Source of the DNA: Gammaproteobacteria bacterium
GTDB lineage: Bacteria > Pseudomonadota > Gammaproteobacteria > GCA-2400775
DNA length: 64,000 bases
Direction: 5' to 3'
Assembly: GCA_013151045.1 (NCBI GenBank)
Contig: JAADIY010000017.1
Coordinates: 10,458-74,457 of the forward strand
Part shown: one piece after another, positions 1-64,000 of the stretch
Position numbering within the stretch: position 1 is the stretch's first letter
Layout of the letters: each line of letters opens with the position of its first letter
The notes under the pieces: generated by a model
Database searches by the model: none
Seen by the model: only the letters and a program-made list of their open reading frames with translations
What the model was told of the DNA's origin: nothing
Made by a program: the position numbers and the translations under genes

Positions 1-113
1 CAGCGAATAGCTTGCGGCATGTCGCATAGCAATTTTTGCCATACAACTCAATTAATGTAATACACACAGGGCTACCTCTGGCAACCCTGTATGCCTATCG
101 TTACCAAGCGCTT

Positions 114-578
114 TCAGGCAGATTGTACAGTGATTTTTTGTGCGCCTTCAGCTTCCTTCTTGTCAATCACGACGCTTAATACGCCGTCTTTAATTTTCGC
201 CGAAATTTTATTTGAATCAGCGGTTTCCGGTAAGGTAAAGCGTCGATGGAAGACACCATAAGACCGCTCTACTCTATGATAACCCTTGTTATCTTCTTTT
301 TTCTCTGATTTTCGCTCTCCCTGAATTGACAGCATACCGTGATTCATACTCACATCGATGTCTTTAATTTCAACACCTGGGACATCAACATTGATTAAGA
401 ATTGCTGGTCAGTTTCTTTAATATCTAACAACGGCAGCCAATCGCTACTAACAATCGTGTCAGACTCCCCTGCTAGCGGTAACATCCTCCTACCCAATTT
501 CCACGAATGAAACAGATCATTGACGTCATCTTGAATTTTACCCATTAAATTTTGAGGCTCATAGAGTATTGGGTTCAT
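114..578 (-). CDS. Small heat shock protein, Hsp20/alpha-crystallin family
   Basis: WLPLLDIKET...VDVPGV...RVERSYGVFHRRFTLP alpha-crystallin motifs. Start moved from 611 to ATG 578, which follows an AAGGAGA RBS. Confidence 0.93.
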   Translation of the reverse strand: MNPILYEPQNLMGKIQDDVNDLFHSWKLGRRMLPLAGESDTIVSSDWLPLLDIKETDQQFLINVDVPGVEIKDIDVSMNHGMLSIQGERKSEKKEDNKGYHRVERSYGVFHRRFTLPETADSNKISAKIKDGVLSVVIDKKEAEGAQKITVQSA

Positions 579-664
579 TGTTCTTTCTCCTTTAAATAAA
601 CAGTTCGACATTGCTTACTTTCAATGTCATTACCTTATATCGCTGCTATACAGCCATATAGAAT

Positions 665-1549
665 TTAATCTTTTAACCTTACCGCCAACACATCACACGT
701 CGCTCGATGAAAAACCGCATTGGCTGTAGAACCAAACACCAGACCTAGCCCGCTTTTACCATGTGAACCCATAATAATGAGGTCAATATTATGCATATCA
801 GCATAGCGTGCTATTTCCCTAGCTGGCGATCCTAATATTAATTCATGACTTGTTGGCTTAAGATCATAATTATTGATGAGCTGCTTGTACTGCCAATTGA
901 CTTTTTCAACAAATTCTTTTTCAAACTCACTCAATGGCATTTGTAAAATAGGTGAGCGGTTGATAACGTGAACCAGGCTTATTTGTGCATTATGATTTTT
1001 TGCCCATTCTTTTGCTTGTTCAACAACCCCTTCGATTTCAGGCATAAATTCGATGGCGAGCAATATTCGCTTGTATTTTTTAATGTCAATATTCGTTTGT
1101 TTATTAGTAGTATTCATTTTAGTCACCAAAACATTGAACGGTGACTTATGTAATACCGCATTTGCGGTAGAGCCTAAAATCTTTTCGGCGAAGGATTTTT
1201 CATGGGAACCAACAATGATAAGTTTGGCGTGTATTACTTTGGCATAGTCAATAATTTCATTTTTAGGGATGCCAACACGAAGCACTTGTTTGCTCCCTTT
1301 TTCTTTCACGCCCGCATTTTGAACAATATTTTCTAGACGTTTATTGGCAATCGCTTTGCTCTTGGCCGCGTCCGGCATTATTTCTATATAGCCATAGGCC
1401 TCTGGTATAGCAACAACATTAAGCGCCTCAACGACGTGAACAAGTTCTAGCTTAGCACCGTGACACCGAGCAATATAATTTGCCTGTCGGACAAGCTGTT
1501 CCGCTTCTTGGCCATAGCCGACAGCTGCGATCATTTTAGCAACGCTCAT
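665..1549 (-). CDS. Universal stress protein with two USP domains
   Basis: Two USP repeats, each ending in LIIVGSH/LIIMGSHG...GSTANAV. Confidence 0.92.
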   Translation of the reverse strand: MSVAKMIAAVGYGQEAEQLVRQANYIARCHGAKLELVHVVEALNVVAIPEAYGYIEIMPDAAKSKAIANKRLENIVQNAGVKEKGSKQVLRVGIPKNEIIDYAKVIHAKLIIVGSHEKSFAEKILGSTANAVLHKSPFNVLVTKMNTTNKQTNIDIKKYKRILLAIEFMPEIEGVVEQAKEWAKNHNAQISLVHVINRSPILQMPLSEFEKEFVEKVNWQYKQLINNYDLKPTSHELILGSPAREIARYADMHNIDLIIMGSHGKSGLGLVFGSTANAVFHRATCDVLAVRLKD

Positions 1550-1611
1550 ATATCACCCTACACCTTCACTTCAATGTGTTCGTATGATCACTCTATACAA
1601 AGTACCGTGTT

Positions 1612-1658
1612 GTTTATTGATTTAGATCAATAAACTGAACGCTTTTTATAGCCATAAT
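1612..1658 (+). promoter_or_regulatory. FNR/Anr-type box with class II promoter
   Basis: TTGAT-TTAG-ATCAA at 1617-1630 inside a 10-bp-arm perfect palindrome (1612-1635). CATAAT at 1653-1658 places the box centre at about -41.5. Confidence 0.85.
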
Positions 1659-1690
1659 TAGCCCGTGAAATATTAATTTAGCGAGGTAAT

Positions 1691-2086
1691 ATGGCGAGAA
1701 ATAACTTAACTGATGACCAAATTAATCAGCTGAACTCGTTGCTCAATAAGAAAGCAGCGCTATTACAATCCATCATAAATGCAGGCGTCACATCTGGCAT
1801 TAGATATCAGCCTATTACTGGTGAAGTTCATGATAGTGGTGACGAATCCGTTGCCGACACCCTCGTCGACACACAAATTTGCTCTCAGCATCACGCTAGC
1901 AATGAAATAAAAGAAGTTCACACCGCCCTAGAAAGAATCAAACATAAACACTATGGGGTTTGCATAGATTGCGGCAACCCAATCGATTTTTCTCGTTTAG
2001 AAGCGCACCCTGAAGCGAAGCGTTGCATAACGTGTAAAGAACAATACGAAAGGATAGCATCACATTCAAGTAGCCCGTATTTATGA
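1691..2086 (+). CDS. TraR/DksA family C4 zinc-finger protein
   Basis: Coiled-coil tip HDSGDES (DxxDxA-like), YGVCIDCGNPI...RL...CITCKE zinc finger, GAGG RBS. Confidence 0.9.
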   Translation: MARNNLTDDQINQLNSLLNKKAALLQSIINAGVTSGIRYQPITGEVHDSGDESVADTLVDTQICSQHHASNEIKEVHTALERIKHKHYGVCIDCGNPIDFSRLEAHPEAKRCITCKEQYERIASHSSSPYL

Positions 2087-2142
2087 TTAGAATGTCATCA
2101 GCACCAACCGATAACCTACTTGATTATTTGGGGAAAGAGACT

Positions 2143-4563
2143 ATGCAGCAAACTGATAACATTCGTTGGTTCGATGACCTAGGAATTGATGATGTCACCA
2201 TAGTCGGTGGCAAGAATGCATCTTTAGGTGAAATGTATTGTCAACTTAGCCCATTAGGCGTTCATGTACCCAATGGTTTTGCGACGACAGCAAAAGCATA
2301 TCGCAGCAACACTCAAAAAATTAATGAAAAAATTACCTCGCTATTGGCAAAAATCAAGCCTAACGACGTTAACAGCCTATCAAAATATGCCAAAAAAATT
2401 AGAAGTCTCGTTTACGAGTCCTGTCTTGATGATGCATTAAAAACTGAAATTTTACAGGCTTATCAGCAACTCAAAACGCAATACGGAAACGATATCAGCG
2501 TTGCCGTAAGAAGCTCCGCCACTGCTGAAGACTTGCCTACCGCAAGCTTTGCTGGCCAACACGATAGTTATCTGAATATTATTGGTGAAGACGCACTTAT
2601 CGACGCCTACCGCCATTGCTTTGCATCCCTCTTTAACGACCGCGCTATCACTTATCGTGACCATAATAATTTTGACCATATGATGGTCGCAATGTCGGTG
2701 GGCGTAATGAAAATGGTGCGCTCCGATATTGCCAGTAGCGGCGTTATGTTTAGTCTTGATACCGACACCGGTTTTCAAGATGTCGTGTTTATTACCTCAA
2801 CCTATGGACTTGGCGAAAACATAGTACAGGGCAATGTTGACCCAGATGAATTTTATGTACACAAACCTACTTTTAAACAAGGATATCGCAAGGTGCTTTA
2901 TCGGCGGCTAGGTGACAAGCAATCTACAATGATTTATGCCGAAACCAGCCATAAAGAAACCATTCAAGATATTGAGACAACAGCGGCGCTCCGTCAACAA
3001 TTTAGTATTTGTGATGCCGATGTGCTGACACTGGCTGACTATGCGATAAAAACAGAACAACATTATAGTGACAAGAAAGGCAAACCTTGCCCTATGGACA
3101 TGGAATGGGCCAAAGACGGCATTGATGGCAAACTCTATCTGATTCAAGCGCGCCCAGAAACGATCATATCGCAACAAAATGCCTTCCATATTACCGAATA
3201 CACACTTAAGGAATCGACTACCCCTCTATCATCTGGTCGCGCAGTCGGAGATAAAATTGTCCACGGCCGAGCAAGAAAAATTAATACAAAAGCGGACTTA
3301 GCACAATTCCAAACAGGTGAAATATTAGTCACTGACACCACCAGCCCAGATTGGGGGCCAGTAATGAATTCGGCTTCAGCGATTATTACCAATCGCGGCG
3401 GCCGCACCTGCCATGCGGCGATTGTTGCTCGCGAGCTGGGTATACCTGCTGTGGTGGGCACTGGTGATGCAACACAACGTATAGCAGATGGCGCCGAAAT
3501 CACGGTATCTTGCGCGCAAGGCAGTACCGCCTATGTCTACCCTGGCAGTCTTGCCTTCACTACTAATCGTATTAATATAAAAAAGATAGCACAGCTAAAA
3601 ACTCAGATTATGCTTAATATCGGCGACCCTGAACATGCATTATCTTATAGCCATTTACCCTGTGATGGTGTTGGCCTAGCACGCATTGAGTTTATTATCA
3701 GTAATACGATTAGAGCGCACCCGATGGCATTGCTCTACCCAGAAAAAATCCGCAGCGCTAAAGCTCGCCAACACATCACCGAGCTAACACAAGGCTATAC
3801 TAGCGGCACTGACTATTTTATAGAAAAACTTTCAGAAGGCATTGCGATGATCGCCGCTGCCTTCTATCCAAAACCCGTGATTGTGCGAACGTCAGACTTT
3901 AAGACTAACGAATACGCCAGCCTTATCGGTGGAGATAGCTTTGAGTTTATCGAAGATAACCCTATGATCGGTTTTCGCGGCGCCGCACGTTATAGCCACC
4001 CAGCTTATGCCAAAGCGTTTGGGCTTGAATGCAAAGCGATAAAACGCGTTCGCAATGAAATGGGGTTTGATAATGTCAAAGTAATGATTCCATTTTGTCG
4101 ACGCGTCAAAGAAGGGGAAGAGGTACTGCAATGCATGGCGACACATGGCCTTAAACAACATGAAAATGGGCTTGAGGTCTATGTGATGTGTGAAATACCC
4201 AATAATGTCATTCTCATTGACCAGTTCGCCCAATTATTTGACGGTTTATCAATCGGTTCTAATGACCTCACACAATTAACACTTGGTGTTGATCGTGACT
4301 CTGAAATCGTCGCGTTTGAATTTGACGAACATGATCCAGGAGTCTTAGAAATGATGCGTTTAGTCATAGCCGGCGCACATCGCAATAAGCGCCCAATAGG
4401 TATTTGTGGACAAGCCCCATCTGACTACCCAGATATTGCTGAATACCTAGTGAGTCTCAATATTGATTCAATCAGTTTAAACCCAGACTCTCTGTTTAAA
4501 ACCCGAGAAAACATTGCCGCAATAGAAGAGAAGTTACAAACAGTAAAGATCCAAGAAACATAA
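2143..4563 (+). CDS. ppsA: Phosphoenolpyruvate synthase (pyruvate,water dikinase)
   Basis: VGGKNASLGEM, AVRSSATAEDLP.ASFAGQ, phospho-His GGRTCHAAIVARELG, SIGSNDLTQL. Start probably ATG 2143 rather than 2083. Confidence 0.97.
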   Translation: MQQTDNIRWFDDLGIDDVTIVGGKNASLGEMYCQLSPLGVHVPNGFATTAKAYRSNTQKINEKITSLLAKIKPNDVNSLSKYAKKIRSLVYESCLDDALKTEILQAYQQLKTQYGNDISVAVRSSATAEDLPTASFAGQHDSYLNIIGEDALIDAYRHCFASLFNDRAITYRDHNNFDHMMVAMSVGVMKMVRSDIASSGVMFSLDTDTGFQDVVFITSTYGLGENIVQGNVDPDEFYVHKPTFKQGYRKVLYRRLGDKQSTMIYAETSHKETIQDIETTAALRQQFSICDADVLTLADYAIKTEQHYSDKKGKPCPMDMEWAKDGIDGKLYLIQARPETIISQQNAFHITEYTLKESTTPLSSGRAVGDKIVHGRARKINTKADLAQFQTGEILVTDTTSPDWGPVMNSASAIITNRGGRTCHAAIVARELGIPAVVGTGDATQRIADGAEITVSCAQGSTAYVYPGSLAFTTNRINIKKIAQLKTQIMLNIGDPEHALSYSHLPCDGVGLARIEFIISNTIRAHPMALLYPEKIRSAKARQHITELTQGYTSGTDYFIEKLSEGIAMIAAAFYPKPVIVRTSDFKTNEYASLIGGDSFEFIEDNPMIGFRGAARYSHPAYAKAFGLECKAIKRVRNEMGFDNVKVMIPFCRRVKEGEEVLQCMATHGLKQHENGLEVYVMCEIPNNVILIDQFAQLFDGLSIGSNDLTQLTLGVDRDSEIVAFEFDEHDPGVLEMMRLVIAGAHRNKRPIGICGQAPSDYPDIAEYLVSLNIDSISLNPDSLFKTRENIAAIEEKLQTVKIQET

Positions 4564-4585
4564 AAGTGTAATAAAAAATAACCAG

Positions 4586-5602
4586 GTGGTTCGTATGAAA
4601 GTGCTCGTATACAGTGCTGCGCAATATACTCACGACACGTTTAAAAAAGCCAATCAAGGCCAGAAACATCAGTTCGTCTATAGTGATGCAACACTCAACG
4701 AACACACCACCTCACTAGCACAAGACTTCCAAGCTATCTGCTGTTTCGTCGATGATGAACTCAACGCCAAGGTATTAGACAAACTCGCTGAATTAGGTGT
4801 ACAGCTCATTTTACTGCGTTGCACGGGTTTTAATAATATCGATATCGCAGCTGCAAAAAAAAATTCCATCACCGTCATGCGTGTCGCTAATTATTCGCCC
4901 TATTCCGTGGCAGAATTTACGATTGCGATGATACTCACACTCAATCGTAAATTACATCGTAGCTACAACAGGGTAAGAGAAGGAAATTTTTTACTTGATG
5001 GCCTACTCGGCTTTGATCTCAACAATAAAACAGTTGGCATTGTCGGCACGGGGAGCATTGGTAGTGTTTTAGCAAAAATCTTATCGGGCTTCGGTTGTCA
5101 CTTATTGGCAAACGATGTCATCGAGAACGAATATTGTCTATCCCTTGGTGTCAATTATGTATCGCTAACAGAATTATTACAGCGCTCAAATATCGTCAGC
5201 TTACATTTACCTCTGACCCCTGGCACCTTTCATTTAATGAATAAAAAGACTTTATCACTAATGCAAGACGATGCCATACTCATTAATACGAGTCGCGGTG
5301 CTATCGTTAACACAACAGACTTGATTACCGAACTTAAGCGTGGACGCTTTAGCGGTGTCGGACTCGATGTCTATGAAGAAGAGTCGGGGCTCTATTATCA
5401 CGATCTACGCGATCAAATCATTGACGACGATATGTTCGCAAGACTAATCGGTTTTCCCAATGTATTGGTCACCGGTCATCAAGGGTTTTTTACCAACGAA
5501 GCACTGAATGATATTGCCACCATCACACTAAAAAATATCAGTGACTATGAAGCAGGGATAAGTAGTTCCAATACCATTAGTCACTGTGAAAAAAATGGCT
5601 AG
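4586..5602 (+). CDS. ldhA: D-lactate dehydrogenase-like 2-hydroxyacid dehydrogenase
   Basis: LRCTGFNNID, YSPYSVAEF, GIVGTGSIG, INTSRG, GLDVYEEE, NVLVTGHQGF. Start is GTG 4586 or ATG 4595. Confidence 0.85.
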   Translation: MVRMKVLVYSAAQYTHDTFKKANQGQKHQFVYSDATLNEHTTSLAQDFQAICCFVDDELNAKVLDKLAELGVQLILLRCTGFNNIDIAAAKKNSITVMRVANYSPYSVAEFTIAMILTLNRKLHRSYNRVREGNFLLDGLLGFDLNNKTVGIVGTGSIGSVLAKILSGFGCHLLANDVIENEYCLSLGVNYVSLTELLQRSNIVSLHLPLTPGTFHLMNKKTLSLMQDDAILINTSRGAIVNTTDLITELKRGRFSGVGLDVYEEESGLYYHDLRDQIIDDDMFARLIGFPNVLVTGHQGFFTNEALNDIATITLKNISDYEAGISSSNTISHCEKNG

Positions 5603-5828
5603 GCCCACTACCTTAGCCCGTCGAATAGATTTACCACTTTTGACATTCTATGCTCTTGGCACAATTTTAGGGACAGACATCTATGTCTTAGTCGAAAAAG
5701 TGGCTGAACAATCAGGTTCATTAGCGCCACTAGCATTTTTAGTGGTAGCAATTGTTACTAGTGTCACCGCACTCAGTTATTGCCAACTCGCCGCCCATTT
5801 TCCTAAAAGTGCCGGAAAAGCCTATTAA
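5595..5828 (+). pseudogene. Truncated APC-family amino acid permease (N-terminal ~78 aa only)
   Basis: YALGTILGTDIYVLV...SYCQLAAHFPKSAG matches TM1-TM2 of APC permeases (G.ilGaGIy...sYaEL...P.sag). It stops immediately after, with no continuation downstream. Confidence 0.75.
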
Positions 5829-6064
5829 TGACACAGGAACCTGAGTTTTGGCTAACACTAGGCGGGCTTCTATTAATTGGCTTACTAACGTCACCCCCGA
5901 GTCATCACTGCCTTTCCACTGGCGTTATTTTATTATTGCTAGCGTCACAATATCATCAAACCCTACTATCAATAGTAATTGCTTACATCGTATTTTTTGA
6001 AACAACCGGCCCCGTGTTGACGCGATTAGCCTTGGAGAAAACACACAAAACTGAATGGTTTTAA
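5828..6064 (+). pseudogene. Internally deleted cation:proton antiporter remnant
   Basis: N-terminal LTLGGLLLIGLL joined directly to the antiporter-type C-terminus IVIAYIVFFETTGPVLTRLAL. Only 78 aa against ~400 expected. Confidence 0.6.
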
Positions 6065-6122
6065 TTTAGCACCGTCTAACATGTAATAAACCGTTAAACA
6101 CATAGCAAAAAGGAGAGTAACA

Positions 6123-6503
6123 ATGACCATCATTAGACATGGCCTATCAATAGGCATTGACCGCGTTGAAACAGATTTTTTTCTTACATTGCGAATAGTC
6201 GGAAAACTCACGCACGGTGATTATGAAAAAATCACCCCACTGATTGATTCGGCACTAGAAGGGGTCAAATCACCCAAGGTTAATGTATTCGTCGATGCCT
6301 TAGAGCTCGAAGGCTGGGAATTAAGAGCAGCCTGGGACGATCTCAAATTGGGGCTCAAACATAATAAAGACTTTAACAAAATAGCCATTCTAGGCCAGAA
6401 AAAATGGCAAAAATATTTAGCCAAAATAGCATCATGGTTTATCTCAGGCGAAGTTAAATATTTTGAGGAAGTCAATGCCGCATTTTACTGGCTGAAAGAA
6501 TAA
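6123..6503 (+). CDS. STAS/SEC14 (SpoIIAA-like) domain protein
   Basis: GKLTHGDYE...LEGWELRAAWDDLKLGLKH...KIAILG; AAGGAG RBS. Confidence 0.9.
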   Translation: MTIIRHGLSIGIDRVETDFFLTLRIVGKLTHGDYEKITPLIDSALEGVKSPKVNVFVDALELEGWELRAAWDDLKLGLKHNKDFNKIAILGQKKWQKYLAKIASWFISGEVKYFEEVNAAFYWLKE

Positions 6504-6537
6504 CTGCACGACTTAATAGACTGACAAGAGAACAATT

Positions 6538-7284
6538 ATGAATAAACAAGCACTCATCCAGCAACACCATCCTGACGCGATACGCAAACGTTTAGCCACG
6601 CCTAACAAACCACAATATATCTCTGATGCTGTACTTGGGGGCATAGATGGCTGTGTTACGACATTTGCCGTCGTTGCCGGTGTGCTTGGTGCAGGCTTCT
6701 CGTCTTCGGTGGCATTGATCTTAGGCGTAGCGAACCTCATTGCTGATGGGTTTAGCATGGCGATGAGCAATTATGAATCGGTCAGAGCACAGCATGAATA
6801 TAATAATCGTCTTAGGCTAATAGAAGCTGAGCACGTTCAACAGGTGCCAGACGGCGAACGCGAAGAGATAAGACAGCTATTTCAAGCTAAGGGCTTTGAT
6901 GGGGCGACACTTAATCATATTGTCGACACGCTGACTCAGAATCAAGACGTATGGATAGACACCATGCTGACAGAAGAGCATGGCGTACAAAAAACCCTAT
7001 CAAACCCTAAGCAATCCGCGCTGACAACATTTGTTGCATTCATCTTAGTTGGCATAATGCCTTTACTGCCTTTTTTATCAACATCATTAGCACCACAACA
7101 ACAATTCATTTTTAGTGCTGGCATCGCGGCAATAATGTTTTTTCTCATTGGCATGATAAAAGGCCTTTATGTCGCAACACCTTTATTCATTTCTGGTTTG
7201 CGCACATTGCTAACAGGTGGCGCTGCAGCCACGCTCGCATTTTTAACTGGATATTTACTGAGAGAAGTTTTCGGCATTGGTTAA
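6538..7284 (+). CDS. VIT1/CCC1 family transporter
   Basis: DAVLGGIDGCVTTFAVVAG, ANLIADGFSMAMSNY, EREEIRQLF, EEHG. Confidence 0.92.
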   Translation: MNKQALIQQHHPDAIRKRLATPNKPQYISDAVLGGIDGCVTTFAVVAGVLGAGFSSSVALILGVANLIADGFSMAMSNYESVRAQHEYNNRLRLIEAEHVQQVPDGEREEIRQLFQAKGFDGATLNHIVDTLTQNQDVWIDTMLTEEHGVQKTLSNPKQSALTTFVAFILVGIMPLLPFLSTSLAPQQQFIFSAGIAAIMFFLIGMIKGLYVATPLFISGLRTLLTGGAAATLAFLTGYLLREVFGIG

Positions 7285-7371
7285 TTGCTGGCAGCAAAGC
7301 AATAAACCAATGATTGTTAAAACTAGCGGCATTGCTTTTGCCATGCCACCATTTAGACAGGAGTAGTCGAC

Positions 7372-7614
7372 ATGACACTTGAAATCATACGTGATGTACT
7401 GGCCTGGTCTGCGGTCATTAATTATTCTATTTTACTCTATTGGTTTGTAATACTGACTTATGCTCATGATTGGGTTTATCAGTTTCATAGTCGTTGGTTC
7501 GATTTATCAACCAACACCTTTGATGCCATTCATTACTCAGCCATTGCTTTTTATAAATTAGCGATTTTCTTATTCAATCTTGTGCCTTATCTTGCATTGC
7601 TAATCGTCTTATAG
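7372..7614 (+). CDS. Small membrane protein (DUF6868-like)
   Basis: W..IN..ILL.WF......HDW.Y..H..WF.L....FDAIHY....YK....FNLVPY.AL pattern; AGGAG RBS. Confidence 0.7.
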   Translation: MTLEIIRDVLAWSAVINYSILLYWFVILTYAHDWVYQFHSRWFDLSTNTFDAIHYSAIAFYKLAIFLFNLVPYLALLIVL

Positions 7615-7941
7615 CTCTGGACACGATGAGTTTACATTTTTTGAAAAATAGCGAGGAATGATTTTATGTAATTCCATCATAATTAATACAACTAAGGCCA
7701 ATACCAACCACTGAGCCCACAGTTGCAGTGATGCTGACTGTATATTCAACACATCGCTCAGCCAAGAAATATACATTGCAGAAAAGTGCACTAGTTGTGC
7801 GACCACAGTACCTAGCAATAAAAGCCGATTACTGAGTAGGTCATGACAAAATACAGAACGTGTTTCGGATGAAAAACAGCAAACCAACCACCAAATCGCT
7901 ATACTGTACTGCTGACAAAGCAATCTTAGCGCTCTTGACAA
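7609..7941 (-). pseudogene. C-terminal remnant of a cation-transporting P-type ATPase
   Basis: SETRSVF...LSNRLLLLGTVVAQLVH..AMY..WLSDVL.I.......W...L.LA..VL..MELHK resembles the last two helices of Cation_ATPase_C. No catalytic domains upstream. Confidence 0.6.
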
Positions 7942-7985
7942 TTGCCCCGCACCATTAAATAACTAATATAAGCCAAGCAACTACT

Positions 7986-8381
7986 ATGAAAACCTTTCGC
8001 TACCTCTTATTAACATTGGCTATAGTCTTTAGCAGTTTTATCGGCTGGGGTTGGTGGATTGGCCAGCAAACAGAGCTCTATCAAGTTGAGCTCGCACCGG
8101 AAATTGAAGCAACTTACGGCTTTAAGATTAGTACACCGCAAGTACGGGTCCATGACAGACGTCGACAAGTACTGGCAATACACCCTGAAAAAAATGGTTT
8201 GCTCTACCAGGCCGGGTTTCGCGACAATGACATTTTATTGTCACACCAAATCACTGCACTTTATCAAGCACTGTACAACCAACAAGACCAAACGCTGTCA
8301 TTCAACGTCATCGATGGCGGTGACGGCCCGCCACTTAACGAACGCGAGCTACGCACTATTACGTTAAGCCCACACTACTAA
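7986..8381 (+). CDS. Membrane-anchored hypothetical protein, possible PDZ-like domain
   Basis: N-terminal TM helix; GLLYQAGFRDNDILL resembles the PDZ AGL..GD.I motif. Confidence 0.55.
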   Translation: MKTFRYLLLTLAIVFSSFIGWGWWIGQQTELYQVELAPEIEATYGFKISTPQVRVHDRRRQVLAIHPEKNGLLYQAGFRDNDILLSHQITALYQALYNQQDQTLSFNVIDGGDGPPLNERELRTITLSPHY

Positions 8382-8416
8382 GCCTGACACCAACCAAGTT
8401 CTGTTGAGTTATTAAC

Positions 8417-8893
8417 TCATTTTTTCAGTTTTCCCCAACGGTCTATCTGTTCATAAGTCAGTGCACCACTATGAGCAAGGCGCGTAGTGGCATCGAGATA
8501 AAAATAAGCGCGCGGCAATTCTCCATACCATTGCTTATCTATTTGATAACGCAATCGTGGCGAGTGACTATTTGCAAATAACCAGTTATCAAGGTCAGTG
8601 ATAGCAAATCTATGCAATACAGCCCCAACCTCTGCAAGCTGTTCTGGTCCGTCCGTTGAGATCAGTACGACATCCAAGTGTATTTGCGTTGTATGCAAAC
8701 GTGAAAGCAGCTCAAGCTCTTTCATGCAAGGCTCACAGTCAATTGACCAGATCACCAGGATAAACGGTCGGTTTTCGCGTTGGGCTAGAATATCAGCTAG
8801 GCTGCTTTCTTCAAATAACGTGATGTTATTTGCCAATGCCGAACTTATCGACAAATAAACGATCACAAAAATAACAGAGAACTTCTCAATCAT
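8417..8893 (-). CDS. TlpA-like thioredoxin-fold protein
   Basis: Signal peptide, ILVIWSIDCEPCMKEL (CxxC), W.GELPR.YF. Confidence 0.85.
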   Translation of the reverse strand: MIEKFSVIFVIVYLSISSALANNITLFEESSLADILAQRENRPFILVIWSIDCEPCMKELELLSRLHTTQIHLDVVLISTDGPEQLAEVGAVLHRFAITDLDNWLFANSHSPRLRYQIDKQWYGELPRAYFYLDATTRLAHSGALTYEQIDRWGKLKK

Positions 8894-8914
8894 TATGGGC
8901 GTATGTCTAGTTCT

Positions 8915-10258
8915 TTAATCACTTGAGCCTAGCCTCAGCAAGCGATAGCCCTCATCATCGGTACGCCATGACAGATAGGCTTTATCACCATCACTAACCA
9001 AAAATAGCTGATCTGATTCATTTTTTGTCTGCGCCACAGCCTGGTAGGCAGACCAACTTTCACCGCCATCAAATGACGTAATCAGGCGCACTTCAGTGGC
9101 ATCTCCAACAAAGCGTTTCCAGGCAAGATAAACCTTATCACCCAGCACCAACACTCGTGGATGACTCGCAGCGGCAGAACTATCGATAGAAATATCATGC
9201 TCCAATAGATCTTGCTGACTGTCAAAACGACCGTAGACCAAACCAGGGCGCTTACCTCCACCATTAAACCAGGCAACGTGCATGCGATCGTGTTGATCAA
9301 GAGAAATGTCTGGACCATGATGTGGGCAAGCATCAATCTGCCACTCATCATAGCTCACACGAACGGGAGCTTTTGCTAGTGAAGAGCCTGACAAAATCGC
9401 CATCGCGTTGTCGCGGGCAAAACCCGGATAAATATTCCGCCATAGCGCATGCACACTGCCATCGTTTGCACTTGCTATGCGCATACGACAACATTCACAA
9501 CTATTATCAACCACTTTTATATTAGGCGTAAACGTAGCACCACTGTCACTTGAAACGGAATAGTAAACTGAGCCACCCGGATATTCTTTACCTTCAGCAT
9601 CCGCAGCAGCTTTATCACGCTTATCAATCCAAGCAAGATATAAGCGACCTTGTTTATCGACAGCCATATTGTCAAAACGATGGCTAGTCAACGCACCCTC
9701 ATCAATGGGCGTCATTGATGCTTCAAATGTAGCACCCTGATCTAAGGAACGACTAAAACGTACTTCACCGCTATATTTCGCTTTACGTTTACGCGTCCAT
9801 GACACATAAACTTCGCCTTCATGACCAAAAGCTAATTTCGGTCTATTTTCCTTATCCGCGTAAATATGTTCTGGCACTCGATTTACTGCTACTGGCACAG
9901 AAAAATCTATACCTAAATTTTCTGAACGTGCGACATAAACGTGGCCATGACTAACAAAGCTTAACCATAGATCACCCTCAGCAGAAAAAATAGGCATAGG
10001 TGCCTTAGCACAGTCGACCGATGGCACGGCAAAGGGTGAAGCGCAACGCAATGCTAATGAATGTGCAACCTTGCTTGCACCGTGCTGATGTATTTTATCA
10101 CTTGGCTTATCTTGAGATTGAACTGCTAGCACAATACCTGACCAACAGACGCTAATAACTGCGACAAGCAAAATTATTTTCAAGAACAAACATTTTGTCG
10201 CAAACATCTTCATAACTACTGCCCCCAACCTTAATAGACAATTCACCAAAGATAGCAT
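8915..10258 (-). CDS. Exported BNR/Asp-box (sialidase-fold) beta-propeller protein
   Basis: Asp-boxes SENLG, SLDQGATF, SSDSGATF, SFDGGESW; conserved CECCR and CPHHGP; signal-like N-terminus. The start may lie downstream of 10258. Confidence 0.85.
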   Translation of the reverse strand: MLSLVNCLLRLGAVVMKMFATKCLFLKIILLVAVISVCWSGIVLAVQSQDKPSDKIHQHGASKVAHSLALRCASPFAVPSVDCAKAPMPIFSAEGDLWLSFVSHGHVYVARSENLGIDFSVPVAVNRVPEHIYADKENRPKLAFGHEGEVYVSWTRKRKAKYSGEVRFSRSLDQGATFEASMTPIDEGALTSHRFDNMAVDKQGRLYLAWIDKRDKAAADAEGKEYPGGSVYYSVSSDSGATFTPNIKVVDNSCECCRMRIASANDGSVHALWRNIYPGFARDNAMAILSGSSLAKAPVRVSYDEWQIDACPHHGPDISLDQHDRMHVAWFNGGGKRPGLVYGRFDSQQDLLEHDISIDSSAAASHPRVLVLGDKVYLAWKRFVGDATEVRLITSFDGGESWSAYQAVAQTKNESDQLFLVSDGDKAYLSWRTDDEGYRLLRLGSSD

Positions 10259-10286
10259 CCTAGTCTAAAGACACTGACAAAACCCT

Positions 10287-10307
10287 AGGGTGCGACAATA
10301 TGCCACA
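10287..10307 (+). promoter_or_regulatory. Inverted-repeat operator (RegA/RegR/RoxR-like), copy 1
   Basis: AGGGTGCGACAATATGCCACA upstream of TATAAT (10331-10336) and the TBDR; 15/17 core identity to 58138-58154. Confidence 0.6.
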
Positions 10308-10379
10308 TTCCCGGAGCATCGATTGCTCACTATAATCACGCCACAAAATTTCTGATAATAATTCCACTAGGGTACTTAC

Positions 10380-12461
10380 ATGCGTCATTTTTCAATTACC
10401 GTGGCGGTTGCTGCTGTGCTGTCATCAACCACTGCATATGCTGAAAAAAAGATCGAGCTCTCACCTATCTTGGTTGAAGGCCAACAAACTGAACAAAGCT
10501 TAACGACACCATCGATAGAGCTATCTCAAGAAAAACTTAATGCAGTGCCCGGCGGTACAACCGTTATCGACCCTGAGCAATTTCGTAATGGTGCAGTTCG
10601 GGATATCGCAGACTCATTGAGATTAACGCCTGGTGTTTATGCGCAAAGTCGCTTTGGCTCAGATGAAACACGGCTTTCTATCCGTGGCTCCGGTATCTCA
10701 TTAACATTCAACACACGAGGCATTCGCTTACTTCGCGATGGCCTACCCCTTAATGAAGCTGATGGTAACTTTCGCCCACAATTACTTGAGCCACTAGTCG
10801 CCCAACAAATCGAAGTTTATCGTGGTGCTAATGCCTTAGAATTTGGCGCTGCGACCTTAGGTGGAGCAATCAATATTATCTCACCCACCGCACGCACAGT
10901 CGATGGCTTCACTCAGCGTCTTGAACTTGGCAGCGATGCTTATCGCCGTTTTCAAATTACCAACGGCAAAGTGATTGATGACAAATGGGATATCTATGGC
11001 TCACTAACCGGTATCGCACAAGATGGTTTTCGAGATAATGCTGAACAAGACACCATACGTTTTTACGGTAACGTAGGCTACCAATGGGGCTCAGGCAGTG
11101 AGACACGTATTCATTTAAACATACAAGATAACAACCTTGAATTGCCAGGCTCTTTAACATTAGAACAATTAGAAGAGGACGCCTCACAAGCAAATGCTGG
11201 ATCAGAACTTGTTAACTCGCAACGGGACTTTGATTTATATCGAATCTCAGCGCAGCATAGTGTGCCACTTGCAAACGGCGGTAAAGCAGATTTTGGTTTG
11301 AGCTTTCAACATTTAGACTTTTTTCACCCGCTACGCTTCGCTTTATTGCTATCAGACCAAAACGATACGACGTTTAGCACTCGCGTTGAGCAGCCGATTG
11401 GTGAGCGCCATAACTTAATCTACGGCGCACTAGCAAGCTGGGGCGAATCTAATGATCAGCGTTCTAGCAATTTTGGCCTTGCAGCAGGCGTACTGTTTAA
11501 CCAGGGCTCTATTACTGAACGCGGTGACTCACGATCATTTGGCTTGGAATTATTTATTCAAGATACTATCGCACTGAATAACACGGTCGATGCAATTGTC
11601 GGCACTCAAGCCATATTCGCGCGCCGCGAATCGAGCGAACTTGACCTACGTAGTAACGAATTCGGCGAGCGCGAAGAAAACTATTCTGGCTTAAGCCCAC
11701 GCATCGGCTTAATTTGGGCGCCTACCGAAAACAATCAATATTTTACAAATTTGAGTCGCAGCTTTGAGGCACCCACATCTAGCGCCTTCGCGATAGATCT
11801 CGACAATACAACCGAAGGTATTCTTGACGAACAAATTGCGATGACTTTTGAAATTGGTACACGTGGCAATATACGAAATCTTAATTACGAATTAGCCGTA
11901 TATTACTCAGATATTGAGAATGAAATTTTAACCGTAGAAAACCCACTACAAGACGGTGACACTATTACTTCAAATGCCGACGACACTGTGCATAAAGGTG
12001 TTGAATTTGGCATATCTGGTGCGCTCACTCCGTGGCTAAACGTCATTGCTGCTTACACTTACAATAACTTTAAATTTAACAATGACACCTTGTTTAGCAA
12101 TAACGAAATTCCAAGCATTCCACGTAATTTCGCTAACGCTGAATTCGAATTTCATAACCAATCTGGCTTTAGTATTGGGCCGACCATCCAATATGCCGAC
12201 AGCCACTACGTCGACTTTGCCAATACAGTACGCAACAATGCCTATGTCATCTACGGCTTAAAAGCTTCTTACCAAGCCAATAATTGGTTCAAAGTATTCT
12301 TAGAAGCACGCAACCTAGAAGATGAAACGTTTGCATCAAATACTGGCACGGCTTCCAATCTAAATGGTATATCGGATGCCACCAATGCGACTACTGGCGG
12401 CTCAGTGTTTAACCCTGGCATTGATCGCAGCTTTTTCGCCGGCGTGGAAATCAAACTCTAA
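10380..12461 (+). CDS. TonB-dependent receptor
   Basis: Signal peptide, plug motifs LSIRGSG / GIRLLRDGLPLNEADG / IEVYRGANALEFG, C-terminal FFAGVEIKL beta-signal. Confidence 0.95.
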   Translation: MRHFSITVAVAAVLSSTTAYAEKKIELSPILVEGQQTEQSLTTPSIELSQEKLNAVPGGTTVIDPEQFRNGAVRDIADSLRLTPGVYAQSRFGSDETRLSIRGSGISLTFNTRGIRLLRDGLPLNEADGNFRPQLLEPLVAQQIEVYRGANALEFGAATLGGAINIISPTARTVDGFTQRLELGSDAYRRFQITNGKVIDDKWDIYGSLTGIAQDGFRDNAEQDTIRFYGNVGYQWGSGSETRIHLNIQDNNLELPGSLTLEQLEEDASQANAGSELVNSQRDFDLYRISAQHSVPLANGGKADFGLSFQHLDFFHPLRFALLLSDQNDTTFSTRVEQPIGERHNLIYGALASWGESNDQRSSNFGLAAGVLFNQGSITERGDSRSFGLELFIQDTIALNNTVDAIVGTQAIFARRESSELDLRSNEFGEREENYSGLSPRIGLIWAPTENNQYFTNLSRSFEAPTSSAFAIDLDNTTEGILDEQIAMTFEIGTRGNIRNLNYELAVYYSDIENEILTVENPLQDGDTITSNADDTVHKGVEFGISGALTPWLNVIAAYTYNNFKFNNDTLFSNNEIPSIPRNFANAEFEFHNQSGFSIGPTIQYADSHYVDFANTVRNNAYVIYGLKASYQANNWFKVFLEARNLEDETFASNTGTASNLNGISDATNATTGGSVFNPGIDRSFFAGVEIKL

Positions 12462-12600
12462 AAATAAAAACAGGCAATAAAAGGCATTTATACGACCAAG
12501 GATGGTCACCGGCTTAGGCACAACAGTCGCGAAATTAAACGAACTCTCGTACACTTTAGCTATCCATATCGCTTCTGATCGTACTTTCTGGGGTAGTTTA

Positions 12601-13761
12601 ATGATTTCGTCTTATTTATCACCGTATCGGGCACGCCGATTAACGGTGACCTTTGGCCTGTTTTGCCTCATTTCACTCGTCGCTTGCACTGAAAACAAGC
12701 AAAACAATACTGCGCAACAATCTAATCCTCAACCCCTATCAAACCCAGCTAGCGAGCCTGCTACTGAGCCAGAACCACAATCACTCGGCGATAATCGTGA
12801 AACGCATTTAGCGAACATTAAACAGCTAACGTTCGGCGGTCAAAACGCTGAAGCTTACTTTTCGTATGACGATAGCAAGCTAGTCTTTCAAGCGACTACA
12901 CGCGATGCAGCAAAACAATGTGACCAAATCTATTCTATGAATAGTGATGGTAGCGACAAGAAATTACTCAGTACGGGTGATGGCGTTACCACCTGTTCAT
13001 TTTTCTACCCCGATGATAAATACATTCTTTACGCATCAACTCATGAGGGTAAAAAAGATTGTCCACCGCCAGCCAATTTTAGCGAGGGCTATACTTGGCG
13101 CCTGGAGAAAGAATATGACATCTATAAAAGCGATCTCGACGGTAACATCGTTGCCAAATTAACCAATGAGCCAGGTTATGATGCAGAAGCCGTAATATCA
13201 CCCACTGGCGATAAAATCGTTTTTACCAGTGTTCGTAGCGGTGACCTCGAACTCTGGACAATGGATCTGGATGGTAGCAACTTAAATCAAATCACCGATA
13301 CACCTGGTTATGATGGTGGTGCCTTTTTCTCACCTAACGGCAAAAAAATTGTCTGGCGTGCGAGTCGCTTTGAGAATGACGCTGAAGGACTCGCTGAATA
13401 TCAACGGCTATTAAATAAAGGTCTTATTAGACCAAGCTCGCTTGATCTCTATATCATGGATGTCGATGGCTCAAACAAACAGCAGATTACTGACTTTGGC
13501 AAAGCAAGCTTTGGCCCCTACTTCCATCCATCAGGTGAAAAAATTATTTTTTCATCAAATCTCGATGACCCAAAAGGACAAGAGTTTGATTTATACCTAG
13601 TAGATATCAATACTAAAGAACTTGAACGTGTAACCTATACTGGAGACTTTGACGGCTTCCCTATGTTTTCTCGTGACGGCAAGAAACTAGTATGGGGTTC
13701 AAACCGCCATAATGAAAAACCACGCGAAACCAATGTTTTTATTGCCGACTGGGTCGAGTAA
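12601..13761 (+). CDS. TolB-like PD40 beta-propeller lipoprotein
   Basis: Lipobox LISLVAC, Pro/Glu-rich linker, repeats NAEAYFS, YDAEAVISPTG, YDGGAFFSPNG, FDGFPMFSRDG. Start probably ATG 12601. Confidence 0.85.
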   Translation: MISSYLSPYRARRLTVTFGLFCLISLVACTENKQNNTAQQSNPQPLSNPASEPATEPEPQSLGDNRETHLANIKQLTFGGQNAEAYFSYDDSKLVFQATTRDAAKQCDQIYSMNSDGSDKKLLSTGDGVTTCSFFYPDDKYILYASTHEGKKDCPPPANFSEGYTWRLEKEYDIYKSDLDGNIVAKLTNEPGYDAEAVISPTGDKIVFTSVRSGDLELWTMDLDGSNLNQITDTPGYDGGAFFSPNGKKIVWRASRFENDAEGLAEYQRLLNKGLIRPSSLDLYIMDVDGSNKQQITDFGKASFGPYFHPSGEKIIFSSNLDDPKGQEFDLYLVDINTKELERVTYTGDFDGFPMFSRDGKKLVWGSNRHNEKPRETNVFIADWVE

Positions 13762-13773
13762 ACGGAAATTATT

Positions 13774-14787
13774 ATGATAGAAGCACTCATCGAATACGGT
13801 TTATTTTTTGCCAAAACTGCAACGCTATTAATCGCATTAGTCGTTGCATTAACGATTATTTTTTCACTAGGTCGGCGCGACAAAACAGCCGAGCGCCTGA
13901 CTGTACGTAGTATCAATCAAAAATACGACACCATGCGCCAGCTACTAGAACATGAGGTGTTAAATAAAAAAGCGTTAAAGAAAACGAACAAGGAACATAA
14001 AAAAGAAACCAAAGCCAAAAAGAAAGAAAAGTCAGAGGCTGATAGAAAGCGTGTATTCGTTCTCAACTTTAAAGGCGACATACGCGCTAGCGCCGTAGCC
14101 TCTTTACGCGAAGAAATTACTGCACTACTGACTATTGCCAACAAAGACGACGAAGTCTTAGTTTGCCTTGAAAATCCAGGTGGTACTGTTCACGAACATG
14201 GCCTCGCTGCTTCACAATTGTTACGCATCAGACAACGAGAAATCCCCTTAATCGTCGCCGTCGATAAAGTTGCTGCCAGTGGTGGTTACTTAATGGCTTC
14301 AACCGCTAACAAAATAATTGCTGCCCCTTTTGCCATTATTGGTTCAATCGGTGTCATTGCTCAAATTCCTAACTTTCGCCGAGTGCTAGAAAAACATGGC
14401 GTCGATTTTGAACAAATCACTGCTGGAAAATATAAACGCACCATCACTATGTTTGGCAAAAATACCGACGAAGATCGCGCCAAATTAAAACAAGATTTAG
14501 AAGAAGTGCATGACTTATTTAAAGCCAGCGTTACCGAACACCGAGAAGAGCTCGACATTGAACAAGTTGCCACAGGTGATCACTGGTATGGCCAACAAGC
14601 ATTAGAGTTAAAGCTCGTCGACGAGCTCATGACTAGCGATGATTATTTGCTAGAAAAAAGTAAAGACTCAGATTTATTTGAAATCGAATATAAGCAAAAG
14701 AAAAAAATTGGTAAAAAACTAGGTGCTGCGGCACGCGGTGCTTGGGATGAGTTCAGCAGCAATATTTCTTCAAGATGGGAAAAATAG
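13774..14787 (+). CDS. sohB: S49 protease SohB
   Basis: FKGDIRAS.V.SLREEI, LENPGG.VH.HGLAASQL.R, VDKVAASGGY.MA, TAGKYKRT. Confidence 0.95.
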   Translation: MIEALIEYGLFFAKTATLLIALVVALTIIFSLGRRDKTAERLTVRSINQKYDTMRQLLEHEVLNKKALKKTNKEHKKETKAKKKEKSEADRKRVFVLNFKGDIRASAVASLREEITALLTIANKDDEVLVCLENPGGTVHEHGLAASQLLRIRQREIPLIVAVDKVAASGGYLMASTANKIIAAPFAIIGSIGVIAQIPNFRRVLEKHGVDFEQITAGKYKRTITMFGKNTDEDRAKLKQDLEEVHDLFKASVTEHREELDIEQVATGDHWYGQQALELKLVDELMTSDDYLLEKSKDSDLFEIEYKQKKKIGKKLGAAARGAWDEFSSNISSRWEK

Positions 14788-14960
14788 CTAAAATTAACAA
14801 ATAGTTTTACGATATAGCATAGTGAAATTTTATGTATCAAAGGCTATTCTAAATTTAAGTAATCCTTTAATGATCTGGCCTTTACTAATACCTATCAGCA
14901 ACTTCGGAAAAATGAATTGGTCAGATAAGCATGGAAGCACTATAACTAGAGCGTGATTAA

Positions 14961-17186
<2,226 letters not shown>

Positions 17187-17199
17187 ACTTAGTAGCTAT

Positions 17200-17247
17200 A
17201 GCAGTCGTGGCGTTTCACTATAATCCGAAACACCACGACTGCTTTTT
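17200..17247 (+). terminator. Intrinsic terminator after katG (between convergent katG and cysQ)
   Basis: 17-bp near-perfect stem AGCAGTCGTGGCGTTTC / GAAACACCACGACTGCT followed by a T run. Confidence 0.8.
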
Positions 17248-17285
17248 AATTCTCAATTCGGTTTAGTAAAACCTTCGCCTTCTGA

Positions 17286-18110
17286 CTAAGCCACTTTGCC
17301 ATCCGGGTCTGTAATATATTGCTGCCAGTCGATATCTTTATCTCCTGCAACAAAAAACCACGGGTTCAGTAATGAGTCTTTGGTGTTATATGTTAGTGTC
17401 TCAAACGACATCTTAGTCAAACGCCCACCTGCTTCCTCTACCACACATTGCGCTGCACCAGTATCCCACTCTGAGGTTGGCCCAAACCGCGGATAAATAT
17501 GCACCACGCCTTCAGCAACCAAACATGACTTTAACGAACTACCCATACTAATAATTTCATAGTCACCAATTTTTTCAAGCATTCCATCGAGCGAATCACC
17601 TCTATGTGAGCGACTGCCAGCAACTTTTAACGCGCCACCCTCCCACTTCTTACTTGATATTTTTACGGCTTCCTTACCATCGGTCTGTTTATATGCCCCA
17701 TATCCACGCACAGCATAGTAGCTTAGCTTTTGCACTGGCACATAAATCACTCCGAGCACTGAATCATGATTATCAATTAGCGCAATATTGACAGTAAACT
17801 CACCATTACGCTTTATAAATTCTTTTGTACCATCAAGCGGATCAACTAACCAGTAACGGCTCCAAGTTTGGCGCTCTGCAAAAGGTATTTTTGCCGACTC
17901 TTCTGATAAAACTGGAATATCAGGTGTCAACGCTTCCAGACCTGCTACGATGCAATTATGCGCTACCATATCTGCTTCTGTTAACGGAGTATGATCGTCT
18001 TTTTCCGTTATCTCGAACTCACGATTATAAACTTGCATTATATTTCCCCCAGCACGCTTGGCAATATCTATTACTGAGGGCAAATACTGATTGAAGTCTT
18101 CGCTCGACAT
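17286..18110 (-). CDS. cysQ: 3'(2'),5'-bisphosphate nucleotidase
   Basis: PLTEAD, SEE, WLVDPLDGTKEFI, EWDTGAAQ. Confidence 0.95.
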   Translation of the reverse strand: MSSEDFNQYLPSVIDIAKRAGGNIMQVYNREFEITEKDDHTPLTEADMVAHNCIVAGLEALTPDIPVLSEESAKIPFAERQTWSRYWLVDPLDGTKEFIKRNGEFTVNIALIDNHDSVLGVIYVPVQKLSYYAVRGYGAYKQTDGKEAVKISSKKWEGGALKVAGSRSHRGDSLDGMLEKIGDYEIISMGSSLKSCLVAEGVVHIYPRFGPTSEWDTGAAQCVVEEAGGRLTKMSFETLTYNTKDSLLNPWFFVAGDKDIDWQQYITDPDGKVA

Positions 18111-18112
18111 TT

Positions 18113-18661
18113 TTAACTTCCCTTTAATTTATCTCGCACCATATATAACGCAGCAATACTGCGGGCCTCGCCTATCTCACCACCCGCTAACAATTTATCG
18201 ATCTCACTTAAGCGCCAAGGAATCACTTCAATTTCCTCTGGCTCATCACCTTCTAATCTGCTTTCATATAAGTCTTGCGCCAAAATGATTTGTGTTTCAT
18301 GACTTAAATAACCCGGGGCAATGCTGATAGTCCGCAAATGCTCAAGCGAACGCGCGGCATAACCAATTTCTTCTCTTATCTCCCTGTTAGCAGCGTCCAA
18401 CCAATCTTCCTGAGCTTCCACACGGCCCTTTGGCAAGGCCAGCTCATAACGATGAACACCTGCACTGTATTCACGAATAAGCAATACCGTATCTCGGTCT
18501 AACATCGGCACTATCAAAACCGCTCCGGCTGAGCTACTGAGTAAGCGCTCATAGTGAGTCACAACGCCATTACTAAACTCCAGCTCCAATGCTTCTACTT
18601 TGAATAACCGTGTTTGTGCAATAGTCGACTTATTGAGTATACGTGGCAGTGTCTTCGGCAT
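18113..18661 (-). CDS. nudE: ADP compounds hydrolase (Nudix)
   Basis: L.FSNG....YERL, LIREY.AG...YEL..PKG, Nudix box AANREIREEIGY, LEGDEPE. Confidence 0.93.
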   Translation of the reverse strand: MPKTLPRILNKSTIAQTRLFKVEALELEFSNGVVTHYERLLSSSAGAVLIVPMLDRDTVLLIREYSAGVHRYELALPKGRVEAQEDWLDAANREIREEIGYAARSLEHLRTISIAPGYLSHETQIILAQDLYESRLEGDEPEEIEVIPWRLSEIDKLLAGGEIGEARSIAALYMVRDKLKGS

Positions 18662-18694
18662 AGCGCTTGCAGTATCCTACTTTAAATCTATTGA

Positions 18695-19369
18695 ATGAGT
18701 TTACCAGTAATGATTAATTGGCATCAGATCGATACCATTTTGCTCGATCTTGACGGTACTTTGCTCGACTTACATTTTGACAACCATTTTTGGTCTGAGC
18801 ATTTACCATTGCGTTATTCTGAGCATCATGGCATGAGTTTGGTCGAAGCCAATGCGTTTCTAAAGGCGGAACTCAATCAACATCGCGGAAAGCTTAGTTG
18901 GTACCTAACGAACTTATGGAGTGAACGACTGCAACTAGATGTCGTCTCGCTCAAACACCAAGTCGCCGATAAAATTACAATACGACCTTCAGTATTACCT
19001 TTTCTCAAATTTTTAAGAAACCAAAACAAGCGGCTAATCATTGCAACCAATGCCGATCACAACAGCCTAAATCTAAAATTCAAAAAGACCCGTATTCATC
19101 AACATGTTGATGAAGTATACAGCTCAGAGACATTTGGCAAACCGAAGGAGGAACTTGGCTATTGGCAGCAATTAAAATTAAAAACACAATTTAATGTACA
19201 GCGAACATTGCTCATTGATGATAATTTATCGGTATTAGATTGCGCGCAACGTTTTGGCATCCGCCATCTACTCGCTGTCAACAAACCTGATTCACAAAAA
19301 CCAGCAAACAACATTACAACATACCAAAACGTTGAATATTTTGATGCCTTATATCCAACAAAGGATTAA
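18695..19369 (+). CDS. yrfG: GMP/IMP nucleotidase (HAD)
   Basis: W..IDTILLDLDGTLLDLHFDNHFW, TNA, FGKPKE...YW. Confidence 0.9.
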   Translation: MSLPVMINWHQIDTILLDLDGTLLDLHFDNHFWSEHLPLRYSEHHGMSLVEANAFLKAELNQHRGKLSWYLTNLWSERLQLDVVSLKHQVADKITIRPSVLPFLKFLRNQNKRLIIATNADHNSLNLKFKKTRIHQHVDEVYSSETFGKPKEELGYWQQLKLKTQFNVQRTLLIDDNLSVLDCAQRFGIRHLLAVNKPDSQKPANNITTYQNVEYFDALYPTKD

Positions 19370-19827
19370 CTGGCCTTCTTTTCTTTTTTCTCTTTTTTTG
19401 CCCACTGTTCGTGGCGACCATCCCACGTTTTAAAACGCTTACGGCAATATTTGTCGAGCTCTTTATCATTACGAAAATAAAGCTCAAAACCTTCTTCTGC
19501 TGGCTGGTCGTATTCACAATAGTCGTTGGTGTAATCACGACAAATTTGTGGCCGCGTTTCATAAGTGCCACAGCACCCATCAGGTAAGAGGTGAGCACAT
19601 TTCCCGGTAATCAGCAAATACCAAGCGTCATCATCTTTATATAACTGCAAATTATCATGAGAAATTGTCCACATTAAATGGTCAAAATCTTTTTTTGACT
19701 TCGGCGTATCAATTTCTTGTGTCACATACTGGCAACATTTAGCACCCTCGCAAAAACCACATTTAGTTGCCGATGTCATTTCAGGCTTAATCGGAATTAT
19801 TTTTGCGTCTTTATTCTTACTCCCCAT
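19366..19827 (-). CDS. YkgJ family cysteine-cluster protein
   Basis: CGFCEGAKCC ... CAHL....CGTYETRPQICRDY. Confidence 0.85.
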   Translation of the reverse strand: MGSKNKDAKIIPIKPEMTSATKCGFCEGAKCCQYVTQEIDTPKSKKDFDHLMWTISHDNLQLYKDDDAWYLLITGKCAHLLPDGCCGTYETRPQICRDYTNDYCEYDQPAEEGFELYFRNDKELDKYCRKRFKTWDGRHEQWAKKEKKEKKAS

Positions 19828-19833
19828 AACTAA

Positions 19834-21777
<1,944 letters not shown>

Positions 21778-21779
21778 CT

Positions 21780-21865
21780 AGCTGCTTCCCTCCGCCGGTT
21801 TTAACCGGGTCAGGTTCAATGGGTCTTTCTCAGCCTAGTTCTATCAAGGCACCCCCGCAACACTT
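21780..21865 (-). ncRNA. TPP riboswitch upstream of thiC
   Basis: Minus strand reads GGGGTGCC...GGCTGAGAAAGACCCATTGAACCTGACCCGGTTAAAACCGGCGGAGGGAAG, the canonical THI-box (CUGAGA, ACCUGA, P5 hairpin, AGGGA). Confidence 0.95.
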
Positions 21866-21977
21866 GTTACGGCATAGAATACCACCGTAGCCCGACAAAT
21901 CACACGAACCTTATGATGACACTGGCGTCCTACTGCTAGGCTAGCTAAAATAGCCATACTTTTGATCGCTATTGGTA

Positions 21978-22640
21978 ATGATGATGGAACTTGCTCAAGC
22001 TCGATTTAATATGATTGAACAGCAAATCCGCCCCTGGGATGTGCTCGACCAGCGTGTCTTAGATTTATTGGACATGCTGCATCGTGAAAATTTTGTCAGT
22101 GACAGTAACAAATCGTTAGCCTACGCTGACGTTAGCATTACGCTAGACCATGGCGAAGTCATGATGCCACCTAAGGTCGAAGCACGCTTAGTCCAGGCAT
22201 TAAACATCAAAGATAATGAGCAGGTACTCGAAATTGGTACTGGCAGTGGCTATGTCACAGCAATGCTGGCAAAAATGGCTACACACGTGACTAGCGTTGA
22301 TATCCACGAAGATTTCCTGGCTCAAGCGAAATCACGGCTCGAGGCATATGACATTAGTAATGTCACCCTCGAACATGGCGATGCTTCAAACGGTTGGAAA
22401 ACCGATGAGGCCACCTACGACGTAATTGCCATAACAGGCTCGTTACCACAATACATAGATGCCTTTCAGAAAAGCCTTAATGTTGGCGGTCGTTTATTTG
22501 TTATTGTTGGCCAAGCACCCATTATGGAAGCGCTGCTCGTCACCCGCGTCACCATGGGCGAATGGGTAAAACAAAGCTTATTTGAAACAGACCTAGCGCC
22601 ACTGCAAAACGCTTCAACACCTTCCCGTTTTGTATTTTAA
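21978..22640 (+). CDS. pcm: Protein-L-isoaspartate O-methyltransferase family (Pcm2 type)
   Basis: ARFNMIEQQIRPWDV, VLEIGTGSGY, YDVIAITGS, LFET. Start lies among ATGs at 21978-21984. Confidence 0.9.
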   Translation: MMMELAQARFNMIEQQIRPWDVLDQRVLDLLDMLHRENFVSDSNKSLAYADVSITLDHGEVMMPPKVEARLVQALNIKDNEQVLEIGTGSGYVTAMLAKMATHVTSVDIHEDFLAQAKSRLEAYDISNVTLEHGDASNGWKTDEATYDVIAITGSLPQYIDAFQKSLNVGGRLFVIVGQAPIMEALLVTRVTMGEWVKQSLFETDLAPLQNASTPSRFVF

Positions 22641-22674
22641 GCGGCTGCAGCCGCTTAATAAGGTCATAACCAAC

Positions 22675-24003
22675 ATGAAGAAAGTGCCCGTTCATATACT
22701 GTGTTTGCTCGGTGCTATCGGCCTCACATTCAATACACAGGCTGACGATTTAGAAAAAGTTCTTAGCCTAGCCTTAGAAAATGACCCACAGGTTAATCAA
22801 ACAAAAGCGGCCTACGCTGCTGCATTAGAGTCCCGACCGCAAGCGCGTGCGAATTTTTTGCCAAATATTAGCTTTAGTGTTAACACGACCGATAATGCAC
22901 AAGACCGCCAGTTTGGTGCCGGCAGTATATTTAGCGGTAACGAAGACTTTAACTCTCATGGCTATACTTTGAGTCTGACTCAACCGGTCTATAACCGTGA
23001 TTCCATTGTGCAGCGACGCCAAACCGACGCCATTGTCGGTGAAGCCAAAGCTAATTTATCAAGTAGCGAGCAAAACCTCGTTGTCCGTGTCGCCGAACGT
23101 TACTTTGACATACTCGCCGCAGAAGACAATGTCACCTTTGCTAAAACAGAAAAAAAAGCGATCGCTCGTCAACTTGAACAAACTAATGAGCGTTTTGAAG
23201 TTGGCCTGATCCCAATTACCGATGTCAATGAAGCACAAGCGAGCTACGACCTCTCCATTGCCGATGAAATTGATGCAGACAATACTCTGCTAAATGCGCG
23301 CGAAGGCTTACGTGAAATAACGAGTAACGATCATGAGTTTTTAGCCCCTCTAATAGCCAACACACCGCTAATTTCTCCTGACCCAGAAAACATCGAACGC
23401 TGGGTTGAAGTTGCATTAAACAACAATCTATCCGTAATAGCCGCAGAGTTTGCCAGCACAAACTTACGCCATGCTATCGATCGGGCAAAGTCTGGGCTTT
23501 ACCCCACTATCGATATTGTAGCAAGCCGATCAAACAACGTCTCTGCTGGTGGCAGCCTTGGTGGCAGCGAAATCGACAGCACTGCCTTAGGTTTAGAACT
23601 AAATGTACCCCTTTATGCTGGCGGCCGTATTTTCTCGCAAGCTCGCCAAGCACAAGCACGCTTAGAAGAATCAAATCAGCTTCTGGAACAGCAACGACGC
23701 AGCGTAGTACGCCAAGTTAGAGAATCTTATCTCGGCGTGCTCGCTAGCATTAGTCGCGTAGAAGCACTCGTTCAAGCAGAAAAATCCAGCCAAAGTGCCT
23801 TAGAAGCCAATGAAGTGGGGTTAGAAGTTGGTACTCGCACAACCGTTGATGTATTGAATGCCCGACGTGTTTTGTTTGGTGCAAAACGGGACTTAGCAAG
23901 AGCGCGTTATGACTATATTTTAAATACTCTGCGCCTAAAGCAAGCTGCTGGCACATTGAGCAATAATGACATTAGAGAAGTCAATCGTTGGCTTGCACGT
24001 TAA
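22675..24003 (+). CDS. tolC: TolC family outer membrane channel
   Basis: LTQPVY, RFEVGL..ITDV.EAQA.YD, L.VPLYAGG, EVGTRTTVDVLNA, ARYDYILN.LRLKQAAGTL. Start probably ATG 22675. Confidence 0.93.
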   Translation: MKKVPVHILCLLGAIGLTFNTQADDLEKVLSLALENDPQVNQTKAAYAAALESRPQARANFLPNISFSVNTTDNAQDRQFGAGSIFSGNEDFNSHGYTLSLTQPVYNRDSIVQRRQTDAIVGEAKANLSSSEQNLVVRVAERYFDILAAEDNVTFAKTEKKAIARQLEQTNERFEVGLIPITDVNEAQASYDLSIADEIDADNTLLNAREGLREITSNDHEFLAPLIANTPLISPDPENIERWVEVALNNNLSVIAAEFASTNLRHAIDRAKSGLYPTIDIVASRSNNVSAGGSLGGSEIDSTALGLELNVPLYAGGRIFSQARQAQARLEESNQLLEQQRRSVVRQVRESYLGVLASISRVEALVQAEKSSQSALEANEVGLEVGTRTTVDVLNARRVLFGAKRDLARARYDYILNTLRLKQAAGTLSNNDIREVNRWLAR

Positions 24004-24029
24004 TGTAAACTGCCCCCAACCCTATTCAT

Positions 24030-25310
24030 TTAATTTCCTACAATCACGTCAAGCCGTTTAGCTATTAAAGTTTTTACCGCTTCAACTGCACCACGGTTTT
24101 GCTCGATGACTAATCTACCCTGTTCACCTGCATCATCTCTTAAATTAGGTTCTTTTAAAAACTCGATAACGGCTAAACCTAATTCGTTAGCATCCATAAC
24201 TCGCCTAGCCGCACCCTTGTCCAGCAACAACTCACTTATGTATTCAAAGTTATGAGTGTATGGCCCAATAATAACCGGCAAACCAACTGCTGCGGGCTCC
24301 AATAGATTATGCCCACCTATAGGCACTAAACTACCGCCAACAAAGGCAACGTCAGCCGCCGCATAAAACATATTTAGCTCACCCATCGTATCGCCAAAAA
24401 AAACATGAGTATCATCGTCACACACCGCTCCAGAACTGCGCCTGACTAAATTTAAGTCTCTATCTTGGCACAGCGCCTCGACCCTATCAAAGCGCTCTGG
24501 ATGACGCGGAACTAATACTAACAATGTCTGAGGCACAATCTTTCGTACTAAATTAAAAGCTTCTAACACTTGCTCATCTTCACCTTCGTGAGTACTCGCT
24601 GCAATCCAAATTGAGCGATTGCTACCCCAGATCCGACGTATGGCTTCAGCTTCTTCTAGCTGACTTGGCGCAATACTAATATCAAACTTCACATTCCCTG
24701 TCATAACCACGCGCTCTCGCGGCACACCTAAGCTAATAAATCTCTCCGCATCAGCAGCCGCCTGTGCTGCAATCATATCCAAACACCCTAAAGTGCTGGA
24801 TGTTAACCCTCGAAACCTGCGGTATGAGTGTGCTGAGCGCTGAGATAAACGCGCATTAATTAACATCAGTGGAATAGAGTGTTGCGCTGCATAATGATAA
24901 AGATTCGGCCAAATTTCAGTTTCCATAATAAGTCCGATACAGGGTTGGCTACGCCGAATAAAGCGCTTCACCGCAAAAGGTAAATCGTAAGGGATATAAG
25001 AATGCGTTACGTGCTCACCCAAACTTTGTTTAAGCCTATCTGCACCCGTTGATGTCATCGTTGTAACAAGTACTGGCGTATCAGGATAACGATCAATAAT
25101 TCGTTTAAGCAGCGGTAAAACCGCTTGCACCTCGCCAACAGATACGGCATGCAGCCAAATAGGGGGCACAGAAAAAACTGGGGTCTGACCCAGACGTTGT
25201 CGCCAAGAATGATTAGCCTGCTTTGACCAACAGGCGCACCACCACAAACGAAGCTCAAAAAATATAACTACGGGTAAAGCGAGTAAAGTATAGAGATAAC
25301 GCATTAGCAA
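24030..25310 (-). CDS. waaA: Kdo transferase
   Basis: IWLHAVSVGEV, METEIWPN, IAASTHEGED, LVPRHPERF, GGHNLLEPAA. Confidence 0.97.
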   Translation of the reverse strand: MLMRYLYTLLALPVVIFFELRLWWCACWSKQANHSWRQRLGQTPVFSVPPIWLHAVSVGEVQAVLPLLKRIIDRYPDTPVLVTTMTSTGADRLKQSLGEHVTHSYIPYDLPFAVKRFIRRSQPCIGLIMETEIWPNLYHYAAQHSIPLMLINARLSQRSAHSYRRFRGLTSSTLGCLDMIAAQAAADAERFISLGVPRERVVMTGNVKFDISIAPSQLEEAEAIRRIWGSNRSIWIAASTHEGEDEQVLEAFNLVRKIVPQTLLVLVPRHPERFDRVEALCQDRDLNLVRRSSGAVCDDDTHVFFGDTMGELNMFYAAADVAFVGGSLVPIGGHNLLEPAAVGLPVIIGPYTHNFEYISELLLDKGAARRVMDANELGLAVIEFLKEPNLRDDAGEQGRLVIEQNRGAVEAVKTLIAKRLDVIVGN

Positions 25311-25483
25311 TCTGACCGGGTATTAATTGACAAGCAAGACTAAAATCTAGCGATAATCGCCATGCCAAGCACTCAATCCATCAATTAACAGCCTGCGTAG
25401 ACCATGTTCACAGAAAGACATATGCTAGCATAGTATGCTTTAGCTCAATCCCATATCATCTATTATTTACGCCTACAATAACA

Positions 25484-26371
25484 TTGAAACACGCCGACCT
25501 CTATCACCCACGCCACTGGTTATCTTGGCTCGTAGTAGCCATCTTGCGCTGCATAACGCTGCTGCCAGCGAAATTGCTAATGTCGCTTGGCCCACCACTA
25601 GGGAGCCTACTCTATCGTTTAGTCAGCCGCCGTCGTCAAGTCGCCAAAAGTAATATAGAACGCGCTTTCCCTGACAAAACACCCAGTGAAGTCGAGGCAC
25701 TCGCACGCTTTCATTTTCAATCGCTCGGTATCATGGCCATGGAAATGCTAATCACTTGGTGGAAACGCAGCGATCAAATTCCCGCAAAAATTGACATAAC
25801 AGGACTTGAAAATTTAGACCAAGCTTTATCACAAGGTAAGGGAGTACTGCTTCTCAGCGCGCATTTCACCTCATTAGAAATAGGTGGGGCTTTACTACAG
25901 CGTGAGACCCAAAAAATTATCCACGGCATGTATCGCCCACACGAAAACCCAGTCATTGAATTAGCCATGAAAAAAGCAAGGCAACGCTGGTTTGCAACTA
26001 TGATCCCCCGCGATAACGTCAAACAAATGCTCCGAAGCTTGAGAAAAGGCGCCATTGTTTGGTATGCACCAGATCAAGCTTATGGCGGTCGCAATAGCAT
26101 TCAAGCACCTTTTTTTGGTCACAACGTCGCGACCAACCCTGGCACCTCGCGCATCTCTAAACTCAGTGGTGCACCTGTCGTACCCTATTTTCCAATACGT
26201 AAATCTAATAGCCTTGATTATGAATTACGCTTATTGCCTGCAATAGAAAACTTTCCTAGCGACGATTTAACACTTGACGCAACTAAAATTAATTTACTGA
26301 TAGAAAACATTGCTCGCCAATACCCCGAGCAATATTATTGGGTACATAGACGCTTCAAATATTCGGACTAA
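25484..26371 (+). CDS. lpxL: Lipid A lauroyl/acyltransferase
   Basis: YHPRHW, LLSAHFTSLE, YAPDQAYG, PEQYYWVHRRFK. Confidence 0.93.
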   Translation: MKHADLYHPRHWLSWLVVAILRCITLLPAKLLMSLGPPLGSLLYRLVSRRRQVAKSNIERAFPDKTPSEVEALARFHFQSLGIMAMEMLITWWKRSDQIPAKIDITGLENLDQALSQGKGVLLLSAHFTSLEIGGALLQRETQKIIHGMYRPHENPVIELAMKKARQRWFATMIPRDNVKQMLRSLRKGAIVWYAPDQAYGGRNSIQAPFFGHNVATNPGTSRISKLSGAPVVPYFPIRKSNSLDYELRLLPAIENFPSDDLTLDATKINLLIENIARQYPEQYYWVHRRFKYSD

Positions 26372-26424
26372 TCAAGCAAATAGCAGCCAAAAGTGGGCAT
26401 AGAGTTTTTTAATCGATCATCTTA

Positions 26425-27126
26425 TCAAGTAGCCGAATAGCCCTTGAGCAGTTGCTGCCAATCGGTCATTTCAAAGTTAAACTGCGTTTCCTTTTTCTTG
26501 CCTTTGAGCAAGGATCTTAGAAGCCTTTCGATATTATTGATCTTCCATGCCTCACCAAGCTTGATTTGACCTTTATCAAAATCGAGGAGAAATAATTCTT
26601 GTTGCTCATTAATAATAATATTATTTGCATTAAGATCGGCATGATAAACACCTAGCTGATGAAAGCGTTTAATCAACACACCAACAGCTTGCCAAGCTTC
26701 ATACCCTAGACTGACTTCAGTTAATTTTTCTGCCAATGTTTTAGCCAAATTAATTTTCTCAGTAACCAAATCCGCACGGTAGAAACAACCTTGAATCAGC
26801 ACACGTGCAGCCACAGGCTTGGGCACTGGTAAACCTAGAGCACGCATCTTCCCTAACAAATGCCATTCTTTAAACGCTCGTGTTGCCTCTACATCACAAG
26901 CGAAATACTGATCGTGAACAAAGTGAGACAGCAAGCCTCCACGTAAATAATGTTTAGCAACCATTTCATACGCACCATAGCGGAAAAATATCGCCTCACC
27001 ACGCCCCGTCTTGCTGACCTTATCGGGAACTGAATCAACAGAGAATATTTCAGCACACTCATCACTCGAACAGTAATTTGGATCAAATAAGATATACTGG
27101 TCATTGGATTTAATTATCTGACTCAC
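26425..27126 (-). CDS. kdkA: Kdo kinase
   Basis: GRG, HYLRGG, RAFKEW.LL, YHADLNANNI, LLDFDKG, N...RLLRSL.K. Confidence 0.93.
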   Translation of the reverse strand: MSQIIKSNDQYILFDPNYCSSDECAEIFSVDSVPDKVSKTGRGEAIFFRYGAYEMVAKHYLRGGLLSHFVHDQYFACDVEATRAFKEWHLLGKMRALGLPVPKPVAARVLIQGCFYRADLVTEKINLAKTLAEKLTEVSLGYEAWQAVGVLIKRFHQLGVYHADLNANNIIINEQQELFLLDFDKGQIKLGEAWKINNIERLLRSLLKGKKKETQFNFEMTDWQQLLKGYSAT

Positions 27127-27237
27127 TTATTCTTCTACGCTCATTGATTAATAAACTAGTCCAATACGGCCCACGATGTAGTATACGTCGACATAGCAAT
27201 CATTGCGCAATAAAGAGCAAACGGCAAACGAGGTAAT

Positions 27238-27645
27238 ATGAACGAGGCAATGACACCCATTTCATTTGGTGAACTCATAGACAAAATAACTATTCTTGAA
27301 ATCAAATCTGAAAAAATTTCAGCCCCTGAAAAGCTGAAAAATATACGCCACGAACTCACTTTATTAAATTCAGTTTGGGATGACTGCAATTCAGGCGAAA
27401 TTAATATTTCACAGCAATGGCAGGCCTTACAAAATATAAATGGCAAACTTTGGGCTATCGAAGATGATATTCGTGACCTAGAACGAGCCAGCGATTTTGG
27501 CGATGAATTTATAGCGCTCGCTCGCGCAGTATATTTTACTAACGACGAACGCGCACAAGTGAAAAGAGAAATAAATGTAGCGCTAGGATCAACTGTAGTA
27601 GAAGAAAAATCTTATGCTGATTATGCAAAACCCAGCAATAGTTAA
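27238..27645 (+). CDS. DUF6165-like protein
   Basis: PISFGELIDKITILEIKSEKI, LWAIEDDIR, ARAVY.TND.RA..K..IN...GS..VEEKSY. Confidence 0.8.
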   Translation: MNEAMTPISFGELIDKITILEIKSEKISAPEKLKNIRHELTLLNSVWDDCNSGEINISQQWQALQNINGKLWAIEDDIRDLERASDFGDEFIALARAVYFTNDERAQVKREINVALGSTVVEEKSYADYAKPSNS

Positions 27646-28682
27646 TCCTCTAAACTCGCTAATAATTGGTCTGCCCTATCAATGACCTCATCAGCTGTAA
27701 TTAACGACATTACCCCGGGCATTTCGATTTTCTTACCCCAGCTCAATTGCGAAGCATCTTTACCCAAAAACTCTTGCGCCGCCTTATCATAAGCATCAAC
27801 ACACCATTGACGGCTATGATAAGGCCCAGAGCGTTGAGGATCAGTTGCAGCATAGAGCCCTAATACTGGCGTCCCTACGGCGTTCGCAATATGTGCTGGC
27901 CCTGAGTCAGGGCTAATTAAAAAAAGTGCATTCTTTAATATAACGACCATCTGCTCTAACGTATCTTGGCCAATAATATTATTAGCCTGGCATTGCATTT
28001 TTTTTTCTATCTCAAATCCTAGTTTCTTTTCAGCTTCACTCTTGCCACCACACAAGACTACATCAAAGCCATGCTCTCGTATCAAATGATCAGCAACCGC
28101 CGCATACCCACTCGCTGTCCAATTACGAAGCTCATGGCTGGATGCTGGACTAATCACAATGTAATGTTCAGATGAGACTAGTTTTTTTGACGCATCAATC
28201 GCCGACGCTGACACAGGCATGTCGTAATTTATAATTTTTCTATCAATCCCCAATAGCTCTAAAAAGCTAAGCAGCACCTCAAGCACATGCTGATTAGAAA
28301 CATAACTAATATGTTGATTAACCACTAAAGAATGACCTTCTTTTGAGCGCTGACTATCGTAGCCAATTTTAATAGGCGCCTTGACCATTTTCGCAATAAT
28401 ATTCGCGCGCAGCGACAATTGCATATGCAGCAAAACATCAAATGAGCGATTTTTTAACAAGGAATATAGTCTAAAGTATTCAGAAAAACCTCGGTTTTTA
28501 TTAAATGTAATAAACTCAACATCAGCCAGATCAGAAACCAGCCTTTTTTCAAATGCCCCAATAACCCAACTAATCTTACACTCTGGACACGCGTCTTTTA
28601 TCGCGCTAATAACAGGCAACACATGCGTAACATCACCAAGCGCAGACAATCTAACAATACATATATGTTTAAATTTGGCCAT
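27642..28682 (-). CDS. GT9 (heptosyltransferase-like) glycosyltransferase
   Basis: ICIVRLSALGDVTH, ISPDSGPAH.A.AVGTPVLGLYA..P.RSGPY. Confidence 0.92.
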   Translation of the reverse strand: MAKFKHICIVRLSALGDVTHVLPVISAIKDACPECKISWVIGAFEKRLVSDLADVEFITFNKNRGFSEYFRLYSLLKNRSFDVLLHMQLSLRANIIAKMVKAPIKIGYDSQRSKEGHSLVVNQHISYVSNQHVLEVLLSFLELLGIDRKIINYDMPVSASAIDASKKLVSSEHYIVISPASSHELRNWTASGYAAVADHLIREHGFDVVLCGGKSEAEKKLGFEIEKKMQCQANNIIGQDTLEQMVVILKNALFLISPDSGPAHIANAVGTPVLGLYAATDPQRSGPYHSRQWCVDAYDKAAQEFLGKDASQLSWGKKIEMPGVMSLITADEVIDRADQLLASLED

Positions 28683-28868
28683 GAAAATAACTATCGACTA
28701 AAATTAGCTTGAGCTATGAAGAGCTACTGCTAGCAACTCTGAACAAAAGAGTATTTATTAACACCAACTCTCAAACACTCATCAATAAATACAAATAATA
28801 ATTTGCTCATTTTTTTCGGTTTATCATAGAAGAATTTTCTCCACATTAAATCGGGTGATTCATGCTTG

Positions 28869-29738
28869 CTAATGCTCTTCCATAAAATCATCTATATTTA
28901 TTTTATTTGAAGAATCCATCATTATATAATCAGGCAGAAACCGTGCACTAAATTCTAACGGTGACTGAATTTCATGCAACTGTTTCTTCTCTCTGTCTAC
29001 ACCAAAAATCGAATAACCTATTCCCGTCATTAATTTCAAAATACTTTCCGCACGACGCTTCTTATCTTGACAAGAAGCACCACTCTCTGATGGCAAATTC
29101 CACACTTCACAGTAAATATAAGGCATATATTTTTTTATGGTCGACTGCAGCCCCGTTAACACTTCCAGCTCGGCGCCTTCTACGTCAATCTTCATAACAC
29201 AGATCGCATCTGGGATTAATAATTCAAAAAACTCATCGCCAAGGCATGTCAACAAATTAGTGGCGATTTTTCCTTTCTTTTCAGTACGGGCATTTTCATG
29301 CAGCGAGCCCATTTTATCACCCTTCCTTAAAGTGAAAAATTCTCTAAGCTCTTTTTGGTCCGATAAGGCAAAAGGAAATATTCTTGTATTGCGAAAACCA
29401 TTTATAGCAATTAATTCTTGCGTATAAAAATTACAAGCGGGATTCGGCTCAAACCCTATATACCCCCGCTCTAAATCAAAGGATTTAAGTTTAAGCAGGT
29501 ACAGCCCAATATTTACGCCAATATCAACAACTACACCTGGCTTATTTTTCAAAAAAGCGGCCAAACATGATGACATCCAAGGGTCTCGAAAGACAAGATG
29601 GTCTGCTCCAAGGCCTTGAAAGATTGGAATATCTAAAGGCAAGCCATCATAATTTACAGCTGCTCTCGACAAACCAACACGCGACAGAGATTTATAGAGC
29701 TCTCGCCGAAGCTTACTAAATAGCTGGCCGTTAGACAT
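28869..29738 (-). CDS. FkbM family SAM methyltransferase
   Basis: VDIGVNIGLY, GFEPNP, FALSD, MKIDVEGAELEVL.G. Confidence 0.92.
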   Translation of the reverse strand: MSNGQLFSKLRRELYKSLSRVGLSRAAVNYDGLPLDIPIFQGLGADHLVFRDPWMSSCLAAFLKNKPGVVVDIGVNIGLYLLKLKSFDLERGYIGFEPNPACNFYTQELIAINGFRNTRIFPFALSDQKELREFFTLRKGDKMGSLHENARTEKKGKIATNLLTCLGDEFFELLIPDAICVMKIDVEGAELEVLTGLQSTIKKYMPYIYCEVWNLPSESGASCQDKKRRAESILKLMTGIGYSIFGVDREKKQLHEIQSPLEFSARFLPDYIMMDSSNKINIDDFMEEH

Positions 29739-29931
29739 GTTTTCACCTTCAGCTCTAATATCTATATTCGCTTATCAAAATAGCGTCATCGCGACCATGT
29801 ATTAAAAATAATACTATTCATATAGGCTTTTTTGACTATACACTATACGAATATTTTTTCGCTGTATATTACAATTAATATTAAACTTGTACATACACTG
29901 CGACCCAACCAGCTATTCCTATAATCAACCA

Positions 29932-30954
29932 ATGCGTCATCTATTTTTTATTACACAAAATTATTCATATTCGATATTGCGCCCTCTACAAGACGTTATT
30001 CGAAAACGTGGCGAGGAAGTTGCGTGGCTGTTAGCTGGCGATGAACTCAATTACAACTACCTGCGAGAAGACGAAACTAGACTTCATACGGTTGAAGAAG
30101 CTATACACTACTCACCTGATGCGTGTTATGCACCCGGCGATGCCATCCCCTACATGATTCCTGGAATCAAGGTAAACGTCTTCCATGGTTTTAATGTTGC
30201 GGGAAAGAAAAATAAATTTAAAATTCGTGGGTTTTTCGATCTATATTGCACTCAAGGACCAGATACCACACAACCCTTTCAAAGGCTATCAGAAAAACAC
30301 AATAGTTTTAGAGCTATCGAAACTGGCTGGCCTAAACTTGACCCGCTATTCACAAATACCACCTCTAAATTAAATGCTAAAAAACCGACCATTCTATATA
30401 GCTCGACTTTTTCTGATCGCCTAAGCTCTGCGCCACATTTGCTAACCACTATAAAACAGCTTGCATCACAAGAAGATTGGCGCTGGCTTATTACATTGCA
30501 CCCAAAGATGAAACAAGACGTGGTGGCTGACTATAAGGCAATACAGAATGAAAAAATTACCTTCATCGAAAGCGATAACTTAATACCCATTTTACTTCAA
30601 GCAGACGTAATGCTGTGTGACGCCTCATCAATTATGTATGAGTTTTTATTGATGAAAAAACCCGTGGTTACTTTTAACAACCCTGTTAAAAGCGCCTATT
30701 TTCTTAATACAAACAACAACAATGAAATTTCAAGCCTTCTAAAATACGCGCTATCAAAACCAAACAGCCTTATGCAATCTATAGATGATTACACAAAAAC
30801 CATCCACCCCAATACTGATGGAGCATCAAGTGAGAGAGTGCTCGATGCTGTCGAATGGTTTATGAATGACGGCTGCCGTGGTCTAAGGAAAAAACCACTT
30901 AACCTTCTGAGACGCTACAAAATACGCAAAAAACTCGGCTACTATAAGTGGTAA
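29932..30954 (+). CDS. CDP-glycerol glycerophosphotransferase-family LPS protein
   Basis: Y.ILRPLQ, VFHG, IRGFFDLYCTQG, ETGWPKLDP, ADVMLCD.SS...EF. Start probably ATG 29932. Confidence 0.8.
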   Translation: MRHLFFITQNYSYSILRPLQDVIRKRGEEVAWLLAGDELNYNYLREDETRLHTVEEAIHYSPDACYAPGDAIPYMIPGIKVNVFHGFNVAGKKNKFKIRGFFDLYCTQGPDTTQPFQRLSEKHNSFRAIETGWPKLDPLFTNTTSKLNAKKPTILYSSTFSDRLSSAPHLLTTIKQLASQEDWRWLITLHPKMKQDVVADYKAIQNEKITFIESDNLIPILLQADVMLCDASSIMYEFLLMKKPVVTFNNPVKSAYFLNTNNNNEISSLLKYALSKPNSLMQSIDDYTKTIHPNTDGASSERVLDAVEWFMNDGCRGLRKKPLNLLRRYKIRKKLGYYKW

Positions 30955-30964
30955 ATCAACAAGC

Positions 30965-32860
30965 TTACTTCTGAGCAGCAAGCCTTTGAAAATACTCAAT
31001 AAATTGACCAGCTGTTTTCTCTAACGACACATCTTTATTTATTTTTTCTTTGCAACGCCGTGACATGGCGGCCACCAATTCGGGGTCGTTATAAAGTTTG
31101 CGTACGCGATCTGCAATAGCATCTGCATCTTTAACTGGAACCACATAGCCCGTCACCCCGTCTTCGACAACTTCTTTGCCGCCTCCTGTATCGGTGATCA
31201 CCGGCGGCACTCCAGAGCTCATCGCCTCCATCATCGCTCGCGGCAGACCCTCACCACTGACCGAGGCCTGCACTAGCACGTTACTTGCGGCGATAAGCTG
31301 AGGCGCATCATGGCGATAACCAGTAAGGTGTATTCTGTCTCGCATTGCATTGTTAGCAATTTTCTCGGTGTAAGGCGCTTTATCGATATTTTTCCCTACC
31401 AAAAGTAAATGTAAATTGGAAATATCTGCCAGCCTATTGGCTGCTTCCAGCATCACCCCAAGCCCTTTACTAGGCCGCGCATTGACGGCACAAATCACTG
31501 TAAAATCGTCAGCGCCAATGCCAAATTCAGACAAGTCTCCCGGTGGCTGATCATACCACTCAAGCTTATGCCCCTTATGGATAGCTACGACATTGTCTTT
31601 ATTTTTCCATACTCGCTTTACGACATCCTGCCGCACTGCATCTGACACACATATAATGCCATTAACACGCGGATGCAAATGGGTGAGATAGGCGCTAGGA
31701 TCATGACGATAAAGCCCACCCGTGGTACCACGGTAAGTCACCAGCTTGACTTTAGCCCCTTTGGCAGCAAGGGCGGCATTAGGTATCGATTTTGAGTTAG
31801 TCGCCAATAAAATATCATATGGCCTTCTTGCCAATTCATTTTTTACCAACTCAATTGAACTACGACATATCTTCTTTTTTGGCGTGCCGTCTATGACTTT
31901 AATTCCTTGCTCAACATAACGTCGACCATATTCTGTCTCTTCATTTGTAATGATAGTTATTTGATGTCCACGCTTCGCTAACTCAATAAAAATTTCTGCT
32001 TCCGGGCGCAAGCTATTAAAAGAACTATCAGATGAAGTGAATACCAATATATTCATTAGTTTATCTGCGTTTATTGGCGTCATGGTACGCTTTTCACTCT
32101 CTCGCATTGCCCATGCTCCTGCATATTTATTAAATGTATATTGTGCATAAATCATCGCCATTAAAAAGCCATGGCCACCGTCAAGAACACCTAAACGCAA
32201 TATATATATTTGGAAAAACACCCAGACTGCTCTTAACAATGCAACAAAAAGACCTCCACCATAACGGCCGGCATGGTGGCGCTTTTCAGCGCCAAGAGAA
32301 GCATATAAGCCTGTCTTGTCAAGCAAATGTCTGAAATCACGATTTGAATAGTGCAATAAGCGATGCCTTAAATTCGATGTTTTACCTTTAGGCAAAAGCA
32401 CTTTCTCATGCACCAAGTCCTGACTAAAACGTGCATCCTTGCGCCGAAATAGGCGCTCAACATAACGCGCACTACGACCATGATCTAAGCGCTTACCAAA
32501 CAGCATAACCGCCCATTGCATCTTAAATGATATTTCTTCAGGTGAGCTAGAGAGAACTGTTTTTATCTCCCCAGCAAGCTCGGGCGTTAAGGCTTCATCG
32601 GCATCAATCGACAATACCCAGTCGTAACTGGCGCGCTCTAAAGCGCGTTGTTTTTGAGGCCCGAAACCCGGCCAATCTGTAACATATACCTTGTCAGTAT
32701 ATATTTTTGCAATTGCAACCGTATCATCATCGCTGCCACTATCCAGCACGATAATTTCATCCGCAATATCAACCACCGAGCCGAGACATCTAGGCAGCCT
32801 GTCTTGCTCATTCTTGGTAATAATAATAACGGATAAACCAAGTGATTTGTCTTTTAACAT
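30965..32860 (-). CDS. GT2 (WaaE/LgtF-like) - GT4 fusion glycosyltransferase
   Basis: N-terminal LSVIIITKNE...DSGS.D.T...WPGFG.QKQ.A...DADE...VHE; C-terminal GT4 with S.SGEGLPRA.MEAM..G.P...TD.GG..E. Confidence 0.88.
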   Translation of the reverse strand: MLKDKSLGLSVIIITKNEQDRLPRCLGSVVDIADEIIVLDSGSDDDTVAIAKIYTDKVYVTDWPGFGPQKQRALERASYDWVLSIDADEALTPELAGEIKTVLSSSPEEISFKMQWAVMLFGKRLDHGRSARYVERLFRRKDARFSQDLVHEKVLLPKGKTSNLRHRLLHYSNRDFRHLLDKTGLYASLGAEKRHHAGRYGGGLFVALLRAVWVFFQIYILRLGVLDGGHGFLMAMIYAQYTFNKYAGAWAMRESEKRTMTPINADKLMNILVFTSSDSSFNSLRPEAEIFIELAKRGHQITIITNEETEYGRRYVEQGIKVIDGTPKKKICRSSIELVKNELARRPYDILLATNSKSIPNAALAAKGAKVKLVTYRGTTGGLYRHDPSAYLTHLHPRVNGIICVSDAVRQDVVKRVWKNKDNVVAIHKGHKLEWYDQPPGDLSEFGIGADDFTVICAVNARPSKGLGVMLEAANRLADISNLHLLLVGKNIDKAPYTEKIANNAMRDRIHLTGYRHDAPQLIAASNVLVQASVSGEGLPRAMMEAMSSGVPPVITDTGGGKEVVEDGVTGYVVPVKDADAIADRVRKLYNDPELVAAMSRRCKEKINKDVSLEKTAGQFIEYFQRLAAQK

Positions 32861-32896
32861 TATGTCGTGGTAAACACCCTTAATAACGCCGCGTAT

Positions 32897-33718
32897 TTAT
32901 GGTAGATATTTGTCCAAGCCATTAACACAGACTGGATCGGTTATCATCGCCTTTTGTCGAAATATTTTTTCACTAATATCCCAGGAAACCTTCCTGCTAC
33001 CCGCATTGTGATAAAGATGGTATTGCAATGCGGCAAAACGCGAACATTTTAATTTGACACCCGCCAACTTCAATCGCCTTTCCACATCTGTGTCTTCACC
33101 AAAATACGGCTCATTAAAGTCTTCATCAAAGCCGTTAATGGCAAGCATGTCTGCCTTGGTCAAGCAAAAACTATGTCCTCTCAAGCCCCGGGTTTTCCCT
33201 GAGCGCAACAGTGGAAAACGAACGGCTTCTTCTTTATGACGACTGTTTGAAAACAGTATTCTCAACACGCTTAACTTGCCAACCTTGCCAACAGAGAGCA
33301 ATTGCTTGCTGAGTTGTTGGTCGAGCATGACACGGCGACCAAATACGCATATACCTTTTTTGACGTGCCGTAGCATCGTCGCAATGTAGTCCTTGTGTAG
33401 AATGCAATCGCCATCAATAAATAGTAAAATCTTTCCCTGGCTAGCACAAACAGCCTGATTCAGAATCTTATTTTTGCGAAACCCCTTATCTTCCTGAGAC
33501 AGGTGCTTGATAGATAGCTTGCTTTGCAGTGAGTGTTCTTCCACCACTCTTGCAATAGAATCGTGCTGACCATCCTCTGCGACAATCAATTCAAAATCTT
33601 GGCAGGACTGCTTTTCAATCGAAGCAAGCACAAGATGCAAAAAATCATCACGGTTGTAGACCGATATCATAAGCGAAACTAATGGAGCATTAATTTTTTC
33701 AGTCATTGCTTTCGTCAT
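32897..33718 (-). CDS. GT2 glycosyltransferase
   Basis: FELIVAEDG, QEDKGFRK..ILN.A, LFIDGDCI, INGFDEDF...GEDTD...RL. Confidence 0.9.
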   Translation of the reverse strand: MTKAMTEKINAPLVSLMISVYNRDDFLHLVLASIEKQSCQDFELIVAEDGQHDSIARVVEEHSLQSKLSIKHLSQEDKGFRKNKILNQAVCASQGKILLFIDGDCILHKDYIATMLRHVKKGICVFGRRVMLDQQLSKQLLSVGKVGKLSVLRILFSNSRHKEEAVRFPLLRSGKTRGLRGHSFCLTKADMLAINGFDEDFNEPYFGEDTDVERRLKLAGVKLKCSRFAALQYHLYHNAGSRKVSWDISEKIFRQKAMITDPVCVNGLDKYLP

Positions 33719-34947
33719 GCAATTTGCTCTTTACAGCCCTGCCAACGCCCTGCTGCCAGCCCAGCCGTGAGCACCAATAAATAGAGAATGGTTCCATAGG
33801 AATACAACTCGCCGTGGAAAAATTGCGAGAACAAATAGCCTGCTGAGACGGCTATAGCCGCATGCACATAAGCCTTGTGCCCAGGTGACACCTGCATCAG
33901 TGATTGATAGAGATTGTAAAACAGTAGCGCTCCACAAACGGTCATAAGCAGAAACCACAGTGCTCCCCATTCCACCAGTATCTGCAAATAACTATTATGG
34001 AAGTCTCCTGGATAGAGAGCGGCTAAAGCATGGGTCTGCTGATACTCAAGTGGCTGATCATCCAAATAGTCAACAAACCGTTGCTCTAGGTCTGAGCGCC
34101 CACTGCCCAACCAAAATTGATTCTGTGAAAAATCCCAACCAGATTGCCAAAGCTGCAAACGCGCACTATTGGAATGATTATCGCTCACATCAGAAATCGA
34201 TCTGGCTTCATCCATAAGCTTACTTTCATTGGCAAACAGAAAAGCCATCGCAATCATGATGGTGAGCACCACTAATAACTTACGGCAAAACATCAAGCCA
34301 TAGGTTAACGCGCCGACAAAGTAGCCTAGCCAAGCGCCACGAATGCCACTCATTAACAGTCCATAGCTAAATATCAACAGGGATGGCAACAGTAACCATA
34401 TCCATTTTTGATACCGCATTCGAAAATCTTTATCGAATAAAAACACTGTTATCGTCAATATAACGATAAGCAGCATATCGGCATTACGGCCAATAAACAG
34501 CACGCCATTAAACGCTCCAAGACTCCGCTGCTCGGCGTGACCGACACCATATAACGTGGCAACCAATGCTGACGCCCACGCGGCGACAAACAGACCAAGA
34601 AATGTTTTTTCATTTCGGGCCACAAGAATAATCGCAAGTGGTAGTAGGAAGAATTTGAACCTTGCCAAAAACCGGCCAATTTCTTCAATGCCGCCTGCAG
34701 CAGTCAACGATGAGGTTAACAACCCAAGCGTCAACGGCAACAGAAAAAGAACCCACCAGGAATAGGTGCGCAGCAAACGAAACCCATCGCGCCACAGAAA
34801 AACCAAGACGGCGATGTAAGCGAGCCCGGTAAAAATATTAATAGCCGCTTTTGATATAAAGCTACAGAGAAATACGGCAATCAAAGAAAAGTAAATCGCT
34901 TTATGCAAAGGCGTATGAATAGACTGCACGCCAACACTAAACGTCAT
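33715..34947 (-). CDS. O-antigen ligase family protein
   Basis: About 11 TM helices, SG.RGAWLG, S..ARLQLW, FHNSYLQ.L.EWG periplasmic loop motifs. Confidence 0.88.
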   Translation of the reverse strand: MTFSVGVQSIHTPLHKAIYFSLIAVFLCSFISKAAINIFTGLAYIAVLVFLWRDGFRLLRTYSWWVLFLLPLTLGLLTSSLTAAGGIEEIGRFLARFKFFLLPLAIILVARNEKTFLGLFVAAWASALVATLYGVGHAEQRSLGAFNGVLFIGRNADMLLIVILTITVFLFDKDFRMRYQKWIWLLLPSLLIFSYGLLMSGIRGAWLGYFVGALTYGLMFCRKLLVVLTIMIAMAFLFANESKLMDEARSISDVSDNHSNSARLQLWQSGWDFSQNQFWLGSGRSDLEQRFVDYLDDQPLEYQQTHALAALYPGDFHNSYLQILVEWGALWFLLMTVCGALLFYNLYQSLMQVSPGHKAYVHAAIAVSAGYLFSQFFHGELYSYGTILYLLVLTAGLAAGRWQGCKEQIA

Positions 34948-35080
34948 CGCCTAAACACCTTCGCCAACCAAGCTCTTTCGATAAAAGATTATATCTACCG
35001 AGGCGACATCTAAAATACTCAAGCCTAAAAACACCCATTTTATGAATTATTATAGTAAAGCTTTGTAATTAGAAATCGAT

Positions 35081-35329
35081 CTAACCTTGACCAACCAAAA
35101 TATAATCAGCACCACAGTAAGGACACTTGGCTTGGCCTTTTTCTTCTACCTCCAAAAACACGCGTGGGTGTGAATTCCATAGACTCATACCAGGCATCGG
35201 ACAGTGAAGTGGTAAATCAGACTTAGTCACCTCATAGCGGTTTTCTGCATTGGGCTCAATTAGATCAGTATTTCCAGATGTATTTGTCTGCGCCAAAATG
35301 ATACCCCTTAACTTTTCAGTGCCTAGCAA
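35081..35329 (-). CDS. zf-CHCC zinc-finger protein
   Basis: DLPLHCP....LWNSHPRVFL.....G.AKCPYCG. The start may be TTG 35296. Confidence 0.88.
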   Translation of the reverse strand: MLGTEKLRGIILAQTNTSGNTDLIEPNAENRYEVTKSDLPLHCPMPGMSLWNSHPRVFLEVEEKGQAKCPYCGADYILVGQG

Positions 35330-35352
35330 TAATAACGGCTACGAGAAATAAA

Positions 35353-36276
35353 TTAGTTAACATAACTTAACCATTCGCTATGCTCAGTACGGCGTCCGTG
35401 CACTTGGTCAAAATATAAAGCCTGCAGCTCTTTCGTCACGGGGCCACGGCCACCTGCACCAATGGCTCGACCATCTAACTCACGAATCGGCGTTACCTCT
35501 GCAGCACTACCTGTAAAGAATGCCTCGTCAGCTACGTACACTTCATCACGCGTAATACGCTTTTCAACCACTTCATAGCCTGACTCACGTGCCAAAGTAA
35601 ACATGGTATCACGTGTTATACCTGCCAAAGCCGAACTCAAATCAGGTGTATATAAAACATTATTTTTAATAATAAAAATATTTTCGCCACTACCCTCAGC
35701 AACAAAACCATCGACATCAAGCAGCAAAGCCTCATCGCAGCCAACAGCCAGGGCCTCGCTCAGCGCCATCATCGAATTAACGTAATTACCATTAGTTTTT
35801 GCGCGGCACATTGTAATATTAGTGCGGTGACGAGTATAGGAGGACGTTCTCACCTTAATACCATTGGCCATATTCTCATCACCCATGTAAGAACCCCACT
35901 CCCAAGCGGCAACTATCACATGCGTCTTCAAATTATCGGCTCGTAAGCCCATACCTTCTGAGCCATAGAAACACATTGGTCGTATATAACCCGAATCCAG
36001 ATTATTTTCAGCGACCGCCTGTATTGTCGCCTGATTGATTTCGTCTTTGCTATAAGGCATAGCCATATTAAGGATATGAGCCGAATCAAATAGACGGTCG
36101 GTGTGCTCTTTTAATCGAAAAATTGCAGCACCACGCTCAGTTTTATAGGCGCGCACGCCTTCAAAAACACCCAAACCGTAATGTAAAGTATGCGTTAATA
36201 CATGTATCTTGGCATCGCGCCAAGGCACCAGCTCGCGGTCAAACCAAATGACGCCGTCGCGATCATCCATCATCAT
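35353..36276 (-). CDS. ilvE: Branched-chain amino acid aminotransferase
   Basis: HVLTHTLHYG.GVFEGVRAY, GYIRP, EGSGEN, DEAFFTGSAAEVTPIRELD. Confidence 0.97.
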   Translation of the reverse strand: MMMDDRDGVIWFDRELVPWRDAKIHVLTHTLHYGLGVFEGVRAYKTERGAAIFRLKEHTDRLFDSAHILNMAMPYSKDEINQATIQAVAENNLDSGYIRPMCFYGSEGMGLRADNLKTHVIVAAWEWGSYMGDENMANGIKVRTSSYTRHRTNITMCRAKTNGNYVNSMMALSEALAVGCDEALLLDVDGFVAEGSGENIFIIKNNVLYTPDLSSALAGITRDTMFTLARESGYEVVEKRITRDEVYVADEAFFTGSAAEVTPIRELDGRAIGAGGRGPVTKELQALYFDQVHGRRTEHSEWLSYVN

Positions 36277-36338
36277 GGATCATTCCTCTTGTTATGCCTG
36301 CATCGCAAGCTATTAATTGATTCAGCGCTCCTAAAGCT

Positions 36339-36440
36339 CGCCCCAAGAGCGCTTACTCATGATTGGCTAATGCCAATCACTCAGGGCGCACCCCAAGAGT
36401 ACTTCTTCATAATTGGCTATCGCCAATCACTCAGGGCGCT
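36339..36440. repeat. Two tandem 50-bp hairpin repeats
   Basis: CCCCAAGAG...(G/A)ATTGGCTA..GCCAATCACTCAGGGCGC occurs twice with a 50-nt period (36341, 36391). Confidence 0.9.
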
Positions 36441-36595
36441 CATTTTGTGATGGACGTCACGTTCTGATGCCCGAATCCTTCCATTTTACCTACTTCAGAG
36501 ACATAGTTTTAGTGTTTTCAACATTAAAGCCGCAATAAACATACGCCGATAACCCCTAGTACAGACTTCCAACAATAAATTCGGTAAATATACGC

Positions 36596-37756
36596 ATGGA
36601 ATTTAAAGATTATCTCAAGATATTAGTTCTAAAAGAGGGTTCTGACCTGTATCTCACTACAGGCGCCCACCCAAGCATCAAAATGCAGGGCGTATTAACA
36701 CCGATTGAGGGCACACCTTTGCCTCCAGGCCGCGTTAAAGCGATGGCTATGGCGCTAATGGACGAAGAGCAACAAGCCTCTTTTGAGCACACCCCAGAAA
36801 TGAATCTAGCCGTATCAGAACATGGGATTGGTCGTTTCCGTGTCAATATTTTTCAACAACGCCACGAAGTCGGTATGGTCGTTCGCTCGATCAACACCGT
36901 CATTCCAAGCCTAGAAAATCTTGGGCTTCCACAAATTCTCAAAAAACAGATCATGGAAAAACGCGGCCTCATTTTATTTGTCGGCGGAACCGGTTCGGGT
37001 AAATCAACTTCGCTGGCATCGCTGATTGATTATCGCAACACTAACAGTGGTGGTCATATCATCACCATCGAAGACCCTGTCGAGTTTGTTCATAGCCATA
37101 AAAAATCGATTATCAACCAACGCGAAGTTGGTTTTGACACCAACAGCTATACTGACGCGCTAAAAAATACCTTACGACAAGCGCCCGATGTCATTCTAAT
37201 CGGCGAGATTCGTGATCGCGAAACGATGGAACACGCTATCGCCTTCGCTGAGACGGGTCACTTAGTGTTATCAACACTACATGCTAACAGCGCCAACCAA
37301 GCCTTTGGTCGTATTATTAACTTCTTCCCAGAAGAGCGACGACAACAGCTACTTTCTGATCTGTCATTGAATATGCGCGCCTTTATTTCGCAGCGACTTG
37401 TACAAACACTAGACGGTAAGCGTGCCGCTGCCATTGAAATTCTTTTGGGCACACCGATTGTTAAAGATTTAATTCTTAAAGGTGAGATTGAGCAAATCAA
37501 AGACATCATGACCAAGTCCGAAAATCTCGGCATGCAAACTTTTGATGCCGCACTTTATAAACTCTATAAAGACGGCAAAATTTCCCTAGAAGAAGCATTA
37601 CGTAACGCAGACTCGCAAAACAATCTGCGCCTACGGATCAGCCTGGAAGAAAAAGATACAGAAGATAGTGGCAGCGGATCTATTGGTGGCTTATCCCTAC
37701 AAAACCATGACGAAGACCCTGTCGAGGTGCGTAAAACCGGGCAAATGTCTATGTAA
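36596..37756 (+). CDS. pilU: PilT/PilU family type IV pilus ATPase (PilU-like)
   Basis: GRFRVNIFQQR, Walker A GGTGSGKST, ITIEDPVEF, LRQAPDVILIGEIRD, GMQTFD..LY.L. Confidence 0.9.
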   Translation: MEFKDYLKILVLKEGSDLYLTTGAHPSIKMQGVLTPIEGTPLPPGRVKAMAMALMDEEQQASFEHTPEMNLAVSEHGIGRFRVNIFQQRHEVGMVVRSINTVIPSLENLGLPQILKKQIMEKRGLILFVGGTGSGKSTSLASLIDYRNTNSGGHIITIEDPVEFVHSHKKSIINQREVGFDTNSYTDALKNTLRQAPDVILIGEIRDRETMEHAIAFAETGHLVLSTLHANSANQAFGRIINFFPEERRQQLLSDLSLNMRAFISQRLVQTLDGKRAAAIEILLGTPIVKDLILKGEIEQIKDIMTKSENLGMQTFDAALYKLYKDGKISLEEALRNADSQNNLRLRISLEEKDTEDSGSGSIGGLSLQNHDEDPVEVRKTGQMSM

Positions 37757-37764
37757 GTCGACCA

Positions 37765-37810
37765 ACATGATTCGCCTGATTAGATACCTATCTAATCAGG
37801 CGAATCATGT
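37765..37810. repeat. Perfect 22-bp-arm inverted repeat after pilU
   Basis: ACATGATTCGCCTGATTAGATA-CC-TATCTAATCAGGCGAATCATGT. Confidence 0.92.
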
Positions 37811-37883
37811 CAGCCATATGATAAAGGCACTAAAATCTTAACGGTGCCCTAAACCATGATTGCGATGGTCGTCGTGTACGCGA

Positions 37884-37935
37884 TGCGCCCCAAGAGCACT
37901 TTCTTGGGAAGGCTAGCGCATTCCCTCAGAGCGCA
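37884..37935. repeat. Third, diverged copy of the 50-bp hairpin repeat
   Basis: GCGCCCCAAGAGCACTT...GGCTA..GC...CTCAGAGCGC aligns with 36339-36390. Confidence 0.7.
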
Positions 37936-38152
37936 TCTCCCAATTACCGCATTTCGGGCAACGGTGAGAATGAAACGTCAGCAAATGCCATATGGTCACA
38001 ACCGGGCCAATGATCACAAGATAGATATTTGCCGTAATAAACGCAGCAATCAAACCAAAACCCCAAGCAAACACATCGATCAAAACACTGCTGTATTCAT
38101 CGTGTAAAGGCTTGCCTATATAACCACAATCGCCGCATTCTTTCGTACTCAT
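37913..38152 (-). CDS. Small membrane protein with split zinc ribbon (LITAF-like architecture)
   Basis: AAGGAGGT RBS; CGDC - hydrophobic hairpin - HRCPKC. Confidence 0.75.
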   Translation of the reverse strand: MSTKECGDCGYIGKPLHDEYSSVLIDVFAWGFGLIAAFITANIYLVIIGPVVTIWHLLTFHSHRCPKCGNWEMRSEGMR

Positions 38153-38276
38153 GACACACCTCCTTCTTACGTGATTTTAGTGTAAAGAAGGGCGGCCAAT
38201 AAGTCTGTGATCTTGTCACTAATACACCGCAAACTACCGTCAAATTTAAACCGGCTATTGGCTTTTAAAATGGCAT

Positions 38277-38312
38277 AAAAAAAGCCTCGCTGATTTCTCA
38301 GCGAGGCTTTTT
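38277..38312 (-). terminator. Intrinsic terminator of groESL
   Basis: AAAAAAAGCCTCGCTGA-TTTC-TCAGCGAGGCTTTTT; A/T runs on both sides. Confidence 0.92.
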
Positions 38313-38342
38313 AACTGACTTTCTAACTAGAAAGTGGGGTAT

Positions 38343-40061
<1,719 letters not shown>

Positions 40062-40071
40062 TCAAGTGGCC

Positions 40072-40362
40072 TTAGCCTTCGATCACACCCATGATGTCTT
40101 CTTCCTTCATAACTAAAAGCTCTTCACCGTCAACTTTGACTTCGTTGCCGGAATACTTACCAAACATAACCTTGTCACCAACTTTAACGTCCATCGCGCG
40201 GACATCACCATTTTCCAAGATCATGCCTTTACCAACTGCAAGCACTTCACCTTGAGCAGGCTTTTCTGCTGCATTACCAGGAATGACGATACCGCCAGCA
40301 CTTTTTAGTTCTTCTTCAGAACGACGTACTAAAACCCGGTCGTGTAATGGGCGAATGTTCAT
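40072..40362 (-). CDS. groS: Co-chaperonin GroES
   Basis: [28 protein letters not shown]. Confidence 0.99.
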
Positions 40363-40437
40363 TTTCTTCTCCTAAAAATCCGTTAACAATCAAATAGTTA
40401 GTTACCGTGCCTAGAACAATAACCGCTTACACAGGCA

Positions 40438-40472
40438 ATTGTTAGCACTCACCCTCATTGAGTGCTAACAAT
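40438..40472. promoter_or_regulatory. CIRCE element (HrcA operator)
   Basis: Exact TTAGCACTC-N9-GAGTGCTAA at 40442-40468; arms extend to 13 bp. Confidence 0.95.
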
Positions 40473-40473
40473 C

Positions 40474-40500
40474 ATAGGGGCGAAACAGACAGAGTCAAGG
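40474..40500 (-). promoter_or_regulatory. Sigma32-like promoter of groESL
   Basis: Minus strand CCTTGAC-N13-CCCCTAT resembles the RpoH consensus CTTGAA-N13..14-CCCCAT. Confidence 0.65.
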
Positions 40501-40557
40501 GTTTCAGAGAAAATAAATTGGATTAATTATCGCTGAAGAACTAGCAAAGCAGAAAAA

Positions 40558-41019
40558 TCAGTCGTCTTCGCGACGGTATTCGCCCTCAAGAGTCGCCGCC
40601 CCAGACTGACCAGGCTTATTTTTATCACTACGACCCGGGCCACCAGCTGGGCGAATAATGGCGCCAAAACGACCCATCACCGCCATAATCACACCACGGC
40701 GTAGCGGTGTAATCAGGCATAAGAAACCCAAAGTATCGGTAAAAAACCCAGGGGTAAGCAATAAAGCGCCACACAGCAGCAATACCACACCCTCCATCAT
40801 CTCGATGGCTGGCAACTGCCCAGCGGCCAAGCTCGTCTGCACCCGGCCAATGGTGGCAAGCCCCTGCCAGCGCAGCAGCAAAGTGCCGAGCACAGCGGTA
40901 AACACCACCAAGGCCACAGTAGGCAAGGTGCCAATCAGACCGCCGACCTTAATCAATAGATAGATCTCAATCAGCGGAACGACAATAAATAGAGTAAGTA
41001 AGAGTCGAAACGGGAACAT
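40558..41019 (-). CDS. fxsA: FxsA family membrane protein
   Basis: F..VPLIEIYLLI.VG..IG, G.LLL.PGF.TD.LG, TLEGEY. Start probably ATG 41019. Confidence 0.92.
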   Translation of the reverse strand: MFPFRLLLTLFIVVPLIEIYLLIKVGGLIGTLPTVALVVFTAVLGTLLLRWQGLATIGRVQTSLAAGQLPAIEMMEGVVLLLCGALLLTPGFFTDTLGFLCLITPLRRGVIMAVMGRFGAIIRPAGGPGRSDKNKPGQSGAATLEGEYRREDD

Positions 41020-41113
41020 ATCAGTTAAAGTAGCGCCACAAGCAGCCAATAACAAGTCACAATGTGATGCTGTAGCAAATTTGTTCAACAAACTTTGCGC
41101 CTAGACACGCATT

Positions 41114-41539
41114 ATGTCATCTTGCCAAACCATGCAAGCTCCTGATTCAAATGCGAAATTAAAACTTAAAATGGTCGCCGACGACGACCCAAGCAATAAT
41201 AAACCAGTTGTTGTTTACATCACCTGCGGGCCGCAACAGGCTGAAGATCTGGCGCGTATCCTGGTGACAAAAAAAGCCGCCGCCTGTGTGAACATTGTGG
41301 GTAATGTACGTTCTATATACCGCTGGCAAAATAAAATCGAAGAAGATAATGAAAGCATGCTGATCATTAAAACGACCACCTCGTCACTAGAGCTAATGAG
41401 CAAACTAGTTAAACAACATCATGAATACGATCTCCCAGAGATTATCGCAACACCCATCGTCGCTGGCTCGCAGGATTATCTCAGCTGGATCAATAGCGCC
41501 ACCACAATCAATACTGGCCCCAATGGAGCCGATAAATAG
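41114..41539 (+). CDS. cutA: Divalent-cation tolerance protein CutA
   Basis: AACVNI, RSIYRWQ.KIE...E, HEYDLPEII. The true start may be near 41171. Confidence 0.93.
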   Translation: MSSCQTMQAPDSNAKLKLKMVADDDPSNNKPVVVYITCGPQQAEDLARILVTKKAAACVNIVGNVRSIYRWQNKIEEDNESMLIIKTTTSSLELMSKLVKQHHEYDLPEIIATPIVAGSQDYLSWINSATTINTGPNGADK

Positions 41540-41542
41540 ACC

Positions 41543-43441
41543 ATGAAACCCATACACAGATTCTACAGCCTCGTCTTCGCGCTATTTTGCTGTATAGCGC
41601 CGCTGCAAATTGCCAGCGCAGCCGGTAATGCCGTAGAGGGTGATCTTGCCGATCGATTGCGCGCACTCAGCGACGAACTCGGTTTAAATAAAGCCGAACA
41701 AACCGTGTTGTCACCCGGCGAAGCCTTTATATTTGATGCACAAGCCACCAATGGCCAAACCATTGAAGCCAGCTGGATCATCGCAGACAACATATATATG
41801 TACCGCGACAAGTTTCGTTTCGAAATTATCGACGGCGAAGCCAATAACATCCAACTTGGTGAGCCACAATTTAAACCAGGCAAAAAGAAATACGACGAAA
41901 GCTTTGGTGATACCGAAGTCTATTTCCACGAAGCCGTCATTACACTGCCCATCATTCGTGATGCAGGCCCGGCGCAAACCATCCAGCTCCAAGCCTATTA
42001 TCAGGGCTGTGTCGAAGACAGTTTTTGCTACCCACCGCAAAAGAAAATTATAGATATCGATTTACCGAAACTGACCCAAGCCTCATTAACCACATCGAGT
42101 AGTGATACAGCCAGCAATAGCGAAGAAATATTTGTCTCAGAACAAGATCAGTTTGCTGCCACCATCGCCGGCGGTAGCTTGTGGCTCATCATAGTTTCCT
42201 TCTTTGGTATCGGCTTATTACTCGCCTTTACACCCTGCGTCTTCCCCATGATCCCGATCTTATCAGGGATCATTATTGGCCAAGGCAAAGAACTCACAAC
42301 ACGTCATGCCTTTATGCTCTCACTCGTCTACGTCATAGCCATGGCATTAACGTATACCGTTATCGGCGTGTTAGCAGGCTTGTTTGGCGCCAACCTACAA
42401 GCGGCGTTTCAAGACCCCTGGATTATCTCAGGTTTCGTGCTGATCTTTATCGCACTCTCATTATCCATGTTCGGCTTTTACGAACTGCAAATGCCTAATG
42501 CACTACAAAGCAAAATAACCCAATTTAGCAACTCACAAAAAGGCGGCAGCATGATTAGTGTTGCCATCATGGGTGTCTTATCAGCACTGATCGTTGGGCC
42601 TTGCGTAGCTGCACCTTTAGCCGGCGCACTCATCTACATCAGCAATAGTGGTGATGCCGTATTAGGTGGGCTCGCCTTGTTTGCCATGAGTCTAGGCATG
42701 GGTGCGCCGTTATTAGCGATAGGCGCCTCAGCAGGCAAACTCCTCCCCAAAGCAGGCGCATGGATGGACGGCATTAAAGCTGCATTCGGCATCATGTTAT
42801 TAGCCGTTGCCGTGTGGATGCTAGAACGCATTGTCCCAAATATGATAGCTATGTTGCTGTGGTCGTTACTATTTATATTCAGCGCAGTATATCTTGGCGC
42901 ACTAGATCGATTAGATAATGCCATGGGCTGGCAGCGTTTTCGCAAAGGCTGTGGCATCGCCTTACTCATTTACGGTTGCTTCGTCATGCTCGGCGCAGTC
43001 AGCGGCGGCCATGATGTCACCAGACCCTTGCATGGAGTGAGCTTTCTAGTAGGCTCAGCACAATCAAATCATGAGCTAGAATTTAAAACCATCAAAAGCG
43101 TCGATGACCTACAACATGAAGTCATCAGCGCCAGTCAAAACGGCCAAGCCGTCATGCTCGATTTCTACGCCGACTGGTGCGTCGCCTGCAAAGAAATGGA
43201 AAAATACACCTTCTCAGACCCCGCGGTGCAACAAACGTTGAGTAATGTAGTCTTACTACAAGCTGACGTCACCGCTAACGATAATATCGATAAAGCGCTC
43301 ATGAAACACTTTAATATCCCCGGCCCACCATCAATAATGTTTTATGATGCCCAAGGTAAAGAACGCAAACCTTATCGAATCGTTGGCTTTATAAAAGCCG
43401 CCCCCTTCAAACAACATGTGGATAAAGCGCTAGCACTCTAA
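41543..43441 (+). CDS. dsbD: Thiol:disulfide interchange protein DsbD
   Basis: YQGC....FCYPP, AFTPCVFPMIPILS, VGPCVAAPL, DFYADWCVACKEME. Confidence 0.96.
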   Translation: MKPIHRFYSLVFALFCCIAPLQIASAAGNAVEGDLADRLRALSDELGLNKAEQTVLSPGEAFIFDAQATNGQTIEASWIIADNIYMYRDKFRFEIIDGEANNIQLGEPQFKPGKKKYDESFGDTEVYFHEAVITLPIIRDAGPAQTIQLQAYYQGCVEDSFCYPPQKKIIDIDLPKLTQASLTTSSSDTASNSEEIFVSEQDQFAATIAGGSLWLIIVSFFGIGLLLAFTPCVFPMIPILSGIIIGQGKELTTRHAFMLSLVYVIAMALTYTVIGVLAGLFGANLQAAFQDPWIISGFVLIFIALSLSMFGFYELQMPNALQSKITQFSNSQKGGSMISVAIMGVLSALIVGPCVAAPLAGALIYISNSGDAVLGGLALFAMSLGMGAPLLAIGASAGKLLPKAGAWMDGIKAAFGIMLLAVAVWMLERIVPNMIAMLLWSLLFIFSAVYLGALDRLDNAMGWQRFRKGCGIALLIYGCFVMLGAVSGGHDVTRPLHGVSFLVGSAQSNHELEFKTIKSVDDLQHEVISASQNGQAVMLDFYADWCVACKEMEKYTFSDPAVQQTLSNVVLLQADVTANDNIDKALMKHFNIPGPPSIMFYDAQGKERKPYRIVGFIKAAPFKQHVDKALAL

Positions 43442-43458
43442 ACAGCGCAATCAAATTT

Positions 43459-44100
43459 ATGAGCCAAGAAAATGGGCACGGCCGTGCCATTAATATCGCT
43501 ATCGTTACACTATTTGTAATTGGTGGCCTAGGCGTTGCCTTAAATCACTTTTATCAAAAATCGCGTGAAGCAAAAATTAACGCAGCCGTAAAAATTGAAA
43601 GAGCAGCAGCCAATGAAGTCGCTGCAAACTTGAGTGCTGATGAATCAACCAACGAAGCTTCTGATGCCGATATTACAACCGAACTAGTCAAACGACCCGA
43701 CTTCACCTTGCCCGATGTCGAAGGTATTAAACGCACCGTCAGCACCTGGGATGGCAAAGTCCTAGTGCTCAACTTTTGGGCATCCTGGTGCGAACCCTGT
43801 TTACGCGAAATACCCGCGTTCGTTGACCTACAAAATACCTATGGTGAACAAGGTCTACAATTCGTCGGCATCGCTGTCGAAGACCTATTGCCGGTACAAG
43901 AATTTCTCGCTGTGATTCCGATCAACTACCCAATACTCGTCCACCCCAGCAAAACTATCCCCATCGCCGAAGCCTACGGCAACGAATTCGGCATCCTGCC
44001 CTACACCGTCATCATCAATCGCGACAGCGAAATAGCCCACACACAACTAGGCGCAATGAGTCACGAAGATGCAGAAGAGATTATTAGAAACTTATTGTAA
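43459..44100 (+). CDS. TlpA family disulfide reductase
   Basis: TM anchor; RPDFTL, VLNFWASWCEPCLREIP, LPYTV.I.R. Confidence 0.9.
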   Translation: MSQENGHGRAINIAIVTLFVIGGLGVALNHFYQKSREAKINAAVKIERAAANEVAANLSADESTNEASDADITTELVKRPDFTLPDVEGIKRTVSTWDGKVLVLNFWASWCEPCLREIPAFVDLQNTYGEQGLQFVGIAVEDLLPVQEFLAVIPINYPILVHPSKTIPIAEAYGNEFGILPYTVIINRDSEIAHTQLGAMSHEDAEEIIRNLL

Positions 44101-44331
44101 GATGCTTTAAATAGAGCGCTAGCAACTCGACCAACAAGGACGAAAAACAATACAAACACATAAAAACCACAAACGTCGCCGAATTCCCCAGATAAACCAA
44201 AAAATCATCAAGAAACCGCTAGACAAGCCGATTGATAGAGGGCAAACTTCCATTTAATACAATTTTTGCGAAATAAGCGATTTTTAACGAAATTAGCCGC
44301 TATTTTCGATAATTTGGTGAAATAACAATCA

Positions 44332-44799
44332 ATGGCTCACATTCTGGTCGTCAATGGCCCTAACCTAAATCTACTCGGTGACCGTGAACCCGATATTTAT
44401 GGCCGCGTCACGCTTGATGAAATTATCACCGATCTTGCGGCTAACGCCGACAAAGTGGGGCATAAATTAAGTGCTTTCCAGAGCAATGCCGAACATGAGC
44501 TAATTGGCCGCGTACAGCAGGCTAAAACTAAGGCAATCGATTTTTTGATTATTAACCCAGCAGCTTTCACCCACACTAGCATAGCCTTGGCCGACGCAAT
44601 TAGCGCTGTAGACATTCCATTTATTGAAATTCACTTATCGAATATTTTCGCGCGCGAATCATTTCGTCATCATTCTTATTTTTCCGCCAAGGCCCTAGGC
44701 ACGATCACTGGCCTTGGCGCACACGGTTATGAACTTGCCCTCAACGCTGCAGATAATTATCTGCGAGCCGTTGCGGGGTCCACTACCAGGAAGTGTTAA
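44332..44799 (+). CDS. aroQ: Type II 3-dehydroquinate dehydratase
   Basis: [43 protein letters not shown]. Confidence 0.97.
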
Positions 44800-45072
44800 C
44801 AATTATTTTGGCAACACTGTTGCGCCTAAAAAAGTACCAGACAACGCGCCCTCGGGGTGCAAGGCAAGAAGAGAGAAACTTGGTGATTCCAAATAAGCGA
44901 CGAACAACGCGGTATGGCGTTTTTTTAGACTCAACCCGAAGCGCCGATGATCATTTTTCACCCAACGGCGTTGTTGCTCGTTTATGTGGCACAACCACAT
45001 CGCACTCGCGCCGCTTTGCTCGACAAAAAATGATCATCGGCAGTGCTGCCAAAATAATTGTTAACACTCCCT
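44788..45072. mobile_element. MITE-like non-autonomous element (~285 bp)
   Basis: Terminal inverted repeats 44792-44819 / 45041-45068 match 27/28 (30/32 if extended to 44788/45072). Two internal IR-closed arms, no transposase, no clear target-site duplication. Confidence 0.75.
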
Positions 45073-45092
45073 CTAGACAGGCTTAGTACTCT

Positions 45093-45542
45093 ATGGATAT
45101 TAGAAAAGTTAAAAAACTCATCGAGCTGCTTGAAGAATCAGGCATCAATGAAATTGAGATTCATGAAGGCGAAGAATCAGTACGCATCAGCCGTGGTAGC
45201 AGTGTCACCACGTCAGTTATTGCTGCTGCGCCACCTGTACATCACGCTGTTACAGGTGGCGCAGTCGCGACAGCCGCACCACCCACCCCTGTCGAAACAG
45301 CGGTTAGCGGTCATATTATGCGCGCACCGATGGTTGGGACTTTTTATCGCTCACCTTCGCCCGGCGCCAAGCCTTTTGCCGAAGTTGGTGCCACGGTAAA
45401 AGCCGGTGACACGCTCTGCATTATTGAAGCAATGAAAATGCTTAACCAAATTGAAGCAGATGTTGGCGGTACCATTGTTGAAATTCTGGGTGAAAACGGC
45501 CAGCCCGTCGAATTTGACCAGCCTCTTTTTGTCATTGAATAA
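45093..45542 (+). CDS. accB: Biotin carboxyl carrier protein
   Basis: [33 protein letters not shown]. Confidence 0.98.
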
Positions 45543-45554
45543 GCGGCTGTAACG

Positions 45555-46898
45555 ATGTTTGATAAAGTCCTAATCGCCAACCGAGGCGAAATCGCCCTTC
45601 GCGTACTGCGCGCTTGTCGCGAACTCGGTATTCGCACGGTTGCTGTTCACTCTACAGCCGACCGCGATCTTAAACATGTACGCCTTGCTGACGAATCTGT
45701 CTGTATCGGCGGCCCTAATTCTGTCGATAGCTACTTAAACGTGCCTGCACTCATTAGCGCAGCCGAAGTCACTGACTCTATCGCTATTCATCCTGGTTAC
45801 GGATTTCTTTCAGAAAATGCTGACTTTGCTGAGCGCGTAGAACAAAGCGGTTTTACTTTTATTGGACCTCGCCCCGAAACCATTCGCACTATGGGCGATA
45901 AAGTTGCCGCCATTGCTACTATGAAAAAAGCCGGCATTCCTTGTGTGCCCGGATCCGATGGGCCAATAGGCAATAATAACGAAACTAACTTGCGTATAGC
46001 CCGCAAGATAGGTTATCCGATTATTGTCAAAGCTGCGGGCGGCGGCGGTGGTCGCGGCATGCGTGCTGTCCACACCGAAGCAAGCTTGCTGACTGCAATC
46101 TCCTTGACGCGTACCGAAGCAGCCAATGCCTTTGGTAATGACACGCTGTACATGGAAAAATATTTAGAAAACCCTCGCCATATCGAGGTGCAAGTATTAG
46201 CCGATGAGCATGGTAATGCGGTGCACCTTGGCGAGCGCGATTGCTCTATGCAGCGTCGCCACCAAAAAATTATTGAAGAAGCTCCAGCACCAGGCATTGA
46301 CGCTAAAACACGTAAAAAAATTGGCTCACTTTGCGCTAAAGCCTGTCGTGACATTAGCTATCGTGGCGTTGGCACCTTTGAGTTTCTTTATGAAAACGGT
46401 GAGTTTTATTTCATTGAAATGAATACTCGCCTGCAAGTTGAACACACAGTAACGGAAATGATTACCGGTATCGACTTAGTGAAACAACAATTATTAGTTG
46501 CCGCAGGCGAAAAGCTTTCGCTGCGACAAGATAATGTTGTCTTCAGCGGCCATGCCATTGAATGTCGTATTAATGCCGAAGACCCAGAAAATTTTATGCC
46601 TTCACCCGGCACTATCAAACAGTTTCACATGCCTGGCGGCCCGGGCATTCGTATCGATTCGCATCTTTATAGTGGTTATGTGGTCCCGCCTTACTATGAT
46701 TCGATGGTGGGCAAACTTATCGCTCATGGTGAAGACCGCAAATCTGCTTTGGCACGAATGCGTAATGCACTTAACGAAATCGTTATCGAAGGAATCAAAA
46801 CTAATGTGCCCTTACATCAAAACCTGGTTGACGACAGCAAGTTTGCCATTGGTGGCACGAGCATCCATTACCTCGAACGCAAGCTTGGCATTAGCTAG
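45555..46898 (+). CDS. accC: Biotin carboxylase
   Basis: [45 protein letters not shown]. Confidence 0.98.
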
Positions 46899-46951
46899 CT
46901 TAGCCCTACGCACATAAAGATAGAATTGGCAATCCTGCCACGCCAATCATT

Positions 46952-47863
46952 ATGAGCGAGACTAAAACATGGCTGCAAATTATTGTTAGTGTTAACGCCA
47001 ACAATAGTGATGCAATTTCAGAACACTTAGAGTCTATGGGCGCACTCGCCGTCACGCTGCAAGACGGCACGCCAAATGGCGTAGAGGAAGCACTTTACGA
47101 AACTGAGCCTCACAGCGAAAGCCAGTGGCAAAACACTAAAGTCGTTGGCCTATTCGATGGCGACCAAGACAGCGTGCTTTTGAGCGTACAATTTCAACAA
47201 TACTGTGGCGAAACCTACCCTAAGTTCAAAATTGAAACTTTGCAAGACGAAGCTTGGGAGCGACGCTGCCTAGAACACGTCAAACCCATGCGTTTTGGTA
47301 GTAGTCTATGGATTTATCCGAGCTGGAGCGAGGATCAACCGCCACCCAACGCTCGCGTAGTCAGCCTTGACCCCGGCCTTGCCTTTGGTACTGGCACCCA
47401 TCCGACAACTTCTCTTTGCTTAGAATGGATAGACAACTGCAACTTCACTAACAAATCCGTTATCGACTATGGCTGTGGCTCAGGCATTCTCGCGGTAGCA
47501 GCGATTAAATGCGGCGCTGAGCACGTTGATGCTGTCGACCATGATGACCAAGCCGTTTTGGCAACGACCGATAATGCAGAAAAAAACCAATGTTCTGCTC
47601 AGATCAGCGCCTACCTGCCAGAGCAATTTAGCCAAGCCAGCACCGGCCCTGTCGATATCGTATTCGCCAACATCCTTGCTGGCCCACTGATCAATCTTGC
47701 CAACACTTTAGCCAATTTGTGTCGTCAGCATGGAAAGTTGATCCTGTCCGGACTATTATCAGAGCACCATGACACCATCCATAGCGCCTATTCACCATGG
47801 TTTACGCTAGCAGCACCACGCGAAAAGGATGGCTGGCTATTAATCGAATACACTAAAAAATGA
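46952..47863 (+). CDS. prmA: Ribosomal protein L11 methyltransferase
   Basis: LDPGLAFGTGTHPTT.LCL.W, IDYGCGSGIL, ANILAGPL. Confidence 0.96.
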   Translation: MSETKTWLQIIVSVNANNSDAISEHLESMGALAVTLQDGTPNGVEEALYETEPHSESQWQNTKVVGLFDGDQDSVLLSVQFQQYCGETYPKFKIETLQDEAWERRCLEHVKPMRFGSSLWIYPSWSEDQPPPNARVVSLDPGLAFGTGTHPTTSLCLEWIDNCNFTNKSVIDYGCGSGILAVAAIKCGAEHVDAVDHDDQAVLATTDNAEKNQCSAQISAYLPEQFSQASTGPVDIVFANILAGPLINLANTLANLCRQHGKLILSGLLSEHHDTIHSAYSPWFTLAAPREKDGWLLIEYTKK

Positions 47864-48465
47864 ACAACACTGTGAATGATTCAGGGAACAACCAAATAGA
47901 ACCTAAACGTGGCATTGAAGCAGCGCTACGTGAACATACGCTGCACCCCAAGGACACGCTGCACCATCACAGCCAGCTACACCTGCCTCGTCGCTCATTT
48001 CGTTGGGTCGCGATTACCTTATTGCTCATCGTCTTCTTGATCGTACAGCTTAGCTTTGGCTTTCAAAAAGAGCTGCGCGCCTACCCTGCGGCAGAACCCT
48101 GGCTATCACTGCTTTGCAAATGGCTGCCTTGTCAAGTCACTGAAAACGACCCATATAAGGTATTACGTATTGTCAGTCGCGAGGTGATTGCACACCCGTC
48201 GACAAAAAACGCCGTGCAAGTAAATGCCACTATCATCAACCAAGACAATCGAGCATTGCCCTTCCCAAGACTGGGCTTAAGCTTCAAAAATATTGATGGC
48301 CAAGTCATTGCAAACAGAGAATTCGAGCCTGAAGAGTATCTCGCTGATGACTTAGATCAAAATAAGAGCATGCCGTCACATGAGCTGATCCGCGTCTCGC
48401 TAGACCTAGTTGATCCGGGCAACAGCGCCGTTGCCTTTGAATTTACCTTCAGCTCTGCCCATTAA
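47860..48465 (+). CDS. DUF3426-like protein (short form)
   Basis: TM helix, C..L.C, FP.L.L.F.NIDG.VIA.REF.PEEYL, DPG..AV.F; usual position between prmA and dusB. Confidence 0.8.
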   Translation: MNNTVNDSGNNQIEPKRGIEAALREHTLHPKDTLHHHSQLHLPRRSFRWVAITLLLIVFLIVQLSFGFQKELRAYPAAEPWLSLLCKWLPCQVTENDPYKVLRIVSREVIAHPSTKNAVQVNATIINQDNRALPFPRLGLSFKNIDGQVIANREFEPEEYLADDLDQNKSMPSHELIRVSLDLVDPGNSAVAFEFTFSSAH

Positions 48466-48583
48466 ATTGGTCACAAAATAGTCAATCAATGCTTCCAAAG
48501 GCCAAGCAAAATTTAGTATGATGTTTGGCCTTTTCTTTTAGGTGATACTGCAGATAACGCCTTAACTGTCTGACTCAACCATC

Positions 48584-49573
48584 ATGTTCAAAATTGGCCC
48601 TTACACTCTGAAAAACAATGTCGTACTAGCACCTATGGCGGGCGTCACCGATCGTCCTTTTCGCCAGCTGTGCAAGAAGATGGGTGCAGGCATGGCTGTC
48701 TCAGAAATGGTGTCATCCAATTCCCTTTTATGGGGCAGCGAAAAAACCAAACGCCGTGCCAACCATGATGGCGAAGTCGAGCCACGCTCCATACAAATCG
48801 CTGGTACCGACCCAAAATTGATGGCAGAAGCCGCCAAACATAATGTCGATAACGGTGCGCAAATCATCGACATCAACATGGGTTGCCCAGCGAAAAAAGT
48901 CTGCAACGTTATGGCCGGGTCTGCTTTGCTGCAATACGAAGACAAAGTCGCCGCTATTTTAAAATCTGTCGTTAACGCAGTTGACGTTCCGGTGACTTTG
49001 AAAATTCGTACCGGCTGGGATACTGATCATCGTAATGGCGTTAGCATTGCACGCATTGCAGAAGATTGCGGCGTGCAAGCTTTAGCTGTTCATGGTCGCA
49101 CTCGCGCCTGTGCTTATAAAGGCAATGCTGAATACGACACCATTGCGGCAATCAAAAGTGAAATCAATATTCCGGTTATTGCCAACGGTGATATCACTAC
49201 GCCGCAAAAAGCGCGCGAAGTTCTTGAATACACAAAAGCAGACGCCGTAATGATTGGTCGTGCTGCACAAGGTCGACCTTGGTTGTTAGGAATTATCGAT
49301 CACTATCTGCAACACGATGAATTATTAGTTGACCCACCCACGCATGAAATCCGTGATATCATGCTTTCGCATCTCGAAAATCTATACGCCTTTTATGGTG
49401 AATACAGCGGGGTGCGCATCGCGCGCAAACATATCTCTTGGTACAGTAAAGGGCAAAGAGATGGAGCCGCCTTTCGACATGCTATGAACCGCGTTGAAAG
49501 TGCAGACGCTCAACTCACTATGGCGCGTACGTTTTTTGATCAACTAGAAAATAAAATAGGTCAAGCTGCGTGA
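48584..49573 (+). CDS. dusB: tRNA dihydrouridine synthase B
   Basis: LAPMAGVTDRPFR, IDINMGCPAKKVC, VHGRTRAC, MIGRAAQGRPW. Confidence 0.97.
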   Translation: MFKIGPYTLKNNVVLAPMAGVTDRPFRQLCKKMGAGMAVSEMVSSNSLLWGSEKTKRRANHDGEVEPRSIQIAGTDPKLMAEAAKHNVDNGAQIIDINMGCPAKKVCNVMAGSALLQYEDKVAAILKSVVNAVDVPVTLKIRTGWDTDHRNGVSIARIAEDCGVQALAVHGRTRACAYKGNAEYDTIAAIKSEINIPVIANGDITTPQKAREVLEYTKADAVMIGRAAQGRPWLLGIIDHYLQHDELLVDPPTHEIRDIMLSHLENLYAFYGEYSGVRIARKHISWYSKGQRDGAAFRHAMNRVESADAQLTMARTFFDQLENKIGQAA

Positions 49574-49875
49574 GCGCACTATCAAAAGATATTATTGAAT
49601 TGAATGCTAATGCCATGAACAACGGCACTAGCAACCTGGAAAACAGACTTCCATTAAATGGCCATGTCAAAGCCGCTATACAACATTATTTTAATGACCT
49701 TGATGGCCATATGCCAGAAGATCTTTATAAAATGGTATTAAGCGAAGTAGAAAAACCTTTGTTTGAAACTGTGTTGCAACAATGCGGCAACAATCTTAGC
49801 CAAGCCGCGCGTCTACTTGGTATTAACCGCGCAACATTACGCAAAAAATTGTGCCAGTACGGCATCGAACACTAA
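49570..49875 (+). CDS. fis: Fis DNA-binding protein
   Basis: LY.MVL.EVEKPL, GNNLSQAA..LGINRATLRKKL; follows dusB. Confidence 0.93.
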   Translation: MSALSKDIIELNANAMNNGTSNLENRLPLNGHVKAAIQHYFNDLDGHMPEDLYKMVLSEVEKPLFETVLQQCGNNLSQAARLLGINRATLRKKLCQYGIEH

Positions 49876-49913
49876 CCTCTAGCGCCCTTCTTTTAGGGTA
49901 AGTCATTAAAATC

Positions 49914-51476
49914 ATGCCTATTAAACGTGCTTTAATCAGTGTTTCTGACAAACGTGGCGTCGTTGAGTTTGCTCGCGAGATGAGTCAACTTGGTGTCAGC
50001 CTACTCTCTACCGGTGGTACCGCTAAGTTACTCGAAGAAAATAATATCGATGTCATCGAGGTATCTGAACATACCGGCTTTCCTGAAATCATGGGCGGAC
50101 GTGTTAAAACGCTACACCCAAAAATTCATGGTGGCATATTAGGTCGTCGCAGCATCGATGACGATGTTGCTACAGAGCATAATATAGACTACATCGACTT
50201 AGTCTGCGTTAACCTCTATCCGTTTGCAGCAACAATCGCTAAACCAGATTGCTCGTTTGATGACGCAATTGAAAACATCGATATTGGCGGCCCTGCCATG
50301 GTTCGGGCGGCCGCGAAAAACCATTCTTCGGTAGCTATCGTTACCGATCCTGACGACTATGATTCAATCATTGATGAATTAAAAAATGGCGGCGCTAACA
50401 TTAATGATGCTCTGCGCTTAGAGCTAGCGCGTAAGGCCTTTGCACACACAGCAAATTACGACGGTGCGGTATCAAACTACCTGGGCAGTTTAAAGCCTAA
50501 TCAAGATGATCCATTTCCAACTAGCTATAGTGTGCAATTTAATAAAGCTCAGTCTTTACGCTACGGTGAGAACCCGCATCAACGTGCAGCGTTCTACCGT
50601 GATCTTGAAATCTCCAGTGGCAATGTTGCTAATGCCAAGCAGATTCAAGGCAAGGCCATGTCGTTTAACAATATCGCCGATGCCGATGCCGCATTAGAAT
50701 GTATTAAAGCATTAGGCACAGCACCCGCCTGTGTCATTGTTAAACACGCCAACCCATGTGGTGTTGCTTATGGCAGCGACTTATTAAGCGCTTACCAACG
50801 GGCTTTTAGTTGTGATCCCACCTCAGCTTTTGGCGGCATTATTGCGTTTAACCAAGAGCTTGACGACGTCACCGCGAAAGCGATTATTGAACGTCAATTT
50901 GTAGAGGTTATTATCGCGCCTAGCATTGGTGATACCGCACGTGAAATGCTGGCAGAAAAAAACAACGTCAGAGTATTAGCTTGTGGCGAATGGCTAGCGC
51001 CGAGCACACAACAATACGATTACAAGCGCGTCAACGGTGGCCTATTAGTACAAGACAGTGACTACGGTACCTTAAGCGACGACATGATCAAAGTCGTCAC
51101 CACCCGCACACCCAGCGAGAATGAAATGTGTGATCTGCGTTTCGCCTGGTCAGTCGCGAAATATGTTAAGTCTAATGCAATTGTTTATGCTAAAGACCAA
51201 TTTACAGTTGGCATCGGTGCGGGTCAGATGAGCCGCATCGATAGCGCCCGCATTGCTGCAAGCAAAGCACAAGATGCAGGATTCGATGTCAGTGGCAGCG
51301 TAATGTCGTCCGATGCCTTCTTCCCGTTTCGCGATGGCTTAGACAGCGCCGCCAAAGTCGGCGTTACCGCAGTCATTCAACCCGGTGGCTCTATACGTGA
51401 CGACGAGGTCATTGAAGCCGCTAACGAACATAATATTGCCATGGTCTTTACCGGCATGCGCCACTTCCGCCACTAA
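49914..51476 (+). CDS. purH: AICAR transformylase/IMP cyclohydrolase
   Basis: [49 protein letters not shown]. Confidence 0.98.
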
Positions 51477-51493
51477 CATAAACGAATACGCGC

Positions 51494-52774
51494 ATGAATA
51501 TATTAATCGTTGGTAGTGGTGGTCGCGAACACGCTCTCGCTTGGAAGGCGTCGCACTCGGCAAAGGTCGAAACCGTTTACGTCGCTCCGGGCAATGCCGG
51601 CACTGCGATGGAAGCCAATATAGAAAATATTAATATCAGCGCCGAAGACCAGCAAGCGCTGTTACAGTTTGCCCAAGAAAAAAATATCGGTCTTACCATT
51701 ATTGGGCCTGAAGTGCCTTTAGTGGCCGGGATTGTTGATTTATTTCAAGCAAACAATCTCGCCTGTTTTGGTCCGTCACAAAAAGCCGCGCAACTTGAAG
51801 CGTCAAAAGCCTATACCAAAGACTTTCTCGAACGCCACAATATTCCGACTGCGTTTTATTCAAGCTTTAACGATGCCGACAGCGCGGTTGATTATTTAAA
51901 ACAACAAACGCTTCCCGTTGTTATCAAAGCCGATGGGCTAGCTGCAGGTAAAGGCGTCGTTATCGTCGAAGACCTGCAACACGGCATCGATACCATTCAT
52001 AGCATGATGCAAGCCGGTAAGTTCGGCAGCGCCGGCGAACGCATCGTTATAGAAGAATTTTTACAAGGCGAAGAAGCAAGCTTTATCGCCATGGTCGACG
52101 GTAAGAATATTTTGCCGCTGGCAACATCGCAAGATCACAAAGCACGCGATGAAGGTGACAAAGGTCCGAACACTGGCGGCATGGGCGCATATTCACCCGC
52201 ACCGATTATTGATGACGCCCTGCACCAACGCATCATGAATGAAGTGATGATTCCCACTGTTGAAGGCATGGCTGCTGAAGGCGCACCGTATACCGGCTTT
52301 CTCTATGCTGGAGTAATGATCACCGCCGATGGCACACCCAAGGTATTAGAGTTTAACTGCCGCTTTGGCGACCCTGAAACACAACCGATTATGATGCGCT
52401 TGCAAAGTGATTTAGTTGAACTATGCTTCGCAGCCCTTGATGGAAAACTAGACAAAACAACAGTCAAATGGGATCCACGCGTAGCACTCGGCGTTGTCTT
52501 AGCCGCTGGCGGCTACCCCGACAGCTATCGTAAAGGCGATGTCATTTCTGGTTTAGACAAGGTCAGCAGCGGCAAGGTATTTCATGCCGGCACCGCGACA
52601 AGCAATGGCAATGTCGTAACCAACGGCGGTCGCGTATTGTGCGTCTGTGGCCTGGGTGATAATGCACTGCAAGCTCAAGCAGCTGCCTATGCGTCAGTGG
52701 CATCAATAAATTGGGCAGATATCCAGTACCGCAAGGATATCGGTCACCGCGCCGTCTCTCGCTTGGCCGAGTAA
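51494..52774 (+). CDS. purD: Phosphoribosylamine-glycine ligase
   Basis: GSGGREHAL, KADGLAAGKGV, GPNTGGMGAYSP, EFNCRFGDPE. Confidence 0.98.
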   Translation: MNILIVGSGGREHALAWKASHSAKVETVYVAPGNAGTAMEANIENINISAEDQQALLQFAQEKNIGLTIIGPEVPLVAGIVDLFQANNLACFGPSQKAAQLEASKAYTKDFLERHNIPTAFYSSFNDADSAVDYLKQQTLPVVIKADGLAAGKGVVIVEDLQHGIDTIHSMMQAGKFGSAGERIVIEEFLQGEEASFIAMVDGKNILPLATSQDHKARDEGDKGPNTGGMGAYSPAPIIDDALHQRIMNEVMIPTVEGMAAEGAPYTGFLYAGVMITADGTPKVLEFNCRFGDPETQPIMMRLQSDLVELCFAALDGKLDKTTVKWDPRVALGVVLAAGGYPDSYRKGDVISGLDKVSSGKVFHAGTATSNGNVVTNGGRVLCVCGLGDNALQAQAAAYASVASINWADIQYRKDIGHRAVSRLAE

Positions 52775-52779
52775 GCCTG

Positions 52780-54275
<1,496 letters not shown>

Positions 54276-54365
54276 TCAACCTGAAACGAGTAAACTGCTG
54301 CCTTCAACAAGGCTTTATAGCTTATTAATGCATTAATTTAGGTAAATCACTTAGGTAAAAATACA

Positions 54366-54875
54366 ATGGACAACAATGACGATCTCATCACTATTCAAAA
54401 AAATCGCGTAGGGTATTTTCAATTCACCCTAAAAGACGACGATGATAATATTCTGATGGAAGCTGATGAAGACCGTAGTTATGTCCACGGCCACGGCGCA
54501 TTGATCGTTGGTTTAGAAAATGCCTTAGAAGGCCACAAAAATGGCGATGAATTTTCCGTAGCCATTCCTCCTGCACAAGCCTATGGCGAACATAGCCCTG
54601 ACCTTGAGCGTGTGTTTGGCATTGATAAGTTTGATATGGGTGATGACGAACCGGAAATTGGTATGACCTTTGACCTTCCTAGCAATACTGGCTTCCATCG
54701 TTTTCGTGTAGTAGGCATTGAAGGTAAAAATATCGCTGCCGATGGTAACCACCCTTGGGCAGGCATGACGCTGCATTACGACATAAAAGTCACTGGCGTA
54801 CGCGATGCTAAAGCCGAAGAAATTGAGAAAAAAGCACCGATTGAAATCGCAGTACAGAGCATCATAGGCGCCTAA
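54366..54875 (+). CDS. SlyD-like FKBP peptidyl-prolyl isomerase (no His-rich tail)
   Basis: YVHGHG.LI.GLE.AL.G, P.QAYGE, DGNHPWAG.TL.Y...V..VR.A. Confidence 0.88.
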   Translation: MDNNDDLITIQKNRVGYFQFTLKDDDDNILMEADEDRSYVHGHGALIVGLENALEGHKNGDEFSVAIPPAQAYGEHSPDLERVFGIDKFDMGDDEPEIGMTFDLPSNTGFHRFRVVGIEGKNIAADGNHPWAGMTLHYDIKVTGVRDAKAEEIEKKAPIEIAVQSIIGA

Positions 54876-54891
54876 ACCATCAAGGCTTGAA

Positions 54892-55692
54892 TTAGATTGG
54901 TCGTTTCGGCCTTGAAATTTTTTTTAATTGCTCAAGAATATCGCCATAACCACCAGTAATCACTTGTCGCAGATCTTCACGCGCTGACTCATGTGTCTTA
55001 CCCGCTGCGGCCATTTGCGCAACCAATTGATCAAATTGCTCTCGACACTCACTCGCTAAATCACTACTGCCACGGCGACTCTGTACCGGGCTCATTAGCG
55101 TTGAACCACACTGACAGTTACGAAATAGCTCTACGATTGCTTGCTCATCATCAGTAAAGCCTTGCTTGAGACCAGCGCCTGCTGTCGTTGACACCGTATC
55201 ACGTATGAATTCACCAATTGTTTGATAAATACGACCACAATTTCGGCACGTCTTCGGAAAGTCATCATCAACGACCGCACATAAACCCACCACATTCATT
55301 GTCGGTTTTGCTTTGTTCAAGTCCACTTGTTGTTCAAGCAAACCTTGTAGAACTTCGACGATAGCGGGTGACTGACCTAGATAAGGCGTCATTTCAATTG
55401 CACAATCATCATGCTTAAGTCGCGAAGCTGACACAATATTTGGAATATCTTCGCCAACATGGCGCCCTTCGCTTAAAAAGTAGGGCATTATTACTATTCG
55501 CTTAGCGCCAGCTAAAACCGCATGATCAATCGCATCAGGGATACTTGGCTCAGCCAGCTCTAAGAAAGCGCTACTTACTGCGGCAAACTCAACAGCTGAA
55601 TTTAAACGCGCAGCGAGCTCAAAGACTTCTTGATTAGCACTTTCACGCCGACTGCCATGAGCAACCAACAGTAAATGAGAACCGCGATCCAT
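54892..55692 (-). CDS. CbiX/SirB-type chelatase fused to a Cys-rich unknown domain
   Basis: LLLVAHGSR, AFLELAEPSI, PYFL..GRHV..DIP (aa 1-120), then FPKTCRNCGR...ELFRNCQCGSTLM. Confidence 0.8.
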   Translation of the reverse strand: MDRGSHLLLVAHGSRRESANQEVFELAARLNSAVEFAAVSSAFLELAEPSIPDAIDHAVLAGAKRIVIMPYFLSEGRHVGEDIPNIVSASRLKHDDCAIEMTPYLGQSPAIVEVLQGLLEQQVDLNKAKPTMNVVGLCAVVDDDFPKTCRNCGRIYQTIGEFIRDTVSTTAGAGLKQGFTDDEQAIVELFRNCQCGSTLMSPVQSRRGSSDLASECREQFDQLVAQMAAAGKTHESAREDLRQVITGGYGDILEQLKKISRPKRPI

Positions 55693-55785
55693 AGTTTCTC
55701 CAGCTAAACACTAGCCATTACAATACATCCCACCACCATACATCAAAGTGTAATGGTTTTACGCCAAAAAAAACGATGTCCAGCA

Positions 55786-56188
55786 TTAATGCTCAACACA
55801 GAATTCACCAGACTCAGTTGAGAACGGTAAAATTGATTTTGGAACACTCGACTTATGGACGATACGATGATCTTTACCTGCCACCACCGGTGGAATAGCC
55901 ATATCAAAATCATAACCTTTTTGTTCAAACAATGCTTTAGCACCACCTGTTGCCATATTGGTAATTTCACCGACCAAACCTGTTACCGAATCATCCTACT
56001 TAAGGGGATAGTCACCTCACATTTTCTTTGTTTGTTGCACTGCCATACCGATTAATGGCGGTAACATCACCTTTGGCAACATCATCCGATTTTAGCGCTG
56101 GCTGACCTGGCGTCACTTTAATACCCGCCATAGTCGATAAAATATTAACGACCGATTCTAGAAATGGATTTACAAAATCTGCATTCAC
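55786..56188 (-). pseudogene. cheX: CheX chemotaxis phosphatase pseudogene
   Basis: ADFVNPFLESVVNILSTMA...GDVT, then a frameshift (IGMA in another frame), stops and a missing middle, then VGEITNMATGGAK...DFDMAIP.VV.G..H. Confidence 0.85.
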
Positions 56189-56351
56189 TTTGCCTCTTTG
56201 CTGAACAACCGCTACCGCTACAAACATGCCACAGATTTACTATGCCAATATCAACCCGACATCGGACTCCTTATCCATTACAAAATCGGCATTAAAAAGA
56301 AAAACTTGATGTAGCAGCTAAATCTTGCCAATAACGACTATTCAGTAGCGA

Positions 56352-56933
56352 CTACTTAAGCAACTGTTGCGTGTGTTTACGAAACTCTGGTACTAGGTCT
56401 CGTTCATACCAAAGGTTTTTTTTCAGCCATAGCTGATTGCGCGGTGATGGATGCGGCAGCGGCCAATACTGCGGCGCATAATCCTGCCACTTTTTAACCG
56501 TTTCAGTTAGCGTCTTACCTTTTACATCTAGATAATGCTTTTGCGCATACTGTCCAATCAACATGATCGACTGCAAATTAGGGAGTTGTGCTAATAGTCT
56601 TTGATGCCACTGCTCCGCACATTCTTTACGTGGCGGCAAATCGCCTGACTTGCCTGATCCCGGATAACAAAAACCCATCGGCATAATCGCTATACCTGGA
56701 TGCGAGTAAAATGTATTACGATCTACGCCCATCCATTCTCGCAAGCGATTGCCGCTCGGGTCATTCCATGGAATGCTGGTCGCATGGACTTTTCGCCCAG
56801 GCGCTTGACCAATAAGTAATACGCGCGCGGTTTTTTTTATAACCAATATTGGCCGCGGTTCATTAGGCAAATGCTCTGCACAAATTTGGCAAGCACGCAC
56901 CTCACGTAGCAACTTTTGTAGCGTCTCATTCAT
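56352..56933 (-). CDS. Uracil-DNA glycosylase family protein
   Basis: CQIC, LIGQAPGRKVH...PWND.SG.RLR.W, MGFCYPG, LPHPSPRN..W. Confidence 0.9.
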   Translation of the reverse strand: MNETLQKLLREVRACQICAEHLPNEPRPILVIKKTARVLLIGQAPGRKVHATSIPWNDPSGNRLREWMGVDRNTFYSHPGIAIMPMGFCYPGSGKSGDLPPRKECAEQWHQRLLAQLPNLQSIMLIGQYAQKHYLDVKGKTLTETVKKWQDYAPQYWPLPHPSPRNQLWLKKNLWYERDLVPEFRKHTQQLLK

Positions 56934-57008
56934 TCGCAGCTAGTATAGTTAATTCACACTCGCTTAGCCTCTAAACTAGCCCTTAATTAAAGAGTAGCTC
57001 TTAAAATG

Positions 57009-58058
57009 CTAGATAGTTTTTTGCCAGCCTATATGAAAAGTGCTATCCACTTCTAATTGTGGTCCATCTAGATTTTGTTGAATAGGCTGAGAATACTCAA
57101 TTGCTAGACGATGCCCTTTAAAAAACCCACTGCGCACCAAGTAGTTAACACCGATACCCAAGTCAGTACGGCGGCCAGCACGCAAATCTGTTCGTGCTGT
57201 CGGCACGATATCAATACCATTCATTGGATTAGTCACCAATAAGTCTGGGTCGGCGCCATCAATATTATCCCACTTTGACCAATTCAAACGAGCACTCATG
57301 CTAAAACTGGAGCTAATCCGTTTCGCCACCCAAGTCGTCGCCACATACATATCACCAAGCGTATAGCCTCGTCTATTCTCGCCCAAATGAATCGTCGCCG
57401 TCGCTTGACTACCCCAAGACCAAGTATTTTTAGACTGCCCCAAATACGTAATACCAGGCATTAAGTCATAGGTGCCGGAGCCCAGGCGCATCGGATAAGG
57501 TAACAAGCTATCAGAACCCATTGGCGTGGTATCACGCGTAGAGATATCACCCGTTGGCAAGCTTACAGCCAAATTGGCATGCCAGCGATGACCAGCGCTA
57601 TCATGAAATTTATACATTCCACCAACACGAGTATCGCCAATACCTTCTGCTTCAGTGGTGAAATTGGCACCAGTGCGTGTCACATGATCCATACTTAATT
57701 TCACGTAAGGCAACATACCCATTAAGGTTAGCTTGTCATTCACTGCGTACATCGCGCCAAACATATGCATTTCCATTGTCATTCTTAGTGGCGTGACAAT
57801 AAAACCATCAGTCCCTGCACGCACACCATCCGGACCATTTAATACTTCTTCTGCGCTCAGCCTATTATTACCATCGCGGTTACCGCTCATATTCATATTC
57901 ATATAACGATAAGACAACATCAGCTCGCCGGTATTATGGGTATGATCACCCATCACTCCTATCGGTGCATGACTATCTGGGACAGACAAATCCCAATCGT
58001 GAGCGTAAGTTATTGGCGACGCGCTTAAAGTCGCCATCAGCAAAAATTTCAGTTTCAT
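57009..58058 (-). CDS. Met/His-rich outer-membrane beta-barrel ('transporter') protein
   Basis: Signal peptide, HAPIGVMGDHTH, M.SYRYM.M.M, GIGD, LSLPTG, YPMRLGSGT.D, terminal WQKTI. Confidence 0.75.
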   Translation of the reverse strand: MKLKFLLMATLSASPITYAHDWDLSVPDSHAPIGVMGDHTHNTGELMLSYRYMNMNMSGNRDGNNRLSAEEVLNGPDGVRAGTDGFIVTPLRMTMEMHMFGAMYAVNDKLTLMGMLPYVKLSMDHVTRTGANFTTEAEGIGDTRVGGMYKFHDSAGHRWHANLAVSLPTGDISTRDTTPMGSDSLLPYPMRLGSGTYDLMPGITYLGQSKNTWSWGSQATATIHLGENRRGYTLGDMYVATTWVAKRISSSFSMSARLNWSKWDNIDGADPDLLVTNPMNGIDIVPTARTDLRAGRRTDLGIGVNYLVRSGFFKGHRLAIEYSQPIQQNLDGPQLEVDSTFHIGWQKTI

Positions 58059-58137
58059 AACACTCGCCTCAAAAAGCTGAATTCATAACAAATCTATGGC
58101 TTGTATTTTAGAAGTAAAAATTTTGCTGGGTTGAAAC

Positions 58138-58158
58138 TGCGACAATTTGCCGCACCCT
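58138..58158 (-). promoter_or_regulatory. Inverted-repeat operator (RegA/RegR/RoxR-like), copy 2
   Basis: TGCGACAATTTGCCGCA contains an exact GCGNC-N5-GNCGC, about 80 nt upstream of the OM protein start. Confidence 0.65.
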
Positions 58159-58186
58159 TGGTAACTTGAGACAGTTGCAAGAGCCG

Positions 58187-58996
58187 CTACATACCCTCGA
58201 CGCTAATTAACTTAGCGCTGCCATCCAGCGCTAAGGTGCTGAGTTTGCCGCCCCAAATGCAACCGGTATCTAAAGCAACGACACCATTACCGATATAACC
58301 ACCAATGGTCGACCAGTGTCCAAATACTATAGATAGATCTCGGCTGGCACGCGCATTGAGTGCAAACCAAGGTACTAAGCCTTCTGCTTGAGTGCCGAAA
58401 GTGCCTTTTTCTTCCAGTGCTAGCGCGCCCTCTCCATCACAGTAGCGCAACCTTGTAAAACAATTAATGATGAAACGTCGGCGCTCTATCTCTGTGTTTA
58501 AGGCATCCCAATGATTAGGATCATTACCATACATAGTGCCAAGAAAATCGCCGTAATCATCGGCTTGCAAGCACGCTTCTACCTCGCGCGCTGACTGTTC
58601 GGCCAATGCCAGATCCCACTGCGGCGGCAGCCCAGCATGCAACATGGTGACGCCAAGCTGGTCATCATGATGAAGCAAGGGTTGGTGTCGCAACCACTCA
58701 ATCAATTCGTTGCGATCAGGCGCTTCTAACACATCATGGAAAGTGTCTTTTTTGTGATAACGCAGATGCCCATTGGCAACCGCCAACAAATGCAAATCAT
58801 GATTACCCAATACGGTGACAGCGCTATTTCCGAGGCTTTTTACAAACCTTAAGACTGACAAGGAATCAGGGCCACGGTTAACCAAATCACCCGCGAACCA
58901 CAGCGCGTCCTCGGCAGGGTCAAAGCGAATTTTCTCCAGCAACCGTTGCAAAGGCTCGAAACAGCCCTGGATGTCGCCGATGGCGTAAGTTGTCAT
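58187..58996 (-). CDS. apaH: Symmetrical Ap4A tetraphosphatase
   Basis: YAIGDIQGC, GDLVNRGPDS, LGNHDLHLL, HAG.PPQW, FGHWS, LDTGC.WGG.L. Confidence 0.97.
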   Translation of the reverse strand: MTTYAIGDIQGCFEPLQRLLEKIRFDPAEDALWFAGDLVNRGPDSLSVLRFVKSLGNSAVTVLGNHDLHLLAVANGHLRYHKKDTFHDVLEAPDRNELIEWLRHQPLLHHDDQLGVTMLHAGLPPQWDLALAEQSAREVEACLQADDYGDFLGTMYGNDPNHWDALNTEIERRRFIINCFTRLRYCDGEGALALEEKGTFGTQAEGLVPWFALNARASRDLSIVFGHWSTIGGYIGNGVVALDTGCIWGGKLSTLALDGSAKLISVEGM

Positions 58997-59089
58997 AGCG
59001 TAATATTCTTGTTAACTTTTGGTGCTTGCACCGAACTAAGGCAACAGTGATAATAGCCTGCTTAGTCGCCTAATAAGAAGTGCTATCCT

Positions 59090-59710
59090 GTGAATAATAC
59101 ATTTACTTTACGCCCATCTAGTTCCGTTTACCTGGTTGTACTGCTTAGCGCTTTATTGACGCTGACCGGCTGTTCAACCGTTAAAAAGCTTAATCCTTTC
59201 TCAAAAAGCAAGGATGAAACTGCTGCACCCGCCGTTGCTAGCGGTGAATTCACTGGCCGTGGCCCTGTCGCCTTAGAAACCAACCCGCCTGGCGCCACCA
59301 TCATTACTCTAGGCCGCATCTTGGGTAAAAGCCCTTTACGTGTTGAAGAAAACGATATCTTTCCTTCAATCTATGCTAACGAATTAAAACCTATCTACGG
59401 TAAAGTGCGGTTCAAACTCAAAGGCTGTAAGTCAGTCACCCGTCAAATTACTCCTGAAGATATTGCCGCTGGCGTTAAAATCGATTTAGAATGCGGCGAT
59501 GCCGTTACACGCAGTGCCAATTCACCCCAAAGTGGTTCAGCGCAAGGTAGTGATAGTTTAGATGCATCGATCAACTCACCATTATACAGCGGTGACAACA
59601 ACGTCAAAGTACGCTTACTTCGCATCAAAAACTTATTGGAAGAAGGCTTAATTACTCAAGACGAAGCCAACACTATTCGTCGACGTATTTTAGAAGACCC
59701 TAGTCTTTAG
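59090..59710 (+). CDS. Lipoprotein with PEGA-like and C-terminal SHOCT-like domains
   Basis: Lipobox LTLTGC; LETNPPGA.I...LGKSPL; RL..IK.L.EEGLITQDEA...RRRIL. GTG start. Confidence 0.7.
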   Translation: MNNTFTLRPSSSVYLVVLLSALLTLTGCSTVKKLNPFSKSKDETAAPAVASGEFTGRGPVALETNPPGATIITLGRILGKSPLRVEENDIFPSIYANELKPIYGKVRFKLKGCKSVTRQITPEDIAAGVKIDLECGDAVTRSANSPQSGSAQGSDSLDASINSPLYSGDNNVKVRLLRIKNLLEEGLITQDEANTIRRRILEDPSL

Positions 59711-60147
59711 TTAATGCGTATATTGAAGGTAACAGGTCCATCGTTAATAAGGTGGACCTGCATATCGGCAGCAAATACTCCACTATCTACTATGCTGTAG
59801 TTATGCTTTGCATAACGAATAGCATGCTCAAATAGTTTCCGACCAAGCTCAGGCTTAGCCGCAGGCGCAAAGCTAGGACGCAAGCCTTTTTGCGTATCTG
59901 CTGCCAAGGTAAATTGCGGCACAATTAACAAGCCACCGCTAACATCCCTTAAACTCTGATTCATCCGTCCTTCGCTATCACTGAAAATGCGATAAGCTAA
60001 TACACGATTTATCATCTTTTCACTAATTTCTGGTGTATCGTCGCATTCAATAGCCAGCAGCATAACGATACCTTGTTCAATTTGAGCTACGCATTCGCTA
60101 CTAATCTCAACGGACGCAGAAATAACACGCTGAATTACTGTAATCAT
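59707..60147 (-). CDS. dtd: D-aminoacyl-tRNA deacylase
   Basis: VIQRV..ASV, RIF.D.EGRMN.S, VPQFTLAADT.KG.RPSF, F.ADMQV.L.NDGPVT. Confidence 0.97.
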   Translation of the reverse strand: MITVIQRVISASVEISSECVAQIEQGIVMLLAIECDDTPEISEKMINRVLAYRIFSDSEGRMNQSLRDVSGGLLIVPQFTLAADTQKGLRPSFAPAAKPELGRKLFEHAIRYAKHNYSIVDSGVFAADMQVHLINDGPVTFNIRIN

Positions 60148-61094
60148 GCTAACTGATCAGCAAAAGCATCCGTTGCTCTAATTAAAGCATTCACGATAGA
60201 CTTTTCTGATGCTGCATGCCCTGCATCAGATATGATATTCAACTTACTTGACGACCATGCTTTATGTAACTGCCACGCACTTTCCATTGGACATACAACA
60301 TCATATCGGCCTTGCACAATGATACCCGGAATATTCTTGAGGACATGCACGTCGCGCAAAATTTGATCTTCTTCAAGAAAACTATCATTAATAAAATAAT
60401 GACACTCTATCCGAGCTAAGCTTAGCGCAATACTCGGCGTAACGAAGTGCGCACGCACATGCTCATTCGGCAACAGGTTAGATGTTCTGCCTTCCCATAA
60501 GGACCACGCTTTAGCAGTTGTTAACCGCAACCAATCGTCTTCGCTCGTCAGTCGTTGATAGTAAGCTGACAATAGATCATCTCTTTCTTGGCAAGCAATC
60601 GGGTGGATAAAATCTTGCCAATAATCAGGAAACAAGCGACTAGCGCCTTCTTGATAAAACCATTGAATTTCACGCGGCCGGCATAAAAAAATACCGCGCA
60701 AAACCAAACCCAATATGCGTTTTGGATAAGTCTCAGCATAAACTAAGGCTAATGTAGAGCCCCATGATCCACCAAAAACCAACCATTGATCGATACCCAA
60801 ATACTGGCGAATATCTTCTATGTCTTGCACTAAAGCTGGCGTCGTATTGTTATCAAGACAGGCATGGGGAGTAGATTTGCCGCAGCCACGCTGATCAAAT
60901 AAAATAATGCGGTAGCGCTGCGGATCGAAATAGCACCGATGAAATGGCTGTGTGCCGCCGCCAGGGCCACCATGCAGGAAAAGCACCGGTATTCCTTGTG
61001 GGTTACCTGACTCTTCTATATATAAATCATGAATGTCATCTGCTGCTAGCCGATGCTCAGCGTATGGGCTAATTGCGGGATACAATACTCGCAT
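60144..61094 (-). CDS. pip: Proline iminopeptidase
   Basis: LHGGPGGG, FDQRGCG.S.PHA, VFGGSWGSTLAL.Y, QGRYD.VCP, DAGH. Confidence 0.96.
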   Translation of the reverse strand: MRVLYPAISPYAEHRLAADDIHDLYIEESGNPQGIPVLFLHGGPGGGTQPFHRCYFDPQRYRIILFDQRGCGKSTPHACLDNNTTPALVQDIEDIRQYLGIDQWLVFGGSWGSTLALVYAETYPKRILGLVLRGIFLCRPREIQWFYQEGASRLFPDYWQDFIHPIACQERDDLLSAYYQRLTSEDDWLRLTTAKAWSLWEGRTSNLLPNEHVRAHFVTPSIALSLARIECHYFINDSFLEEDQILRDVHVLKNIPGIIVQGRYDVVCPMESAWQLHKAWSSSKLNIISDAGHAASEKSIVNALIRATDAFADQLA

Positions 61095-61131
61095 CAGCGT
61101 TATTCACCTTTAAACAATATAATTTTAATAA

Positions 61132-61539
61132 TCATGATCGCGTATTATAAGCCATGAGCAATGCGCACGTGGTAGCAGGATTACTCGCGATACGTTTTGC
61201 AACAAAGCCTTCTGAAAATACACCCTCACCTAAATAGTCATTCAAGCAAATTCTCTTCTCTCAATAAATACGCCTCAGCTCACCTGCAAAACAGTCAAGT
61301 TCAATATCTTCTTCACATACCGTCGTTGTAGCAGTGTGGCGCGAATCACTACAGATTAATTGATAGAGCTCGATTACTTGTTCTTTCTCACCTGACTAAC
61401 AACTGAAGCAAACTTTGCCGTTGATAGACTAATCAACCTGAAATGCGTCAAAAACGCGTATTGTTATCTTGCGCTTCTAGCAATAAATCAAGTATTCATC
61501 CAGATCACGCCGGCAAGTGTAGAGCAACTCATACAGCAT
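61132..61539 (-). pseudogene. BLUF-domain (blue-light sensor) pseudogene
   Basis: Three-frame reconstruction: MLYELLYTC / LLEAQDNN.RF*RISG*LVYQ..SLLQLL / GEKEQVIELYQLICSDSRH...IE...F. This matches the BLUF LiY.S, N..ITG.L, FlQ.LEG..V..Ly..I..D.RH pattern. Confidence 0.8.
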
Positions 61540-61654
61540 AGCGCCACCCTTTAGTTATTGTTCATTCGTGCACACGATATTACCAAGCCACTATCGTCAC
61601 TAAATGAACATGCCGTATACACGAGCCTAATGAACAAGACCCAGCTCTCATGCA

Positions 61655-62295
61655 TTCTTGCAGGTAATTCCCTACAAAAAATACTGTTATTGCCTGGCAG
61701 ATTTATTGATTTAATAAGTGGATACTGATTTCACTTGGAGTGAAGCAGGGCTCATGGATGAGCCCAATCTAATGGGGGAACGCCCATATCGTTCTCAATC
61801 TCTTTACTCCACTGACTCATGATTTGTAGGTGATTTACCTACAAAAAATACCTCTATAACCGGACATCAGCTTTTTTACCTAAGGCCGATACATCTCATC
61901 ATGGAGCATGGAATTAGGTTCATGGATGAACCGGACTTCATCAATTAAACACTTTAAGACACATTTCTTCCGCTTTCCTACAAACGTGTCAGTATTATCC
62001 TACATAAAACCCCTGGGGAATCTGTAATAGTAGACCCTGCTGATCGGAATCAGCCCAGGACGGTGGTTCAAGGATGAACCTTACTTAGATCCCACCGCCC
62101 CAGCCACTCTAGCCATCTAATTCCTCTATAAAATCTCAAAATCAAAATTGCGGACGCAAACTGTCTGGTTTGTCCTACAGCCAAGCCACTTTAATTTTGG
62201 CATGATGTAAATCCGATGGAGCGGGAGACTATTCGTTCAAGGATGAACGACTTTCTCTCCTATCCGTCGGCCAATAAATAAGCTATTTATTGATT
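61655..62295 (+). repeat. Degenerate four-unit array (~165 nt period) with A(A/U)GGAU hexaloop hairpins
   Basis: Hairpins at 61748-65, 61917-32, 62065-80 and 62233-50, each preceded 60-80 nt upstream by CCTACA (61671, 61838, 61999, 62174). Confidence 0.75.
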
Positions 62296-62297
62296 TT
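62272..62297 (+). terminator. Possible weak AT-rich terminator hairpin between the array and metH
   Basis: CAATAAATA-AGC-TATTTATTG followed by ATTTT. Confidence 0.4.
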
Positions 62298-62305
62298 CAA
62301 CTTTG

Positions 62306-64000
62306 CTAGCTTGGCTCATAACCAAGGTTTGGCGCCAGCCAACGTTCCGTCTCAGCCATACTCAAACCTTTTCGTTGTGCATAATCCGCTACCTGGTCAC
62401 GATCAATAATCCCTAAACCAAAATAACGTGCATCTGGGTGAGCAATATACCAACCGCTCACTGCTGCGGTAGGCACCATCGCAAAACTTTCGGTGATGGA
62501 AATTCCCGCGTTGTTAACTGGGTCAATCAACTCCCATAACAATGTTTTCTCAGTATGATCCGGGCACGCGGGATAACCTGGCGCAGGCCGTATACCCCTA
62601 TATTTCTCACGAATTAATTGCGTATTATCCAGTTTCTCGTCATTGTCATAGCCCCAATACTCTTTGCGTACTTGCTCATGCAAATATTCTGCATAGGCTT
62701 CAGCCAGACGGTCAGCCAACGCTTTCAGAATAATGGCCGAGTAATCATCATGCTCAGCAGCAAATCGCGCTATATGCTCGTCAATACCAATACCGCTGGT
62801 AACGGCAAAACCACCGATGTAATCATTAATACCGCTGTCTTTAGGCGCAACATAGTCGGCCAAAGCATGATTAGCTCGGCCTGGTGGTTTTTGCAGCTGC
62901 TGACGTAAATGATGCAGCGTAGTTAATACTTCGTTGCGTAATTCATCGGTATAAACCTCAATATCATCATCATTAATTGAATTGGCTGGAAACAAACCAA
63001 ACACCGCTCGCGCTGTCAGCCATTTCTCGTCAATGATCTTATCAAGCATGGCGCTCGCATCAACAAACAAAGAACGTGCGGTCTCGCCAACCACGTCATC
63101 ATCAAGTAATTTAGGGTAGCTACCTGCCAACTCCCACGCCTTAAAGAAAGGCGTCCAGTCTATGTAGTCACGCAACACCGATAAATCTTGATCTTCTATT
63201 ACCGTCAGGCCTAAGTTTTTAGGCACAACTGGCTGATACTCAGACCAGTCGACCTGTGCTTTATTCGCACGCGCATCGGCTAAACTTAGCCAATTCGTTT
63301 TTGCTTGCTTACCCTTATGACGCTGACGTACTTGCTCATACTCTTCTTCAATTTTTTGTAAATACGGCCCACGTAAATCCTCACTCACCAAATTTTGCGC
63401 AACCCCTACGGCGCGCGAAGCATCTTTGACATATAAAGTAGCTCCCTCATATCCGGGCGCTATTTTCACCGCAGTGTGTACGCGGGAGGTTGTCGCGCCA
63501 CCAATCAACAATGGAATATTAATATTTAAACGTTGCATCTCTTTAGCAACGTGCGTCATTTCCTCTAAAGACGGAGTTATCAAGCCTGACAAACCAATGA
63601 TGTCGACTTTTTCCCTCACTGCAGCTTCAAGAATCTTAGCGGCAGGTACCATAACGCCCATATCAATAATTTCAAAATTATTACACTGTAAAACAACACC
63701 AACAATATTTTTACCAATATCGTGGACATCGCCTTTCACCGTCGCCATCAATATCTTGCCGTTATTACTGGTGCCCGCTTTTCCCTTCTCGATAAACGGC
63801 AACAGGTAAGCAACCGCCTGTTTCATCACACGCGCGCTTTTGACAACCTGCGGTAAAAACATTTTGCCTTCACCAAAAAGATCGCCAACGATATTCATGC
63901 CATCCATTAACGGGCCTTCAATCACCTCAATAGGACGTTCAAACCCTTGTCTTGCTTCCTCGGTATCTTCTTCTATAAATGCATTGACGCCCTTTACAAG
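62306..64000 (-). CDS. metH: Cobalamin-dependent methionine synthase, 3' part (gene starts beyond the window)
   Basis: [46 protein letters not shown]. The frame stays open to base 64000. Confidence 0.98.

Follow-up and report, generated by a model that had tools for sequence, protein, structure and literature searches.

A RegA/PrrA-type palindromic box upstream of two outer-membrane uptake genes in a gammaproteobacterium and its recurrence in front of copper-handling genes

Two copies of a 17-bp palindrome, TGCGRCA-N3-TGYCGCA, are located in a 64-kb window of DNA from a gammaproteobacterium ("window" meaning the whole stretch of 64,000 nucleotides that was analyzed), one upstream of a gene for a TonB-dependent receptor (TBDR) and the other upstream of "gene 2," which encodes a Met/His-rich outer-membrane channel. 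The similarity of the two sites is real and far above chance. The element is a RegA/PrrA/RegR/RoxR box and as such of a known kind, and sequence comparison makes it likely that both palindromes are operators to which a RegA-family regulator would bind in this organism. An earlier reading of the same DNA, here called the original prediction, had linked the two loci by a redox-controlled regulon, plausibly for copper supply to terminal oxidases, and this interpretation was supported.

RESULTS

Two palindromes in one window

Site 1, TGCGACAATATGCCACA, and site 2, TGCGACAATTTGCCGCA on the plus strand, are identical at 15 of 17 positions, in agreement with the sequences, coordinates, and identity of the original prediction (Table 1). 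On the strand of its gene, site 2 reads AGGG-TGCGGCAAATTGTCGCA. When both sites are aligned in the direction of their genes, each preceded by its AGGG flank, 12/17 positions are identical; the figure of 15/17 is valid for the plus strand because the element is a palindrome. The AGGG flank is present on the gene-distal side in both cases, at site 2 as CCCT just after the palindrome on the plus strand. The predicted distances were also correct: the ATGs at 10380 and 58058 are 72 and 79 nt past the ends of sites 1 and 2, and the −10 hexamers are 32 nt (TATAAT) and 36 nt (TAAAAT) away as measured from the site centers. The strict pattern GCGNC-N5-GNCGC, which had been assigned to both sites, is matched exactly by site 2, while site 1 misses one position of it with the right half GCCAC.

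A position-weight scan of the window gave scores of 29.6 and 21.1 for the two sites, and none of 200 shuffles reached 21. The third-best score was 10.6, within an open reading frame, and all remaining scores were below 1. Six strand-matches to the degenerate pattern with at most one mismatch were found versus 0.33 expected, a number reached by none of 100 shuffles. Both sites are intergenic and the sole strong matches in 64 kb. Additional TGCGACAA half-sites at 10160 and 10195 are within the coding region of a BNR-like protein and not conserved in the orthologous locus L008; they are therefore probably chance matches.

Conservation upstream of orthologs had been named beforehand as a refuting test, and the box was kept at both loci. 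Orthologs of the TBDR with 86, 81, and 61% identity have the box as AGGGTGCGACAATATGCCGCATTCCCG, AGGGTGCGACAATTTGTCGCATTCTC, and AGGGTGCGACAGTTTGCCGCATTCCCG, each with a TATAAT 23 nt past the box, and the remaining region diverges. In orthologs of gene 2 (72 to 82% identity) the box is TGCGRCAWWTTGTCGCA, and CTAAAAT is conserved 28 nt past it. The flanks diverge around both conserved boxes (61 to 86% protein identity of the orthologs), and at least GG is directly ahead of TGCG in 8/8 orthologous sites.

TABLE 1 Features of the two loci with positions in the 64-kb window
Feature	Position	Strand	Remarks
Thioredoxin-fold (TlpA-like) protein	8417–8893	−	Downstream of BNR-like gene; weak AhpC-TSA match, CEPC motif
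BNR-like beta-propeller	8915–10213	−	Divergent from TBDR; start revised to M16, long ORF reaches 10258
Candidate −10 TAGACT, BNR-like operon	10262–10267	−	23 nt from palindrome; deduced from position, TAGATT in L008 and TTTACT in L001 at equal distance
AGGG flank of operator 1	10287–10290	+	Side away from TBDR gene; AGGG in 4/4 TBDR orthologs
Putative operator 1	10291–10307	.	Imperfect 17-bp palindrome TGCGACAATATGCCACA, RegA/PrrA-type box, probably common to two divergent promoters; kept in L008, L001, L005
Weak −35-position hexamer TTCCCG	10308–10313	+	Abuts operator 1; TTCCC/TTCTC in orthologs; too weak for consensus promoter scan
−10 TATAAT, TBDR operon	10331–10336	+	23 nt past palindrome; ATAAT invariant in 4 orthologs
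TBDR, 693 aa	10380–12461	+	First gene downstream of operator 1; Plug + TonB_dep_Rec barrel
PD40/TolB-like beta-propeller (12502–13761) and S49 peptidase (13774–14787)	12502–14787	+	Gene order conserved in L001 to L007
Gene 2, Met/His-rich outer-membrane channel, 349 aa	57009–58058	−	COG4313-type barrel, PF13557
−10 TAAAAT, gene 2	58105–58110	−	27 nt past palindrome (28 nt in orthologs); C(C/A)CTAAAAT conserved
Putative operator 2	58138–58154	.	Near-perfect palindrome, TGCGGCAAATTGTCGCA on gene strand; kept in L009, L012, L015
AGGG flank of operator 2	58155–58158	−	Gene-distal; CCCT on plus strand; CAGG, GGGG, and CGGG in three orthologs

Genes at the two sites

Site 1 is positioned in a divergent intergenic region of 120 to 165 bp, and its single box probably serves the TBDR operon as well as the divergent BNR-like/thioredoxin operon. 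The genes for the TBDR, the PD40 propeller, and the S49 peptidase are a probable operon because of their conserved synteny. The BNR-like protein contains invariant CxCC and CP motifs, and homologs of it occur in 7 motif loci among the matches listed. The order of the BNR-like and thioredoxin-like genes is also found in L001 to L004. "TlpA," as the latter gene had been named, is in accordance with its CEPC motif but goes further than a weak match to AhpC-TSA.

The product of gene 2 matched PF13557 with an E value of 1.5e-8, above the gathering score. Its AlphaFold model (pLDDT 86) was most similar in fold to 4rl8, a COG4313 outer-membrane channel, with a TMt of 0.79 (TM-score normalized to the target) and an E value of 2e-13. 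The protein contains 6.3% Met, and 11 Met and 3 His residues are invariant among 35 homologs with 50 to 80% identity.

The remainder of the window comprises housekeeping genes. No gene for a transcription factor is near site 1 or site 2, and tblastn found no regB/regA in the 64 kb. Two open reading frames at 21972–24003 had the right sizes for a two-component pair but encode PCMT and a TolC-like OEP. The sequence of the window occurs in hydrothermal-vent, marine, and biofilm metagenomes.

The box in other genomes

An exact-pattern scan for GGGTGCGRCADWWTGYCGCA was performed with one genome per species in about 185,000 species genomes. The pattern forced the GGG flank, and its counts are to be read as a sample. 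At least 119 loci were obtained, mostly in Beta- and Gammaproteobacteria (iron oxidizers, nitrifiers, and methanotrophs). The estimate for chance alone was about 50 matches distributed over all phyla. The dominant taxa among the loci listed were Gallionellaceae, Sideroxydans, Nitrosomonadales, Methyloglobulus, unclassified Gammaproteobacteria, Herbaspirillum, Acidithiobacillus, and Moraxellaceae. The regulon, which had been expected to be "small," is instead widespread across Proteobacteria.

The first open reading frame after each motif match listed was assigned to Pfam families. This resulted in 16 loci with Plug/TBDR, 12 with the PCuAC copper chaperone, and 4 with MbnP, followed by NosL, cytochrome b561, sensor kinase, PF13557, and BNR with 2 loci each and by cytochrome bd subunit I, DUF1775/YcnI, and SCO1/SenC with 1 locus each. 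When the matches listed were clustered by sequence, the gene-2 family of PF13557-like channels was the largest group (12 loci plus the window); the others were PCuAC with 12 members, one TBDR group with 9, the group of the window-type TBDR with 5 plus the window, and MbnP-like lipoproteins with 5. Gene-2 channels and window-type TBDRs are among these top clusters, and therefore both genes of the window belong to the commonest target families of the box. A match in Moraxella is upstream of cydA. Copper-handling families dominate the downstream genes, which is one line of support for the RegA/PrrA/RegR/RoxR assignment of the original prediction.

RegB/RegA-type pairs beside the box

A RegB/RegA-type pair of kinase and regulator was identified by tblastn within 8 kb of the motif in about 30 of the 119 loci listed, which corresponds to a P value of about 1e-44 under a chance of about 0.4% per locus. 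The pair that the original prediction had proposed to search for is thus found at motif loci elsewhere but not in the window. In at least 18 of these about 30 loci, the box is within about 60 nt of the start of the kinase gene. At the Gallionella locus L099, the box is immediately upstream of the genes for a 435-aa histidine kinase with six transmembrane segments and a 184-aa response regulator composed of a receiver domain (REC) and a Fis-type HTH_8, and this pair is divergent from a PCuAC gene. At locus L034 of a gammaproteobacterium, the box separates the pair from a divergent gene-2 homolog. In L135, a RegBA locus from other samples, TGTGACAAATTGTCGCC precedes regB.

The kinases inspected, those of L099, L034, and L049, possess the six-transmembrane domain and an H-box; their GGSTNPF or GGQYNPF sequences agree with the quinone site GGxxNPF, and the redox Cys is placed 40 to 45 residues past the His. 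The GGxxNPF sequence, the H-box, and the placement of the Cys are hallmarks of RegB, in accordance with R. capsulatus RegB and with the description in PMC5506826. The DNA-binding domain of the inspected regulator could be aligned with the PrrA effector domain (1umq) and with 3rqi, both of which have the same recognition helix, NMHRRTLQR. Homologs of the regulator are named RegA by JGI. A protein search for the RegA of this lineage returned mostly Halomonas-like and L034-like proteins. Group-1 RegA proteins have a Cys before the helix-turn-helix and are linked to senC (PMC9147068), whereas the regulators of L099 and L049 contain no Cys before the helix-turn-helix and have PCuAC or other genes as neighbors, not senC. 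The motif-adjacent pairs are therefore RoxR-like rather than group 1.

The core of the motif, GCGACA-N3-TGTCGC, equals the sites of R. capsulatus RegA determined by ChIP-seq (PMC5359404, Table 2), with the 15-mers GCGACCGTTCGTCGC (ccoN), GTGACAATTTGTCCC (cydA), and CGGACAAAATGTCGC carrying the same core. Site 2 fits, by eye, the degenerate RegA motif in the form quoted in PMC5506826. The assignment of the original prediction to a RegA/PrrA/RegR/RoxR box is supported by three independent lines, namely this core, the pairs near the motif, and the copper-handling families downstream; its RoxR part goes beyond the literature found, in which a RoxR box is not established.

Promoter geometry

Among the 136 to 137 motif sites listed, the bases right after the palindrome (positions 17 to 22) were T/C, T/C, C, C, C, and A, and a TAnAnT signal was found at a single position relative to the box. 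A TAnnnT was located 22 to 23 nt past the box in 61 of 136 sites listed, compared to one or two per position in the background, and at 22 to 23 nt on the opposite side in 26 of the 136. Individual promoters had TATAAT, TACAAT, or TAAAAT at this distance. Site 1 with its layout TTCCCG-N17-TATAAT has the modal gap of 23 nt, in agreement with a class II-type arrangement. At site 2 and in three orthologs, the −10 is at 27 to 28 nt, which is about 5 bp further and differs from the mode by half a helical turn, and site 2 therefore does not have the fixed activation geometry; gene-2 homologs in other lineages have their −10 at 22 to 23 nt. The "activator position" of the original prediction consequently agrees with the signal across the 136 sites and with site 1 but not with site 2 and its 27 nt.

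A consensus scan called no self-sufficient sigma-70 promoter for the TBDR gene or gene 2 because the −35 hexamers are poor. The box is flush with the weak −35 and 22 to 23 nt before the −10, which places its center near −43.5. The fixed distance together with a good −10 and a poor −35 argues for activation from about −43.5, and the operator probably activates rather than represses. A sigma-54 promoter at site 1 was rejected; the respective GG-N10-GC (10311–10324) is without counterpart at site 2 and not conserved in orthologs.

DISCUSSION

Proposed mechanism

Both elements would be occupied by a dimer of a RegA/PrrA/ActR/RoxR-family response regulator that has a receiver and a Fis-type helix-turn-helix. 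Quinone and redox sensing by RegB is established (PMC5506826); the partner kinase RegB/RoxS reads the quinone pool, whose redox state reflects the respiratory electron flow. The phosphorylated regulator would most likely recruit RNA polymerase in a class II manner to promoters that are otherwise silent, with operator 1 serving the operon for TBDR, PD40 propeller, and S49 peptidase as well as that for the BNR-like and thioredoxin-like proteins, and operator 2 serving the Met/His-rich COG4313-type channel. PrrB/RoxS of Rhodobacter and Pseudomonas may receive feedback from the flux through heme-copper oxidases. When heme-copper oxidases are limiting, the chain may become reduced, RegB would activate RegA, and the uptake genes would be switched on. 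Redox control and the link to terminal oxidases are presumed here from the family of the regulator, for which ties of RegA to copper are also described (PMC9147068).

In other genomes the box precedes genes for PCuAC, MbnP, NosL, Sco, YcnI, and cytochrome bd, and the regulon is therefore best read as one for copper acquisition and cuproenzyme supply, a function it likely serves. The target genes suggest a coupling of copper supply to respiratory-chain state. More tentatively, RegB/RegA (RoxSR) could possibly be an indirect sensor of copper limitation in Beta- and Gammaproteobacteria that switches on a dedicated outer-membrane copper-acquisition set. Such a set may contain COG4313-type Met/His channels, TBDRs, MbnP, PCuAC, and the BNR-like Cys proteins with their thioredoxin partner.

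Cargo, sign of regulation, and identity of the regulator

It is unlikely that the genes of the window are under a RegA site but have iron, some other metal, or an organic cofactor as their cargo in place of copper. Such a cargo would be in agreement with the best database matches of the TBDR, which were the siderophore-receptor subfamily and PqqU/YncD types, below the cut-off, and with the JGI name of its homologs, iron-complex receptors. A RegA-dependent TBDR, tonB, and feo of Methylomonas were also read as iron uptake (PMC13274454). Moreover, the TBDR of the window has 0.3% Met and no Cys, and OprC was absent from its PDB sequence matches. OprC-type copper TBDRs possess a copper site of Cys, Met, and His in the barrel, and the TBDR of the window without Cys is therefore unable to carry such a site; that it may be a copper importer we infer only from the co-regulated genes. 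However, neither intergenic region contains a Fur box (the best matches to the Fur consensus, 11/19 and 9/19, did not exceed those of shuffles), so that Fur control of the uptake genes was rejected. Elsewhere, the genes co-regulated with them belong to copper-specific families (PCuAC, MbnP, NosL, Sco, and YcnI), and gene 2 with its invariant Met and His residues and the invariant Cys motifs of the BNR-like protein beside a CEPC thioredoxin point to copper as well.

The same RegA-type protein might act as a repressor, which would occlude the −35 region and keep the uptake genes off until its release, but this sign of regulation is distinctly unlikely. It would agree with the placement of the box next to or over the −35 position and with the non-modal spacing at site 2, and in many of the loci listed the box is 0 to 30 nt from the start of regB, which would fit negative autoregulation there. 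A near-perfect ccoN site of R. capsulatus is associated with repression (PMC5359404), and the sign of regulation therefore cannot be read from the sequence. Nevertheless, a repressor does not need the fixed −10 distance found in 61 of the 136 sites listed, and a good −10 with a poor −35 is typical of activator-dependent promoters. In addition, RoxSR/RegA has cyd/cio and a TBDR among the genes that it activates in Burkholderia and Methylomonas.

Binding of the palindrome by another regulator, for instance a dedicated copper sensor with the RegB/RegA operons being merely one of its targets, is very improbable. In its favor, the regulon seems to be directed at metals rather than at redox functions in general, and the window contains no regulator gene, but the core equals the ChIP-seq-defined motif of RegA (PMC5359404), the adjacent regulators carry the recognition helix of PrrA, and no other regulator family recurs beside the motif among the downstream genes of the loci listed. 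Two other types of boxes were considered and rejected. The box of the CusR/CopR type is GACAA-N2-TTGTC, from which the motif differs by 1 bp in spacing, and the adjacent regulators are of the Fis type and not of the OmpR type. The half-sites in Crp boxes of the HcpR/CooA type are oppositely oriented compared to the motif and these boxes have an even length, and neither orientation nor length fits.

A chance resemblance or a structural element without regulatory role, such as a repeat or a hairpin of an apaH terminator, is effectively refuted: site 2 lies 33 nt past the apaH stop codon and can form a 7-bp hairpin, but a T-run is missing, no terminator was called, site 1 has no co-directional gene upstream, both sites are statistical outliers conserved in orthologs, and the downstream gene set in other genomes is consistent.

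Meaning of the box

Activation by a RegA-type regulator with copper supply as its purpose would connect RegB/RegA, a long-studied global redox system, with bacterial copper acquisition, which is poorly understood. If true, iron oxidizers, nitrifiers, and methanotrophs have a regulon in common that includes transporter families without assigned function, and it may be an input to copper-dependent switches in organisms relying on copper enzymes. The motif, long called degenerate, is found here as a sharp 17-bp box with one promoter geometry in more than 100 genomes. It gives a hint at the function of Met/His-rich COG4313-type channels, of the BNR-like CxCC protein with its thioredoxin partner, and of a TBDR subfamily, and may be used as a genomic marker for such genes in vent chemoautotrophs, iron oxidizers, nitrifiers, and methanotrophs.

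In the literature found, three aspects of the box appear to be undescribed: its sharpness with one register relative to the promoter, its wide occurrence among chemolithotrophs of the Beta- and Gammaproteobacteria, and a target set that has outer-membrane uptake and copper chaperones of the periplasm at its center. A study of Acidithiobacillus reported that no RegA motif could be defined and that none was defined outside the Alphaproteobacteria (PMC5506826). A review of copper homeostasis from 2020 mentions RegA only in passing, reviews of copper acquisition describe few importers and no such regulator, and in the literature found the motif sequence occurs only in primers.

Comparison with known systems

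RegB/RegA of R. capsulatus and PrrB/PrrA of R. sphaeroides have the same core of the box, recognition helix of the regulator, and hallmarks of the kinase. A copper-chaperone gene is beside the regulator genes in both cases, senC in the RegB/RegA system and PCuAC at the motif loci; regA/regB share a transcript with senC, and RegA is itself a copper-binding protein (PMC9147068). Both the targets of R. capsulatus RegA and the motif set include cytochrome bd. [quoted passage not shown]

The RegR box of RegS/RegR from Bradyrhizobium japonicum, GNGRCRTTNNGNCGC in the form quoted in PMC5506826, is matched by site 2 on the plus strand at 10 of its 11 specified positions. RegR controls the copper-homeostasis genes copCAB and nos genes (PMC4064962). 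Its half-sites are variably spaced and poorly conserved, unlike the sharp box, and no uptake regulon of RegR has been described.

RoxS/RoxR of Pseudomonas and Burkholderia has the architecture closest to the beta- and gammaproteobacterial pairs at the motif loci, and RoxSR positively controls the copper-independent bd-type oxidases. The RoxSR literature yielded no defined RoxR box, no outer-membrane uptake targets, and no connection of RoxSR to copper starvation. A gammaproteobacterial RegA is that of Methylomonas sp. DH-1, in which deletion of regA lowers a TBDR and a tonB operon; the effect was interpreted as iron uptake, no motif was reported, and ChIP detected RegA only at feo and not at the TBDR or tonB promoters (PMC13274454).

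With respect to promoter architecture, the box resembles class II activation by CRP/FNR from about −41.5 in having a dimer site that adjoins or overlaps the −35 position, a poor −35 hexamer, and one set distance to the −10. It differs by the Fis-type helix-turn-helix of the regulator, the center near −43.5, and the additional 5 bp at site 2. Outer-membrane uptake is likewise linked to heme-copper oxidase function by cruR-crtA of Bordetella and by OprC of Pseudomonas; crtA of Bordetella is controlled posttranscriptionally via an upstream open reading frame, unlike what is proposed for the genes behind the box.

Properties of the gene products behind the operators

The Met/His-rich outer-membrane channel encoded by gene 2 (57009-58058, −) carries a HAPIGVMGDHTH segment at its N-terminus and alternating methionine runs, YRYMNMNMSG and MTMEMHMFGAMY. 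Eleven methionine and three histidine residues were invariant across 35 homologs, which suggests, as judged from the sequences, a ladder of these two residue types within or at the barrel. In the gene 2 promoter, the conserved TAAAAT hexamer was located 27 to 28 nt from the RegA/PrrA-type box (58105-58154 in the window; also in the orthologous loci L009, L012, and L015) instead of the usual 22 to 23 nt, and this 5-bp shift of the −10 hexamer was conserved only within the lineage of the window organism.

The CxCC and (A/G)CP motifs of the BNR-like propeller were invariant in its family (10 homologs, all from box-carrying loci). Together with its downstream neighbor, a thioredoxin-fold protein with a CEPC motif, the propeller is a candidate for a cysteine-based periplasmic metal-handling pair. 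For the BNR-like gene, the longest ORF begins at 10258, on the 5' side of the predicted transcription start. M16 (10213) is the likelier start because it yields a clean signal peptide and a length in agreement with the shorter orthologs. In relatives, the thioredoxin-like gene is followed by a TonB_C gene (for instance, 1412-2062 in L001, a locus orthologous to the TBDR locus), which was absent from the corresponding place in the window (7609-8381). Its place is occupied by an unassigned 131-aa ORF and by a 110-aa ATPase-like fragment, possibly a gene remnant.

Features around the thioredoxin-like and BNR-like genes
Feature	Position	Strand	Remark
110-aa fragment	7609-7941	−	matches only the C-terminus of cation-transporting ATPases
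131-aa ORF	7986-8381	+	unassigned
Thioredoxin-fold protein	8417-8893	−	CEPC
BNR-like propeller	8915-10213	−	M16 as start; invariant CxCC and (A/G)CP

Additional matches and boxes in other loci

Two more TGCGACAA half-sites (10160-10167 and 10195-10202), in inverted orientation and 27 nt apart, fall within the part of the BNR-like gene that encodes the signal peptide. As neither was conserved in the orthologous locus L008, they are probably due to chance. The same probably applies to AGAGACAATATGTCTGA, a weak half-palindrome at 14982-14998 overlapping the start codon of katG (14991-17186), since its matrix score was about −0.5. No RegA-type box was present at the cutA1/dsbD/redoxin cluster (41114-44100, +), which combines divalent-ion tolerance with periplasmic thiol reduction.

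In an organism closely related to that of the window (L002, 1-1371), a DabA gene for DAB-type inorganic carbon uptake adjoins the locus, consistent with a chemoautotroph. In a RegB/RegA locus from marine metagenomes (L135, 3578-3596), the variant box TGTGACAAATTGTCGCC in front of regB is positioned just 8 nt upstream of GATAAT and overlaps the promoter, which suggests negative autoregulation. In Moraxella osloensis (L016, 2662-2681), a box is located upstream of the gene for cytochrome bd subunit I, and a copper-independent oxidase would accordingly be coregulated with copper-uptake genes.

Follow-up and report, generated by a model that had tools for sequence, protein, structure and literature searches.

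Positions 61655-62300 of the window, i.e. the 64,000 nt stretch of DNA analysed here, carry four repeated units on the + strand. We read these, with a probability of roughly three in four judging from the sequence, as four tandemly duplicated genes for decoy-type sRNAs of the Csr/Rsm class, each with its own GacA/UvrY-type site. Most likely the array represents a new sequence family of a known type of regulatory RNA in an uncultured marine gammaproteobacterium. Every unit follows the same plan: an activator-type box, a fixed spacer (44 or 21 nt), a -10-like hexamer and three GGA motifs within ~40 nt, the last of them in a hexaloop.

The array lies in a 1.2-kb intergenic gap between pip (60144-61094, - strand), from which its start is separated by 565 nt, and metH (from 62306, - strand), downstream of which it is found. 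The same metH-pip position is kept in three related MAGs, namely NORP163 (locus L001), NORP174 (L002) and a Thiotrichales MAG (L030), and the pip proteins of the four array genomes are only 69-87% identical; an exact-protein lookup of pip returned no record. Boxes and RNA cores are ~85-100% identical among these genomes, against 40-50%, with indels, for the inter-unit spacers, and the inter-unit stretches differ in length by as much as 90 nt. Unit 2 is missing entirely from the Thiotrichales MAG, where units 3 and 4 keep the arrangement of box, spacer and -10-like element. Aligned among themselves and to 11 orthologous units, the four units correspond over the right arm of the box, a -10-like GATAnn and the hairpin, and by this alignment they are paralogues on one plan.

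The four A(A/U)GGAU hexaloop hairpins reported in a preliminary description of this DNA were recovered with the same positions, sequences and start-to-start spacing (169/148/168 nt):

61748..61765, + strand: hairpin of unit 1, GGGCUC-AUGGAU-GAGCCC, 28.5 bits with the hairpin covariance model
61917..61932, + strand: hairpin of unit 2, GGUUC-AUGGAU-GAACC, 26.9 bits
62065..62080, + strand: hairpin of unit 3, GGUUC-AAGGAU-GAACC, 30.9 bits
62233..62250, + strand: hairpin of unit 4, UCGUUC-AAGGAU-GAACGA, followed by CUUUCUCUCC and called terminator-like

An ANGGAN hexaloop on a Watson-Crick stem of at least 5 bp occurs only at these four places on both strands of the window, and 2000 dinucleotide shuffles of 61655-62295 gave a mean of 0.005 and a maximum of 1 such hairpins. 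The covariance model assigned 27-31 bits to the four units and 10.8 bits to the best site elsewhere in the window. The 10-mer WCANGGANGW, which is of the RsmE/CsrA type, was found 6 times in the 128 kb of both strands (4.6 expected), and four of the six are these loops. Further interspersed GGA trinucleotides had also been described, and 17 GGA were indeed counted on the + strand of these 641 nt (~26 per kb vs 5.5 per kb window-wide), an enrichment of about 5-fold; the seven ANGGA on this strand are the top count among all 641-nt stretches of the window. The longest ORF is of 56 aa (61558-61728), in line with the reported absence of any ORF of at least 60 aa.

A hexaloop (U)CA(N)GGAUG(A) on a stem of 5-6 bp is the preferred ligand of CsrA/RsmA/RsmE. 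The loops of units 3 and 4 fit 10 of the 12 positions of the SELEX consensus RUACARGGAUGU, where GGA lies within a hairpin loop (PMC4347634). It should be noted that two of the hexaloops are strict ARGGA and two are AUGGA, which counts against the decoy reading, and that strict AGGA/ARGGA motifs in the array number only three (CAGGAC and two AAGGAU); density per nucleotide is far under that of CsrB or of the related locus L080 treated below.

Stem pairing was found in 90.5% of cells over 14 distinct units from four genomes, with double changes at three of six pairs. The stem covariation claimed earlier is real in so far as it exceeds shuffled and slid controls, and it is modest in size; its statistics are weak because the comparative depth is four genomes. 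The longer outer stems proposed at the same time are conserved in part; the one of unit 1 is not kept in NORP163, and the one of unit 3 needs two G's that the GGTTC stem also uses. Folding energies are about equally good on both strands and thus fail to separate them, hence the assignment to the + strand rests on the asymmetry of GGA. All four units had been said to face this strand, and in each of the 15 units GGA lies on the + strand, which argues for a function at the level of RNA rather than of a DNA palindrome.

Ahead of every unit stands a palindrome TGYNNG-N6/7-CCTACA of 18-19 bp, with the right arm CCTACA invariant in the window:

61659..61676, + strand: box of unit 1, TGCAGG-TAATTC-CCTACA, with orthologues differing in the arms
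61825..61843, + strand: box of unit 2, TGTAGGT-GATTT-ACCTACA, a perfect 7-nt inverted repeat
61977..62004, + strand: double site of unit 3, the half-site CCTACAAAC and then the full box TGTCAG-TATTAT-CCTACA, 22 nt start to start
62162..62179, + strand: box of unit 4, TGTCTG-GTTTGT-CCTACA, an exact match to TGTNNG-N6-CYTACA

The preliminary description had noted CCTACA ahead of each hairpin, which holds for four of four units, along with the identity of CCTACAAAAAATAC at 61671 and 61838, which we also see. It had taken CCTACA as a mark of REP elements; instead this is the right arm of a GacA/UvrY-like activator palindrome, which a search upstream of the units located before each of them. The box differs at one position per arm from the published UvrY/GacA consensus TGTAAGN6CTTACA (PMC3171408). 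The orthologues of the unit 1 box read TGTAAG-N7-CCTACA in NORP163 and TGTAGT-N6-CTTACA in NORP174 and the Thiotrichales MAG, so that the last two carry CTTACA itself, as in the published box. In unit 2 the arms are one base wider apart than in the canonical arrangement, a point against the assignment; this box is TGTAGG-TAAATTA-CCTACA in NORP163 and degenerate in NORP174. The unit 3 box is a perfect palindrome in the Thiotrichales MAG (TGTAGG-AAATAT-CCTACA), and its double arrangement, as CCTACAAAC-ATTTCAG-N6-CCTACA, is also present in the Sedimenticolaceae locus L008. The unit 4 box is kept in three of three relatives. The rsmX UAS of P. brassicacearum, TATAGCGAAACGCTTACA, likewise has a variable left and an invariant right arm (PMC7911923). 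We suggest that the box would bind a response regulator of the GacA/UvrY type. A degenerate palindrome at 61518-61535 and weak repeats of ~160 nt spacing in 61130-61500 were considered as a fifth unit upstream; they have neither a match to the unit profile nor downstream GGA motifs, and such a unit is no more than conceivable.

The boxes also bear on the other reading offered earlier, that of a REP-like or other mobile repeat spreading CsrA-like hairpins. The array is periodic and its palindromes contain GTAGG/CCTAC, yet this reading fits poorly because CCTACA is a palindrome arm and because profile and covariance searches find no further copy. An nhmmer profile built from the 15 units hit nothing in the 64 kb beyond the four units and nothing in 81 loci beyond the syntenic arrays, and no other hairpin in the window scored above 13 bits with the covariance model. 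Further, CCTACA has a TGYNNG partner arm at the distance found in response-regulator sites, three other loci (L008, L053 and L080) have this box in front of single sRNA genes, and the array is fixed between metH and pip in four genomes despite the divergence of the pip proteins. From the 64 kb of this genome and the 81 loci, we hold a mobile repeat to be extremely improbable.

Downstream of each box we find a -10-like element at a spacing that is shared by units 1 and 2 (44/44 nt) and by units 3 and 4 (21/21 nt):

61721..61726, + strand: putative -10-like hexamer of unit 1, GATACT, 44 nt past the box
61888..61893, + strand: putative -10-like hexamer of unit 2, GATACA, 44 nt past the box as in unit 1
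62023..62031, + strand: putative extended -10-like element of unit 3, TG-T-AATAGT, 43 nt past the half-site and 21 nt past the full box
62198..62206, + strand: putative extended -10-like element of unit 4, TG-G-CATGAT, 21 nt past the box

The hexamer of unit 1 aligns with GATAAT/GATAAG of its orthologues and with the GATAnn of the other units, and CCGATA of unit 2 is kept in three genomes. The unit 3 element is TGnGATAGT or TGnGATAAT in three of three relatives, and that of unit 4 appears there as TGgCATGAT, cGgCATTAT and TGaGATGAT. A strict sigma-70 scan gave no promoter within the array, a point against our reading; no -35 accompanies the -10-like elements, which is what a promoter dependent on an activator would show. 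A sigma-54 promoter was considered for unit 1 (TGGCA-N6-TTGA, 61694) and discarded, as NORP163 does not keep its GG and the other units lack the motif.

The cores that follow are ~40-60 nt long with GGA motifs 5-26 nt apart, and the last one is succeeded by an inverted repeat:

61733..61775, + strand: core of unit 1 with UGGAG, a weaker CAGGG and the AUGGAU hexaloop; putative ends
61900..61940, + strand: core of unit 2 with AUGGAG, AUGGAA, the AUGGAU hexaloop and CCGGAC
62036..62092, + strand: core of unit 3 with the tetraloop hairpin GCUGAU-CGGA-AUCAGC (62039-62054), CAGGAC, the hexaloop hairpin and a pyrimidine-rich tail
62213..62270, + strand: core of unit 4 with GAUGGAG, CGGGAG and the AAGGAU hexaloop, which tips a predicted 19-pair imperfect stem
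62272..62298, + strand: A/T-only inverted repeat CAATAAATA-AGC-TATTTATTG and then ATTTTC, by sequence and fold, in the window only

In unit 1 the identity to NORP163 peaks at 80-85% in the core and then drops to 40%. The core of unit 3 is 90-100% identical to all three relatives and yields a consensus fold, while that of unit 4 is 90-100% identical to NORP163 and has a consensus fold with 3 compensatory pairs and a z-score of -5.7. A single metagenome match to the unit 3 core pattern CCAGGANGGNGGTTCANGGANGANCC (L081) falls inside a 592-aa ORF and was set aside as a chance match. GGA is placed in predicted loops by the four hexaloops and the NGGA tetraloop of unit 3. By prediction, some of the 5' GGA motifs are base-paired in units 1 and 4; in unit 4 this applies to both, which speaks against the proposed function.

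The terminator scan called no GC-rich intrinsic terminator between the units, which likewise weighs against separate genes; units 1 and 2 lack a U-rich tail and received no terminator call. In the window, in NORP163 and in the Thiotrichales MAG (tail TTTTGCTTCT) the scan accepts the hexaloop hairpin of unit 4 with its pyrimidine tail, and the orthologous hairpin of unit 3, with the tail ATTTTTAATT, is called terminator-like in NORP174. Together with its pyrimidine-rich tail, this hairpin probably also serves units 3 and 4 as a weak intrinsic terminator, a role paralleled by the GGA-loop terminators of the single-gene orthologues at L008, L053 and L080. Termination between units is probably leaky, hence read-through RNAs with 6-12 sites are likely too. 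The possible terminator earlier placed at 62272 does not hold up, being an all-A/T stem of 9 bp which fails the scan and is not kept in relatives; it is possibly a weak end of the array.

The missing terminators could also be taken as a sign that a single CsrB-like sponge RNA of ~570-640 nt is made from the unit 1 promoter alone, with the internal palindromes either transcribed or left over from duplication. In line with this the whole 568-nt stretch folds better than its shuffles (z = -3.7), and L080 shows that a long multi-GGA RNA is possible at the locus. On the other hand, the boxes and TGn -10-like elements of units 3 and 4 are better kept than the unit 1 box, conservation is lowest in the inter-unit stretches, whose length also varies, and the Thiotrichales MAG has lost unit 2 with the box/spacer/-10 geometry of units 3 and 4 intact. 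We therefore regard one long RNA as rather unlikely. The idea of a Csr/Rsm sponge in the preliminary description is supported in its decoy part by the boxes, the synteny and the GGA-rich sRNAs of relatives, and not in the form of a single modular RNA of ~600 nt, which fits poorly because each unit has its own box and -10-like element at conserved spacing and because the gaps between units bear indels and are least conserved. Read-through and internal starts may coexist, and a long RNA is then compatible with tandem genes.

The RNAs could also be driven by the GacA box and have another partner, through Hfq/ProQ-type pairing with the CU-rich CUUUCUCUCC as an anti-Shine-Dalgarno seed or through another RNA-binding protein. 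Unit 4 does possess a conserved pyrimidine-rich strand opposite a GGAG-rich one. However, a CU-rich strand is confined to units 3 and 4, whereas what all 15 units have in common is the (U)CANGGAUG(A) hexaloop and two more GGA, i.e. the recognition element of CsrA/RsmE, and we find another partner improbable.

More distant relatives have single sRNA genes at pip. Of 77 array-less loci, only those of Thioalkalivibrio denitrificans (L053), a Sedimenticolaceae MAG (L008) and the MAG of L080 have, 37-95 nt upstream of pip, a perfect TGTAGG-N6-CCTACA, and exactly in these three the box is followed by a GGA-rich RNA on the strand divergent from pip. GGA motifs per 200 nt reach 8 in L008 (9 on the opposite strand), 12 in L053 and 17 in L080. 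Each of the three RNAs ends in a GC-rich terminator whose loop contains GGA and, as these are classic intrinsic terminators, we take the three counterparts to be transcribed units. They share with the array the position, the divergence from pip, the TGTAGG-N6-CCTACA box and A(N)GGAU loops, and L008 in addition has the CCTACAAA extension on its box and the double-box arrangement of unit 3; they differ from the array in being single genes that end in GC-rich terminators. None of the three loci is matched by the nhmmer unit profile, and the suggested homology extends to box, position and orientation only.

These loci matter for a further alternative, that the array is a DNA-only operator of pip or metH lacking a functional RNA, where TGYNNG-N6-CCTACA and GTTCA-N4-TGAAC would be protein sites. 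Both motifs are inverted repeats, and no more than ~110 nt separate the box from the pip start at L008, L053 and L080. Yet the second palindrome has an asymmetric centre with GGA always on the + strand, its stems vary by compensatory substitution and the half-site sequence is not conserved, the array of the window is remote from pip and downstream of metH, and the counterparts end in terminators. An operator array seems highly improbable to us.

Searches against Rfam gave no hit at gathering score in the window and none for the Csr/Rsm families (CsrB RF00018, CsrC RF00084, RsmY RF00195, RsmZ/PrrB RF00166 and RsmX RF02144) at E<=10 in 61050-62350; what appears on the region at E<=10 is noise from snoRNA and lncRNA models. 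The pip-linked sRNAs have no Rfam match either and are unannotated as far as the tools show; the best sub-threshold score at this type of locus, 12.4 bits for RsmY (E about 1), belongs to L080, not to the window. By tblastn with E. coli CsrA and UvrY no csrA or gacA/uvrY gene was found in the window or the fetched flanks, and the other loci gave merely unrelated response-regulator receiver domains; CsrA and the Gac partners are therefore assumed from their general presence in Gammaproteobacteria.

What the sequences show is the anatomy of the units, their paralogy and synteny, the pattern of conservation and the tie to GGA-rich sRNAs behind the same box in relatives. We infer that the units are transcribed, where their transcripts start and end, that GacA binds the boxes and that CsrA binds the RNAs. 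An active Gac-type two-component system would then fire the four promoters, and the RNAs, with about 12 good sites together, would sequester CsrA/RsmA dimers and relieve the repression of target mRNAs. Further, we speculate that the array might work as a sponge cassette with multiple promoters and leaky terminators, in which minimal three-site modules of 40-60 nt would be made both alone and within nested read-through RNAs, giving 3, 6, 9 or 12 sites, that valency would be set by promoter choice and termination efficiency in addition to copy number, and that the locus has switched in evolution between a long RNA (L080), RsmY-like RNAs (L053 and L008) and mini-RNA arrays (the window, NORP163, NORP174 and the Thiotrichales MAG). 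This extension is tentative, and we consider it doubtful.

Gammaproteobacteria switch lifestyle at the post-transcriptional level mainly through the Gac/Csr (Rsm) cascade, whose decoy RNAs are, to our knowledge, known almost exclusively from cultured model genera. If our reading is true, the array gives a first handle on the Gac/Csr circuit in marine, uncultured relatives of the NORP163 and NORP174 MAGs, and it defines a variant activator box, TGTAGG-N6-CCTACA, which marks Csr-type sRNA genes at pip in seven genomes from Thioalkalivibrio to Sedimenticolaceae. It would also add sRNA families that Rfam does not yet hold, and this one locus, with natural variants that range from a single long RNA to four mini-RNAs, would allow the effects of site number and spacing on CsrA titration to be compared. 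No current view is overturned.

Five criteria have been published for CsrA-regulating sRNAs, a Rho-independent terminator being one of them (Kulkarni et al. 2006, PMC1488887); the array displays an intergenic location, GGA in predicted loops or unpaired regions and an upstream 18-bp site of the UvrY/GacA type. Like CsrB/CsrC of Enterobacteria and CsrB1/CsrB2 of Vibrio and Shewanella, the latter adjacent genes in some Shewanella (PMC1488887, PMC3171408), it is intergenic, has an 18-bp UvrY box upstream, many CsrA sites (predicted in our case) and siblings side by side. CsrB-type RNAs are single transcripts of 350-420 nt with 18-22 tightly packed ARGGA loops and a strong terminator (PMC1488887, PMC3171408), whereas the array has four groups of three sites with ~100 nt of promoter/spacer DNA between them. 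With RsmY/RsmZ (RF00195, RF00166) it shares GGA in hairpin loops, including the last hairpin, and an amplified copy number that would raise decoy capacity, as in Azotobacter vinelandii with its eight RNAs, RsmZ1-7/RsmY (PMC4824345). Transcription of RsmY/RsmZ is GacA-dependent, as that of the array would be; in contrast to RsmY/RsmZ, its units are far shorter and contiguous, and the Rfam models do not match.

RsmX of Pseudomonas resembles the array as a short multi-GGA RNA with a palindromic UAS per copy, of which the right arm is better kept, and with tandem duplication: rsmX-1/rsmX-2 stand in tandem in P. brassicacearum, P. fluorescens F113 and P. stutzeri, and up to five copies occur in P. 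syringae (PMC7911923). RsmX is GacA-dependent, a dependence that the boxes suggest for the array. There is no similarity in sequence or covariance model between the two; the array has four copies in a row, CCTACA and not CTTACA as the arm, no GC-rich terminator, and cores of ~40-60 nt with 3 GGA vs 110 nt for RsmX. Hence we place the array with the tandem sibling Rsm sRNAs, as adjacent paralogous units which have their own boxes, each conserved separately, and which would be transcribed independently.

The array occupies part of a non-coding gap of 1.2 kb, with pip on one side and metH on the other.

60144-61094, - strand: pip, alpha/beta-hydrolase of the S33 proline-iminopeptidase type
61659-61676: unit 1 box, TGCAGG-N6-CCTACA
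61825-61843: unit 2 box, TGTAGG-N7-CCTACA
61987-62004: unit 3 box, TGTCAG-N6-CCTACA
62162-62179: unit 4 box, TGTCTG-N6-CCTACA
from 62306, - strand: metH, B12-dependent methionine synthase, whose 3' end borders the gap

As there is no + strand gene 3' of the array, a + strand transcript cannot be a gene leader. The largest ORF within the stretch has 56 aa, in keeping with the preliminary description, which reported none of 60 aa or more. Elsewhere in the window we detected a TPP riboswitch (21769-21866, - strand; 64.4 bits, reaching the Rfam gathering score) directly upstream of a 625-aa ORF (19834-21711, - strand), which we take to be a putative thiC.

The pip protein was used as query with one genome per species, giving 80 loci. 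The same array, on the same relative strand between metH and pip, was found in three of these: NORP163 (L001; pip identity 87%), NORP174 (L002; 78%) and a Thiotrichales MAG (L030; 69%), the last without unit 2. A metagenome scan gave no array carriers beyond the four genomes, and neither csrA nor gacA/uvrY genes were found in the window or in the flanking sequence covered.

The four hairpins were confirmed in the window sequence at the positions and with the sequences first described. No other hairpin in the 64 kb, whichever strand is read, combines a Watson-Crick stem of 5 bp or more with an ANGGAN hexaloop, and 2000 dinucleotide shuffles of 61655-62295 gave a mean of 0.005 such hairpins per shuffle. 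The 10-mer WCANGGANGW, reportedly from structural work on RsmE-hcnA, occurs six times in the window, where 4.6 occurrences would be expected; the array loops account for four of these, all on the same strand inside 500 nt. With a small hairpin covariance model the four scored 27-31 bits and their reverse strands 9-13 bits; the highest score in the rest of the window was 10.8 bits. The + strand holds 17 GGA in 641 nt, an about five-fold enrichment. Among 14 distinct units from the four genomes, 90.5% of the cells of the 6-bp stem were paired and three of the six pairs showed double (compensatory) changes, both values above shuffled and slid controls. The structure is real and conserved. These compensatory changes, along with the fixed strand of GGA in 15 of 15 units, contradict a pure DNA-operator array giving no functional RNA.

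The CCTACA noted earlier before each hairpin is indeed present, in all four units as the right-hand arm of a palindrome of 18-19 bp, and not as a REP mark. The palindromes resemble the published UvrY/GacA box, TGTAAG-N6-CTTACA (PMC3171408). The unit 1 box of two relatives is TGTAGT-N6-CTTACA, so that a single orthologous site can have either C or T at this position of the arm. The rsmX UAS of P. brassicacearum, TATAGCGAAACGCTTACA, has a loose left arm and an invariant right arm like the array boxes (PMC7911923). Unit 3 carries an additional half-site, CCTACAAAC, 22 nt upstream of its box. REP-like spread of a mobile repeat is not supported, as no further copy was found in the rest of the window, nor in the 81 loci beyond the syntenic arrays, and the position is stable in the four genomes.

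Outside the array, CCTACA occurs nine times on the + strand of the window and never on the - strand (equivalently, + strand TGTAGG is absent from the 64 kb outside the array). A further GacA-like palindrome, the fifth, is degenerate (TGTAGAGCAACTCATACA; 61518-61535, 140 nt upstream of unit 1) and partly kept in NORP163 as TGTAAAGCAATTCACACG; no GGA motifs follow it, and it may be what is left of a decayed unit. Weak direct repeats at 61130-61500 have the period of the array (156-162 nt) and fall inside a stretch of ~490 nt that NORP163 alone shares with the window (~55% identity); the unit profile did not detect them.

When 15 units (four each from the window, NORP163 and NORP174, three from the Thiotrichales MAG) were aligned with MAFFT, the CYTACAAA arm, a -10-like GATAnn/CATGAT hexamer and the hairpin fell into register; the four units are paralogues sharing one plan. 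Box and hexamer are separated by 44 nt in the first two units and by 21 nt in the last two, the upstream half-site of unit 3 standing 43 nt before its hexamer. A strict sigma-70 scan of the array gave no promoter. In nearly all genomes TG precedes the hexamer of units 3 and 4 by one base, a putative extended -10 that would suit activator-needing promoters without a -35. About 7 nt past the hexamer every unit has three GGA motifs within ~40 nt, the last one in the hexaloop. The predicted fold of unit 3 has an NGGA tetraloop hairpin beside the hexaloop hairpin; that of unit 4 is one long, imperfect stem capped by the hexaloop (z = -5.7). It should be noted that only one outer pair of the latter shows a compensatory change; the predicted outer stem may partly be a by-product of the GGA-rich 5' part lying opposite the U/C-rich tail.

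Compared with NORP163, boxes and RNA cores are 85-100% identical, whereas the stretches from hairpin to next box are 40-50% identical with indels of up to ~90 nt. This fits separate small genes with free spacers and not one continuous functional RNA. The modular sponge RNA of ~600 nt proposed in the preliminary description could arise by read-through, but leaves the conserved internal boxes and the -10-like elements unexplained. No GC-rich terminator was found inside the array; the only recurrent terminator-like call across genomes was the hexaloop hairpin with its pyrimidine-rich tail (unit 4 in the window, NORP163 and the Thiotrichales MAG, unit 3 in NORP174). Conservation drops ~10-20 nt past each hairpin, in agreement with such ends, and together these observations suggest primary products of ~40-60 nt. 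Leaky termination after the units would also yield longer read-through RNAs.

Perfect TGTAGG-N6-CCTACA boxes were found in only three of the other 77 loci, 37-95 nt upstream of pip, each followed by a GGA-rich stretch on the strand divergent from pip.

L053, Thioalkalivibrio denitrificans: 5906-5660, - strand, putative sRNA gene
L008, Sedimenticolaceae MAG: 5910-5680, - strand, putative sRNA gene
L080, MAG: 5964-5660, - strand, putative sRNA gene

The maximum GGA count per 200 nt was 12, 8 and 17, respectively. By GGA density L008 is the weakest (its opposite strand reaches 9), hence its assignment rests more on box and terminator; like unit 3 it carries a double box, CCTACAAAC-ATTTCAG-N6-CCTACA. 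All three stretches close with a GC-rich stem that has GGA in its loop and is followed by a U run, as in L080 (GCCCCGAU-AAGGAU-UAUCGGGGC-UUUUU); the hexaloop hairpins called terminator-like in the array echo these ends. Judged from sequence, these candidate sRNAs are textbook Csr/Rsm decoys by all five published criteria (PMC1488887). Rfam gave no hit at gathering score, and the genes are apparently unannotated. We therefore take the box to mark Csr-type sRNA genes in this section of the Gammaproteobacteria, and the pip-adjacent position to have housed such a gene since long ago; the lineage of the window appears to have swapped one longer gene for three or four mini-genes.

Directly after the L053 terminator (5600-5660, - strand) a CAGCACT heptamer is tandemly repeated in ~5-6 copies. 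In a Sedimenticola MAG (L025), a GUGGCAC-AAGGAU-GUGCCAC hairpin ~3.5 kb downstream of pip (10480-10600, + strand) precedes a terminator-like stem of 13 bp whose loop reads AUGGAG. The region may encode another Rsm-type sRNA; a search by eye showed no clear box ahead of the hairpin.

Hence we suggest, at a probability of roughly three in four, that the array is a tandem cluster of putative Rsm/Csr-type decoy sRNA genes driven by GacA boxes; it is much less likely that the RNAs act via another RNA partner. The array is useful in annotation and in tracing how decoy architecture has evolved, though specialists would find it unsurprising. The sequence family is new but the kind of RNA is known, with precedents in the tandem rsmX genes (PMC7911923) and multi-copy RsmZ (PMC4824345).
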